A stretch of DNA of 52,646 nucleotides, counting the filler, from Malassezia furfur (lineage: Eukaryota): NCBI GenBank assembly GCA_052055015.1. It is 2 parts of 2 records of this genome, joined end to end, with 100 filler letters (N's around TTAATTAATTAA, not from the genome) between each part and the next. Parts side by side here need not be neighbours in the genome. Positions count along the whole stretch, not along the records: positions 1 to 26,302 come from JBQJIT010000128.1; 1 more part is not named here. The stretch is one strand, 5' to 3'. This document shows, in pieces, positions 1 to 52,646 of the stretch (within the stretch, counting starts at the first letter, position 1; every line of letters starts with the position of its first letter). A program made the translations under genes and the position numbers. The notes beneath the pieces are model-generated. The model made no database searches. It was not told the DNA's origin and saw only the letters and a program-made list of their open reading frames with translations.

Positions 1-1253
1 TCGCAGTCCTTCTTCATGCGGAAGCGGTAGTCGTTGTTGCCCAGCAGGCGCCGCAGAAACATCGCCGCGAGGTGCTGGCTCAGCCCGTGGATCAGCCACG
101 TGTCCGCCCACGTCTTCTGCACGATGTTGATGCCCACCCACTGGAACGCGACCGCGACGCTCAGCGTGTGCCGGTTCGCGAACGCCTGGTCGATCACCGA
201 CGGGGGGTGCAGCAGGTCGCTCGAGCACACCGCGAGCGTCGCCGCCGAGTGGCAGTCGACGCGCGCGCCGTCTACAAACACCATCTTGAACGAGTTGAAC
301 GGGAACGAGCCGTACTCGCCCGCGATGTACTCGATCGCCTGCCACACAAACGCCGTCGAGTGCAGCAGCTCGTGCGCGTGCTCCGGCAGGCAGAACGCGA
401 GCACCTCGACCGCGTCCGGCCGCCGCGGCGACACACGCTGCAGCACAAACGGGCCCGCACAGAACGCGAGGTGCTGCACGCTCGTCGCGACCGGCTGCGT
501 GTAGTAGAAGACAGACTTCTCGGGGTGGTGGGGGTGCACCGCGTGCTCCGTGAGCTCGCCGGAGCACACCACGACCACCTCGGTGCCGCGCGGCGCATCG
601 GCGTCGGCGTCGGCGTCCGCGTCGGCGTCCGCGTCCGCGCCGACCTCGGGCGCAGGCGCGTCGTCTGCCGTGTCGAGGCGCCGCGGCACCACAAACTCCA
701 GCTCCCACGTACATCGGTCCCACAGCGTGTCGACGCACGGCACCCAGTGCCGTGCACTGTCCGGCCCGGTGGGGCGCGTGTACAGGTGCGGCACGCGGTA
801 CGGCGCGTCGGGCGTCGGGCGCACCGTGTGGATCGCCGCGCGCGTGTCCGCGACGACGTAGTCGACGCGCACGGTGATCGCCGCAAAGCCCTCCTCGCCG
901 GTTGCGTCGGCGTGCGCCGCCGCTTCGGGGCGCACCGCGTCGGGCAGCTGCACGCGCAGCTCGCCGCCCGCGGTGTCGTTCGCGCTCGCGAACAGCGCGC
1001 GCTTCGTCTTGGCGTGGTCGTGCACGTCGTGCAGCTGCAGCGTGTCCGGCGGCGCGGCGTGGTCGAACGCGGCGTCGTGCCCGTTGCAGGCGACGCGCAG
1101 GATCTTGGCGCCGCGCGTGTTGAGGAAGATGGCGCGCAGCGCGGGCGTCGTGGGGCTCACGGTGATCTCGGTGTAGCCGGCAAGCACATCCTGGAACGAC
1201 AGCTCCAGCGCGACTTTCTGGTGCGTCAGCACAAACCCGCGGTCCTGGAGCAT
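1..1253 (-). CDS. TAF2: TFIID subunit 2 (aminopeptidase-like fold), 5' part; continues beyond the window start
   Basis: ATG at 1253 gives MLQDRGFVLTHQKVALELSFQDVLAGYTEITV...SARHWVPCVDTLWDRCTWELEFVVP...VVVCSGEL...EYGSFPFNSFKMVFV, which are Taf2 motifs. Absent from the ORF track because the frame runs off the window. Confidence 0.9.
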   Translation of the reverse strand, partial: MLQDRGFVLTHQKVALELSFQDVLAGYTEITVSPTTPALRAIFLNTRGAKILRVACNGHDAAFDHAAPPDTLQLHDVHDHAKTKRALFASANDTAGGELRVQLPDAVRPEAAAHADATGEEGFAAITVRVDYVVADTRAAIHTVRPTPDAPYRVPHLYTRPTGPDSARHWVPCVDTLWDRCTWELEFVVPRRLDTADDAPAPEVGADADADADADADADAPRGTEVVVVCSGELTEHAVHPHHPEKSVFYYTQPVATSVQHLAFCAGPFVLQRVSPRRPDAVEVLAFCLPEHAHELLHSTAFVWQAIEYIAGEYGSFPFNSFKMVFVDGARVDCHSAATLAVCSSDLLHPPSVIDQAFANRHTLSVAVAFQWVGINIVQKTWADTWLIHGLSQHLAAMFLRRLLGNNDYRFRMKKDC

Positions 1254-1271
1254 CGCGCCGACGGCGCGGAG

Positions 1272-1302
1272 GCGAAGGAGCACGTCACGTGCACTCCTTC
1301 GC
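1272..1302. promoter_or_regulatory. Dyad-symmetric bidirectional promoter element (TAF2/MED7) with GTCACGTG core
   Basis: GCGAAGGAG (1272-1280) and CTCCTTCGC (1294-1302) are perfect inverted repeats around GTCACGTG (1284-1291), within a 49-bp gap between two divergent ATGs. Confidence 0.55.
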
Positions 1303-2199
1303 ATGGCCGACGACGCGGGGGGGGAGCCGGTGGGGAACACGTCCGTGTTCCCGCCGCCGCCCGCGGTGTATGCGCAGTTCACCGAGGAAAACGTGCTGTG
1401 GCGCAGCGTGCTGCACGACGAGCTTGAGCGCGCGGGGCTCGCGCATGCGTACGCGGCCGCCGCGCCAGACGAGCGCCGCGCGATGCAGACGCAGCTCCTC
1501 ACCGACGCGTGCGCACGCGGCGCCCACGGCGCCCCAATGCCCGCGCTGCCCGACACCGACCTGCACGAGCTCGAGCCGCCCAACGTCGCGTGGATCGAGG
1601 AGGACGGGGGGTACCAGCTGTTTGGCCAGCGGTGGCCCATCCCAGAGGCCACGCCGTCGCTCGAGGCGCTCGGCATCCCGCGCATGTTCCCGAACGAGCC
1701 GTTCGACCGCAGCGAGGCGCTCGAGACGCTCCTGCGCACGCTCCTGCTCACGTATGTGCAGCTGACGAACGACCTGCTCCGCCCGATCCAGCCGTTCACC
1801 CCGCAGACGAGCGCGGCGCACGGCGACGGCGCACACGACCAGGCGGCACCGGTGGGGGGCGGCGACGCACACGGCGCCGCGCATGGCGCCGTGCAGGCCG
1901 AACCCTCGGAGGGAGCCGCACAGCGAGGGCCGCCCGAGGGCCCCGCGGAAGGCGCCGCGGCCGCCTCCACTGCGCCCGCGGAAGGCGCCGCCTCCACCGA
2001 GGCTTCGGCTTCGGCCTCGGCCTCGGCGGCGCTTGCCTGTGCAGCGTACGCCGCATCAATCTCTGCGTCCGTCGCATGCAGCTCGGCAAACGACACGTCC
2101 CATACCTCGTTCGGCAGGCGCGCTGCAAGCGCGACGAGCGTCGCGCGGCTCTCTTTCCAGATCGGCTTGAGGTTGAGCTTGAGTGTGCCCACCGTGTAG
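1303..2199 (+). CDS. MED7: Mediator subunit 7, apparently C-terminally truncated or chimeric
   Basis: SVFPPPPAVYAQFT, LEPP, YQLFGQRW, PSLEALGIPRMFP and DRSEALETLLRTLLLTYVQL are Med7 motifs. The conserved C-terminal N(M)xxLxNxxRPxQARETL helix is missing, and after about 2000 the frame is just the antisense of UTP20. Confidence 0.8.
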   Translation: MADDAGGEPVGNTSVFPPPPAVYAQFTEENVLWRSVLHDELERAGLAHAYAAAAPDERRAMQTQLLTDACARGAHGAPMPALPDTDLHELEPPNVAWIEEDGGYQLFGQRWPIPEATPSLEALGIPRMFPNEPFDRSEALETLLRTLLLTYVQLTNDLLRPIQPFTPQTSAAHGDGAHDQAAPVGGGDAHGAAHGAVQAEPSEGAAQRGPPEGPAEGAAAASTAPAEGAASTEASASASASAALACAAYAASISASVACSSANDTSHTSFGRRAASATSVARLSFQIGLRLSLSVPTV

Positions 2200-4358
2200 G
2201 TAACGAGCGCCTGGAGCTGGGTATCATTGCCACGCAGCGCCTTGAACGCCTCCCGCTGCGTCTGCCGCAGCTTGACGTTGCGCGTCGTGACGTTGGCCAC
2301 GTCGAGGGGCAGCTCTTCGGTGGCGAGCAGGTACGTAAATACGTTGAACGGCGCCGCAGCATGCACCTCGGCGAGGATCCGCAGGGCAGACTGCACTAGC
2401 ACACGGTCGGCGGCAAGCAGACGTGGGCGCAGCACGGCGAGCGCCTCGGCGGCATGCGGCAGCGCCCAGCCGTGCGCCGCTCCGTGCACAATCAGCGCAG
2501 CGAGCGGCTCCGCAACGGAGCGCACCTCCATCTCCAGGAGCTGCGAGACGGCGCTGGGCTGCCCGTCAAACAGGGGGGCTAACGCGCCGCGCACATCACC
2601 GGCCTCGGCGATGCGGATCGCACCGGTAAGCAGCGCACCAAGCACCGCAATGTCCTCAGAGTCCGTTGCATGCTTGCGTGCATCGACCGCGCGCACGAGC
2701 GCATCGACATGCGCATGGGCGTGCGTCGTGAAGAGTGGCGCAAGGCGCACGGCCGCCAGCACGCCGGCGTCCGCCTCGGTGATCTCGGCAAGACGCGCGT
2801 CAATGACATTACGTGCCTGCCGCGTCCACCGCAGGACGGTGCTCGTCGGCGGCGCGGTGTGCAAGTGTGCCAAATGCCCCTGCTCGTCGAGCTCGGCGAG
2901 AAGCAGCAGCGCTGCATCCTGCTCGGCCCGCGAGCCGGCAAGTAGCGTCGCCGTCGCCTCGAGCGCCGCAGGCAGCACAAACGCACGGAATCCGCTCCAG
3001 TGCGTCTCAGCGAGCACAACACCCTGGAAGGCAGGAAAGGTGACGTCAAAGTCGGTCGACAGACGATGGGCAAACCGCCGCAAAATGTCCGTCCCTGGCC
3101 CCGCCGAGTCTTGCACGCGGCCGAGTGGGAGAACAAGCGCGAGCAGCGTGCAGTAGGTCTCAAGCAGGCTCACCGCATCGCGCGTCCATACCAGGCGCTC
3201 GTCCAAACGGCGCAGGAGCGCAAACAGCGGCGCCTTGACGGCGTCGTCGACGCGGGTGCCTTTGCGCGTGCCGACAGCATACGTTAGCCAGACCAGCGTC
3301 ATTTCCAGCGCGTCGCGCGTCTCAGCAGCATCGGTCAACGCATCGACACGCGCCGAGGTCCAGCCGAGCAGCACTTCGAGCGCCTTTTGCATCTGGGGTG
3401 CCTTGGTGTGGTGCACGAGCGCGGTCAAGGCCTCACAACCGATACGCTGGGTACGACCGGGAAAGGTGCCGTGCTGCAGAAACGCCTCGAGAAGCTGGGG
3501 CGTACGCGAGTGCAGCGCATGCGCAGCCGAGGAACAGCTATACGCCAGCGTCGCCGCGACGCCATTCTCGAGCGCGGGACAATCTGCGTCGGCCAGCATC
3601 TGTGCAACGAGGAGCTTCAGTTTCGCCATCGGCACTTTGCGAACGAGATGCGCAAACGCCTCCGTTGCGAACCGGCGCGTATGCGCCTTTGTACGCCCCT
3701 CACGAGGGTCCAAGAACCGCTTGATGATCGCCCAGCTGTCGAGCAGCAGATTGGCATCGCTCGCACGCAGCATCAGCGTGGTTATAGCACGGAAAAGCCA
3801 TGCGGCACTGTGGAAGGCGCGCTCGACGAGCCGCGCAGCGGTCGCCTCGTCGTTCTTTGTGACATTCTTGTCCATCAGCGAGGATGCGCGCAGGAGCGCC
3901 GTGAGCAGGCGTGGGTATATAGGCAGAAACTCGGGGCCCAGATCAAATGCGAGACGGGGAATGAGATCCAGAAAGGCGTCCCAAGCGAGCCATTTTTGGT
4001 CGTCCAAGGTCAGGGACCGGTCCAACAAGTCGGCGAGCTCGTCGCGGTGGTGCAGGAGCAGCACAAGCGACTGCGACTTCGGCGAAGCTTCGGCATAAAA
4101 GGCCTGGAATGGCAGGCTCAGATTGAGCTCGCTCCATTCACGCAGCGCGACACCGAACGCGGTGCTGTTCGGATCGGTGGTCTCAGCCACATTCTTCGCA
4201 CTCGTGGCAGCAGCAAAGACGCTCGTGGGCGCATCAAGGCCAGCGACAAGAAGCCGAGAGGCGCCCCAGCTCGACTCGCTCTCGCGTGAGAGGTCGATTG
4301 AGACGTCCCGGAGGCGCTCGTGAAACGACACGTACTTGAAGCCCCCCGCTTCGCTCAT
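2000..4358 (-). CDS. UTP20: U3 snoRNP/SSU processome HEAT-repeat protein Utp20, N-terminal ~790 codons only (3' end approximate)
   Basis: ATG at 4358 gives MSEAGGFKYVSFHERLRDVSID...FGVALREWSELNLSLPFQAFYAE...SQSLVLLLHHRDEL, a Utp20 N-terminus. No stop codon; it runs into MED7 at an EAEAEAE linker. Confidence 0.8.
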
Positions 4359-4428
4359 CGTCGCCGAAGAGTGGAGTGCCAACTTTTTTTTCCTCGGCCG
4401 ATGCCATTCTGGCGCACGGTTTGCCGTC

Positions 4429-6291
4429 ATGGAAGGCTCGTATGCGGAGCGGTACCGTGAGCTCAAGCGCCGTGCCGAGCAGGAGGCCGAGGCACAGAGC
4501 GAGGAAAGCGATACATCTGAGACGGAGTCGGATGCTACCGAAGATGAGGAGGGCGAGCAGCTGACGCCGCAAGTCGATGCGGCCATTTTGCGCACCCTGC
4601 AAAAGATCCGGAGCAAAGACCCAGAGGTATACAACGCAGAGCGCCGCATCTTTGACCTGGAGCGGGAGCAGGCCTCCAAGCTTGCGCTGCCGGATGCCCC
4701 GAAGAATGCATCCAAGAAGATGACGCTGCAGGACTATCAGCGTCAGCGCCTCCAAGAGGCCATGGACACAGAGGCAGACCCCGCGCGGGCGTTTGCCGAG
4801 GCAACGACGAAGCAGCGCACCAAGGACATCGCACCGGTGCCTACGCACGACGAAGAGCAGGAATCGATTCGGAATGAGTTCCTCACCGCCGTTCCGGAGG
4901 ATGACGATGGCGAAGATTTGTTCCATGTCCGCCGCGACGACGACGCTCCCCAAGATACCTACCGCACCGCGCTCATCGGCGCCTTGGACGGCGGCGACGA
5001 GGGCAAGGTGCGTGAGCTGCTGCGCGATGCCGAACCGAAGCAAGAAGAGGGAGGACTCTCAAAGGAAAACGAAGATTTCCTCCTCAACTACGTGCTGAAC
5101 CGTGGGTGGGTCGACAAGGAGGCGCCGGGCGCCGGCAAAGATGGACGCGACTGGGACGCAGAGGCTGCCGAGCTCGAGTCTGAAGCGTCGTTTGACTCGG
5201 CGGCGGATGCGTTTGAGCATGCGTACAACTTCCGCTTCGAAGACCCGTCGCTGGCCCAGCAAAACTTTGCGATCCAGAGCTTCCCACGTCATGCGACCGA
5301 CTCGGCGCGTCGCACCGACGACCGGCGCAAGATTGCACGCCAGGAGCGTGCTGAGCGCAAGCAGCGCGAAAAGGAGGAGAAGAAGCGCAAGCTGGACCGC
5401 ATCAAGGCGGAGAAGCGCAAGTCGATTGCTGACAAGCTCAAGCAGCTCCGCGAAGTGGCGGGGGGCGACAACCAGATGGACGACGGCGCTTTTGAGGGCA
5501 TTGACCTCGAGGCCGACTTTGACCCGGACGAGCACGACCGGTTGATGCAGCAGCAATTTGGTGACTCGTACTACGAGGTAAAGGACGGCGAGAAGCCGCA
5601 CTGGGACGAGGACGACGAGCTCCAAGAAATCCTCGAGGAGAATGAGGAGGATGAGCCGCCCAAGAAGAAAAAGAAGAGCAAAAAGAGCGACGCGAACGAC
5701 ACCGACGTAATGGACGCCGACTTTATTGAAGGTCAGACGGACGCGAAGCTGTCCAAGAAGGAGCGCAAGCGCCTCAAGAAGCAGGAGAAGAAGGCTCGGA
5801 GCAAGGCTGAGCGTGCCGAGACCGACCAAGGCGTGGACGTCGACGAAATGGATGCCGAGCGTGCTGGGGGCCCCGAGAGCGAGCAGGACCGCAAAGCCAA
5901 GGCGCGGGAGCTGATGGACGAATACTACAACCTGGGCTACGAGGACATCATTGGCGATACGCCCACGCGGTTCAAGTACGCCAAGGTGCCGAAGGAAGAC
6001 TTTGGCATGAGCGCCGTCGAAATCCTGCTGGCAGATGACGCGGAGCTGAACCAGGTGGTCGGCTTGAAGCACCTGCAGCCGTACCGCCGCGGCGGGGGCA
6101 AGCCGGCGAACCTGAACAAGAAGCTGAAGCGCTTCCGCGAGCAGATGCAGGCCAAGTGGGACCAGGAGGAAGGTGCGGCTCCGGCCGAGCCACCCAAGAA
6201 GAAGCGCCTGGGCAAAAAGGAGCGCCAGAAGCTCAAGCAGCAGCAGGCTGCGCAAGACACGGAAGAGGCCCAGGAAGATGCTACGAAATAG
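4429..6291 (+). CDS. KRI1: Kri1, 40S ribosome biogenesis factor
   Basis: LTPQVDAAILRTLQKIRSKDPEVY, FLLNYVLNRGW, FEHAYNFRFED, YEDIIGDTPTRFKY and EILLADDAELNQVVGLKHLQPYR. ATG at 4429. Confidence 0.93.
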   Translation: MEGSYAERYRELKRRAEQEAEAQSEESDTSETESDATEDEEGEQLTPQVDAAILRTLQKIRSKDPEVYNAERRIFDLEREQASKLALPDAPKNASKKMTLQDYQRQRLQEAMDTEADPARAFAEATTKQRTKDIAPVPTHDEEQESIRNEFLTAVPEDDDGEDLFHVRRDDDAPQDTYRTALIGALDGGDEGKVRELLRDAEPKQEEGGLSKENEDFLLNYVLNRGWVDKEAPGAGKDGRDWDAEAAELESEASFDSAADAFEHAYNFRFEDPSLAQQNFAIQSFPRHATDSARRTDDRRKIARQERAERKQREKEEKKRKLDRIKAEKRKSIADKLKQLREVAGGDNQMDDGAFEGIDLEADFDPDEHDRLMQQQFGDSYYEVKDGEKPHWDEDDELQEILEENEEDEPPKKKKKSKKSDANDTDVMDADFIEGQTDAKLSKKERKRLKKQEKKARSKAERAETDQGVDVDEMDAERAGGPESEQDRKAKARELMDEYYNLGYEDIIGDTPTRFKYAKVPKEDFGMSAVEILLADDAELNQVVGLKHLQPYRRGGGKPANLNKKLKRFREQMQAKWDQEEGAAPAEPPKKKRLGKKERQKLKQQQAAQDTEEAQEDATK

Positions 6292-6292
6292 A

Positions 6293-7969
6293 CTAGTTGC
6301 CCCACAGGCGGTCCATCCGCTGCGAAACGGCCTCACCGGCCTTGCCCACGACGCCCTTCATCACCCAGAGGTTGTCGAGCGGGTGCAGCCCAAACTCGCC
6401 GTCGCGCCACGCCTGCCTGCCAAACTTCCACGAGTGGTAGACGAGCAGCGTCAGCGGGTCCGTCTCGTCCTCGAGATAGTACCACACGCCGAGCCAGCAC
6501 ATGAGTGCAATCAGCGCCATGAGGATCGTGATGGAGACAATCATTACGAAGGTGAACAGGACCATCCGGTTGTTCTCAGCACGGTTCTTCAGGAGCGTGT
6601 CGGCAGCCGTGGGCTGCAGGACATTCTCGCCACGCGCCAGGCGCACGTTGCGGACCGCACGCTCGTTGTCGAGCACCCAGCGCTCAAACATATGCGAGCG
6701 GATGTCGCCCTTGTTCTTCTTCGCGGCAGTCATCACGTACGACGGGAAGCGGCTCTCGCACCACGCCTCGATGCGGCCCAGCTCGACGCACCAGCGGACG
6801 TAGTTAGGGTCCTGCACAAACAGGCGGCTGTGGATCTCGCGCGCATAGTCCAGGAAAATGAAGGCCACGTCGCGGGGGTTGATCGCGAACAGGATGAGGC
6901 GCACTGCAAGCGACTTGCGGATCTTGACGTTCTTCTTCAGGACGTTGGGGTTATCAAACATGAGTGCGAGCGTCGCAATGGCCATCACCTGCGGTGTCGC
7001 ACAGAAGTTGAACACACTCTGGTCACGCAGCAAGATCATGTACTCGAGTGAGTTCGTCGCGTGGTTCACCGCATCGAGCAGCATCTCGGACAGGATGCGG
7101 CGCGCCTCGTAGCCGTCCGCATTGTCTGCCCACTTCCACTTGCCGGACCCTGGCAGCGTCTCGACGACGCCGCGTTGGATGTCGGCCTCGCGCGCAAAGA
7201 CGCCGTTCGCACCCCAGCACTGCTTGGGCCAGAACGAGCGGCCCTCGGCGACGTCCTCGGCATAGTCGCGGATGATGTTGGTCTTTTGCAGGAAGAGACC
7301 CATGTGGTTCGACAGCGTGAGCTGCATGCCAATTTCGGGACGCTCAATGTGCGTCTCAGCAAAGAGACCCGAGAGGCCCTCGCCGACCAGGCCCGCGACA
7401 AAGTGGCAGTACAGGTCGTAGTCACCAAACGTCTCCATGGTGAGGCCCTGGGGCGAATCGCCCAGCTCGATGTAGGAAGCCATGCCGGCGCCCATGCGTG
7501 CGCAGATGTCGGCAATGACGTAGCGGCAGCCATCGTTCAGCAGCTCGTACTCAGCAATGACCTTGTCGAACTCGACAAGGAGCTGACGGTCCTTTTCATT
7601 GGGGCCGCTGCCGCTGAACGTCCAGCCCGGCTCCTGGAGCTTTTTGTGGAAGTCGACGAGGAGCGGCACCTTGACCTTGGGGTCGAGCGTCATGTCATCC
7701 TCGATGGTGTCCAGACCACGAAGAACCAGGTAGAAAATGCAGATGACGCGGCTCAACTCGCCCTTCAACTCCTTGATTACCGCCGCAAAGCTGCGGCTCG
7801 TCATGTCAAGGAATTTCCAGCATTCCCGCATGCGCTCACGGTCCCAGCCGCTGGCGCCCGGGTTCCGCTTGAAATCATGCACAGGGTCGCGCCATACCTT
7901 GTACGTAACAAGAGCGCGGAATTCCTTTGGGTGGGTAATCGCCGTCAGCACTAAATCGGCGGCACCCAT
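6293..7969 (-). CDS. ERG9: Squalene synthase (farnesyl-diphosphate farnesyltransferase)
   Basis: TSRSFAAVI, FYLVLRGLDTIEDD, YCHFVAGLVGEGL, MGLFLQKTNIIRDYAED and FCATPQVMAIATL, plus a C-terminal hydrophobic anchor. ATG at 7969. Confidence 0.96.
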   Translation of the reverse strand: MGAADLVLTAITHPKEFRALVTYKVWRDPVHDFKRNPGASGWDRERMRECWKFLDMTSRSFAAVIKELKGELSRVICIFYLVLRGLDTIEDDMTLDPKVKVPLLVDFHKKLQEPGWTFSGSGPNEKDRQLLVEFDKVIAEYELLNDGCRYVIADICARMGAGMASYIELGDSPQGLTMETFGDYDLYCHFVAGLVGEGLSGLFAETHIERPEIGMQLTLSNHMGLFLQKTNIIRDYAEDVAEGRSFWPKQCWGANGVFAREADIQRGVVETLPGSGKWKWADNADGYEARRILSEMLLDAVNHATNSLEYMILLRDQSVFNFCATPQVMAIATLALMFDNPNVLKKNVKIRKSLAVRLILFAINPRDVAFIFLDYAREIHSRLFVQDPNYVRWCVELGRIEAWCESRFPSYVMTAAKKNKGDIRSHMFERWVLDNERAVRNVRLARGENVLQPTAADTLLKNRAENNRMVLFTFVMIVSITILMALIALMCWLGVWYYLEDETDPLTLLVYHSWKFGRQAWRDGEFGLHPLDNLWVMKGVVGKAGEAVSQRMDRLWGN

Positions 7970-8119
7970 GCTGGAACGACGCTTGTACGAGAGTATGCAC
8001 CGCACGCGTTCGGCGCCATTTTGCACCAGCGCATGCGTGCACGTGATTGGAGCAAAACGCTGCGCGACCGCGCAAAGTCGCAAAATTTCTGAGCGGAGAG
8101 GCGGCTTGTTCCAATTAAG

Positions 8120-8344
8120 ATGGACCCACTGTTGCAGCCGCTGCTGCGTCTGTCGACCTCGAGCAAGCCCGAGGATGTCTCGCCAGAGGAGGCCAAGGCA
8201 CAAATCGACGCATTTATGGCCGAATACAAGCTCCGCTGCGGCGCAGACACCTCAGGCAACACGGACGTCGCCGACGTTGCGAACTCGGGCGGGGTCCTCC
8301 TAAGCCAGCTGATCAACCTTCGCAACGGGCTCGACTCCGCTTGA
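8120..8344 (+). CDS. 74-aa protein, candidate RNA polymerase I subunit A14 (Rpa14/Ker1-like)
   Basis: ATG-TGA ORF divergent from ERG9 with coding-like codon usage. The pattern PLLRLSTSSKPEDVSPEEAKAQIDAF...LSQLINLRNGL resembles the two conserved A14 blocks (by-eye comparison). Confidence 0.55.
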   Translation: MDPLLQPLLRLSTSSKPEDVSPEEAKAQIDAFMAEYKLRCGADTSGNTDVADVANSGGVLLSQLINLRNGLDSA

Positions 8345-8451
8345 GCATGTCGAACTATTGTACTATACACGATGCGTATCTACAAGGCACAGACTGCCGT
8401 GCCGTAGACGCATCGCCCTGGAAGCGCAGGGCCGACGTCCTAGCAGGACCC

Positions 8452-8959
8452 TTACGTGCTAACGTCGTCCAGTTCGCATTCTTGCTCCAGCTCCTCAACC
8501 AAGTTTGCAAGCTCTTGAATATTAGTTGGATGCACATAGACACATACCTTTTTCCCAATCCGTCTCCGATGACAGCGTCGACTTGGGGTTGTATTGCTGA
8601 TCCACCTTCCTTCGCGAGAAGAATACGTCGAACCACGACAAGTCGCGATGGAACGGCACCACATCCGCTTCTGCATGAGCAGACTCCTCATTGTCCAGGC
8701 CGTAGTCCGACGGTTTCAGGCCCACTTTGACTAGCTGCCGGCAGATTTCCGGCGAACGCGCCAAGGTGGCCGAGCGGTTCATTCGAAGTTGCTCGCGCAG
8801 GTTTTGCAGCACCTCACGCTGGAGGCGGAACGATCGTGCCCCAAGCTCCCGTTCACGAATAATCAGGGTCGTATTCAGGGCAACGGAGCTGACCACCGAT
8901 AACATCAAAAATTGCGGAATCAATGCCCGCGATGTCTCGCTTCTCAGCCAGGCGTACAT
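8452..8959 (-). CDS. Hypothetical protein with an N-terminal hydrophobic helix; one intron
   Basis: Exons 8959-8548 and 8513-8452. The 34-nt intron 8514-8547 (GTATGT...CTAAT..CAAG) restores the frame ...DWEK/ELANLVEELEQECELDDVST*. Start codon uncertain. Confidence 0.6.
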
Positions 8960-9179
8960 GATGCAAGACCAAGTGGAGGTCCTCGGACCGGTGGCCCCTG
9001 CTCAACATTCCCACGGTGCAAGGCTGCTCGGGTCGCAAGCGCGGTATAGCACGGGGCAATGCGCATGATAAGATCGCCTGTCAATCCAGAAGAAAAACAA
9101 GTAGAAGTAATCATACATTGAATTATCTCCATGAAATGGTGATTATGGACTCTATATCGTAATGCGCAGATCTCCTCGT

Positions 9180-10745
9180 TCAGAGAAGTTTACCAAATTT
9201 GGTGTTGTTCAACTTGACGTTCGTCCCCAGCTCACGTCGTTTGTGGATATGATATGCCTCACCCGGAGGAATATAGGTTAAAGCGTCCTTACAGACGCCT
9301 GTGCGTTGCGGCAAGGGCTTCCCTTCCGAGGATTTTCCTTCTTCAGAAAGAACCTCAATTGTGGAAATTTGGACAGGACGCGGTGATGATTCCATCTCAC
9401 AGGAGTCGCTGTCGCTAGAAGACGACGCCGATGTCATTTCCGGCATTGCACTTGAAGTGTCATATGCAGATTCGGCGCTCATCCTGGGCCACACCTTCGC
9501 AGGTGCATACCCACCCGATAGCACACCAACGCGCATCATCGACAACATGTTGTGTGCGGCATTGGAGTGTTCATAAATACCACCTTCAAAGGCCACCATC
9601 GCATCTTGACCAATCCTAGAAGCGACCAGAGCACGGCCTCCTGGGTGGTTGTCCATGAACTCGGAGACGTCATGAATAAAACCGTGAATTGCAATCAAAG
9701 GGCGCTTCTTTGATTCCGCGACGAAATCGTCCCAGCTCAAAAGCGGAAGCTCCTTGGGCGTCTTTGCATAAGAGAGCATTTCCTCGTCCTCGCGCAGCTT
9801 CTGGAGTTTCATAGCCAGCCTCCCTTTCTTCACCTCATTGTCCGGGAAAATTTTTAGGTTCGAAGCAAGACCAATCTTGCTCATGCTCCAAATGAACCAT
9901 TTGGTCGGGTCGTACTGATACCACTTGATGGCGTTGCGGAAGTCCATGGGAAATTCGTGGTGGAAATTGTGGTAGCCTTCTCCCAAGGTGGCCAAAGCGG
10001 TAATGACGTTGTCGCGTGGCGAGTGCTTCGCATCAAAGGACGCTTCGCCGAGATAATGCGCCAGCGAATTAATGGAGAAAGTCGAATGGTGGACCAACAC
10101 CAGCCGAGCAACACCTGCAAAGAAAAAGCCACCCTTCCAGTCACCCAATCCAAGGCCCGCCACCAGCGTCGGGAAGACTAGACCCCAGAAGAGGATCATA
10201 GGGATATAGTGGCGCTGCTGGAATTGGACAAACTTGTTCTTCTTCAGATCCCCGGTATCAACGGGACCAGGCCTGCGACGTGGCTTGACAACCATCCAAC
10301 CCACGTGTGCCCAGACAAGACCAGTATGCGCACCGTAAGGGTCCAGGTCGGTGTCGGTGTAGCGGTGGTGCGAGCGGTGGCCACGAGACCACCACAAGAT
10401 AGAGCCTTCCACAGCACCCGACCCCATGCACATCAAGAATGCCTGCAACGGGTCGGAAGCGGTATATGACCGATGCGCCCAAAGGCGGTGATACCCTGCC
10501 GTGATTCCCATTCCGGTTAGGAAGTAGTATGACACGGCCCACGCCATTGTCGCGTATTGAAGAGGCACGTAGCAAAAAGCATAGATGGCGAGAATAGGAG
10601 GGATCACCAAAGCAAGGAATGAAATCCACTGTATTTCAAACAGGATATTGCGCCATTGGACGGGCGGCAAAGGCTTCTCGCGAGCCAGGATGGTCTCGAC
10701 GTATGAGGGAGATTCCTCCTGGGTCCGGGGGCGAGTATCGGACAT
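9180..10745 (-). CDS. OLE1: Delta-9 acyl-CoA desaturase with fused C-terminal cytochrome b5 domain
   Basis: His boxes HRLWAH, HRSHH and HNFHH, the motif YDPTKW, and the b5 haem motif HPGG. Alternative ATG at 10766. Confidence 0.95.
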   Translation of the reverse strand: MSDTRPRTQEESPSYVETILAREKPLPPVQWRNILFEIQWISFLALVIPPILAIYAFCYVPLQYATMAWAVSYYFLTGMGITAGYHRLWAHRSYTASDPLQAFLMCMGSGAVEGSILWWSRGHRSHHRYTDTDLDPYGAHTGLVWAHVGWMVVKPRRRPGPVDTGDLKKNKFVQFQQRHYIPMILFWGLVFPTLVAGLGLGDWKGGFFFAGVARLVLVHHSTFSINSLAHYLGEASFDAKHSPRDNVITALATLGEGYHNFHHEFPMDFRNAIKWYQYDPTKWFIWSMSKIGLASNLKIFPDNEVKKGRLAMKLQKLREDEEMLSYAKTPKELPLLSWDDFVAESKKRPLIAIHGFIHDVSEFMDNHPGGRALVASRIGQDAMVAFEGGIYEHSNAAHNMLSMMRVGVLSGGYAPAKVWPRMSAESAYDTSSAMPEMTSASSSSDSDSCEMESSPRPVQISTIEVLSEEGKSSEGKPLPQRTGVCKDALTYIPPGEAYHIHKRRELGTNVKLNNTKFGKLL

Positions 10746-10780
10746 GATGGATTCTAGCGAATGCATTAGAATACGTGCCA

Positions 10781-10790
10781 CTTATATATA
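10781..10790 (-). promoter_or_regulatory. TATA box of OLE1
   Basis: TATATATAAG on the minus strand about 35 nt upstream of the ATG at 10745. Confidence 0.5.
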
Positions 10791-11177
10791 CATCAATTTT
10801 TAGCGGCACCGGTGGCGTGTGTCCGGATCTCCCCAGATTTTGATGCTTGGGCAGTGGAGCCACTGCCTCGGGCCTGGCGAATCCTTAATTGCACAATACG
10901 TGCGTGTTGTAGGGGAAAGTCCGTGCGTAAAGAAATTACAGGGCTGGATCTCATCTAAATCCTCAGGGCAAAATTATCGGGCGCGGTTATAGAGCAATAT
11001 TGGCCAATCAGAGAAAAGCGCAGCGCGGACTAAGCGTTCCTAAAATTGAATAAGCGCGGAATCGGCCTCGGCGCGAGCGGGAAAGACCGTGCGCGTGGTC
11101 ACAACACCGCCGAACGCCTGGGGTTCCAGACCAGGGCGCAGATCCTCGCCAAGTAGTTGTGCCAACCAAATAGCTAA

Positions 11178-12403
11178 TTACGACTCTGTCATAAGACCTA
11201 TCTCTGGGTCCGTGCCCCATGTCCAGTCGTGGATTTTCACGTTCCAGCGGCCAGCGTGAAAGTCTGCATCCTCATCGAGCCCAGGGCGTGATGGCTTGGA
11301 CTTAAACGAGGCATCTTGGTCCGGTGCGCCCATCGCAAGCATATCCTGAAAGTCGCCACCGACGCTATATGGCGCATTGATTAGTGCGAACAAGTATTGC
11401 TTCGTGTTGCGTTCGCTGAGAGCCGAGAGGTCATCGAGCTGCATCTGCGACGGACTCTTGAGCCGGGCCATGGACTTGGTCTTATCCACCTGCTGCCCCG
11501 CAGCCACGAGCTCGTTCCACGTCTTCTTGACGAAGTCAATGGGCGAGCTCATGGCCAACTCCGAATAGCTTGTCTGCTCCTGGTTCGCCGCGTCTTCCGC
11601 CTGCTTGATCGCCGCCGCAGACAGTTCCGCCGTATCCGGCACCGCGGGCGACTTGTCCGACTTGGTCCCGGGGGTCGATGCCTCGGCGGCCTCCGCAGGT
11701 GTCGTGGGTGACGCGCCACTGGCGCGATTGCGCACGCTCCGTGTCCGGAGTCCGCTCCGAGCGGTCTCTGCGTCGGTTTTGGGCGAGTGCGTCGCGACAA
11801 TTTCAAAGTCGTCGCTCGTGTCAGCATGCTTAGCACGTTTAACTGGCTGCTCGGATGGCTGTACGCGCGTATCTTCTTGCTTCTGCCGTGCAGCTTTCTG
11901 TGCCATGGACTGTGACGCCTTTGCCACAATCTGCTGGGCAAGTCGGTCATCGTTCACACGGACGAAGCCAATGCACCGCGTCATTTGTGTCTTGAGCTTC
12001 TCCAAATCACTCGCACGCAGAATGCACTGACGCTTTGGCACCAGCGCAAGTTGGTCATCAAACATGCAGATCATGATCTTGACGCGCTTCGCCGGCTCAA
12101 GGGTCCCTGTCATAGCCAGAAAAGCCGGCAGGAGAGCCAGCACTGTCGCCTTAAGCGAGACAAGCTTCTGGATCTGATCCAGGACCTGGGCACGCTCCGA
12201 CTCAGGCATGTTTTCAATCACGGGCAGTTTAGGCCGCGACGTGGCTAGGCTCGCATCGATGCGCTTCAGCACTGTCTCCGCATCCTCGAGCATCTTGGGA
12301 GTGACATTGATGCGGGTGCGTTGGTTCTTGTCCGGAGACGAGCGTTGCGCATTGGCTTGTTTAGCCTGTGCCTGTTTTGCTGCCAGTTGCTGAAGGTGTT
12401 GCT

Positions 12404-12435
<32 letters not shown>

Positions 12436-14231
12436 TTTTGCTGTTGCTGCTGCTGCTGCTGCTTTTGTTGCTGCTGCTGCTGTTGTTGTAGCAACGTCAA
12501 ATTTTGCTTGGCCTCTTTGGATGCATTGGCTGGCACGGAGAGCGTAGACGATGTAGAGGGCTGCTGCCGCTGCTGGAGTAGCTGTGCAATCTGTTCTGGT
12601 TTCAGGTTCAGTTGCGCGGCTTGTTCGCTCGTAATAGGGAAATCCCGACGGAAGGCCGTCGAAGTCTCGGGCTTGGACGGCTGTGTTAGGGGGGTATGTG
12701 ACGGTTGTCCCTGTGCGCCAGGGAAATTGGATCGCACTGCCGTACCGGAGAACGTGTTGTTTTGCAGCGTCGGTGTCAACAGGTCTGCCTGGGACCGTGA
12801 TGTATTGGGTATCTGGTTTTCGGGAGGCCGTTGGCCATTCATCGACATCTGGTGTAGCATTGCACGGTTCCACACTCCCTCGAAAAGTTCCAAGAAGGAG
12901 CGATAGACCTGTGCAATGTTTTGTGCAGCGATCCCAAGCTGGGGAGACTTGGATGGAGCAAGGCCCAAAGACACAGCGACCGATGCCCAGGTGCCCTTTT
13001 GTGTGACAGTTTTGCTTCCGCCGAGCGCTTGCACCACAGTAAAGAGGTGGTACAGATCAATCTCGCGCCCATCAATCACAGGGTTGCCCTGGAACGGTTT
13101 CCGATGCCGGCTCATCAGGTCGGTCAGAGCACGCTTGAACTGTTCCGGTGTCGGGGACATGACGGGAGGGGTCGGTGCCGGCTTCTGTGCGGTCTGTTGC
13201 ATGGGCTGCTGCACTCCCAGTGAGGGGCTGAACGTCTGTGCATTCATCGTGGGCGTGTTGGATCCCATCTGGCCGAGGTTGAGCAAGGGGTTGTTGGGAG
13301 CATGGCTGCCATAGTTCATGCCACCAAAGGTGGGTATACTTTGGCTCGGCTCGGCGGGCTGTGGCGCCATATTCATGCGTGGTGAACTGGTAGCAGACGG
13401 CATGACATTGCTGCGTTGGGACGTCAATTTCTGGACCAGCGCGGCCTGCACGCGGGTCAGTTCTTGGTGCGCACGCTGCAGCGTCTGTCGCTCAGTGTCC
13501 GGAATAACTGTCGCAAGCTTTTGCTCGATATCGTGGATCCGCTGCTGGACAGTGCGTGCGAACTGCATGTTTTGCATCACGCTCATCTGCTTCGACTGCA
13601 GATTGTCCTGCGCATTCACGGGATTGTGTGCCGCCTGCTGCACCGGCGTGCTGCCCTGGGTCGGCATCATCATGGAGGACTGCTGTTGCATGGGCTGCAT
13701 CAGGTTAGCGTACGGATTGCTCGGCGCAACGTTGGGCTGCGCCGATGGCTGCTGCACGGACTGCTGCTGCTCGATGATGCTGCGAATCTGCATCAACTGC
13801 TGCGGCGTGAGCATACCCGCCTTTGCCTTGGATGCCATTTCGGCGAGCAGTGCATTCATATTGTTCACGGGCGCTCGGGGCAGGGCGGGGTTGGCCATCG
13901 ATGGCACCGCACCCATGCTCGATTGCGGCTGCTGTGGCTGCTGCTGCATCATCATATTTGGGGAAAAGGCGGGCGTTTGCATGCTCTGCTGCATCGGAGC
14001 ATTCTTCTGGTTCAGCAGTGTAAGGAGCTGCTGGGTGGTCATCCCGTTGCCAAAGTCGGCTTGAGTCTTGGCGAACGATGGCATGCCTTGCTGCATCTGC
14101 AGGGTCTGCTGCTGCTGTTGCTGTTGTTGCCGCTGCTGCTGTTGCTGCTGCTGCTGTTGTTGTTGCAGTAACTGCAACAACTGCTGCTGTGCGTCAGGCG
14201 CAAGCTGCGCCCCGGGTCGGAAACCAGACAT
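11178..14231 (-). CDS. Glutamine-rich ARID-domain transcriptional regulator with a possible Med15/Gal11-like C-terminal domain
   Basis: ARID signature FKRALTDLM...PVIDGREIDLYHLFTVVQALGG...WASVAVSLG...IAQVYRSFLELFE, with polyQ tracts. ATG at 14231. Confidence 0.8.
12398..12490 (-). repeat. CAG/CAA trinucleotide tract (polyQ) in the ARID gene; a second tract lies at about 14107-14170
   Basis: Runs of ctg/ttg on the + strand encoding [31 protein letters not shown]. Confidence 0.85.
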
Positions 14232-14405
14232 GCCCGTGTCCGTCCCCACGACCGGCGATGCTGGAGCGGAGGCCACAGCCAACAAATCTGGAATACCCCG
14301 TAGGCACGGCGCTCCACATATATCCCCAAGCAAGGTGCGCCGCCGCTGGCCGTACGCAGGAGGCACAGGTTATGCGCCACAAAAAAGGGGTATGTCTACG
14401 ATATA

Positions 14406-14830
14406 CTACACGGTATTCTCCAGTTCGACACCAATGTCGGTCTCGATTTCATCCTCGGTCTTGGGCACCGAGGCGGCGGCCGCCTCGACCGGTGCGCGCG
14501 GCTCGTGGATCGGAAGCGAACGCATTTCGGACTCAATACGCTCGTAGAGAATGCTGGATTAGGTAGTGTACGTACGCGCGCTCCAACTGAAGACGCTGGA
14601 TGTTGCGTTTGATGCGAAGCGTTGTGGCTTGGAGTTTGTCGTTTTCCTGGTGTCAGCGGAGGGCGTCGACGTACGTTTTCAATCTCGCGGACTTTGCGCT
14701 TGAGCTCCTTGTACTTTTGGCGGTACTTGGTAGCATCACTTTGGATCGCGACCGACGACAGATACGCCTTGGACTTCTGCTTGCCGGGCGCAGCCCCCGT
14801 CGGCGCCGGGTTCGCGGCGCTGCTCGCCAT
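14406..14830 (-). CDS. Small coiled-coil protein resembling INO80E / the Nhp10 N-terminus; two introns
   Basis: Spliced product KYRQKYKELKRKVREIENENDKLQATTLRIKRNIQRLQLERAILYERIE. Introns 14647-14674 (28 nt) and 14554-14575 (22 nt) restore the frame. Stop at 14406-14408. Confidence 0.75.
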
Positions 14831-14896
14831 GGTGTGGAGATATGGCGGAGCACAAGGAGTCACGTGGGTTTTTACGCGGCGGCTTCTTCGTGAACC

Positions 14897-17110
14897 ATGG
14901 CGAGCGAGCAGGCAGCGAAGCCGGTGGCTCCAGAGGAGCTGGCCGACGGCGTGAAGAAGATGAACGTGCAGGAGAAGCAGCCGAAGGCGAACAAGAAGCC
15001 AAACAAGGGCGGCAATGAAAGCGCGATGCCGCTCGAATTCGAACCCAAGCCGGCGTACTTCCAGAGCCGCATTGACCTCTACGAGAAGGTCAAGGCCGAG
15101 CATGACGCAGCGCTCGCGGCGAAGGAGCGCAAGCCGATCAAGGTGACGATGCCCGATGGCGCCGTCCATGAGGGCACGTCCTGGGAGACTTCGCCGATGG
15201 ACATCGCACGCGACATCTCCAAGAGCCTGAGCGAGCGCATCGTCATTTCCAAGGTGAACGGTGAGCTGTGGGACCTGGAGCGTCCGTTCGAGGGCGATGC
15301 GACGCTCGAGTTCTTTGACTTTGAGTCGCCCGAAGGTCGCCGCGTGTTCTGGCACTCGTCGGCGCACGTTCTGGGCGAGGCTGCCGAGCGTCACTTTGGG
15401 TGCCATCTCTGCATTGGTCCGCCCACCGACGAAGGCTTCTACTACGAGATGGGCATGGGCGACAGCGGCGACCGTGTTGTGCGCCAGGAGGACTTCCCCT
15501 CGCTGGACAAGCTGATTACCATGGCGGTTAAGGAGAAGCAGCCATTTGAGCGCCTCGTGCTGACCAAGGAGCAGCTGCTGGAGATGTTCAAGTACAACAA
15601 GTACAAGCTGTACATCATCAACTCCAAGATCCCTGACGGTACTTCGACGACCGTGTACCGCTGCGGCCCAATGATCGACCTGTGCATGGGCCCCCACGTC
15701 CCCAACACGGGCCGTATCAAGCACCTGGCCATTCTGAAGAACTCGGCGTCGTACTTCCTGGGAAACCAGGCGAACGACTCCCTGCAGCGCCTGTACGGCA
15801 TTTCGTTCCCCGACAAGAAGCAGATGGTCGAGTACAAGCAGTTCCTGGCCGAGGCCGCCAAGCGCGACCACCGCCGTATTGGCAAGGAGCAGGAGCTGTT
15901 TATGTTCCATGACCTGAGCCCCGGCAGCTGCTTCTGGCTGCCGCACGGCACGCGCATCTACAACACGCTCCAGGAATACATCAAGTCGGAGTACCGGAAG
16001 CGCGGCTTCCAGGAGGTGATTACGCCCAACATGTACAACTCGAAGCTGTGGGAGACGTCGGGGCACTGGGCCAACTACAAGGACGACATGTTCACGCTGA
16101 ACGTTGACAAAGAGACGTTCGCGCTGAAACCCATGAACTGCCCTGGTCACTGCCTCATGTTCGGCAGCCGTGACCGCTCCTACAAGGAGCTCCCGCTGCG
16201 GTTTGCCGACTTTGGTGTGATCCACCGCAACGAGGCGAGCGGTGCGCTGAGTGGTCTGACGCGCGTGCGCCGTTTCGTGCAGGATGATGCGCACATCTTC
16301 TGCCGGCCCGAGCAGATTGAGGACGAGATGGTCAAGTGCTTCGACTTCCTCCAGAGCGTCTACGGCAAGTTTGGCTTCACCTTCAAGATGGAGCTCTCGA
16401 CGCGCCCCGAAAAGTTCCTGGGTGAGATCAAGACGTGGGACGAAGCGGAGAAGCGCCTGGCCTCGGCGCTCGACCGCGTCGTGCCTGGCCAGTGGGAGCT
16501 GAACCCCGGTGATGGTGCGTTCTACGGCCCCAAGATCGACATTACCATCAGCGATGCGATGCGTCGTCAGCACCAATGCGCCACGATCCAGCTCGACTTC
16601 CAGCTCCCGCAGCGGTTCAACCTGGAGTACAAGACGCCGCAGGGTGCCGCTGAGGCCGACAAGCACACGGAGCGCCCCGTGATGATCCACCGCGCGATTG
16701 TCGGCAGCTTGGAGCGCTTCATTGCGATCCTGATCGAAAACTTTGCGGGCAAGTGGCCCTTCTGGCTGTCGCCCCGCCAGGTGCTCGTGGTGCCGGTGAC
16801 GGGCAGCGTGTACGGCTATGCGGAGCAGGTGCGCCAGAAGCTCTGGGACGCCGGCTTCTTTGCGGATGTCGACCTCTCGGACAACACGCTCAACAAAAAG
16901 ATCCGCAACGGCGAGCTGGCGCAGTACAACTTTGTGTTTGTCGTTGGCCACGAGGAGCAGGAGACGGAGAGCGTCAACGTGCGCAACCGCGACACGGACC
17001 CGACCGTCGCCAAGGGCAAGACGGAGACGATCAAGCTCGACACGGTCATCCAGCAGCTCCAGAAGCTCAAGGAGACCAAGGAGCTGAGCAACCAGCTTCC
17101 CACTTTGTAG
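14897..17110 (+). CDS. THS1: Cytoplasmic threonyl-tRNA synthetase
   Basis: TGS domain, [56 protein letters not shown] and [11 protein letters not shown]. Confidence 0.97.
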
Positions 17111-17119
17111 CTAGCGATA

Positions 17120-18469
17120 TTATGTGTTGGAAGGGGGAAAGGGGCGGCGCGTCGGGTGCGGCAGCACACCACCTGCCCACGGCGCGCCCGTACCGGGCCG
17201 CGCGGTTGTGCCGCCAGGACGCGGCAAGCCGGTGCCAGGCCGCGGCGCGTGTGGGTGCGGGGTATGAATGGTGGAGCCGGGGAACACCGACGTGGGGACG
17301 CCAAGTTGCCCTTTGGACACGGAGCCCAGGCCCGCCGGGTGCGCCGTAGCACGGCCGGCGTGGGCGGTCGGCCCTGCGTCGGGCCACTGGAAGCCGACGC
17401 CGCTGAACACAAAGTGCTGCACGACCGGCTGCTTGAGCAGACACTCGGCGTCATACATCTTGAGCATCCCCGTATAGACTTTGTACCACGACGGCACGTT
17501 CGTCGATATGTCGGTGAGCAGTGGCGAATGCTCTGCAAAGGCGCCGCGCTTCAGCGAGTGGATCCGTGCGAGCGACGAAATGTAGAGGTTGGGGACCGGT
17601 GCATGGGTGCCGGGCGGCGTATACATCAGGGTCGCTTCCACCGAGATCCGTGGTCCAGAACGCGGTCCCGGCTGCGACACAAAGGGATACAGAGTACGGC
17701 TAATCACGCTTTGCGGCGTAAACGAGGTCGAGTCACGGAGCTGTGCGGCGCCTAAGATGTACGGCACGAACTGGTAGTCGTCCAGGCCCCACACACCGTG
17801 ACTGCCTGCGGGTTCGAGCGAATAGCGGTCTTGCAAATGCCAGACGACACGGAGGTACGCCGGGAATACCTCAAGAGCAAGGCGCTCCTCGCTGTGGCGC
17901 ACCGCATCGGCCTCGGCGCTGTCCACAAAGAAGTGCAGGCGGTGCAGATAGTCGAGCCAAGCCACAAAGTTGAGCTCGTGCCCCGTGCCGTAGTCGATGC
18001 GCACGAAGGAGCCAAAAGCTTCAAAGAAGTAGGCACGCAGCTCTAGTGCAAACGGCTGGAGCGGCTCTGGGAGCAGCTCCTTGTGCAGCGCCTCGATCGT
18101 CTCTTCGAGCCGTTTACCCCACGTTCGGAACGAGAGGTTGCCGAACCGCTGTGCGCTCGTCTGTGGCTCAATTTCGTCCGTCCAGGTGTCGAGTTTCTGC
18201 AGTAGGGCAATCACTCGGTCAATCGGATCGTGCGACGACGCGCGCTCCATAGCACTTGCTGTGTTCCACGCCACATCGCGCGTTGGCGCATTGACGCTCG
18301 CCTCGCTCAGGCGCATGAGGAACAGTACGATCTCGTCGTGGGCCGCACTCGCACGCCACACGTCCATATCCTCCTCAGCCTTGATCCGGCGCTCGGGCGC
18401 TCGCAGGTGTGCGCGCGTCTCCGCGCTGGACGCGTCAATCCATGCGGGCAACGGCAGGGACGTCGCCAT
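17120..18469 (-). CDS. RRD1: Phosphotyrosyl phosphatase activator (PTPA, PP2A activator), Rrd1-like
   Basis: [46 protein letters not shown] and [17 protein letters not shown] at 18469. RRD1 versus RRD2 is less certain. Confidence 0.9.
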
Positions 18470-18501
18470 GGTGTGGAGTCGGTGTGGAGGTGCATCCGAC
18501 C

Positions 18502-20176
18502 ATGGCCGCTTTTCGCAGCCGGGCAAGCCGCGCGTTTTGCACGGGTGCGCGGCTGGGTCGCAAGGCCTTGCTGCCGGAAGGATGGGAAGCGGTAGTAGGG
18601 ATCGAGTGTCATGCGCAGCTCAATGTGCCGCACAAGCTGTTTAGCCGTACATCGCCCCCCCACCCCGCGTCTGCACCGTCTTCTAGTGCGGCGCCCAACA
18701 CGCACGTCGCGCCGTTTGACGCGGGCTACCCAGGCACGCTGCCCCGCTTGCAAAGCTCGGCGGTGACTGCGGCGCTGCGGGCAGCGCTGGCACTGCAATG
18801 CACTATTGTGCCGCGTTCTTACTTTGACCGCAAGCATTACTTCTATGCCGACCAACCGATGGGCTTCCAAATCACGCAAAAGCGAGGTATGTTTCCGTGC
18901 TCATGCAGTTCCCTATGCGCACTCAGGCACCGTATCCATCCGGTTCGAGGACGGGTACCTCAGTCACGAAGACGAGGCTCTGCAGGTGCCCATCGAGCAG
19001 GTCCAACTCGAGCAGGACACCGCCAAGTCGACCTACTACTTGATGGACGTCGGCGATGAGCAGCGGCGCACGCAGTTGCTCGACTTTAATCGCGCGGGCG
19101 TGGCACTGATTGAAATCGTGAGTGCGCCGGCGATGCGGACGCCGGAGCAGGCGGGCGCCTACGTGCGCAAAGTCCGCGATCTGCTACGGTGTGTGGACGC
19201 GTCGGACGGCAACATGAACGAGGGGTCGCTGCGCTGCGATGTCAATGTGTCCATCCACAAAATTGGCGAGCCGTTCGGGGCGCGGTGCGAAATCAAGAAC
19301 CTGAACAGCGTCAAATTCTTGATGCAAGCGATCGCCTATGAGGTGCAGCGGCAGTACGCCGAAGTCGCCGCAGGAAACACCGTCGAGCAAATGTCGCGCG
19401 GCTTTGACGAAGCGCGTGGCGTGACCTACGCGATGCGCTCCAAGGAAGATGCGCCGGACTACCGCTACTTGCACGAGCCCAACATTCCCCCGCTGGACGT
19501 GCGAGCGGGTGAGGTCGAAGCGCTCCGCGCGGCGCTGCCCGAGCTGCCCGATGAGCGACACACGCGTCTGCGGAAAACGTATGGCCTGTCGATTCGCGAT
19601 GTGAACGTCCTCACGCGTGTCAACGCCGAGGACGATGCAGCGACGCCGATTGAGTGGGAGCGGCGCGCGGGCGTCGAATACTGTGCCAGTGCCGTCGACT
19701 TTTTCGAAGCGCTCGTGCGCGATGGAATTGAGCCACAAACAGCGGTGAACTGGACCATCCACCACTTGCTCAAAGAGCTAAACGCCGCCGGCGTGCCGTT
19801 CTGCTACTCGCCGGTCCCCCCGATGGTGCTCGCCGAACTAATCCGTGTGGTCGAGGAGCAGGTGATCACGCCCAAAACAGCGCACACGCTTCTGCGCGAG
19901 ATGATCTCTACCCGTACGATCCCCTACGATGGCACAGCGCTGCGCATTCGCGACCTGATCGAGTCGCGCGCGCTGGGCCAACTGCGTACCTACGAGCAGC
20001 TGCGCCCTGTATGCGAGGCGGTGCTCGAGGAGCACGCCAAGGACGCGGCGGCGGTGCGTGCGGGCAAGACAAAAGCGCTGCAGAAACTCGTAGGTGCCGT
20101 GATGCGGCGGACGGGCGGGCGCGCCGATGCGGTCGCCGCCTCGGCGCTGCTGGCGGCGCTGATCGCCTCCACATAG
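18502..20176 (+). CDS. PET112: Mitochondrial glutamyl-tRNA(Gln) amidotransferase subunit B (GatB); one intron
   Basis: [72 protein letters not shown] and [11 protein letters not shown]. The 22-nt intron 18887-18908 joins two ORFs in frame. Confidence 0.93.
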
Positions 20177-20197
20177 TCTCCCGCTTCGATTGCCAAG

Positions 20198-21064
20198 ATG
20201 GGCGGCACCTCGGCAGAAGAGCTGCTGCGCAGTGCGGAGAAGAAGGCGTCGGCCACCGGTGGCTGGTTCTCGTCGTCGTCGAGCAAGCACGAGGAGTCGA
20301 TCGAACTGTTCAAGGCGGCGGCGAACAAATTCCGCGTCGAGAACCGGCTGACCGAAGCCGGCCAGGCGCTGGTGCGTGCAGCCGAGATGGAGATCAAGAC
20401 GGGCGAGCAGGACTTTGCGGCCAACACGTACTACGAAGCGAGCAAGTGTTTCCGCATGACCGATGCCAACCAGGCGGTGATGGCCATGGACCGTGCCGCA
20501 AACCTGCTGGTGAACCGCGGGCGCTTCCGCCAGGCGGCCGACCGCAAGAAGAACATGGCCGAGCTCTACCGCGAGGACCCGAACCGCCTGGACCAGGGCT
20601 TGCTGGCGTACGAACAGGCTGCCACCTGGTATACACAAGAGGGTGCGAGTGCCACGGCCTCGGCATGCAACCGCGAGGCGGCGACGCTCGCGATTCATCT
20701 GGGGCAGTACCCCAAGGCGATCGAGCTCTGGGAGTCGGTCGCGGCCGCGAGTCTGGGCAGCAACCTGACCAAGTTCTCGGTGAAGGAGTACTACCTCAAC
20801 GCCGGGCTGTGCTACCTCGCCATCCCCGATACGGCCGCGGCAGCGCGTGCCATGGCGTTCTACGCCCAGCAGGATCCGGGCTTCCCTACGACCGCCGAGG
20901 GCCAGTTTTTGCACGGCATCCTGCAGGCCTGCGAACACGGCGAGCTCGATGCATTCGACCAGCGCGTGCACGAGTTTGACCGGATGAAGCCCATCACGGG
21001 GTGGCGCGCGACGCTGTTGCAGAACGTGCGCAAGTCGATTGCGGACGAGCCGGACCTTTCGTAA
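20198..21064 (+). CDS. SEC17: Alpha-SNAP
   Basis: [47 protein letters not shown] and the C-terminal EPDLS. Confidence 0.94.
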
Positions 21065-21072
21065 ACGCACTT

Positions 21073-22230
21073 CTATAGGACATCCTTGAGCGACTTTTCC
21101 GCACTGCCGCGCGCGAGCGGCTTGCGCTGCGTCGGCGACGGCTTCCATCCAATCATAAAGATGGGCGCAAACGTCGCAGGGAGGTAGCCTTCGGGCGTGC
21201 CGTGGAGTGCTGCGTGAGCAAAGCGACGCACCTCGGTAGGTGGCGGCCGTGGCGAGCAGCGTGTCGCGGCGCAAGAAGGTCTGGCGGTTGATCACCGCGT
21301 TGCTCTCGCCCATATCCTGCAGGTCGTGGAGCAGCTCAAGCAGGCCGGGGTACTGCACAGTGACCTCGTCAATGTCGACGGTCTGCAGCGTAAAACCAGC
21401 GCGGGTGAGCAGCGCCGACACATCGCGCGTCTCGGTCATGGGCGAGACGTGCACGGACAACCCGCCGTGCCGTTCCTGCTCGGCGAGCATCATGCTTGTG
21501 CGCAGCTCAAACAGCGTGTCGCCACCGAGCATGTAGCCCAAGAACACACCGTCGGGCTTGAGCGCCCGCTGAATCTGCACGAGTGCACCCGGCAGATCGT
21601 TGGTCCAGTGCAGGCTGCCGCTCGCGATGATGCAGTCGAGTGAGTTTTCCTCGAAGGGCAGCATCTCCTCATCAATGACGCGCCGCTCAATCTCGTAAGG
21701 GTACTTGGCATCGTCGGCCTTGTCACGGTTCAGAAGCGCCGCTGCGTCAGTTTCGTTGCTACGCACCGCTCGTGTCGCACATGATCAGCTTCTGCACCCC
21801 CGTGCCCTCGGCATCGAGAAACTTGCGCAGGTGTCCCGCGCCCGCACCTAGCTCGACAATGGTGGGGTAGTGTCGCTTAATGTCCTGCGTCAGTGGAAGC
21901 ACGCACCAGAAGCCGCTCCGCTAGGCTCTCCGCACCCATGTCACGGACATAGTCGGTCTGGCGCGACGGCTCACCGCGCCTCGACTCGTCGCGCTGGCCA
22001 TGCTCGTCGATGGGCGCACGCAGCGCCGCACGCGTGCGCTGCCGCTCCTTCGCGTCGCGGTCAAAAATGGTATACGCCGGACTGGGTGGCGAATTGGTCG
22101 GCGTCGCCCACCGCGCCACGGCCGACATGTGCATCCCATTCGCTGCCACCGCCCTGGGCGTAGCTGCACGCAGCATCTCGCGCGCGTGTGCGTGCACACG
22201 CATCCCACGCACCAGCCCAAGTCGCAACAT
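21073..22230 (-). CDS. NDUFAF5: Complex I assembly factor 5 (SAM-dependent methyltransferase fold); three introns
   Basis: [52 protein letters not shown] and [12 protein letters not shown]. Introns 21885-21906 (22), 21742-21766 (25) and 21210-21231 (22). Confidence 0.92.
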
Positions 22231-22256
22231 GGTAGGAACGAGTTCGCTGACTAATG

Positions 22257-22924
22257 CTACAGGTGCTTGCGCGCGGCCGCTCGGAGGCGCGCGTCGAATG
22301 CGGGGGAACGGATGGGGTCGTTGAGGTCCTGGAACGGGTTCATGGTGATCTAGGTGAGCCGAGTGCGTACGCGAACCTACCTTGACCCACAGCTCCCACA
22401 CATCCATCAAAAAATTCCGAATGCCGTCCTCGTGCTTGTGCTCGTGCAGGATGATGAATTTCGCGTCTGGGTCAGTCTCCGTGCCGTCGCAAGCCACGTA
22501 CTGCCAGGTACGAGAAATGCCGATACCGACCAGTCGTTGATACGGTCGAGGTTTTTTAGGTAACTGGGTCAGCACGACGCGGTACGCACATCGAACTGTC
22601 CACAAATTGCTTGTCTTCCAGCACGTCGAGCGATCCGTGCGCAATCATCTGCAGGACATGGTGGTCGTTGGTCAGCGCTGATGCCGCGGCCCGGCTGTCT
22701 TCAACAGGCGGGGTCGAGGGCGCGCCCGCGGCATTCGGCGCGGGCTGCTTGACGAGCGGAGTAGTCCATGCGCCAAACGCCGAGCTGAATCCAAAGATGC
22801 CGCTATTCCGTGTCTGCTCGGTACTGCTCGGTGTCTGCGCGGTAGGCGTCGTCGCTGTGATGCTCAGGTCTGCTTCATAGAGCAAGTTGTCCCGCGTGCC
22901 GACGATGCAGAAGTAGTACGGCAT
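22257..22924 (-). CDS. TRS20: TRAPP subunit Trs20/sedlin; three introns
   Basis: MPYYFCIVGTRDNLLYEA, IAHGSLDVLED, YLKNLDRINDWSVSAFL, KFIILH, EDGIRNFL and MNPF. Introns 22564-22589 (26), 22467-22501 (35) and 22350-22380 (31). Confidence 0.92.
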
Positions 22925-22971
22925 GGCTACCCAAGGGAGGGAGGGGACGGTGGAGGTAGGTGGAGGCCACC

Positions 22972-24183
22972 ATGCCTGCGCCCGGCGAGCTGTCGGAGCT
23001 GCGTGCGCTCGAGCAGCTCGAGGCGCAGCTGGGCGCACTGCACGATGCGGGTGACACACAGAAGTGCATGCAGAGCGAGGTGCTGAATGCCTTGGACTCG
23101 GAGCAGAAACTCGTCGAGGACGCGCTGCAGCAACTCGCGATGATCGAGCGCCAGGCGGCGGCCGATCGCGAGCTGACGCTAGCCCCCACCGAGACGACGG
23201 TGCGCTACACGCTGCCTCTGCTCAAGAAAAAGAGCCCGCTGTTGCAAGCACATGCCGATGAACGCCGTCGGACGCGCGCGCTGCTTTCAGCGCCGCAATG
23301 GAGTGCGCAAGACGTCGAATGTCTGCGCATTGCGATGGAGAACGAGCGGCTACGTTCCGCGGCGCTGCATACCGATCCTGGCACCGTGGACTGGGCACGT
23401 GTCTCGATGCAGGTCCCTTTCCATACCCCCGAAGACTGCCGCACGCGCTGGTACTTTTATGAGCGCGCTTCCGTCAATTTGACGCGCTGGAGCACGGGCG
23501 AGAAGCGTGCGTTGGCATCGGCCATCGACCAGGCAAATCCATCATGGGAAGATGCTGCAGACTCGCTCAAGACGGGGCGCACTGGCTATGCGGCGCTCGA
23601 GGCGTATCAGCGGGGTATCAAGCCGGCGATTGACTGGACACCCGAGCGCGACGCGGCGCTGCTGGCCGCCGTGCAAAGCCTGGGCCCCGACTGGAAAGCG
23701 GTGGTGCAGCATCTTGGATACCCTGCCTTTTGTGCATCGCTGTGCCATCAGCGGCACAGCAAGCTGAAGAGCACCGCGCTTCGTCTCGGTCGGTGGAGTG
23801 CCGAAGAGGATGCGGCCCTGCGTGCGGCGGTCGCCGAGTACGGATGCGACTGGAAACGCGTCGAGATCTATGTGCCAGGGCGCAGTGGGCAGCAGTGCCG
23901 CGAGCGGTGGGTGGGCCGTTTGGCCAACATTCCCGAGGGCGAGACGCAGGCAACCCGACGAGCATGGCTCCCCGAGGAGGACGCGCGGCTGCGCGAATGT
24001 GTACAAAAGTATAAGACGTGGGTGCAAGTCGCCGAGCATGTGGGCGGACGCTCCGACAAGATGGTGCGCGAGCGATGGCTGCTGCTCCGCCGGCGGGACG
24101 AGGAGGATGCGATGCGGCAGCGAGGCGAGCCGGTTCCCGCGCGCCGCGGGCGGCGGCAGTCCGATACAGGCCAAAAGACATAG
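22972..24183 (+). CDS. Multi-repeat Myb/SANT protein, SNAPC4-like architecture
   Basis: About five W-spaced Myb repeats (WSAQD..L, WSTGEK..L, WTPERD..L, WSAEED..L...GRSGQQCRERW, WLPEED..L...GRSDKMVRERW). ATG at 22972. Confidence 0.8.
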   Translation: MPAPGELSELRALEQLEAQLGALHDAGDTQKCMQSEVLNALDSEQKLVEDALQQLAMIERQAAADRELTLAPTETTVRYTLPLLKKKSPLLQAHADERRRTRALLSAPQWSAQDVECLRIAMENERLRSAALHTDPGTVDWARVSMQVPFHTPEDCRTRWYFYERASVNLTRWSTGEKRALASAIDQANPSWEDAADSLKTGRTGYAALEAYQRGIKPAIDWTPERDAALLAAVQSLGPDWKAVVQHLGYPAFCASLCHQRHSKLKSTALRLGRWSAEEDAALRAAVAEYGCDWKRVEIYVPGRSGQQCRERWVGRLANIPEGETQATRRAWLPEEDARLRECVQKYKTWVQVAEHVGGRSDKMVRERWLLLRRRDEEDAMRQRGEPVPARRGRRQSDTGQKT

Positions 24184-24345
24184 CGTAGAAAGGCGCGAGC
24201 GTGCACCTGGGTCCATGCATTACCTCCCAGCTCCACTTCAAAAAAGGCCGATTTTTAGGTGTGGTGGAGGACGAGGGTCCTGGACCGTCCGGGGCGTCTG
24301 TCTCGACGGTCGCGGACCGACTTGTGCGACTACGGATGAATCTGT

Positions 24346-25874
24346 TTAGCTCGCTTCGATGACAATCCCCGCCGCAACGGTCTCGCCGTGCATGCGGAAC
24401 AGCAAGCGCGCCATCTCCTTGTTCTTGCTGAATGTCTCGATGGGGTACCCCCGTCCGTCGCCAAGCTTGATGCGTGCGGTCGCCGAGCTCTGCTGCGGCA
24501 GCACGCGTGGCTTCTTCTTGATGATGTCACCCGAGCCCTTGTCGAGGAGTGCAATGAGCTCCACCAACTGCCCCGGGATATCGGCGCTGTGGTGGTACAC
24601 CTCGAGCGCTGTGCCCTGGACGAGGGGGTAGGTCGGCTGGAAGACGAGCAGCTGCACCACGACCTCGCTCACGAGCGGCACGAGCGCGTCCGGCGGACAC
24701 ACGACGCTGCCGACGCTCACGTGGTTCTGCTCGAGGTGCGCAAAGTAGAGCGTGGCGTTGGTGCCCGCCGCGGCCCACGGCACCAGCTCATTGTCGCACT
24801 CGATCGCACGCACCAGCCCCGTCTCGTCGCCCGGCAGCGGGCGGAGCACCTCGCCGACCTGCACGAGGCCAGACACGATGCGCCCTGCGACACCGAGGCC
24901 CGAGGACGCCGCCGACATGCTGCGGAACACGTTCGAGACGGGCATGCGGAGCGGAGCGTCGATGAGCCGGGCCGGCATGCGGAGAGCATCGAGCGCCTCG
25001 GCGAGCGTGCGCCCCGCGTACCATGGCGCGAGCGAGGCGTCGCGCTGTGCGACGTTCCACCCGACCGATGCCGCGCATGGTACGAACTGCACGCAGTGGT
25101 CCATATCGAAGCCGCACTGCGCGAGGAAGGGCGTCAGGGTGGTGCGGATCTCGTGGTAGCGTGCCTCGTCGTAGGAGGTCGCGTCGAGCTTGTTGATCGC
25201 CACGACAAGCTGCTGCACGCCCAGGCTGCGCAGGAGCGTCGCATGCTCGCGCGTCTGCCCGCGCGGCAGGAAGCCGGCCTCGAACGCGCCGAGGATCGCA
25301 TCCACGACGAGGATCGCCGCGTCGGCCTGCGCCGCGCCGCTGATCATGTTCGGCACAAAGTCGCTGTGCCCCGGCGCGTCGAGCAGGTGGAAGAGGGTGG
25401 TGGGCGTCCGGAAGCTGTCCTGTGCGACGTCGATCGTGACGCCGCGCGCGCGCTCCTCTTCGGACGAGTCGAGCGCCCACGCATACGCGAAGCTGCTCTT
25501 GCCCATCTTGGCGCTGCCGCGCACGTTCTTTTCGTGCTCACGGTCACCCAGCTGGCCAAACTCGTGCAGCATGCGCCCCATCAGCGTCGACTTGCCCGAG
25601 TCGACGTGCCCGACCACCACCAGTCCGATCTCGCGCTGCCCACGCTGATCGCGCTGGTGCGCCTCGGCGCGCGCCTGCTCGCGGGGCATGCTGAGTTTGG
25701 GCGACGGGGAGTGGGCGCGCGGGCTGCCGGCATGGCTGCCCGACTGGCTGCCCGTGCCGCTGGATGCGTTGGAGCTGCCCAGGTCCATCTTTTGCAGCGA
25801 GCCACGCAGCTGCTGCACGGGTCCGGCGGCCGGGCGGCGCGCGGCGGCCTGCGCCTGCTTGTTGCGTTCCTTCT
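24346..25874 (-). CDS. HBS1: Hbs1 translational GTPase, last exon (5' exons lost in the gap)
   Basis: GHVDSGKSTLMG, EERARGVTID, DAPGHSDFVPNMISGA, GQTREH and NKLD. 3' splice site GCTGAC-CCTC-CAG ending at 25875. Confidence 0.92.
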
Positions 25875-25978
25875 CTGGAGGGTCAGCACACGCCCAAAAC
25901 AGCGGCGACAAGGGAGCACGGCGTGGGTACGACGGCCAGGACTATGAGCAGCCGCGGCGCGCGGCGGCCTACGGCGCA

Positions 25979-26302
25979 TCACTGCGCGAGCCGCGTGCCG
26001 CGCCGCGCCTGCAGCACGACGTCGTCCGGACTGAGGCTCGCAAACGCGGCACGCAGCCGCTGCATCTCGTCGTCCGACACGGGCTTGGCGCCCATCGTGT
26101 GCGGGTGCATCTCCACGGGGCGCTCAAGGAGCTGCACGAACGGCGACGCCGAAGCGCGCGGGCGGCCCGCGTCGAGCAAGGCAGACGCGCGCGGAGGAAA
26201 CAGCGTTGCGAGCGGCTCGCCGGACGGCGCCGTCGTGGGCGCAGAAGGCGCTGCAGGCGGCTGCGGCGACGCCGTCCGCGACGCGGCCGGCGTGCGCAGC
26301 GG
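25979..26302 (-). CDS. SKI7: Ski7-type (HBS1L-V3-like) alternative terminal exon of the HBS1/SKI7 locus, partial
   Basis: Open frame from the gap to a TGA at 25979-25981 encoding RASASPFVQLL and FASLSPDDVVLQAR, matching the Ski7 exosome-binding motifs. Confidence 0.7.
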   Translation of the reverse strand, partial: PLRTPAASRTASPQPPAAPSAPTTAPSGEPLATLFPPRASALLDAGRPRASASPFVQLLERPVEMHPHTMGAKPVSDDEMQRLRAAFASLSPDDVVLQARRGTRLAQ

Positions 26303-26402
26303 NNNNNNNNNNNNNNNNNNNNNNNNNNNNNNNNNNNNNNNNNNNNTTAATTAATTAANNNNNNNNNNNNNNNNNNNNNNNNNNNNNNNNNNNNNNNNNN
26401 NN
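26303..26402. other. Artificial scaffold spacer / assembly gap
   Basis: 44 N + TTAATTAATTAA (26347-26358; stops in all six frames) + 44 N = 100 bp. Confidence 0.97.
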
Positions 26403-29400
26403 GGGCTTTCAGCAGGGCGCGTCGCATCGCCGCCACGCATGCTCAGCGGCGTCATGGAAACCGGCGCAGGCACCGCACCCGTCTCGCCGATCTGGCCAGG
26501 TACAGGCGCCGCAGTCGGCATACCCGTCGGCACACCCGTCTGCGCACCCACCATGCCCGCTGCAGTCGTCGCAGCGGTCAGACCCGTCGCATGCGCCACA
26601 ACCGGTGGCACGGCAGACGTCGCCGAGGAAACGTCCTTCGGCACCTTGGGCATCTTGGGCACGAGCGGGTGCTTGGGCATAGAGAGTTCCTTGAGCGACG
26701 GTGCCTTGGGCACGGGGATCTCGGGCAGCTCAGCATCGATGCCGTGCGACGGCTTTGCGGCGCCCGCCATCGTCGCGTCACGCATCGAGACACCCGACAG
26801 GGCGTGCAGCGCCGAACCGCGGCTCGGGTCCTTCTGCGGCACCTCGGGGCGCGGCACGTTCGAACCCGCGGCGTCGCCCTCGCGCAGGTTGGACGACGAC
26901 GAGCCACGCTTGCTGTGGCGCGACAGGAACGGCATGTTGGAGAAGAAGCCAGAGTTGCGCGTGCCATCGAAGCTGAAGCGCTTGCTCTTGCGCCGCGAGC
27001 TGCGACGACTCGTGCTCTCGCTCGGGGCCGCAGACGCCGAGTCCTCCGAGAGGCTCGGGCGCGTCGACGGGTCCGCATCCGTTGCGTCCGTCTTGTCCAT
27101 TGCCGTTGGCAGCGCAGTCGCCGACGGCTGTGACTCGGCAGGCGACGATGCCGCACTCTTGTCCGCCGTGGGCGGCGCAACAAGCAGCGTCTCCGGACGC
27201 ACCTGCGACTCGGACGAGGGCGCCACCGGCTCGGGCACAGGCACCGGCTCGGGCTTGGGCGGCACCGCAGTCGTCTTGGGCTGCACATCAGCGACTGGGA
27301 CAGCCGGCGAGGCCGCCGAGACAGGCGCCGTCACAGCAGCCGTTGTCGTGCTGCTCGACGGGGCGGCCTTCGCCGCCGCCGTCGCGTGCAGACCCGGCAG
27401 GTAGTTGGGCAGGTACGGCGGCTCGAGGGACGCGCCCTTGACTGCCGGCGCAGCAGCGGCAGGGGAGTCAGCCATCGCCGACGTCGGCGCAGCCGTCGTG
27501 GCCGTCGTGGCCGTCGTCGTCGGCACGCTCATCTTGTCGGTCGTGGCCGTCGGCACGGCGGGCGCCGTGCGCGTCGGCACAACCACATCAGAGACGGGCT
27601 CCGTCGTGCGTGCAGACGGCACAGAGTCCTCGCTGGTAATACGATCGGCGCGCGGGCCAAGCGTCGCGTGCTTCAGGTAGGCCATCCCCGATGCGATGCC
27701 AGCGGCCGCGCCGCCAATCCCAGCACCCACCGCCTCGGTCGCCTCGGTCAGGATCGACGGCGACTTCTCCTTGTCGGCCGGCGATGCAGCGAGGTCGTGC
27801 GTACCCGTCTCGGTTAGGTCCTTGGACGGCGCCATGGGCGAGGCGTTCTTCGACGGCGACTCGTACGCGGTCTCGTTGAACGACGTCTCAGCGTCGGCAT
27901 GCTTCGACGGCGTACGCGTGCCGACCTTAGACAGCATATGCTCCGGCGGCGACTGCAGAGGGGTCGTCGTCTTGGTCGACGGCGCCGGCGCCGTGGGCGT
28001 GATGGGCATCGTCGCAGACGCCGCGTCGGGCGCCACGTCCGACGTCGCCGCAGGCGTCAGAGCAGGAACAGAGGGCTTGGTGCTCTCGGTCGAAGAGCCC
28101 AGCGAGAAGTTCTTGACGGGCACCGCTGCGGGCGTAGCATCCACCGCGGTCGTGGGCGCCTCGACAACGTCCGTACGCAACTCAGTGTCGTGCGCAGGCG
28201 TCGTGCGCAGCTGTGCGCCGGCCACCGCCGTGCGGAAGTCCTTCGTCTTGACCTGCGGCGAGGCCGCAGCAGCTTCCGCACGTGCCTCCTCGGCCTCGGC
28301 CTCGGCCTCGAGACGCGCCTCGGACTCGGCCGCCTCTGCGGGGACGTCGGCGGGGAGGGTCAGCGGCTCGCGCGGCTCCGGCGTCTCGGCCACAGCGTCC
28401 TGGTTGGTCGCGGCGGGGAGGTCGAGCGACTCGGGCGCGGTGGGGAGCGGCGTCTTGTCCGTCACCACATCGGCCACATCGGCCGTGCTCTGGGGGATCT
28501 CGGGCGGAGCATTGACCGCGCCCACATCCGGCGCCGGCGCCTTGCCCTTGTCCAGCGAAGACACCTGCGGCACCGAAGTGTCCGACACCTCCGTCTCCGT
28601 CGCGGTCGGCTTCGACTTCGACAGGGGAAAGCCAGCAAGCGGGCGCGACGTGGGGAACGCCTGTTCGCCCGACATGTCCGCGGCGCCCTCGGCTGCGTCC
28701 ACCGTGTCATCCGTCGTCACCACTGTCGTCGTATCCACCACCACGATCTCCGTTGCATCCGTCGTTGCATCCGTCGTCGCGTCCATCGTCGCGTCCGTCG
28801 CCACGGCGGTGGGCGCCTCAGGCTCTTTGGCACTCTCTTCCGCGGCCTTGGCATGCTGGCCACTTGCGTGGCGACTGCCCGGGTACAGCATCGAGAAGCC
28901 GGCGCTCGCGAGCGCACCCAGACCGCCAAACAGGCCCGCCTTGGCTGCCTCGTCGTGATGCACCGGGGCATCGGTCGGCTGCGGCGTCACGGTGCCCGAG
29001 CGGTCGGCGCGCGCCTCGGTGGGTGCAGCCGTGGCTGTGCGGGTGCTTGCATCGGCAAGCGACGAATCGTGCACCACGGATCCCGCCGGGGTGTCGAGGT
29101 ACTCCTCGGCGTCGTGCATCGGTAGCGTCACGGCCATCGACTCCACTGTGCCGCCATAGCTCGACACCGACGAGCGCGCGTCCTGCTCCTCGTCCTCGGA
29201 CTCATCGTCCTCGTCCTCGGCAAGCACAGAAGCATACTGCGACCGCGGCGCCGGCGAGGCGGCAGTAGCCACCTCGGTCGTGCGCTCCGTCGGCGTTGCG
29301 TTCGTCGACGCCGCCACGGTCGGCTTCACAGGCGTCGCGGTGGGCGACACACGCTTCTCCACGATCGTCGAGGCGACCGAGCGGTCGCCCTCAGGCTCGG

Positions 29401-30802
29401 CGCGGCTACCCGCCTGCAGGTACGCAGGGAGACCGGTCACACGTACCGGCGACGAGGGCGATGCCTCCGCCGCCTCCGCCTCTGCCTCCGCCTCCGCCTC
29501 CGCACCCACATTCGTGGAGACCGCACCCTTGGCCATCGACGACACGGACGTGCCCCTGAGGTAGGCCAAACCCTCGGAGTGCGAGGCGGTGCTCAGCGGC
29601 GGCGGCGGCGCCGTCGTGGACGTCGTCGCAGGCATCGGCGCATCGCTTGTTCCACGGGTGGTCGTCGAGTCAGGCGCGACATCCGATGCGGGCTCTGACG
29701 AGGCGACAGGCGTCTTGGTGCTGTGGAAAGGCAGAGCACCGACGATCGAAGGCGCCGCACCCGTCTGCACGGCCGTCGGTGCTGCACCCGTCTGCACAGT
29801 CGTCGGTGCTGTCGGCGTCTTGGTCGTCGACGCAGCCGGCGAAGTAACCGACTTGGTGCTCGCGGCGGCCGCCCTCTTGCCCGGTGGTTCAACCAGGATC
29901 GGCACAGGCGGCGAAGTCGGTCGGGACGATTTGGGCACCGTCGAGGTGGTGCCCTGGGCCGCCGAAACGGGCGCCGCCAACTTGGGCGCCGTCGAGGTGG
30001 TGGTGCCCTGGGCCATCGAGGCGTTGGTGCCCTGGACCGGCTTGGGAGCAGGCTGCACCACCTGCGTCGGACTGCCGGCCTGCTTAGCATCAAGACCCAT
30101 AGGGCTCGGCATCAGGGCCGAGTTCTGCTCCTTCTCTGCCGTAGGGCTTTCTCCCTTTTCCCGCATAAATGCAGGCAGCTTGGGGACAGGCGGCACAGGC
30201 TCGCCCTTGGGAGCTCCACGGCCCTTGGCGCTCGTGGGCGTCGTGGCCTGCGACGACGCGCCCTTCTTGGGTGTGTTGAGCAGATCCACGGAACTCGTCG
30301 ACGCATTGCCAGCGAGGTTCTTGGAAGAGCGGTTCCAACGGAACGCGCTAAAAGGACCGCCGCCGCTCGACTTGGAGCCAGCGTTCTGTTTGCTGCTCAG
30401 AGACGACGAGCTTGGCATGCGCAGGCGACGACGAAGATCGAGCGAGTGCGAACGCGCGTGCCCATTCGCGGCCGTACTCACAGAAGCCGTATCCTCCGCC
30501 TTGCCTTGGATCGGTGCGCCGTCCTTCCCCACGAGCGCGCTTGTACTGTTGTTTTTCAGAGCCGGAAAGCCCGGGCGCTGCAAATCAGACGTGTCCGGTG
30601 CTGCGCCCTTCAGCTTACTCAGATCGCCATTTGCAGCGGTTCCTGCGGCCGCCGGCTTGGCCGTGTTGGCATTCGAGGAAAGCGTGGACGCCGCGTCCTG
30701 GGCGCCCCCTTGGGGATTCTTGGCCAAATCCTCGGTCTTGCTCGCGACCGACTGGCCCGCCTTCTTGTTCTTGGCCCGCTTCAGGTCAGAGAACAGGGGC
30801 AT
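26403..30802 (-). CDS. Large low-complexity Ala/Thr/Pro/Ser-rich, probably disordered protein; 3' end in the gap
   Basis: More than 1460 open codons from the ATG at 30802 (MPLFSDLKRAK) with coding-like codon bias. No recognisable domain. Confidence 0.75.
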
Positions 30803-31089
30803 GTTGTCCCGGTTCGTCTCTCGCCTAGGAAAGCCGTGAGGAGGAGGATCGCAATCACTCCAGACGCGTGCTCGCGGCAGATGAGTGGATCGGCCGGTTT
30901 GCCTGACCCCGACTAAGCCCAGGGAAATTCCACGCGTCAACCCGACCCCGTTGGCCCCTATTTTTCGTTCGGCCCCCGCCAAAACGCGTGTTTATGCAGG
31001 TGGCATGCCGGCCTGGATGCACGTGTTCGCCACGTGGGTAGGAAGGCGACGCGGCGTGGCGGCCGTCGTAGGGACGCGCAACGACCAGG

Positions 31090-32815
31090 ATGGCGGGACA
31101 GCAGCCCGTATTTGTGGTGAACTCGGGCCCTGAGCGCCAGCATGGACGCAAGGCCCAAATTTCTAATATCACGGCAGCCAAGACGGTGTCTGATGTGATC
31201 CGTACGTGTCTTGGCCCCAAGGCCATGCTCAAGATGATCCTCGACCCGGTCGGTGGCATTCTTCTTACCAACGATGGCCACGCCATTTTGCGTGAGATCG
31301 AGGTCGCGCATCCAGCGGCCAAGAGCATGATTGAGCTGAGCCGTACTCAGGATGAGGAGGTCGGTGACGGGACTACGAGCGTCATCATTCTGGCCGGCGA
31401 GGTGCTGGCGCATTCGCTGCCGCTGCTGGAGCGCGGCATGCACCCCGTGGTGATCATCGCCGCCTACAAAAAGGCGCTCGCGCGCGCCCTCGAGATTGTC
31501 GAGTCTATCTCGGTGCCTGTCAAGGTCGAGAGCGACGAGGAGATGCTCGCGCTCATTAAGACATCGATCGGCACCAAGTTTGTCCAGCGCTGGTCTGACC
31601 TGATGTGCCACCTCGCGCTCAAGGCGGTGCGCACGGTTGCCAGCGTCGATACGACGGTGCCGCACGCCGGCGAGGCGCCGAACGTGGTCGTCGACCTGAA
31701 ACGCTACGCGCGTGTCGAAAAGGTGCCTGGCGGCGAGATCGAAGAGAGTCGGGTGCTCGATGGTGTGATGCTCAACAAGGACGTGACGCACCCCAAGATG
31801 CGGCGCAGGATCGAAAATCCGCGCATCATTCTGCTGGACTGCCCGCTTGAGTACAAAAAGGGCGAGTCGCAGACCAACATTGAGATCACCCGCGAGGAAG
31901 ACTGGAGCCGCATCCTCGAGATCGAGGAGGAGCAGATCAAGCAGCTGTGCGACCGCATCCTTGAGCACAAGCCCGACTTGGTGTTCACCGAAAAGGGCGT
32001 GTCGGATCTTGCGCAGCACTACTTGATGAAGGCCAACGTGACGTGCATCCGCCGCGTGCGCAAGTCGGACAACAACCGCATCGCACGTGCGACCGGCGCC
32101 CAGGTGGTGAACCGCGTGGAGGATCTGCGGGACAGCGACGTGGGCACGAAATGTGGCCTGTTCCACATTGAGAAGATGGGCGATGAGTATGTATGCGAGG
32201 CGAACGACAAACTAACACGGCAGATACTTCACCTTCCTCGAGGAGTGCAAGGACCCCAAGGCGTGCACCATCCTCTTGCGGGGTCCTTCGAAGGACATCC
32301 TGAACGAGATCGACCGCAACCTTGCGGACGCCATGTCTGTCGCACGCAACATTATCTTCAACCCGCTGCTGGCACCCGGCGGCGGTGCCACCGAGATGGC
32401 CATCTCGGTGGGCCTCGCACAGTACGGGCAGTCGCTCGAGGGTCTTGACATTGGCGCGGTCGATGCCGTGGCCAGTGCCATGGAGGCCATCCCGCGGACC
32501 CTGATCCAAAACTGCGGTGGAAACGCCATCAAGACGCTCACGCAGCTGCGCGCGCGGCATGCCAACGGCGAGCACTCGTACGGTGTGGACGGCAACACGG
32601 GAAAGGTGGTCGAGATGAAGCAGTATGGCCTGTACGAGAGCGCGAGCGTCAAGATCCAGACGCTCAAGACGGCCATCGAGTCGGCGAGCTTGTTGCTCCG
32701 TGTCGACGACGTGGTCTCGGCAAAGCGCTCGCAGCAAGGCGGCATGGGCGCTGCGCCCCAGGCACAAAATATGGCCATGGCCGGTGAAGAGGCGATGGGC
32801 ATGCCCATGGCGTAA
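31090..32815 (+). CDS. CCT3: Chaperonin CCT/TRiC gamma subunit; one intron
   Basis: GRKAQISNITAAKTVSDVIRTCLGPKAMLKM, GDGTTSV and YARVEKVPGG. Intron 32187-32223 (37 nt) gives GDE/YFTF. Confidence 0.96.
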
Positions 32816-32965
32816 GCCGGCAATCGGTAGTTAGCACGAGCTTTGCGGAATACCCAATGATTACCCTAGATTGCGAAATGTCTACGATGGAATAACATGT
32901 CATCTGTACAGTGCCTCGCAGAGGCGTGCATGTTGCAGGCAAGACCCGCTTCTCATCGTTATGCA

Positions 32966-34400
32966 TTAGCACCACAGTGTCAAAAACAGGGTAGTCACCA
33001 CACCCAGTGCAGCAACCAGGAAAAACGCCGCAGGGCGCGCCTTTGCGCTCGACGCGTTCGCCAACGACCCATTCGGGTCCGATGTCGACCCAGCCTGCGG
33101 CTCGGTCGAGTTTACCGGCGGGATCGGGAACGCTTCCGTTGGACGCCAGCCGAAGTTGATATCTGACGAGTCGAACATAGCAGACACGCCCTGTGGGCTG
33201 CTGAACACCTCGGTCACATCGTGCGTCGCGTTCGCGACCACGGACAGCTTCACATTGAACTGATCGTTGATCATGTTACCCCAATCGGGCATGTCCGAGA
33301 AGTTGCCTGGGAACAGCGAGACGTCCTCGTCGGTGCCGCCCAGGAGATTGATATATTTCCACCACGCCAGGTTACGCCCGATACGCTGCGAACCACCCTG
33401 CGCCAACGCCATGCATTGCTGGTCCCCGTTCAGCTCTGTGTCCAGCAGACCATTGAGGTTGATCACATCACGCCTGGTATAGGTGCGGAAGTAATACTTG
33501 CCCGACTTGCCGCTGTACGGGGTAATATCGAATTTGTTCACTCCGTAGCGCCAATCGTTGAACGTCGTGCAGTTGGTGATGTTGACGTACGAAGGATCGG
33601 TAATGGGGCGGTGCGGAGTAAAATACATGGACGAGCTGGGGTCGGCAACCAAGTAGCGGACATGAACATGCTTGGGTTCCGTGGGAACCACCGATGCGTA
33701 TCGGTTGACAAACTGCGCACCGCCGCTGTGCCCGATCAACGTAATGTTTTTCATGTTGGGGTACAGCTTACGCTGACTGAAGTGCTCAATCAGCTCGCTA
33801 ACCGCGGTGAACGAAGAGATCCGCGTGTTATTCGGATGGTTCGATGGCGCACCCATCTGCCAGAGATTAAGGTCGCTCCACGTAAGCTGCTGAGCGGTAT
33901 AGAGACCCGAGTTGAAGCGCGTCGAATAGAACATGGGAGCAGTGATGATCAGGTTTGGGTCAACATTCTCGTTGCCCCAAGCCAGCTGCTGTTCTTTGAT
34001 GCCATTCAGCGCAGCCCAGTACGAGTCACCATCCCTCAGGCTACCGTGGATAACGATTAGAACATGTGTACTGCTTTGGTTGTTTGCGTTCTCGGTCCAG
34101 TACACGGGCAATTGCGCATTCTTGCCAAACGTGAACGATGCAAGCACGGAGCCCTGCGGAGGTGCAGTTGGGGTGTGCCGCTGTAGCATATGTTAGCGCC
34201 GCTGTCCCCGAAATTACGGCCGCCTAAGCCGAAGCGCGACGTACCTGTCCCTCCCTGCTGATTTTGCCGTGCAAGCTGTCCGTAAAAGCATCCCTAGCAT
34301 GGAGCACACTTCCTTGCACCGATGAGATCCATACAAATACAAGCAGACAGTGCCAGCACCATCGCCTAACGAGGCTATACAGAAGACCTCGCGGATACAT
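32966..34400 (-). CDS. Secreted, probably GPI-anchored alpha/beta-hydrolase (esterase/lipase-like); one intron
   Basis: Hydrophobic N-terminus, intron 34181-34244 (64 nt), VIHG, GHSGG nucleophile elbow, candidate catalytic His in ATHD, and an S/T-rich spacer followed by a hydrophobic C-terminus. Confidence 0.8.
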
Positions 34401-35229
34401 CGTTAGTATCTGACAGCTCCCCAGCCCCCCTCCGGTAGTATCTGAGAAGCGGCTCAGTTTTAATGCAGTCCACTTTACGAGCACCAATGATTAGCGTGCA
34501 CCCTCTGCGCTAATGGCATCTCCTTCGCACCAAAAATTCCTGGCACATGTGATGTCCTAGGCACGCGTCCCAAACGGCCGGTCTGGACCCGCTGCGGATC
34601 GGTGCTGCGGAACGGTCCCAGGGCCGTGTCACGTGCCAAGCGCCGAAGTGCTGGCACTGACACGGGGCGGGACGTACAGGGTATCTGGCGAATTTGAGGG
34701 TCACCAGCGGAGATCACGGTGTAGGCTTGACGCGCGTCGCGTCGATTACGACGATCCACACAGCACGGGCCGCATTATCGCCGCACGCCCAGGATTTCCG
34801 TTCCTTGCCGAAACGAGAAACCGAGACAAATCACATTTCCAATGTACATCCGCTGTAGGCCTATGCCAAAACAACACGGGTTGGGTCCGAAAATTGGTAA
34901 AATTATGCGACGCAATATGCATATGCACATTATTAATTGCAGTTATACCAATTACTACATTCGTCGAAAGGGCAATATCAGGCAAAAACAAGGCGGCGTG
35001 CCAGCGGAATTGGGCATCGACACGAAGATGAAAAAAAATACCACTTTGGACACGTCAGCACAAATGATTGGGCTTGCAGAATTGCGCAGGAAGCGGTAGT
35101 TCGGACATAGGCGCATCGCACGCTCCAGCTCACCGGAATAGGACGGTCCTGCATTGGGCACACACCTATTCGCCCGTGCTGGTCGTCGAACGAGCCATGA
35201 CGAATTCGAGTAATCAAGCGGGACTTCCC

Positions 35230-35238
35230 TATAAAAAA
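35230..35238 (+). promoter_or_regulatory. TATA box of PMA1
   Basis: TATAAAAAA about 180 nt upstream of the ATG, within the longest (~1 kb) intergenic region. Confidence 0.5.
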
Positions 35239-35412
35239 GATAAACGAACCCGTCGGTAAACAGTCCCTTACACACACCCCCTCGACGGATTGCTCGTCTC
35301 TCTGCGTGCCTCTCACAGCAAATCAAGCCGCAAATCGCTTGTAGCTGTTTGACAAGGTAACTCCAGAGCGTAGGGACACATCAAGCCTTTTTCCCACATC
35401 GCCGCAAGACAG

Positions 35413-38400
35413 ATGTCTTATCCTCAACACGATCAAGAGGGTCTTCCGCCGCCCATTGTGGTGGCTAACCAGGCCTACACTCAGGAGACGCCTGTGACTC
35501 AGCCCACCACTTACCAGGGCCAAGAGTACACGGCTGCTCCGGGCCAGACCCAGTTCACCTACGAGCAACAGGCTGCCGATGCTCAGGCTCAGCAGGCTGC
35601 TTACGAGCAGCAGCAGCGTGAGTACGCTGCCCAGCAGCAGGCCTACGCCCAGCAGCAGCAGCAGTACCAGCAGCAGCAGCAGCAGCAGCCTAAGCAGGAG
35701 ACTCGTGGCCAGCAGGAGGAGTTCGGTAACGACGCTCCCGGTGACGAGTACGGCCAGCTCATTGCTTTCATCCGCGCCCAGAAGCAGAAGGGTGGTGACG
35801 ATGAGGGCATGAACGATGGCTCGCGCGTCGTCAAGAAGCGCAACTGGCTCATGCCCTGGAAGGTCCGCGAAGTCCGCGTGAACAAGAACGGTGAGGAGGA
35901 GACCGTCGCCCAGAAGGTCCCTGAGTCGTGGCTCGAGACCGACATCCACCAGGGTGTTTCGGAGTCGGATGTCCCCCGCCGCCGTGCTATGTTCGGCTAC
36001 AACGAGCTCGAGAGCCCTCACGAGAACCTCGTGCTCAAGTTCATTGGTTTCTTCCGTGGCCCCATTCTGTACGTCATGGAGCTTGCTGTCGCTCTTGCTG
36101 GCGGTCTCCGTGACTGGATTGACTTGGGTGTTATCTGCGGTATCCTTATGCTCAACGCTTTCGTCGGTTGGTACCAGGAGAAGCAGGCTGGTGACATTGT
36201 CGCCCAGCTGAAGGCCGGTATCGCGCTCAAGTGCCGTGTCGTTCGTGACGGTCAGGAGAAGGAGATCGAGGCCCGTGACCTGGTGCCCGGTGACATTGTC
36301 ATTGCTGAGGACGGCTCGACCATCCCTTGCGATGGTAAGGTGCTCGCCGACTACGATGACAAGGACCTCTCGCAGGCTACCGAGATCCGCCGCCGCATGG
36401 AGGAGACCAAGAACCGTGGCGAGGGTGAGGACGAGGACGACTCTGGCATTGACAAGGGCCCTGCGATCATTGCTTGCGACCAGTCGGCCATCACTGGTGA
36501 GTCGCTCGCCGTCGACAAGCACATTGGTGATAAGGTCTTCTACACCACCGGTTGCAAGCGTGGACGTGCGTACGTTCTCTGCGAGGAGACTGCCAAGAAC
36601 ACGTTCGTCGGTAAGACCGCTGCCCTCGTCACTGGCGGTGACAGCACTGGTCACTTCCAGCGTGTCATGTCGCTCATTGGTACTACGCTTCTGGTTCTCG
36701 TCATCTTCTTCGTGCTGATCGTCTGGTTCGCTGGCTTCTTCCGCAACGTGGAGATTGCTCGCCCGAAGGACAACAACCTGCTCATCTACACCCTGGTGTT
36801 CCTGATCATTGGTGTCCCCGTCGGTCTGCCCTGTGTGACGACCACCACCATGGCCGTCGGTGCCGCCTACCTTGCCAAGCGCGAGGCCATTGTGCAGAAG
36901 CTCACTGCCATTGAGTCGCTCGCTGGTGTCGACATTCTCTGCTCGGACAAGACCGGTACCCTGACTGCCAACAAGCTGTCGATCCACGAGCCCTTCGTGT
37001 CGGAGGGTGTGGACGTCAACTTCATGATGGCCGTTGCCGCGCTTGCCTCGTCGCACAACGTGAAGTCGCTCGACCCCATTGACAAGGTCACCATCACCAC
37101 GCTCAAGGACTACCCCAAGGCCCAGGAGATCCTCGCTGAGGGCTGGACCACGAAGCGCTTCACGCCCTTCGACCCCGTGTCGAAGCGTATCACCTCGGAG
37201 GTCTCGAAGGACGGCAAGGACTACATTGCTGCCAAGGGTGCCCCCAACGCCATCCTGAAGCTCTGCAACCCGCCCAAGGACATTGCCGACCAGTACCGCA
37301 AGGTCGCTGGTGACTTCGCCAGCCGTGGTTTCCGTTCGCTCGGTGTTGCCATCAACGAGGACGGCCAGTGGCGTCTGCTTGGTCTCCTGCCCATGTTCGA
37401 CCCGCCCCGTGACGACACGGCCGCCACCATCGCTGAGGCTCAGTCGCTCGGTGTCGGTGTCAAGATGCTTACGGGTGACGCTGTCGCTATTGCCAAGGAG
37501 ACCTGCAAGATGCTTGCGCTCGGCACCAAGGTGTACGACTCGCAGCGTCTGATTGGTTCGGGTGGTCTTTCGGGTGCGGCGATCCACGACTTTGTGGAGG
37601 CTGCTGACGGTTTCGCTGAGGTGTTCCCCGAGCACAAGTACCAGGTCGTCGAGATCCTCCAGCAGCGTGGCCACCTTACGGCCATGACTGGTGACGGTGT
37701 CAACGACGCTCCGTCGCTGAAGAAGGCTGACTGTGGTATTGCCGTCGAGGGTGCCTCGGACGCTGCCCGCTCGGCTGCCGACGTCGTGTTCCTGGACGAG
37801 GGTCTCTCGACCATCATTACCTCGATCAAGGTCGCCCGCCAGATTTTCCACCGTATGAAGGCCTACATCCAGTACCGTATCTCGCTGTGTATCCACCTCG
37901 AGATCTACCTGGTGCTGTCGATCATCATCCTGAACGAGACCATCCGCGCCAACCTGATTGTGTTCATTGCGCTGTTCGCCGACGTCGCCACCATTGCGAT
38001 TGCCTACGACAACGCCCCGGCTGCCAAGGCCCCGGTCGAGTGGCAGCTGCCCAAGATCTGGATCATCTCGATTGTGCTCGGTCTCATTCTCGCTGGTGGT
38101 ACCTGGATTACCCGCGCGACCATGTTCGTGTCGTACGACCGTAACGGCCCCGCTGGTATCATCCAGAACTTCGGTAACGTCCAGGAGGTGCTCTACCTTG
38201 AGGTCGCCCTTACTGAGAACTGGCTCATCTTCGTCACCCGTCTTGGTGGTGGCGAGTCGGACATTACCCTGCCCTCGTGGCAGCTGGTGGGTGCCGTTGC
38301 CGTGGTCGACATTCTCGCCACCATCTTCACCCTGTTCGGCTGGCTGTCGGGCGCTGAGCACCGCAACCCCATCACCGCCCCGCACGGTGGCTGGACCGAC

Positions 38401-38649
38401 TTCGTGACTGTGCTCCGTGTCTGGGCGTTCTCGTTCGGTGTGATTGTGGTGTGCGCTCTGTTCTACTACGTCATGTGCCGTCTGCCCTGGCTCAACAACC
38501 TTGGCCGTCGCAACCGCTCGGTCAAGAACGAGGTCATCGAGGACTTCTTCACCAACCTGCAGCGCCTCACTCTCATCCACGAGAAGGACAGCGAGGGTAT
38601 GGACTCGTACCAGTTCCAGACCCGTCTCGAGGTCGAGGACGACGAGTAA
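35413..38649 (+). CDS. PMA1: Plasma-membrane H+-ATPase (P3A) with a Q-rich N-terminal extension
   Basis: DQSAITGES, IIGVPVGLP, CSDKTGTLT, KGAP, DPPR, MLTGD, TGDGVNDAPSLKKAD and ALFADVATIAIAYD, with strongly biased codon usage. Confidence 0.97.
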   Translation: MSYPQHDQEGLPPPIVVANQAYTQETPVTQPTTYQGQEYTAAPGQTQFTYEQQAADAQAQQAAYEQQQREYAAQQQAYAQQQQQYQQQQQQQPKQETRGQQEEFGNDAPGDEYGQLIAFIRAQKQKGGDDEGMNDGSRVVKKRNWLMPWKVREVRVNKNGEEETVAQKVPESWLETDIHQGVSESDVPRRRAMFGYNELESPHENLVLKFIGFFRGPILYVMELAVALAGGLRDWIDLGVICGILMLNAFVGWYQEKQAGDIVAQLKAGIALKCRVVRDGQEKEIEARDLVPGDIVIAEDGSTIPCDGKVLADYDDKDLSQATEIRRRMEETKNRGEGEDEDDSGIDKGPAIIACDQSAITGESLAVDKHIGDKVFYTTGCKRGRAYVLCEETAKNTFVGKTAALVTGGDSTGHFQRVMSLIGTTLLVLVIFFVLIVWFAGFFRNVEIARPKDNNLLIYTLVFLIIGVPVGLPCVTTTTMAVGAAYLAKREAIVQKLTAIESLAGVDILCSDKTGTLTANKLSIHEPFVSEGVDVNFMMAVAALASSHNVKSLDPIDKVTITTLKDYPKAQEILAEGWTTKRFTPFDPVSKRITSEVSKDGKDYIAAKGAPNAILKLCNPPKDIADQYRKVAGDFASRGFRSLGVAINEDGQWRLLGLLPMFDPPRDDTAATIAEAQSLGVGVKMLTGDAVAIAKETCKMLALGTKVYDSQRLIGSGGLSGAAIHDFVEAADGFAEVFPEHKYQVVEILQQRGHLTAMTGDGVNDAPSLKKADCGIAVEGASDAARSAADVVFLDEGLSTIITSIKVARQIFHRMKAYIQYRISLCIHLEIYLVLSIIILNETIRANLIVFIALFADVATIAIAYDNAPAAKAPVEWQLPKIWIISIVLGLILAGGTWITRATMFVSYDRNGPAGIIQNFGNVQEVLYLEVALTENWLIFVTRLGGGESDITLPSWQLVGAVAVVDILATIFTLFGWLSGAEHRNPITAPHGGWTDFVTVLRVWAFSFGVIVVCALFYYVMCRLPWLNNLGRRNRSVKNEVIEDFFTNLQRLTLIHEKDSEGMDSYQFQTRLEVEDDE

Positions 38650-39239
38650 ATTCCCCCGTCGGTGTTGTTTGTTGCGCACTTGTCCCTGAAAGGACACGAT
38701 TCAACCTGAATGCAAGAAGGATCTTTTCAATTTTGGGTTGTCTTAATCGATTCGTTACGCGAATGTTTCGTATAATCAAAGTGGACACTGGCCTGTCCTG
38801 CTCTTGGCCCTTGCCGCGTCGTTTGTATCGACGGGGTAATTGTTGAGGCCGGAGTGTGGCCTTTGCTGCATTGCGACAGTATTGTATGCTGTTTTATGAT
38901 AGTTGCAGTAGAGAATGGCTAAGCGTCGTATGTGCTAACTAATTCAATACATTTGCGTCTGGCTAGATTTTAGAAGCTGGCTATCGTAGGACGTGGTCAT
39001 TCACTCTGTCAGCCATAGTGTAGGCTGATGACGCATGCTATGTGTCACATGCTACGCGTGCGCCGAGTAGACCATCTAGAAATGAACGCCACGATCGGAC
39101 ATCGAACATGGCAGTACCGTTGCTTGCGGACGTGGCCCGCCAGGCCACCAGGCGCAACCAGCAAGCCGTCACGTGGCAAGCCAATTCCGCGAAATTGCGC
39201 ATTTTGGGCCTTGCGAAGACTTGAGACGACGCGGCAACC

Positions 39240-40057
39240 ATGACGACGAAAATGCCGCTGGTCGCCCCCGTGTACCTCCCCGGGACGGAGCCGCTTCCGG
39301 AGGGGATGACGGAGGCAGACCGCGCTCAGATCAAAGAGATGACCAAGTACCAGAACTATACCCTCGCGGCGATGGAATCGTGTGTCACCAAGTCGGTCAT
39401 GTCGGGCGTCCTAGGCTTTGGTCTGGGCGCGTTCTTCGCGCTGATGAGTGCGTCGTTCGCGATTGATGACCCTATTCGGGAGACGATGGCCATCAAGAAC
39501 GCACAGCGTATCGAGGCCGACAGAGCCAAGAAGCAAGCTGGTGCCAAGCCTGGCGCGCTTGACTCCCATGGAAAACCGATCGTGGCCGAGGCCGTGAAAG
39601 CAACGCCTGCGGCGCCAGCCCCTGCAACAGCCGCTGCATCGGCCAGTACGCAGAGCGCATCCAATTCCAGCGTCCTGTCCAAGCTGCCTGGCGCCGGCCG
39701 CTTCAAGGACTTGCCGCCGCTGCCGCCGCCTCTGCCGGAAGTTTCGACGATGCAAAGCACCAAGCAATACTTTGTGCAGACCGGGAAGAGCATGTACAGC
39801 AGCGGAAAAGGATTCGGCAAGGTTGGTGCGCTATACTCTGGAATCGAGTGCGTCATCGAAGGCTACCGCGCGAAGAACGACATTGTCAACCCCGTGGTCG
39901 CGGGCCTGTTTGCCGGCGGCATCCTCGCGCGCCACTCCGGGCCGCAGGCGGTCGTGGGCGGCGGCATCGCCTTTGCCGCATTCAGTGGTGCGATCGATCT
40001 TTTGTACGTGTGCCGCACTAACGCAGCCTCCGCCGCGAGACGGCCGAAGAGCCCTAG
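39240..40057 (+). CDS. TIM22: Mitochondrial inner-membrane translocase Tim22; one intron
   Basis: [42 protein letters not shown] and FAAFSGAID. The 23-nt intron 40004-40026 gives [12 protein letters not shown]. Confidence 0.93.
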
Positions 40058-40113
40058 TCGATGTGGGTCCCTGCATAGGACGTATATATTGATTGCACTG
40101 TACTACGCACACG

Positions 40114-41482
40114 TTAGAGATACAGCCCCTCGGGCGTCCCCTCGTTCTTCCGGTCGATGACACGCTCGCGCGCCGTGATGAAGTCCTTTTTGGTGACACG
40201 CATACGGCGCTCCCGCAGGGCGAGCAAGCCCGCTTCGGTGGTCTGGGTAAGTATTGGCAACATACCAAGCTCTTGATGTCTGCGCCGCTCAAGTCGTCCT
40301 TCATCGCGACAAACTCCTCGAGGTTCACGTCCGGGTCGAGGTTCATGCGGCTCGTGTGCAGCCGGAAAATGTGCATCTTGGTCTTTTGGTCCGGCAGCGG
40401 GAACTCGATTTTCCGGTCGATACGACCCGGCCGGATCAGGGCAGGGTCCAGACTCTCGATCTTGTTGGTGGCCATGATCACCTTGACGTCGTGCCGGCTG
40501 TCGAACCCGTCCAGCTGGTTCAACAGCTCCAGCAGCGTGCGCTGAATCTCACGCTCGCCACCCGACGACGAATCGTAGCGCTTCGAGCCCACCGCGTCGA
40601 CCTCATCAATGAACACAATGCTCGGCGCATGCTCGTCGGCGACGCGGAACAGCTCGCGCACAAGCTTGGGACCGTCGCCGAGGTACTTTTGAATAAGCTC
40701 AGAGCCAACAACGCGCAAGAACGTCGCCGAGGTCTGGTTCGCGACCGCTTTGGCCAGTAGCGTCTTACCGGTACCGGGAACACCGTAGAGAATGACACCC
40801 TTGGGCGGCTTGATGCCCATCTCTTCGTACAGTTCGGGGTGGGTCAGCGGCAGCTCGACCGACTCCTTGATCTCCTGGATCTGCTGCTCGAGACCACCAA
40901 TGTCCGCATAGCTCTCGGACGGCGCCTTGTCCAGCTTCATCACGCTCACCATCGGGTCGGTATCCTCGGAAAGAACACCGACCACCGCCGATGTCTTGTG
41001 ATGCAGCAGCACACTGCAGCCAGGCTCGAGCAGGTCCTTGTCCACAAAGCTCATGATGCTCACGTAGTACTCGGGACCAGTGGCACTGCTCACGATCGCA
41101 TGCTCGTCGTCGATGATCTCCTCGAGCGTGCCGACCGCCATGGGGCTGCCACGAATGTCGTCGACGCGCGTGCGCTCTTCGGCGTCACGGTCATCCTTCG
41201 GCTTGAGGCGGTCCTGGTTCATCACGAACTCTTCCTCGAGCAGAAGGTGGTCCTTGATGCGCTCGAGCTTGAGTAGCTTCAAGCGGCAGCGCGTCGTCGG
41301 GTACACGGCCGGCAGCTTCGCCGCGGACTCGGAGTGCTTCTTGCGCTTACCGACCCGGGTAGGCACCGGCGGCTCCCATTTCTTAGGCTGGTCTTTTTTC
41401 TGTGTGAGGCCCCAATGCATACCTTGTTGTTGTCCTTATTTTGCCCACGTCCTGGGGCACCCCCACTCGGTGCTTGTCCCAT
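40114..41482 (-). CDS. RPT2: 26S proteasome AAA ATPase Rpt2; two introns
   Basis: MGQ start, [33 protein letters not shown] and [11 protein letters not shown]. Introns 41400-41422 (23) and 40243-40265 (23). Ends ...EGLYL*. Confidence 0.96.
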
Positions 41483-42001
41483 GGCTCAGCGTCGTGGCAA
41501 TCGCAGCGGGGCAGGCCGCGCGTCGCTGCGGCGGTCCGTGACACATACACGTGACCTGCAGCCCTGGCTTCCGTGCTACCGCCAGTGGAGTCGGGGGTCC
41601 GCGGTGGCCTTCGAGCGGGTGTCGCGACGTGCGCTACTGGAGGCATGCCGCGCGACACGGGGCGATGGATAAGAAGGCGCAATACCCATCCTAACCCACG
41701 AGCGCAGGCCAACGTATTTGCGTCCCGTATATGTAGTCCGCAAGGCTTACGCGTGCGGAGCATCCACGTTCCGTAGCCTGCCATTTTTCGACCCCCATAG
41801 AAGATGCACGCACGCGGGGACATCACTGTGCTTCTCTTCCGTATTCCTTGCGCCTCCTGGGCATACGCCAGCGTAGCTGGCTCCCACGTTCACGCCGCCG
41901 CGGCCGCCCTCCTCCACTTCTGCACACGACCTCGCACTCGCGCTTTTGCGTGCTCGTGTGGTGTGCTGGTAGCTCGTCGCCAAAGGTTAACCGCCTGAGT
42001 G

Positions 42002-45000
42002 ATGAGCATGCCGGTCGGCATGCGTAACGGGGACATCGCGGCGGATGTCCCCATCAAAGCCGAGCAGAACGATACCCCCCCTCTCCATCCGTCGCCCCGC
42101 CGTGCGCCGACCAAGCGCGAGACCCCTGCGGCGTCGCCGCGCGGCAAGCGAGGGAAGCGAGTGCCTGAGCACATCTCATGCCGAGACCTGGGCCGGTACG
42201 TCGATGGCGTCGATGCTGAGGCGATCGAGCGCGAGGCGGAAGCGGCGCGCGCCGAGCGCAAGAGCAAGACCCAGGCGCTGTCGGCCATGGCGCGGACGTC
42301 GGAGGCATCCACCTCAGACATATCGGGCAATGCACCGGGCGCCCACCGGCATGCAACGCGCAAGATGGCGCGCATGCCGCGTCTCACACCGCTCGTGTAC
42401 GACTACATGCACATACCCCAGGAACCCGACGGCCCGGCGCCGATCGCTACGGCCGCGACGACGCCGCGGCGGCCGTTGCGCACCCAGCCGCGCGTGTTTG
42501 GGCTGCAGGAGGCGCCGACGTTCTACCCGACCTGGGACGAGTTCCAGGACCCGATGGCGTACATCGAGTGGGTGGCCAAGCCCGACGGCGGCAATGGCGC
42601 AGCCTACGGGATTGCCAAGATTGTTCCTCCTGAGGGATGGCAGATGGAGTTTGTGGCCGATGAGCAAACCTTTCGCTTCCGTACGCGTGTCCAGCGCCTG
42701 AACGAACTGAGCGCCGAGGGCCGTGTCGCACAAAACTACCGCGAGCAGCTCGAGCAGTTCCACCACCAGCAAGGGCACGGCCGGATCAGCGTGCCGCGGA
42801 TTGGCGGCCGAGTCGTGGATTTGTACGCGCTCAAGCTGGCTGTGCAGAACAGTGGCGAGGACGACTGGTCCGCGGTTGCGCAGTCGCTGCAGCTCGACGA
42901 CGGCACGGCACCAGGCGTGCTCAAGAATGTGTACGCGCGGCTGGTTGCGCCGTTCGAGGCGTACCTTGCCACGGCAAAGCAGCACCGCGTGTCCTCTGCA
43001 CCGAAACGCGATGCTGCACCGTCGACGTCCGCACCGCGTGACGCGCGGTGCGAAGTGTGCCGCGTCACGGATGCCGAGCCTCAGGTGGTGTGCAGCGACT
43101 GCGAGAAAACCTTTCATGTATCGTGTGCATCGTTGTCGCATGCACCGCGTGGCGACTGGGTGTGTTCCGCGTGTCTTGTGGGCACGGGTGGCGACTTTGG
43201 CTTTGACGACGGCGAGACGCACTCGCTGCACAGTTTCTGGCAGCGGTGTGCAGCGTTCCAGCGGACGTATGCTGCGCATGCCATGAAGCATGCGTCACCC
43301 GACGATGCGGAGCGATGGGCGCGCCTACCCACGCGCGCGAATACCGATGCGACGCTGATTGCCGACGAGGATCTGGTTGAGGCTGAGTTTTGGCGGCTGG
43401 TGCACAGTGCGCACGAGCTGGTGGACGTGGAATATGGCGCGGATGTGCACTCGTCGGTGCACGGCAATGCATCGCCAAGTGTCGAGCGACAGCCGCTGAG
43501 CGCGTACGCACGGAGTGGCTGGAACATGAACAATCTGCCGATCCTTCCCGCGTCGCTGCTGCGCTATATCAAGTCGGAGATCAGTGGGATGACGGTGCCG
43601 TGGATTTACATCGGGATGATGTTTTCGGCGTTCTGCTGGCACAACGAGGACCACTATACGTACTCGGTCAACTACCAGCACTGGGGTGCCACCAAGACCT
43701 GGTACGGCGTGCCGGGCGCAGACGCGGACAAGTTTGAGGCGGCGATGCAGCGCATTGCGCCCGAACTGTTCGAGGCGTGTCCCGACCTGCTGCTGCAGCT
43801 GGTGACGATGATGTCGCCCGCGCTTGCTCTGCGCGAGGGCGTGCGGACGTATGCGTGCAACCAGCGTCCGAACGAGTTTGTGCTGACGTTCCCGAAAGCC
43901 TACCACTCCGGCTTCAACCACGGCTTCAACCTGAACGAGGCGGTGAACTTTGCGCTGCCCGACTGGGTCATGGACGGCCTGGCGTGCGTGCGGCGCTACC
44001 AGTCGTTTGCGCGCCAGCCCGTCTTCTCGCACGACGAGCTGCTGATCACCATTGCGCTGCACAACCAGCAGCTGCAGACCGCCGTCTGGCTCCACCCGGC
44101 CTACCGCGACATGGTCGACCGCGAGCTGGCGGCACGCAACGCACTGCGTGCGCTGCCCATCGTGGAGGAGTGCGCCGAGTACGACCGGCGCGAGGCCGAG
44201 TACCAGTGCCAGCACTGCAAGGCGCTGTGCTACCTGAGCCAGGTCGTGTCGCGCACCACCAGCGCCATTGCGTGTCCCATGCACGCCCGCGAGGTGCACG
44301 GCGACGCCGACCCGGCGTCGTGGGTGCTCCGCCTGCGCTTCCCCGACGCCTACCTCGAGTCGCACGCCAACAAGCTCGCGGACCGCGCGGCGGTCCCCCG
44401 CAACTGGCAGGAGCGCGTGCGCAAGCTGCTGCTGCAGCACCCACGCCCGCCGCTGCGCACGTTGCAGGCCCTCGCACAGGAGGGCGAGAAGATCGCATTC
44501 CCCCTGCCCGAACTCGAGCAACTGCAGGCGTTCCTCGCGCGCGCGACGCCGTGGGCGCAGCGTGCCGAGGTGTTCCTCACGCGCCGCCAGAAGCGCAGCG
44601 ACGTCGTGCCGCGCCGCCGCGGACGCCAGCAGCGCGAGGCAGCCGCGTCGCCGGCCGTGCCCGAGACGCCGCCCAGCGCACCCAACGGCGTCGTGCAGGA
44701 CCGGTCGCCCGAGGCGCTCTTGCAGCTGTGTGCGACGGTGCCCACGCTGCCGTTTGACACACCTGAGTTTGCGAGTCTGCAGGCGGTCGTCGAGCAGATG
44801 GACTCTTTCCGCCGCGACGCCGCGGCGTTCCTTGCGACCGACCCCGAGGCGGCCGATGCGAGCCACCGCGTGGACGACGCGGAGCGCGTGCTGAGTCAGG
44901 GCGCGCTGCTGCACGTCGACGTGCCCGAAGTCGCGGCGCTGCGCCGCTGGATTGCGCATGCCAAGTGGTTTGCGGAGCTGCACGGGATCGGCGACAAGTT

Positions 45001-48000
45001 CCTTTCGCTCGAGGACGTCGACGAGCTGCTGGCGGAAGCGAAGCAGGCGGACATCGACGACGCTCACGTTCAGCTCGAGGCATTGCGCACACGGCGCACA
45101 CACGGCGAGGCTTGGGGCGTGCAGGCGCGCGCGCTGCTCGACGAGGCGCCGTCGATCGAACGTGCGGCCCTCGACGAGCTGCTTGCGGTGCCTGCCAACG
45201 TCGCAACCGCCACGGAGCTGCGGGCGCGCGTCGCGACGTTGCAGCACAAGGCGACGCAGTGGCGCGACACGCTGGCCAGCATCTACGACGAGACGCAGCC
45301 ACATGCACAGCATGCTGTGTCCTCTGCACAGGACCCACCGCGCCTCGCCGAAGCACGCCAGGTGCTTGCAGATGCAGAGGCCGCGCGCGTCGTTGTGCCG
45401 CTTGCTGAGGAAATTGCCGAAGGCATCGCGCTGCACGACAAGTGGAACGCCGAGCTCGCCCACATCCTGCGCAAGGTGCAGCCGCGCAGCAAGACCAACG
45501 ACCCGATCGAAATGGCGCGCAGCTTTTGCGAGCACACGGCACGGGCAGCCTCGGCCTCGGCGCTCAAGACATGGGAAGAGTATGCGGCATGGAAGGCGGC
45601 CACGGAGCGCGAGGCGGCCAAAGCCGAGGCGGCCAAAGCCGAGGCAGCCAAAGCCGAGGCAGCCAAAGCCGACGCATCGGAAGCACAGCAACGAGCTCAA
45701 GGAGAGGGCACGACGGTGCCCGCCACGGCCCAACAAGATGCCTCGGCGAATGTACCAGCGTCAGGGACCGATGCAGAGGCGGCGGCGGTGGGGGCAGCGA
45801 CCCCGGCTGTTGCTGCACCCGCGACCAATCCAGGTACGCCGGCGACTGCGCCGCCTTCTGCCGCTGCGCCCGCCGTGCCTACGTCGGCTGATGCAGAGAC
45901 GCCGACCGCACCTGCACCCGCAAGCACCGATGCGGCCACGCCCGATCTCTCAGAGACGGCTCCGGCGGCCGAGCGGCCTGTTCCAGCAGAGTCGACCCCC
46001 GCTGCGGCCCATTCCTCCCAGTCTGCTGGACCTGCTGCGTCTGCCCCCGCTGATGGCGTGTCGACGGCGCCGGCCTCGGGTACAGTGGATGGTGCACCGC
46101 CCGCTGCTGAGCCGACGTCTCCTGCACCCACTGCGGACGGCAGCGCACCGGCTCGTCAGCCGTCAGCGGCACCTGCAGCGGCCTCCGAGGCTTCTACGTT
46201 GCCGCCGGCTCCTCGCCGTGCGCCAACGCCACCGCCGGCCCCCGCGCCGTGCCTATGCTTTGAGGAGCTGCCAGAGCGGACGGCGTCGGTGACGTGTACG
46301 TCCTGCCAGACGCTCTACCACCTAAAGTGTCTCGACCTGCGTTCCAAGGGGCTGGGCAAGCAGTGGCAGTGCCCCTTTTGCGACCGCGAGAAGCTGCCTC
46401 CCCTCGTGCGGGCGCGGCACGCCGTGTCGCAGCTGCCTCTTGTGGCGCTCCTGCAGAACACCGCGTTCCAACGCGACAAGTTCCGCTTCCTCCCGTCCAA
46501 CTACATGCCGCTCCAAGCCGCGATCCGCGCCACGGTCGAGTTTGGCGTGGCCCTCACGATGCGCTTCCGGAGCGGCGTTTTGCCGCCCGAGCTCGTGGAT
46601 GCGCCGCGCACGACGCAGGTGCGTCCGACCCCCTTCTTGCGTGAAGTCGCCCGGCGCGGCGTCGGGTGTCCGGTCGATGTGCTGCTCATCGCCGACGCCA
46701 CACCGAAACAAAACGTGCCGAGTGTGCTGGATGCGCTGCTCCCCGCGTTTGGCATCCAGCCCGAGCCCCGCGCGCCGGAGCGCAAGCCGAGCGCGCCGAA
46801 ACCCGCGGCGGACGGCGCGGCGAAGCCGGTGCGGCGCTCGAAACGCGCGCGGCTCACGTTCCGCGAGGAGAAATTGCCCATGGCAAACGCCGATGTGCCT
46901 GTCCACTGCTTTTGTGGGCAGCCCGACACGGGCACCATGGTGCAATGCGATAAGTGCACGCTTTGGTTCCACAACACGTGCATGTGCATCGACGACCCCG
47001 ACGCGCTCCAAGAGAAGTGGTTCTGCCCCGTGTGCTGCCTGCGCCTGCGCCGCCGCTACCCCTTCGCCGAGGTGCGCATCGTCGACGAGACGTCGACGGC
47101 GCCTACGCCGCCGCTCCCGCCGAACCTCTTTGTGGATGTGCAGGCAAGTCTCCGGTCTGAGACCACGCCGGTGCACAAGATCCAGCACTGGACCAACGAG
47201 CGGCGGATTGTGCTGCACCTTGTGCACTTTGAGCCTGCAGTCCTCGCCCCAAGCGAGTCCAAGCCGGCAACGGCGCCGTCGCACGACGCGCCGCCGGCGC
47301 CGCAGGCGCCGCCCGCCAAGCGTGCCAAGCTATCGCCCGACCACGACTGGCACGACGCGGGGCGCCTTAACCTGCTGCGCCGCGGCGTCAGCGAGGCCAT
47401 GATGCAGCGCTACGCCATGGGATGGAACGGCGAAGCGATTGTGTGCCAACTCGCGCCCGACCGGCAGGTGGTTTTGGGTCCTACCATCCGTCTCGCGCCA
47501 GATGACGTCGATGGCACGCGACTGCTGCGCATGGCGCTCGAGGCGGCGTGGCGTCCGCCGCCGCCCAGCACACTGCACACAGACCCCCGCGCGGTGGCAC
47601 CGGCACCGGTGCCCGAGCACATGGGCGAGCGCTTTGTGCCGAGTGCGCCGATGCATGGCACACCGGCGGTACCACCACCGCCCCGGGCCGAGCCACTGCG
47701 CGCACCGGCGCCGGCATCCGTCCCGATCGGCGCGCCACGCGCTTCGCCGGGGATTGGGAACGCGTCGATGCCGCTTCCCAGCTTGCCGCCGCTGTCGGCG
47801 TCTCTGTCCCGCCCCGCGCCGTCGCCGCTCCCGCGGCCGTTTGTGCCGCACGACGCGGTGCGCCGCCGCGAAGACCTGCCTTGGCCTACGTCGCTCGGCG
47901 CACCAACCGACTTGGCGCGCGTGTCACCGCACTGCTCGCCTGGGGTCGAGCAGCTGCGTGCGTCGACGCCGATGCGTGCGCCCCATGAGGTGCTCGAGCG

Positions 48001-48106
48001 CCCGTCGCGCGCGCCGTCGACGCCGCTGCCGCCGCTGCAGGCGCCTTCTCGTCCGGGGCGCGAGGAAGCCGGCACATCCCAGCCCCTGCCGCCGTGGCAT
48101 CCCTAG
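42002..48106 (+). CDS. KDM5: KDM5/Lid2-type JmjC histone H3K4 demethylase
   Basis: JmjN (APTFYPTWDEFQDP), ARID, PHD, JmjC (FCWHNEDH...AYHSGFN), C5HC2 finger, PLU-1 region and two further PHD fingers. Confidence 0.94.
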   Translation: MSMPVGMRNGDIAADVPIKAEQNDTPPLHPSPRRAPTKRETPAASPRGKRGKRVPEHISCRDLGRYVDGVDAEAIEREAEAARAERKSKTQALSAMARTSEASTSDISGNAPGAHRHATRKMARMPRLTPLVYDYMHIPQEPDGPAPIATAATTPRRPLRTQPRVFGLQEAPTFYPTWDEFQDPMAYIEWVAKPDGGNGAAYGIAKIVPPEGWQMEFVADEQTFRFRTRVQRLNELSAEGRVAQNYREQLEQFHHQQGHGRISVPRIGGRVVDLYALKLAVQNSGEDDWSAVAQSLQLDDGTAPGVLKNVYARLVAPFEAYLATAKQHRVSSAPKRDAAPSTSAPRDARCEVCRVTDAEPQVVCSDCEKTFHVSCASLSHAPRGDWVCSACLVGTGGDFGFDDGETHSLHSFWQRCAAFQRTYAAHAMKHASPDDAERWARLPTRANTDATLIADEDLVEAEFWRLVHSAHELVDVEYGADVHSSVHGNASPSVERQPLSAYARSGWNMNNLPILPASLLRYIKSEISGMTVPWIYIGMMFSAFCWHNEDHYTYSVNYQHWGATKTWYGVPGADADKFEAAMQRIAPELFEACPDLLLQLVTMMSPALALREGVRTYACNQRPNEFVLTFPKAYHSGFNHGFNLNEAVNFALPDWVMDGLACVRRYQSFARQPVFSHDELLITIALHNQQLQTAVWLHPAYRDMVDRELAARNALRALPIVEECAEYDRREAEYQCQHCKALCYLSQVVSRTTSAIACPMHAREVHGDADPASWVLRLRFPDAYLESHANKLADRAAVPRNWQERVRKLLLQHPRPPLRTLQALAQEGEKIAFPLPELEQLQAFLARATPWAQRAEVFLTRRQKRSDVVPRRRGRQQREAAASPAVPETPPSAPNGVVQDRSPEALLQLCATVPTLPFDTPEFASLQAVVEQMDSFRRDAAAFLATDPEAADASHRVDDAERVLSQGALLHVDVPEVAALRRWIAHAKWFAELHGIGDKFLSLEDVDELLAEAKQADIDDAHVQLEALRTRRTHGEAWGVQARALLDEAPSIERAALDELLAVPANVATATELRARVATLQHKATQWRDTLASIYDETQPHAQHAVSSAQDPPRLAEARQVLADAEAARVVVPLAEEIAEGIALHDKWNAELAHILRKVQPRSKTNDPIEMARSFCEHTARAASASALKTWEEYAAWKAATEREAAKAEAAKAEAAKAEAAKADASEAQQRAQGEGTTVPATAQQDASANVPASGTDAEAAAVGAATPAVAAPATNPGTPATAPPSAAAPAVPTSADAETPTAPAPASTDAATPDLSETAPAAERPVPAESTPAAAHSSQSAGPAASAPADGVSTAPASGTVDGAPPAAEPTSPAPTADGSAPARQPSAAPAAASEASTLPPAPRRAPTPPPAPAPCLCFEELPERTASVTCTSCQTLYHLKCLDLRSKGLGKQWQCPFCDREKLPPLVRARHAVSQLPLVALLQNTAFQRDKFRFLPSNYMPLQAAIRATVEFGVALTMRFRSGVLPPELVDAPRTTQVRPTPFLREVARRGVGCPVDVLLIADATPKQNVPSVLDALLPAFGIQPEPRAPERKPSAPKPAADGAAKPVRRSKRARLTFREEKLPMANADVPVHCFCGQPDTGTMVQCDKCTLWFHNTCMCIDDPDALQEKWFCPVCCLRLRRRYPFAEVRIVDETSTAPTPPLPPNLFVDVQASLRSETTPVHKIQHWTNERRIVLHLVHFEPAVLAPSESKPATAPSHDAPPAPQAPPAKRAKLSPDHDWHDAGRLNLLRRGVSEAMMQRYAMGWNGEAIVCQLAPDRQVVLGPTIRLAPDDVDGTRLLRMALEAAWRPPPPSTLHTDPRAVAPAPVPEHMGERFVPSAPMHGTPAVPPPPRAEPLRAPAPASVPIGAPRASPGIGNASMPLPSLPPLSASLSRPAPSPLPRPFVPHDAVRRREDLPWPTSLGAPTDLARVSPHCSPGVEQLRASTPMRAPHEVLERPSRAPSTPLPPLQAPSRPGREEAGTSQPLPPWHP
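45611..45670 (+). repeat. 4 x 15-bp tandem repeat encoding (EAAKA)4
   Basis: GAGGCRGCCAAAGCC repeated four times inside KDM5. Confidence 0.9.
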
Positions 48107-48885
48107 TTTGCTTTGGTTGCTAGTATCCTACACAATCGGTCGAGCGACTCGCCCGGTCCCTGCACCATGCGTTCGCATACGGCCGCAAGGTGCGCACACA
48201 CACTCACGAGCGCCATGCACAGCGCCGCATGCATGGGCGCTGGTGGAGTCGTAAGGTGCGCCTGGATATACCTGTGGGTGAGTGTTGGGCACACGTACAC
48301 GAAACACGCTTGACTGCGTCGCTCGAGCTCCTTGACGGCGCTGCGCAGCGCTTGGGCCGCACGCAGCGCACGCACATACACCGACTTGCGTGGTTTCTGG
48401 GAAGGCGGCGTGGGGAAACGCGGTAGACTGCATAAGCTCGCGCGCACGTACCTCTCCCACCCCGAAGCGTCCTGGTCCCACAGCGACGTGTACGCCTGTG
48501 CGAGGCGCCAGAGCAGCTCCGTACCGAGCACGTGTGCGTCGGCGGCCAGGGGCACACACGCCGTTTCGCTCGGCATGCTTGGGGCGGCGCGCATGCTGCC
48601 CGCGGTCGGCACAGACCGCGCCAGTGGGCCCGTTGCGATCCGACACCCGAGCTGGCGGACGCACCGCACGCGGCGCCACCACACCATGTGCCGTAGCTGC
48701 GCATGATGCTTATACCATATCCGGTGTAGCGTATGAGTTTCGGTCGCGATTTCGCGCAACTCGGCGATCAGCGCACGCTGATGCTTGCGCAAGAGGCCTG
48801 GCAGTGCTGCCGAGGCGTTTCCGCCCGTGCCCGCGCGCGCGCTCGCGTTCGGCGTTGGCCCGGGCGCCGGCGCGGCTGGCCGCAT
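48103..48885 (-). CDS. Putative RNase MRP subunit Rmp1/Nepro-like protein; two probable in-frame introns
   Basis: LHRIWYKHHAQLRHMVWWRRVRCVR resembles the Rmp1/Nepro N-terminal motif, and there is a C-terminal hydrophobic helix. Candidate introns 48428-48451 (24) and 48272-48298 (27). The stop overlaps the KDM5 stop. Confidence 0.55.
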   Translation of the reverse strand: MRPAAPAPGPTPNASARAGTGGNASAALPGLLRKHQRALIAELREIATETHTLHRIWYKHHAQLRHMVWWRRVRCVRQLGCRIATGPLARSVPTAGSMRAAPSMPSETACVPLAADAHVLGTELLWRLAQAYTSLWDQDASGWERYVRASLCSLPRFPTPPSQKPRKSVYVRALRAAQALRSAVKELERRSQACFVYVCPTLTHRYIQAHLTTPPAPMHAALCMALVSVCAHLAAVCERMVQGPGESLDRLCRILATKAN

Positions 48886-48977
48886 GGTTTTTGGGCGAGG
48901 CGTCCCTCGCGGCGCGTGCGGCTGAGTCAGCCGTACGCGCGCGACGCGACGCGCCGCCACTGTAACACTTTGCTACG

Positions 48978-49888
48978 ATGGAGGGTAGGTCGCTTGTGCT
49001 CAACGCAGGGTACGGAGACAATCCGTTTGGACAAAACTACTCGACGGGGGGCGGCAATATGGGCGGCTTCTTTGGTGGTGCCAACGGCAGCCAGGAAGGC
49101 GGGCGTGTACGTGGAGTCCTTTCTCACCCAGCGCGTCGGGACGAATTCGCTGCGCCCTGTGACAGTGCGCCAGGTGCTGAATGCATCGCAGCCGCACTCG
49201 GATGCGCCATTTACGTTTGACAATGCGGAGCTGAGCCAGGTGACCCTGGTTGCCTGGATCCAAAACATCTCGCGGAACGCGACCAACGTTTCTTACACGC
49301 TCGACGACGGCACTGGCCAGCTCGACGTGCGCCAGTGGATCGACAACTCCATGGACGAGGGCGCCAAGGTCGACGAGTTCCACACGAATGAATACGTGCG
49401 CGTTTTGGGCGAGGTCAAGTCGTTCAACAACAAGCGCAGCGTGACGGCAGCGTCGATCGCACGGCTCGAGGACCACAACGAGTACCTCTTCCACCAGCTC
49501 GATGTGATCTACACGCATCTGCAGCTGTCCAAGAGCAGTGGCGCCGTACGTGTATTGACTGACGCACAGTCCACCAAGGCCTCGGGCCTGAACCAGGATG
49601 CGTCGGCGTACGACGATGCGTCCGTGGCGATCGACGCCTCCTCCGCGGACCTGTCGCACCTGACGCCGCTCCAGCGCCGCATCTACGGTGCGATCACCGC
49701 CGAGGCGCCCGACTACCCCGAGGGTGTTGACGTGCAGCAGATTGTGGCGCGGTGCAAGAATGCGGACCCCGCGCAGATCCAGTGCGTCACTTGCCTACTT
49801 ACACAGGGACGCCATCGACGAACTGGCCAACGACGGGTACATTTATCAGGCCAGCGACGAGACACATTACCTCACGACCGCGGGATAA
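48978..49888 (+). CDS. RFA2: Replication protein A 32-kDa subunit; four introns
   Basis: GGFF N-terminus, SLRPVTVRQV, YTLDDGTG, YVRVLG, NEYLFHQL and a C-terminal winged helix. Introns 48985-49008, 49107-49131, 49546-49569 and 49782-49806. Confidence 0.93.
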
Positions 49889-50131
49889 CGGCGCGACTCG
49901 GCATCACGCGGGTCTTATAGTACAGGAGCTACGCAGCGCGAGTATCCATGGTGTAGGGAATATGCACATCGGTAGACATGCCGCACGGTACGGTCGGATG
50001 CGTGCCGTGGCCCGCAGCGGACAGCTTGCGCGTGGCGGCGCGCCCGGGCGGCCGGTGGGCGCGTGGTCGACACTTGGGTGGATGCGAGGCGCCTCTCTTC
50101 CACCGCTCGTGGGGCGCCACAGCGGGGCCGC

Positions 50132-50395
50132 TCAATCGAAGAAGCGCACATCGGAGCGCTTGGGTTCTGTGTGAATGTGCGCACGACGTACGGATGAGCG
50201 GATGCAGCTGTGCCATGTACACACAGAACCACATCAGATAGCAGCACGACAGCGTGAGGACGACGCTCGAGCGGATCAAACTGCGTCAGCACAGGACACC
50301 TACACCTGGTTCGGGCCCTTGGGCGTGCTCGTCCACGTCACTGCGCCAATGATCACCGCGACAATCAAGACCCAGATGGTCGTCCAGCCCGACAT
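50132..50395 (-). CDS. VMA9: V-ATPase V0 subunit e; two introns
   Basis: PKGPNQV/LIRSSVVLTLSCCYLMWFCVYMAQLHPLI/QPKRSD. Introns 50281-50303 (23) and 50167-50191 (25). Confidence 0.93.
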
Positions 50396-50476
50396 GGTGG
50401 CTCGCGAGGGGTCGCCCGCTGCGTCACGTGCTACGGGCCACGACGTGCGGCGCGCGTGTGGAGCAACGAGCGGGGG

Positions 50477-52060
50477 ATGGATCTGGGTCTGGGCCGCGTG
50501 CAGGCGCTGCTGCGCCGCGTCGGCTCGCCGCATACGCGCTTCCCGGTGATCCATGTCGCCGGCACCAACGGAAAAGGAAGCACGACCGCGTACCTTGATA
50601 GCCTGCTGACGCATGGCGTTGGGCTGCGGTCGGCGCGCTTCAACAGTCCGCACCTCATGCTGCCGCGCGACTGTGCGCGCGTGCACGGCGGGGTGCCGAT
50701 TGATGCACAGACGTGGGCGTTGGCCGAGCAGCAGACGCGCTCTGCGGATGTCTCGGGTGGCGCATCCCGCTCGGACTCGCCGATCGACGCGACGCCGTTC
50801 GAGCTGCTCACCGTGCAGACGCTGCTTGCGTTTACGTTGCTGCCGCCCGAGACGCGACCCGAGGTGCTGGTGATCGAGGTCGGCGTGGGCGGTCGACTGG
50901 ACGCTACGAATGTGTTTCCTGCTGAGAATGTGCTCGCGAGCGTCATCTGCCCCATCGACCTCGACCACGAGTCGTTGCTGGGTGAAGGACTCGCGGCCAT
51001 TGCGCACGAAAAAGCCGGTATCGTCAAGCCGCGGGGTCTGTGCGTCGTGGCGGACCAGCGGCGCACGCATCTTGCGTCTGGACGTGGGATACGTGCCGCG
51101 CCGGTGGAGACGTCGATCCTGGCGTCGCTGCAGCAAACATGCCGGGAGCAGAACGCGCGTGTGGTGCCCACGACGGTCCCGTATGACGCGCTGCGGTTTG
51201 GCGCCCCCGCAGGCGTAGCAGATATCGCGCGCCTGCGCGCGCCCGTGGCGTTTTCCCTGCCGCTGCGCGGCGTCGGTGCGGCGGCGGATCCGTGGGATGC
51301 GCCCATCGAGGGCGCGGTGGATGTGCAGGTGGAAGCGACGCCCGCGCGACTCACGGGCAGCACCACGGCGCTCCAGACGCTGTGGAGCATTGCGCACGAC
51401 CGCAGTGAGGTGGGCCATGCGGATGCGGCGGCGCGGCAGGCGATCCGCGACGCGATCCGGACGCGACTCTTTGGCGCGGATGCGGCGTGTGCCGCGCGGG
51501 TGCAGGATGCGCTCGTGCGCTACGTGTGGGAAGGGCGGAGCGAGTGGAAGACGCTCGGGGCACACACGCCACTGCTGCTGGACGGCGCACACAATGCGGC
51601 ATCGGCGGCGGCGCTGCGGCTGTACCTCGAGGCGTGCCTGGACACGTATGCGTCGACGACGGCGGATGGTGCTGCGCCGCCGCCCGTGGACGTGCACCTC
51701 ACGTGGATCATGGCGTTCTCCGAGGGGAAGGACCAGCGCGGCATGCTCGATGCGCTGCTGCGCGACTGGCGCACGTCGGGCGCGTGGCGCTACGTGGCGC
51801 AGCGCGTGGCGTTTGTGCCCTTCTCGACGCCGGTCGAGGGCATGCCGTGGGTGCGCACCGCGGCGCCTGACGCGCTGCGCGCGACGCTGGCGGCGGCGCA
51901 CGTGCCTGGCGTGGGCGCGGCGCAGGTGTCGACGTGGGCGACGCTGCGCGAGGCGCTGGCGTGGGCCGTCGCGACGCCGCAGCCGGCGCTCGAAGTGGTG
52001 GTGGTGTGCGGCAGTTTGTACCTGACGAGCGACTACTACCGGGATTCGTGCGAGGCATAA
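50477..52060 (+). CDS. FOL3: Dihydrofolate synthase (FolC family)
   Basis: MDLGLGRVQALL, IHVAGTNGKGST, TPFELLT, IEVGVGGRLDATN, IDLDHESLLG, EKAGI, LLDGAHN and CGSLYL. Confidence 0.9.
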   Translation: MDLGLGRVQALLRRVGSPHTRFPVIHVAGTNGKGSTTAYLDSLLTHGVGLRSARFNSPHLMLPRDCARVHGGVPIDAQTWALAEQQTRSADVSGGASRSDSPIDATPFELLTVQTLLAFTLLPPETRPEVLVIEVGVGGRLDATNVFPAENVLASVICPIDLDHESLLGEGLAAIAHEKAGIVKPRGLCVVADQRRTHLASGRGIRAAPVETSILASLQQTCREQNARVVPTTVPYDALRFGAPAGVADIARLRAPVAFSLPLRGVGAAADPWDAPIEGAVDVQVEATPARLTGSTTALQTLWSIAHDRSEVGHADAAARQAIRDAIRTRLFGADAACAARVQDALVRYVWEGRSEWKTLGAHTPLLLDGAHNAASAAALRLYLEACLDTYASTTADGAAPPPVDVHLTWIMAFSEGKDQRGMLDALLRDWRTSGAWRYVAQRVAFVPFSTPVEGMPWVRTAAPDALRATLAAAHVPGVGAAQVSTWATLREALAWAVATPQPALEVVVVCGSLYLTSDYYRDSCEA

Positions 52061-52124
52061 AGAGAATCTCTACTAGGTTTACATAGACATACAAGCGCCG
52101 CGCGGCGCTGCACCCACGCGCCAC

Positions 52125-52646
52125 TCAAGACGCGCCCGGCGCCTCGGCGTCGCCGCCGTACGCCGCCGCATGCGAGTGCACGGGCTGCGCCCAGAACCCG
52201 ACGTAGGCGGGCGCCGCCGGCGGGTGCGGCGACGTCTCTGCGGGCATGGCGTCCGGCGGCGTGTCGGACGCGCCGTCGTCCATCGCCACGAGGTCGCTCG
52301 CCGTGACGCTGTTGCTGCTGAGCAGGCTCGACGACACGGCGCGCGCGGTGCGGTGGCGGTTGCGCAGGCTGAGCTGCCGCGCCATGTTCCACGAGGTGAG
52401 CGCACTGACGTGGCGCTGCGCATACGCGTCGCCGCCCGCGTCGCGCTCCTCGCCGCGGCTCGGCCCGGGCGGGAGGAGCACGGGGCTGTTGGGCACGTGG
52501 ATGCCGAGGTCAAAGTTGGGCGCGTGCGCGAGCGTCTCGGGCGACGCGCCGTTCGGCGAGCGGCTCGGCGCGGGCCACGACGCGGCAATCGCCTCGAGCA
52601 CGCCGTGCTCCTGCACGTCCTGCACCTCGTGCTCGCGCAGCGTCGT
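52125..52646 (-). CDS. C-terminal part of an unidentified protein (starts beyond the window end)
   Basis: Frame open from the window end to a TGA at 52125-52127 with coding-like codons, convergent on FOL3. Confidence 0.55.
   Translation of the reverse strand, partial: TTLREHEVQDVQEHGVLEAIAASWPAPSRSPNGASPETLAHAPNFDLGIHVPNSPVLLPPGPSRGEERDAGGDAYAQRHVSALTSWNMARQLSLRNRHRTARAVSSSLLSSNSVTASDLVAMDDGASDTPPDAMPAETSPHPPAAPAYVGFWAQPVHSHAAAYGGDAEAPGAS

Follow-up and report, generated by a model that had tools for sequence, protein, structure and literature searches.

A Malassezia SKI7/HBS1 locus predicted to encode both Hbs1 and a GTPase-less Ski7-like protein

Hbs1 partners Dom34/Pelota in rescuing stalled ribosomes. 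In a 52,646-nucleotide stretch of Malassezia furfur DNA (GCA_052055015.1; hereafter the window), a short reading frame with its own stop codon lies directly upstream of an Hbs1-like GTPase exon and on the same strand, which raises the question of the gene to which this frame belongs and the protein that it ends. The original prediction was that one locus yields full Hbs1 by skipping the segment and a GTPase-less Ski7 by including it and ending early. Reading the DNA again reproduced each of the elements on which that prediction was built, namely the stop, the branch site, the acceptor ending at 25875 and the encoded peptide (Table 1). The frame is open on the minus strand from the contig end at 26302, and its translation gives 107 residues, the last ones being ...FASLSPDDVVLQARRGTRLAQ.

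Table 1. Positions of features in the window, with splice features of the related loci L002 and L003.
Feature	Window position	Strand	L002	L003	Evidence
Predicted Hbs1 GTPase exon, single ORF (stop 24348-24346)	24349..25874	-			translation, Pfam, solved relatives
Non-coding spacer, 104 nt, from stop to acceptor	25875..25978	-			DNA reading
Short-isoform stop codon TGA	25979..25981	-			translation; position matched in L002, L003
C-terminal 107 codons of Ski7-like product (residues 270-376 of inferred 376-aa short isoform)	25982..26302	-			translation; 100% identity to P0003
Patch-4-like / motif S3 region, L-R-..-F-..-L-S-P-D-D-V-V-L-Q-A-R (residues 83-100)	26003..26056	-			alignment A3, consensus, AlphaFold
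Candidate SKI7-like motif S-P-F-V-Q-L-L (residues 53-59), predicted helical	26126..26146	-			alignment A3, AlphaFold
PSG..L..LFP motif (residues 26-36 of tail peptide P0001)	26195..26227	-			conserved in alignment A3
Gap: two N runs around TTAATTAATTAA linker at 26347-26358	26303..26402	.			DNA reading
Intron inside HBS1_N			25 nt	40 nt	DNA reading
Shared donor, phase 1			GCGCAG/GTACGT	GCGCAG/GTACGT	DNA reading
Proximal acceptor, distance from donor			62 nt	61 nt	DNA reading
Branch site of proximal acceptor			CGCTGAC	CTGAC	DNA reading
Ski7-like exon stop			TAG	TAA	DNA reading
Distance from stop to distal acceptor			16 nt	14 nt	DNA reading
Branch site of distal acceptor			CACTGAC	TACTAAC	DNA reading
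Hbs1 length via distal acceptor			609 aa	602 aa	DNA reading

By its similarities, the downstream ORF is an Hbs1-type GTPase. Pfam assigned GTP_EFTU (1.1e-45) and GTP-eEF1A_C (6.9e-16) to it, and its top solved relative was mammalian Hbs1l (5lzw_jj, 7.7e-107, 361 bits), compared with ∼288 bits for solved eEF1A chains and ∼252 bits for eRF3. Over the GTPase part, identity is 97% with a Malassezia furfur CBS14141 model that has HBS1_N and 80% with M. psittaci and M. yamatoensis, which places the window in Malassezia near M. furfur. The first two bases of the exon complete a codon that begins with one base from the upstream donor. The spacer before it (25978-25875) contains the branch site GCTGAC at 25887-25882, then CCTC, then the CAG whose AG (25876-25875) is the acceptor. 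Relative to the spacer, the M. furfur-type ORF P0006 carries a frame-shifting indel that leaves the branch and acceptor letters unchanged, and the GTPase frame is therefore not extended upstream of the acceptor. As we read it, the spacer is the predicted 3′ end of a long Hbs1 intron and, at the same time, the beginning of the 3′ UTR of the short isoform. Two other AG dinucleotides, at 25873 and 25870, were tried as acceptors for the shared donor and rejected as out of phase with the conserved phase-1 donor.

The gene to which the upstream frame belongs was indicated by public ORFs. Searching the 107-residue peptide among longer proteins returned three of them, P0003, P0004 and P0005. P0003 (376 aa) is identical to the segment over all 107 residues, P0004 (378 aa, from a 670-kb contig) is 84% identical and P0005 (294 aa) 58% identical, and both P0003 and P0004 are uninterrupted ORFs. 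All three are built alike, from HBS1_N, a low-complexity linker and a tail ending ...RRGTRLAQ; the HBS1_N domain (PF08938) scored 2e-14 in P0003 and 8.9e-15 in P0004. Since P0003 carries the segment and HBS1_N in a single ORF, the segment belongs to HBS1, and the concern that it might come from an unrelated gene is answered by the same ORF. We had also considered that the segment was the C-terminus of a large upstream low-complexity ORF; this was rejected, since P0003 ties it to HBS1_N instead.

As the window holds residues 270-376 of a 376-aa ORF, 807 coding nucleotides lie in the gap when measured against P0003, and the shared 5′ part is missing from the window just as had been supposed. Hidden there are the promoter, the HBS1_N coding part, the shared donor and the first 269 codons. 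The window's own donor would correspond to the Gly-Thr codons of P0003 (Gly-103), a placement taken from the public ORF and not from window DNA. With Gly-103 as donor codon, the computed Hbs1 of the window is 611 aa long and the intron ∼928 nt.

To see how such a donor is used elsewhere, we turn to related loci. Metagenome contigs scanned with an alignment of short proteins gave four loci, L001-L004, of which L001 is the same sequence as L002. The Malassezia-like loci L002 and L003 match query residues 1-376 and 1-375, respectively, with 45% identity in the best segment. In both, the shared donor is located just past the basic end of HBS1_N. Joined to the proximal acceptor, it leads in frame into a Ski7-like exon that ends with SPDD, 13 codons and a stop; joined to the distal acceptor, it restores a Glu codon and opens the GTPase frame. 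A CTRAC branch site 4-5 nt before the AG that opens the GTPase exon is found in the window, L002 and L003 with identical codon phase, and the first codons after the acceptor at 25875 are likewise as in these two loci. Together with P0003 and the conserved stop, the DNA of L002 and L003 provides comparative support for the view that one locus gives Hbs1 by skipping and a GTPase-less Ski7-like protein by means of its own stop.

The form of the segment in the window's lineage seems to differ from what was first proposed, a discrete terminal or cassette exon. An alternative terminal exon of this kind would be opened by an acceptor of its own and have a poly(A) site in the stretch from the stop to 25890, like human HBS1L exon 5, and could point to L002 and L003, in which the Ski7-like part forms an exon by itself, opened by the proximal acceptor, as well as to the 104-nt spacer of the window, which is longer than in those loci. 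We consider it unlikely nonetheless, because P0003 and P0004 run from HBS1_N into the tail with no interruption across the donor codon. Provided that the AKAP stretch is homologous, the region past the donor aligns with spliced L002 and leaves no room for a proximal intron, so that the short isoform would arise by intron retention, the long intron being read unspliced. The poly(A) site that the original prediction called for between 25978 and 25890 does not appear to be a conserved necessity either, since L002 and L003 have just 16 and 14 nt from stop to distal acceptor, and inspection of the very GC-rich 104-nt spacer by eye revealed no AATAAA-like signal. L004, from a distant and AT-richer basidiomycete, has HBS1_N and a ...SPDDKVLEARKGT... 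tail in a single uninterrupted ORF, in which a phase-1 donor (CAAG/GTAAGG) is embedded; its predicted layout is like the uninterrupted one of the window's lineage. In that lineage exon 1 appears to extend through an internal donor into the segment, which would then be neither a cassette nor a separate terminal exon.

An uninterrupted ORF call is not the same as the absence of an intron. The ORF call P0126, closely related to L002, is also uninterrupted, yet it has 20 extra residues exactly where L002 has its 62-nt intron and so includes an in-frame intron free of stops. A tiny in-frame intron may likewise be present in the window's lineage. Minimum intron lengths of 20 and 15 nt are given in the M. 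restricta re-annotation (PMC6473144), and very short introns are on that account apparently expected in Malassezia. Within the genus, the mode of splicing might have switched: L002 and L003 would choose between proximal and distal acceptors, whereas the M. furfur lineage would have lost the 61-62-nt intron and kept the donor, the adaptor being encoded by the unspliced ∼928-nt intron. We hold this account of the switch tentatively, at somewhat less than even odds.

Conservation of the end of the short frame, more than chance would explain, was evident from its stop, which falls exactly 13 codons past SPDD as TGA in the window, TAG in L002 and TAA in L003. The orthologous loci that the original prediction proposed to consult for the SPDD motif thus keep both the motif and the stop. 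A sequencing error near the contig end was considered as the origin of the stop and rejected, as two other lineages have different stop codons at the identical position. Over the last 35 sense codons, pairwise comparison of the window, L002 and L003 gave 7/11/19, 10/12/22 and 11/11/18 differences at codon positions 1/2/3, with 9-11 synonymous codon differences per pair. The third-position bias also covers the residues after SPDD that public models call intron.

The tail itself contains three conserved blocks. In PSG..L..LFP, which is found across Malassezia, P26, S27, G28, L34, F35 and P36 are invariant in alignment A3. In S-P-F-V-Q-L-L, S53 and F55 are invariant and AlphaFold places a helix at 54-60. 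The patch-4-like region has L83, F87, L90, S91, P92, D93, D94, V96, Q98, A99 and R100 invariant in A3, and the S, P, D, D and R of its motif are invariant in 16/16 aligned tails. For metazoans, Brunkard and Baker give the consensus sequences A+PShFAahL and ...F[K/D][S/T]aSPDDIV+A (PMC6143672). Compared by eye, the window's F-A-S-L-S-P-D-D-V-V-L-Q-A-R fits the published F..aSPDDIV+A consensus well. For the published SKI7-like motif the resemblance is partial: in S-P-F-V-Q-L-L the F is retained together with S at -2 and L at +4, but no basic residue stands at -4, and for this reason A+PShFAahL or RxxxFxxxL is matched incompletely.

An AlphaFold model of the tail (pLDDT 72, pTM 0.27) predicts four short helices, at 31-34, 54-60, 77-88 and 92-106, which overlie the conserved motifs; confidence is best over residues 71-100, where block-mean pLDDT is 85-89. 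Comparison with solved structures gave no further link. A phmmer search of solved chains with P0001 returned 0 matches at E≤10, a 16-sequence tail profile gave chance-level matches alone among solved chains (Fe-hydrogenase, 0.067), and the whole short-isoform profile matched Hbs1 N-termini alone (3mca_A and 5lzw_jj). Foldseek with the tail model gave no match at E≤0.001, ESM Atlas no usable match to the tail, and Pfam with the tail alone nothing above threshold, DUF6743 at E 0.26 being noise. This missing similarity to solved Ski7/HBS1L3 weighs little, because searches with short linear motifs that acquire their fold when bound are expected to come up empty; in consequence, the link of the tail to Ski7/HBS1L3 is made by the motif match, the gene position and the published comparison.

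Public gene models of the locus proved inconsistent. Among six annotated Malassezia models, one skips the segment, four read through it with ad hoc introns and one consists of the GTPase alone. The skipping model, P0007 of M. furfur, leaves exon 1 directly past ...KKRA, and its acceptor region is mis-modelled, passing through two other reading frames of the spacer. The four read-through models, which combine the Ski7-like part with the GTPase, are P0008 of M. psittaci (889 aa), P0009 of M. yamatoensis (885 aa), P0017 of Malassezia sp. CBS 17886 (813 aa) and P0027 of M. cuniculi (754 aa); their junctions lie at three places, after LQAR, SPDDV and SPDD. The expectation that gene predictors would miss the locus was borne out, since the five HBS1_N-bearing Malassezia models disagree with one another. 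These discrepancies are useful for re-annotation of the Malassezia SKI7/HBS1 locus.

Taken at face value, the four read-through models and P0138 of Tilletia horrida (942 aa), which also unites the Ski7-like part with the GTPase, would suggest a long Ski7 isoform with GTPase, in which a second short intron in or after SPDD removes the stop and joins the GTPase exon. An ascomycete Ski7 isoform does retain the GTPase (PMC3597508). We regard a long isoform as improbable, however, more so than a discrete terminal exon. The predicted junctions differ, falling at three places across four Malassezia models, and the in-frame GT donors of the window before the stop are all weak (GTGTCG, GTGCCG, GTCCGG, GTCGTG and GTGCTG), against GTACGT and GTATGT in relatives. 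The residues after SPDD and the position of the stop are conserved with synonymous changes, which is unexpected for an intron. Moreover, Marshall et al. dismissed the equivalent annotated introns of U. maydis and C. neoformans as not real (Text S1, PMC3597508); in their description the splice sites of the annotated Ski7-GTPase intron are poor, and neither ESTs nor RNA-seq support it (PMC3597508).

Conservation of the tail was then assessed beyond Malassezia. A profile built from alignment A3 (291 positions, HBS1_N included) was searched against 1.84 billion cluster representatives and found 56 proteins at E≤1e-3, 53 of them in addition to P0003, P0005 and P0009. By pattern match, 41/53 new proteins have the tail motif, and 12/53 match by the N-terminal part alone. 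The protein ends within 15 residues of SPDD in 24/41 tail-bearing representatives, within 20 in 33/41 and within 50 in 40/41, the sole exception being the 942-aa annotated model of Tilletia horrida. HBS1_N is present in 17/41 and the GTPase in 1/41, a tally in which long annotated models may be under-represented, because most representatives are ORF calls, and in which such models may hide in clusters whose representative is without the tail. Named tail-bearing members include Rhodotorula dairenensis (425 aa) and Tilletia horrida; another is a JGI protein of 386 aa titled 'elongation factor 1 alpha-like'. Judged from these predicted proteins, the tail and its distance to the stop are kept at the protein level across basidiomycete subphyla.

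In fungi, retained introns that bring in a premature stop and a long 3′ UTR are common, as regulation or as noise, which counts in favour of a frame without protein function, either a by-product or a means of NMD-coupled control of Hbs1 levels. A 'poison intron' has indeed been described for rice SKI7 (PMC6143672), but for the window we find this explanation very improbable, given that the tail is conserved as protein across basidiomycete subphyla at a nearly fixed distance from the stop, that differences concentrate at third codon positions, and that the motifs match those experimentally important in Ski7 and HBS1L-V3 (PMC5389692, PMC4942675).

The reading that we prefer, with a probability of about 0.8, is that one Malassezia SKI7/HBS1 gene, whose 3′ half is in the window, gives two proteins. 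Both would begin with HBS1_N, encoded in the gap, and both mRNAs would be produced from this locus. A phase-1 donor at the position of the P0003 codon Gly-103, directly past the basic stretch that closes HBS1_N, would be joined to the acceptor ending at 25875, removing ∼928 nt and giving a 611-aa Hbs1 composed of HBS1_N, a linker and the translational GTPase. If the long intron is kept, translation would continue via the disordered linker into 26302-25982 and end at the TGA at 25981-25979. The Ski7-like form would be reached with no splicing at all or, in the sister lineages, through the proximal acceptor 61-62 nt past the donor. The short product, 376 aa long, would combine HBS1_N with a Ski7-type tail and have no GTPase. 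Such an unspliced mRNA would carry a ∼1.6-kb 3′ UTR and could be an NMD target. By analogy with yeast Ski7 and human HBS1L-V3, we infer that the tail binds the exosome, docking on its cytoplasmic form. The contacts expected from this analogy would be with Csl4 through the patch-4-like SPDD helix pair, and with Rrp43/Mtr3 through the S-P-F-..-L-L helix.

The original prediction implied that such an arrangement was new. It is known, however, from other basidiomycetes and from human HBS1L, and the Malassezia locus adds to the general picture without changing it. Marshall et al. reported in 2013 that C. neoformans and U. maydis make Hbs1 by skipping Ski7-specific exon(s) (PMC3597508). In their account the likely alternative product is a truncated Ski7-like protein that ends in motif S3 without the GTPase, 'strikingly similar' to human HBS1L splice form 3 (PMC3597508). 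As in the window, these fungi have a single gene, a stop within the annotated intron, SPDD near the C-terminus and no GTPase in the short form (PMC3597508). They differ from it in two respects: the Ski7-specific part of U. maydis is a separate exon 2, whereas in the window's lineage it seems fused to exon 1; and the U. maydis and C. neoformans genes are known with ESTs (PMC3597508), whereas the Malassezia locus is known here from DNA and protein sequence.

Human HBS1L isoform 3 resembles the predicted short product in sharing its N-terminus with Hbs1, in having, between the N-terminal and the GTPase exons, an alternative coding segment with its own stop, in having no GTPase, and in ending with F...SPDD(I/V)V preceded by an F...L helix (PMC5389692, PMC4942675). 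HBS1LV3 binds the exosome via an RxxxFxxxL helix and has PFDFxxxSPDDIVKxNQ at its extreme C-terminus (PMC5389692). The human segment differs from that of the window: it is much longer (residues 144-632) and forms a discrete terminal exon, exon 5, whose 3′ end is its own, and R559 of its RxxxFxxxL has no counterpart at equal spacing in the window tail (PMC5389692, PMC4942675). Binding to the exosome and SKI is experimental for human HBS1L3 and predicted for the window tail (PMC5389692, PMC4942675).

In yeast, patch 4 of Ski7 touches Csl4 through P212, D213 and D214, among others (PMC4942675). S. cerevisiae Ski7 and the window tail thus have in common short helices, exosome-binding in yeast, with P212/D213/D214 resembling the window's P-D-D (PMC4942675). 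Unlike the short frame of the window, S. cerevisiae Ski7 is a separate, duplicated gene with a GTPase-like domain, and it has no HMMER-detectable similarity to the tail. In Lachancea kluyveri and other ascomycetes, one donor is joined to a proximal or a distal acceptor and the proximal one adds the Ski7-specific sequence, a layout identical to that of L002 and L003 (PMC3597508). Both ascomycete isoforms contain the GTPase (PMC3597508), whereas the Malassezia stop precedes the distal acceptor and the Ski7-like form is therefore without it.

With this locus Malassezia gains a candidate Ski7-type exosome adaptor, and the 2013 proposal of a GTPase-less Ski7 in basidiomycetes gains comparative support. 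Our literature search found no paper naming both Malassezia and HBS1, and a table in a M. restricta mycovirus study lists SKI7 with 'No hits' (PMC7468201). If the retained-intron reading is true, the short isoform would be the SKI7 'missing' from that study (PMC7468201), and the locus would be a candidate link of splicing efficiency with 3′-5′ decay and dsRNA-virus control in a skin commensal. Malassezia also seems to hold both the alternative-acceptor and the retained-intron layouts, as would be the case if the splicing mode drifts while both products are kept.

As regards the size of the putative shared intron, ∼928 nt is very long compared with the 25-62-nt introns read in the related loci.

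The short isoform, the predicted GTPase-less Ski7-like product, carries a K-L-S-K-L-Q-Q-K motif that was invariant in all seven Malassezia short isoforms compared and was also present in distant basidiomycete matches. The passages of Ski7/HBS1L literature consulted contained no mention of it. Speculatively, this motif may provide an additional binding surface, with the Ski complex as one conceivable partner. Its position, together with those of the other features discussed here, is listed in the table.

Features at and around the SKI7/HBS1 locus, in the window and in the related loci L002 and L003
Feature	Location	Strand	Details
K-L-S-K-L-Q-Q-K motif	P0003 residues 205-218 (inside the window's gap); L002 ~4580-4610		
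Intron inside HBS1_N	L002 4083-4107		25 nt
Intron inside HBS1_N	L003 4083-4122		40 nt
Assembly gap	window 26303-26402		two 44-N runs flanking TTAATTAATTAA
Very long open frame, A/S/T/P-rich	window 26403-30991	minus	stop-to-stop listing
Myb-repeat protein gene	window 22960-24183	+	Myb_DNA-binding, 6.6e-39

At the site of the HBS1_N intron of L002 and L003, two Malassezia-like loci read as metagenome DNA, the uninterrupted M. furfur-type ORFs P0003 and P0004 contain eight extra in-frame residues (residues ~28-35), starting with Gly-Ala or Gly-Met. These residues could correspond to a 24-nt in-frame micro-intron or to an intron remnant. Comparison of L002 with its close relative P0126, an ORF call, revealed that the 62-nt-type proximal intron is read straight through in P0126, adding 20 in-frame residues; in some lineages the proximal intron is therefore stop-free and a multiple of three in length. 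In L003, directly after the distal acceptor, the GTPase exon opens with a long A-rich run (5058-5085), at which the short-isoform mRNA might conceivably be polyadenylated.

The five annotated Malassezia gene models with HBS1_N were mutually inconsistent. The M. furfur model (P0007) skips the Ski7-like part and then traverses two wrong frames of spacer, and the stop is avoided in the models of M. psittaci (P0008), M. yamatoensis (P0009), Malassezia sp. CBS 17886 (P0017) and M. cuniculi (P0027) via junctions at three different places.

Upstream of SKI7/HBS1, the window and L003 differ. The neighbour in L003 is an opposite-strand ORF resembling isocitrate/isopropylmalate dehydrogenase, whereas in the window it is the A/S/T/P-rich frame, which amounts to 1546 codons in the stop-to-stop listing (including 17 read from the gap) and enters the gap without a stop. 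A Pfam scan of 1465 codons of this frame gave no match. The mismatch reflects either a difference in synteny or a non-contiguous join across the gap. Since the gap holds TTAATTAATTAA, a linker with stops in all frames such as is used for concatenating contigs, the order of its two flanks may have been inferred rather than sequenced.

On the other side of the locus, the Myb-repeat gene and HBS1 are convergent, with stop codons ~165 nt apart. A Myb-repeat gene likewise lies downstream of HBS1 in both L002 and L003, and synteny is therefore conserved on the downstream side of HBS1.
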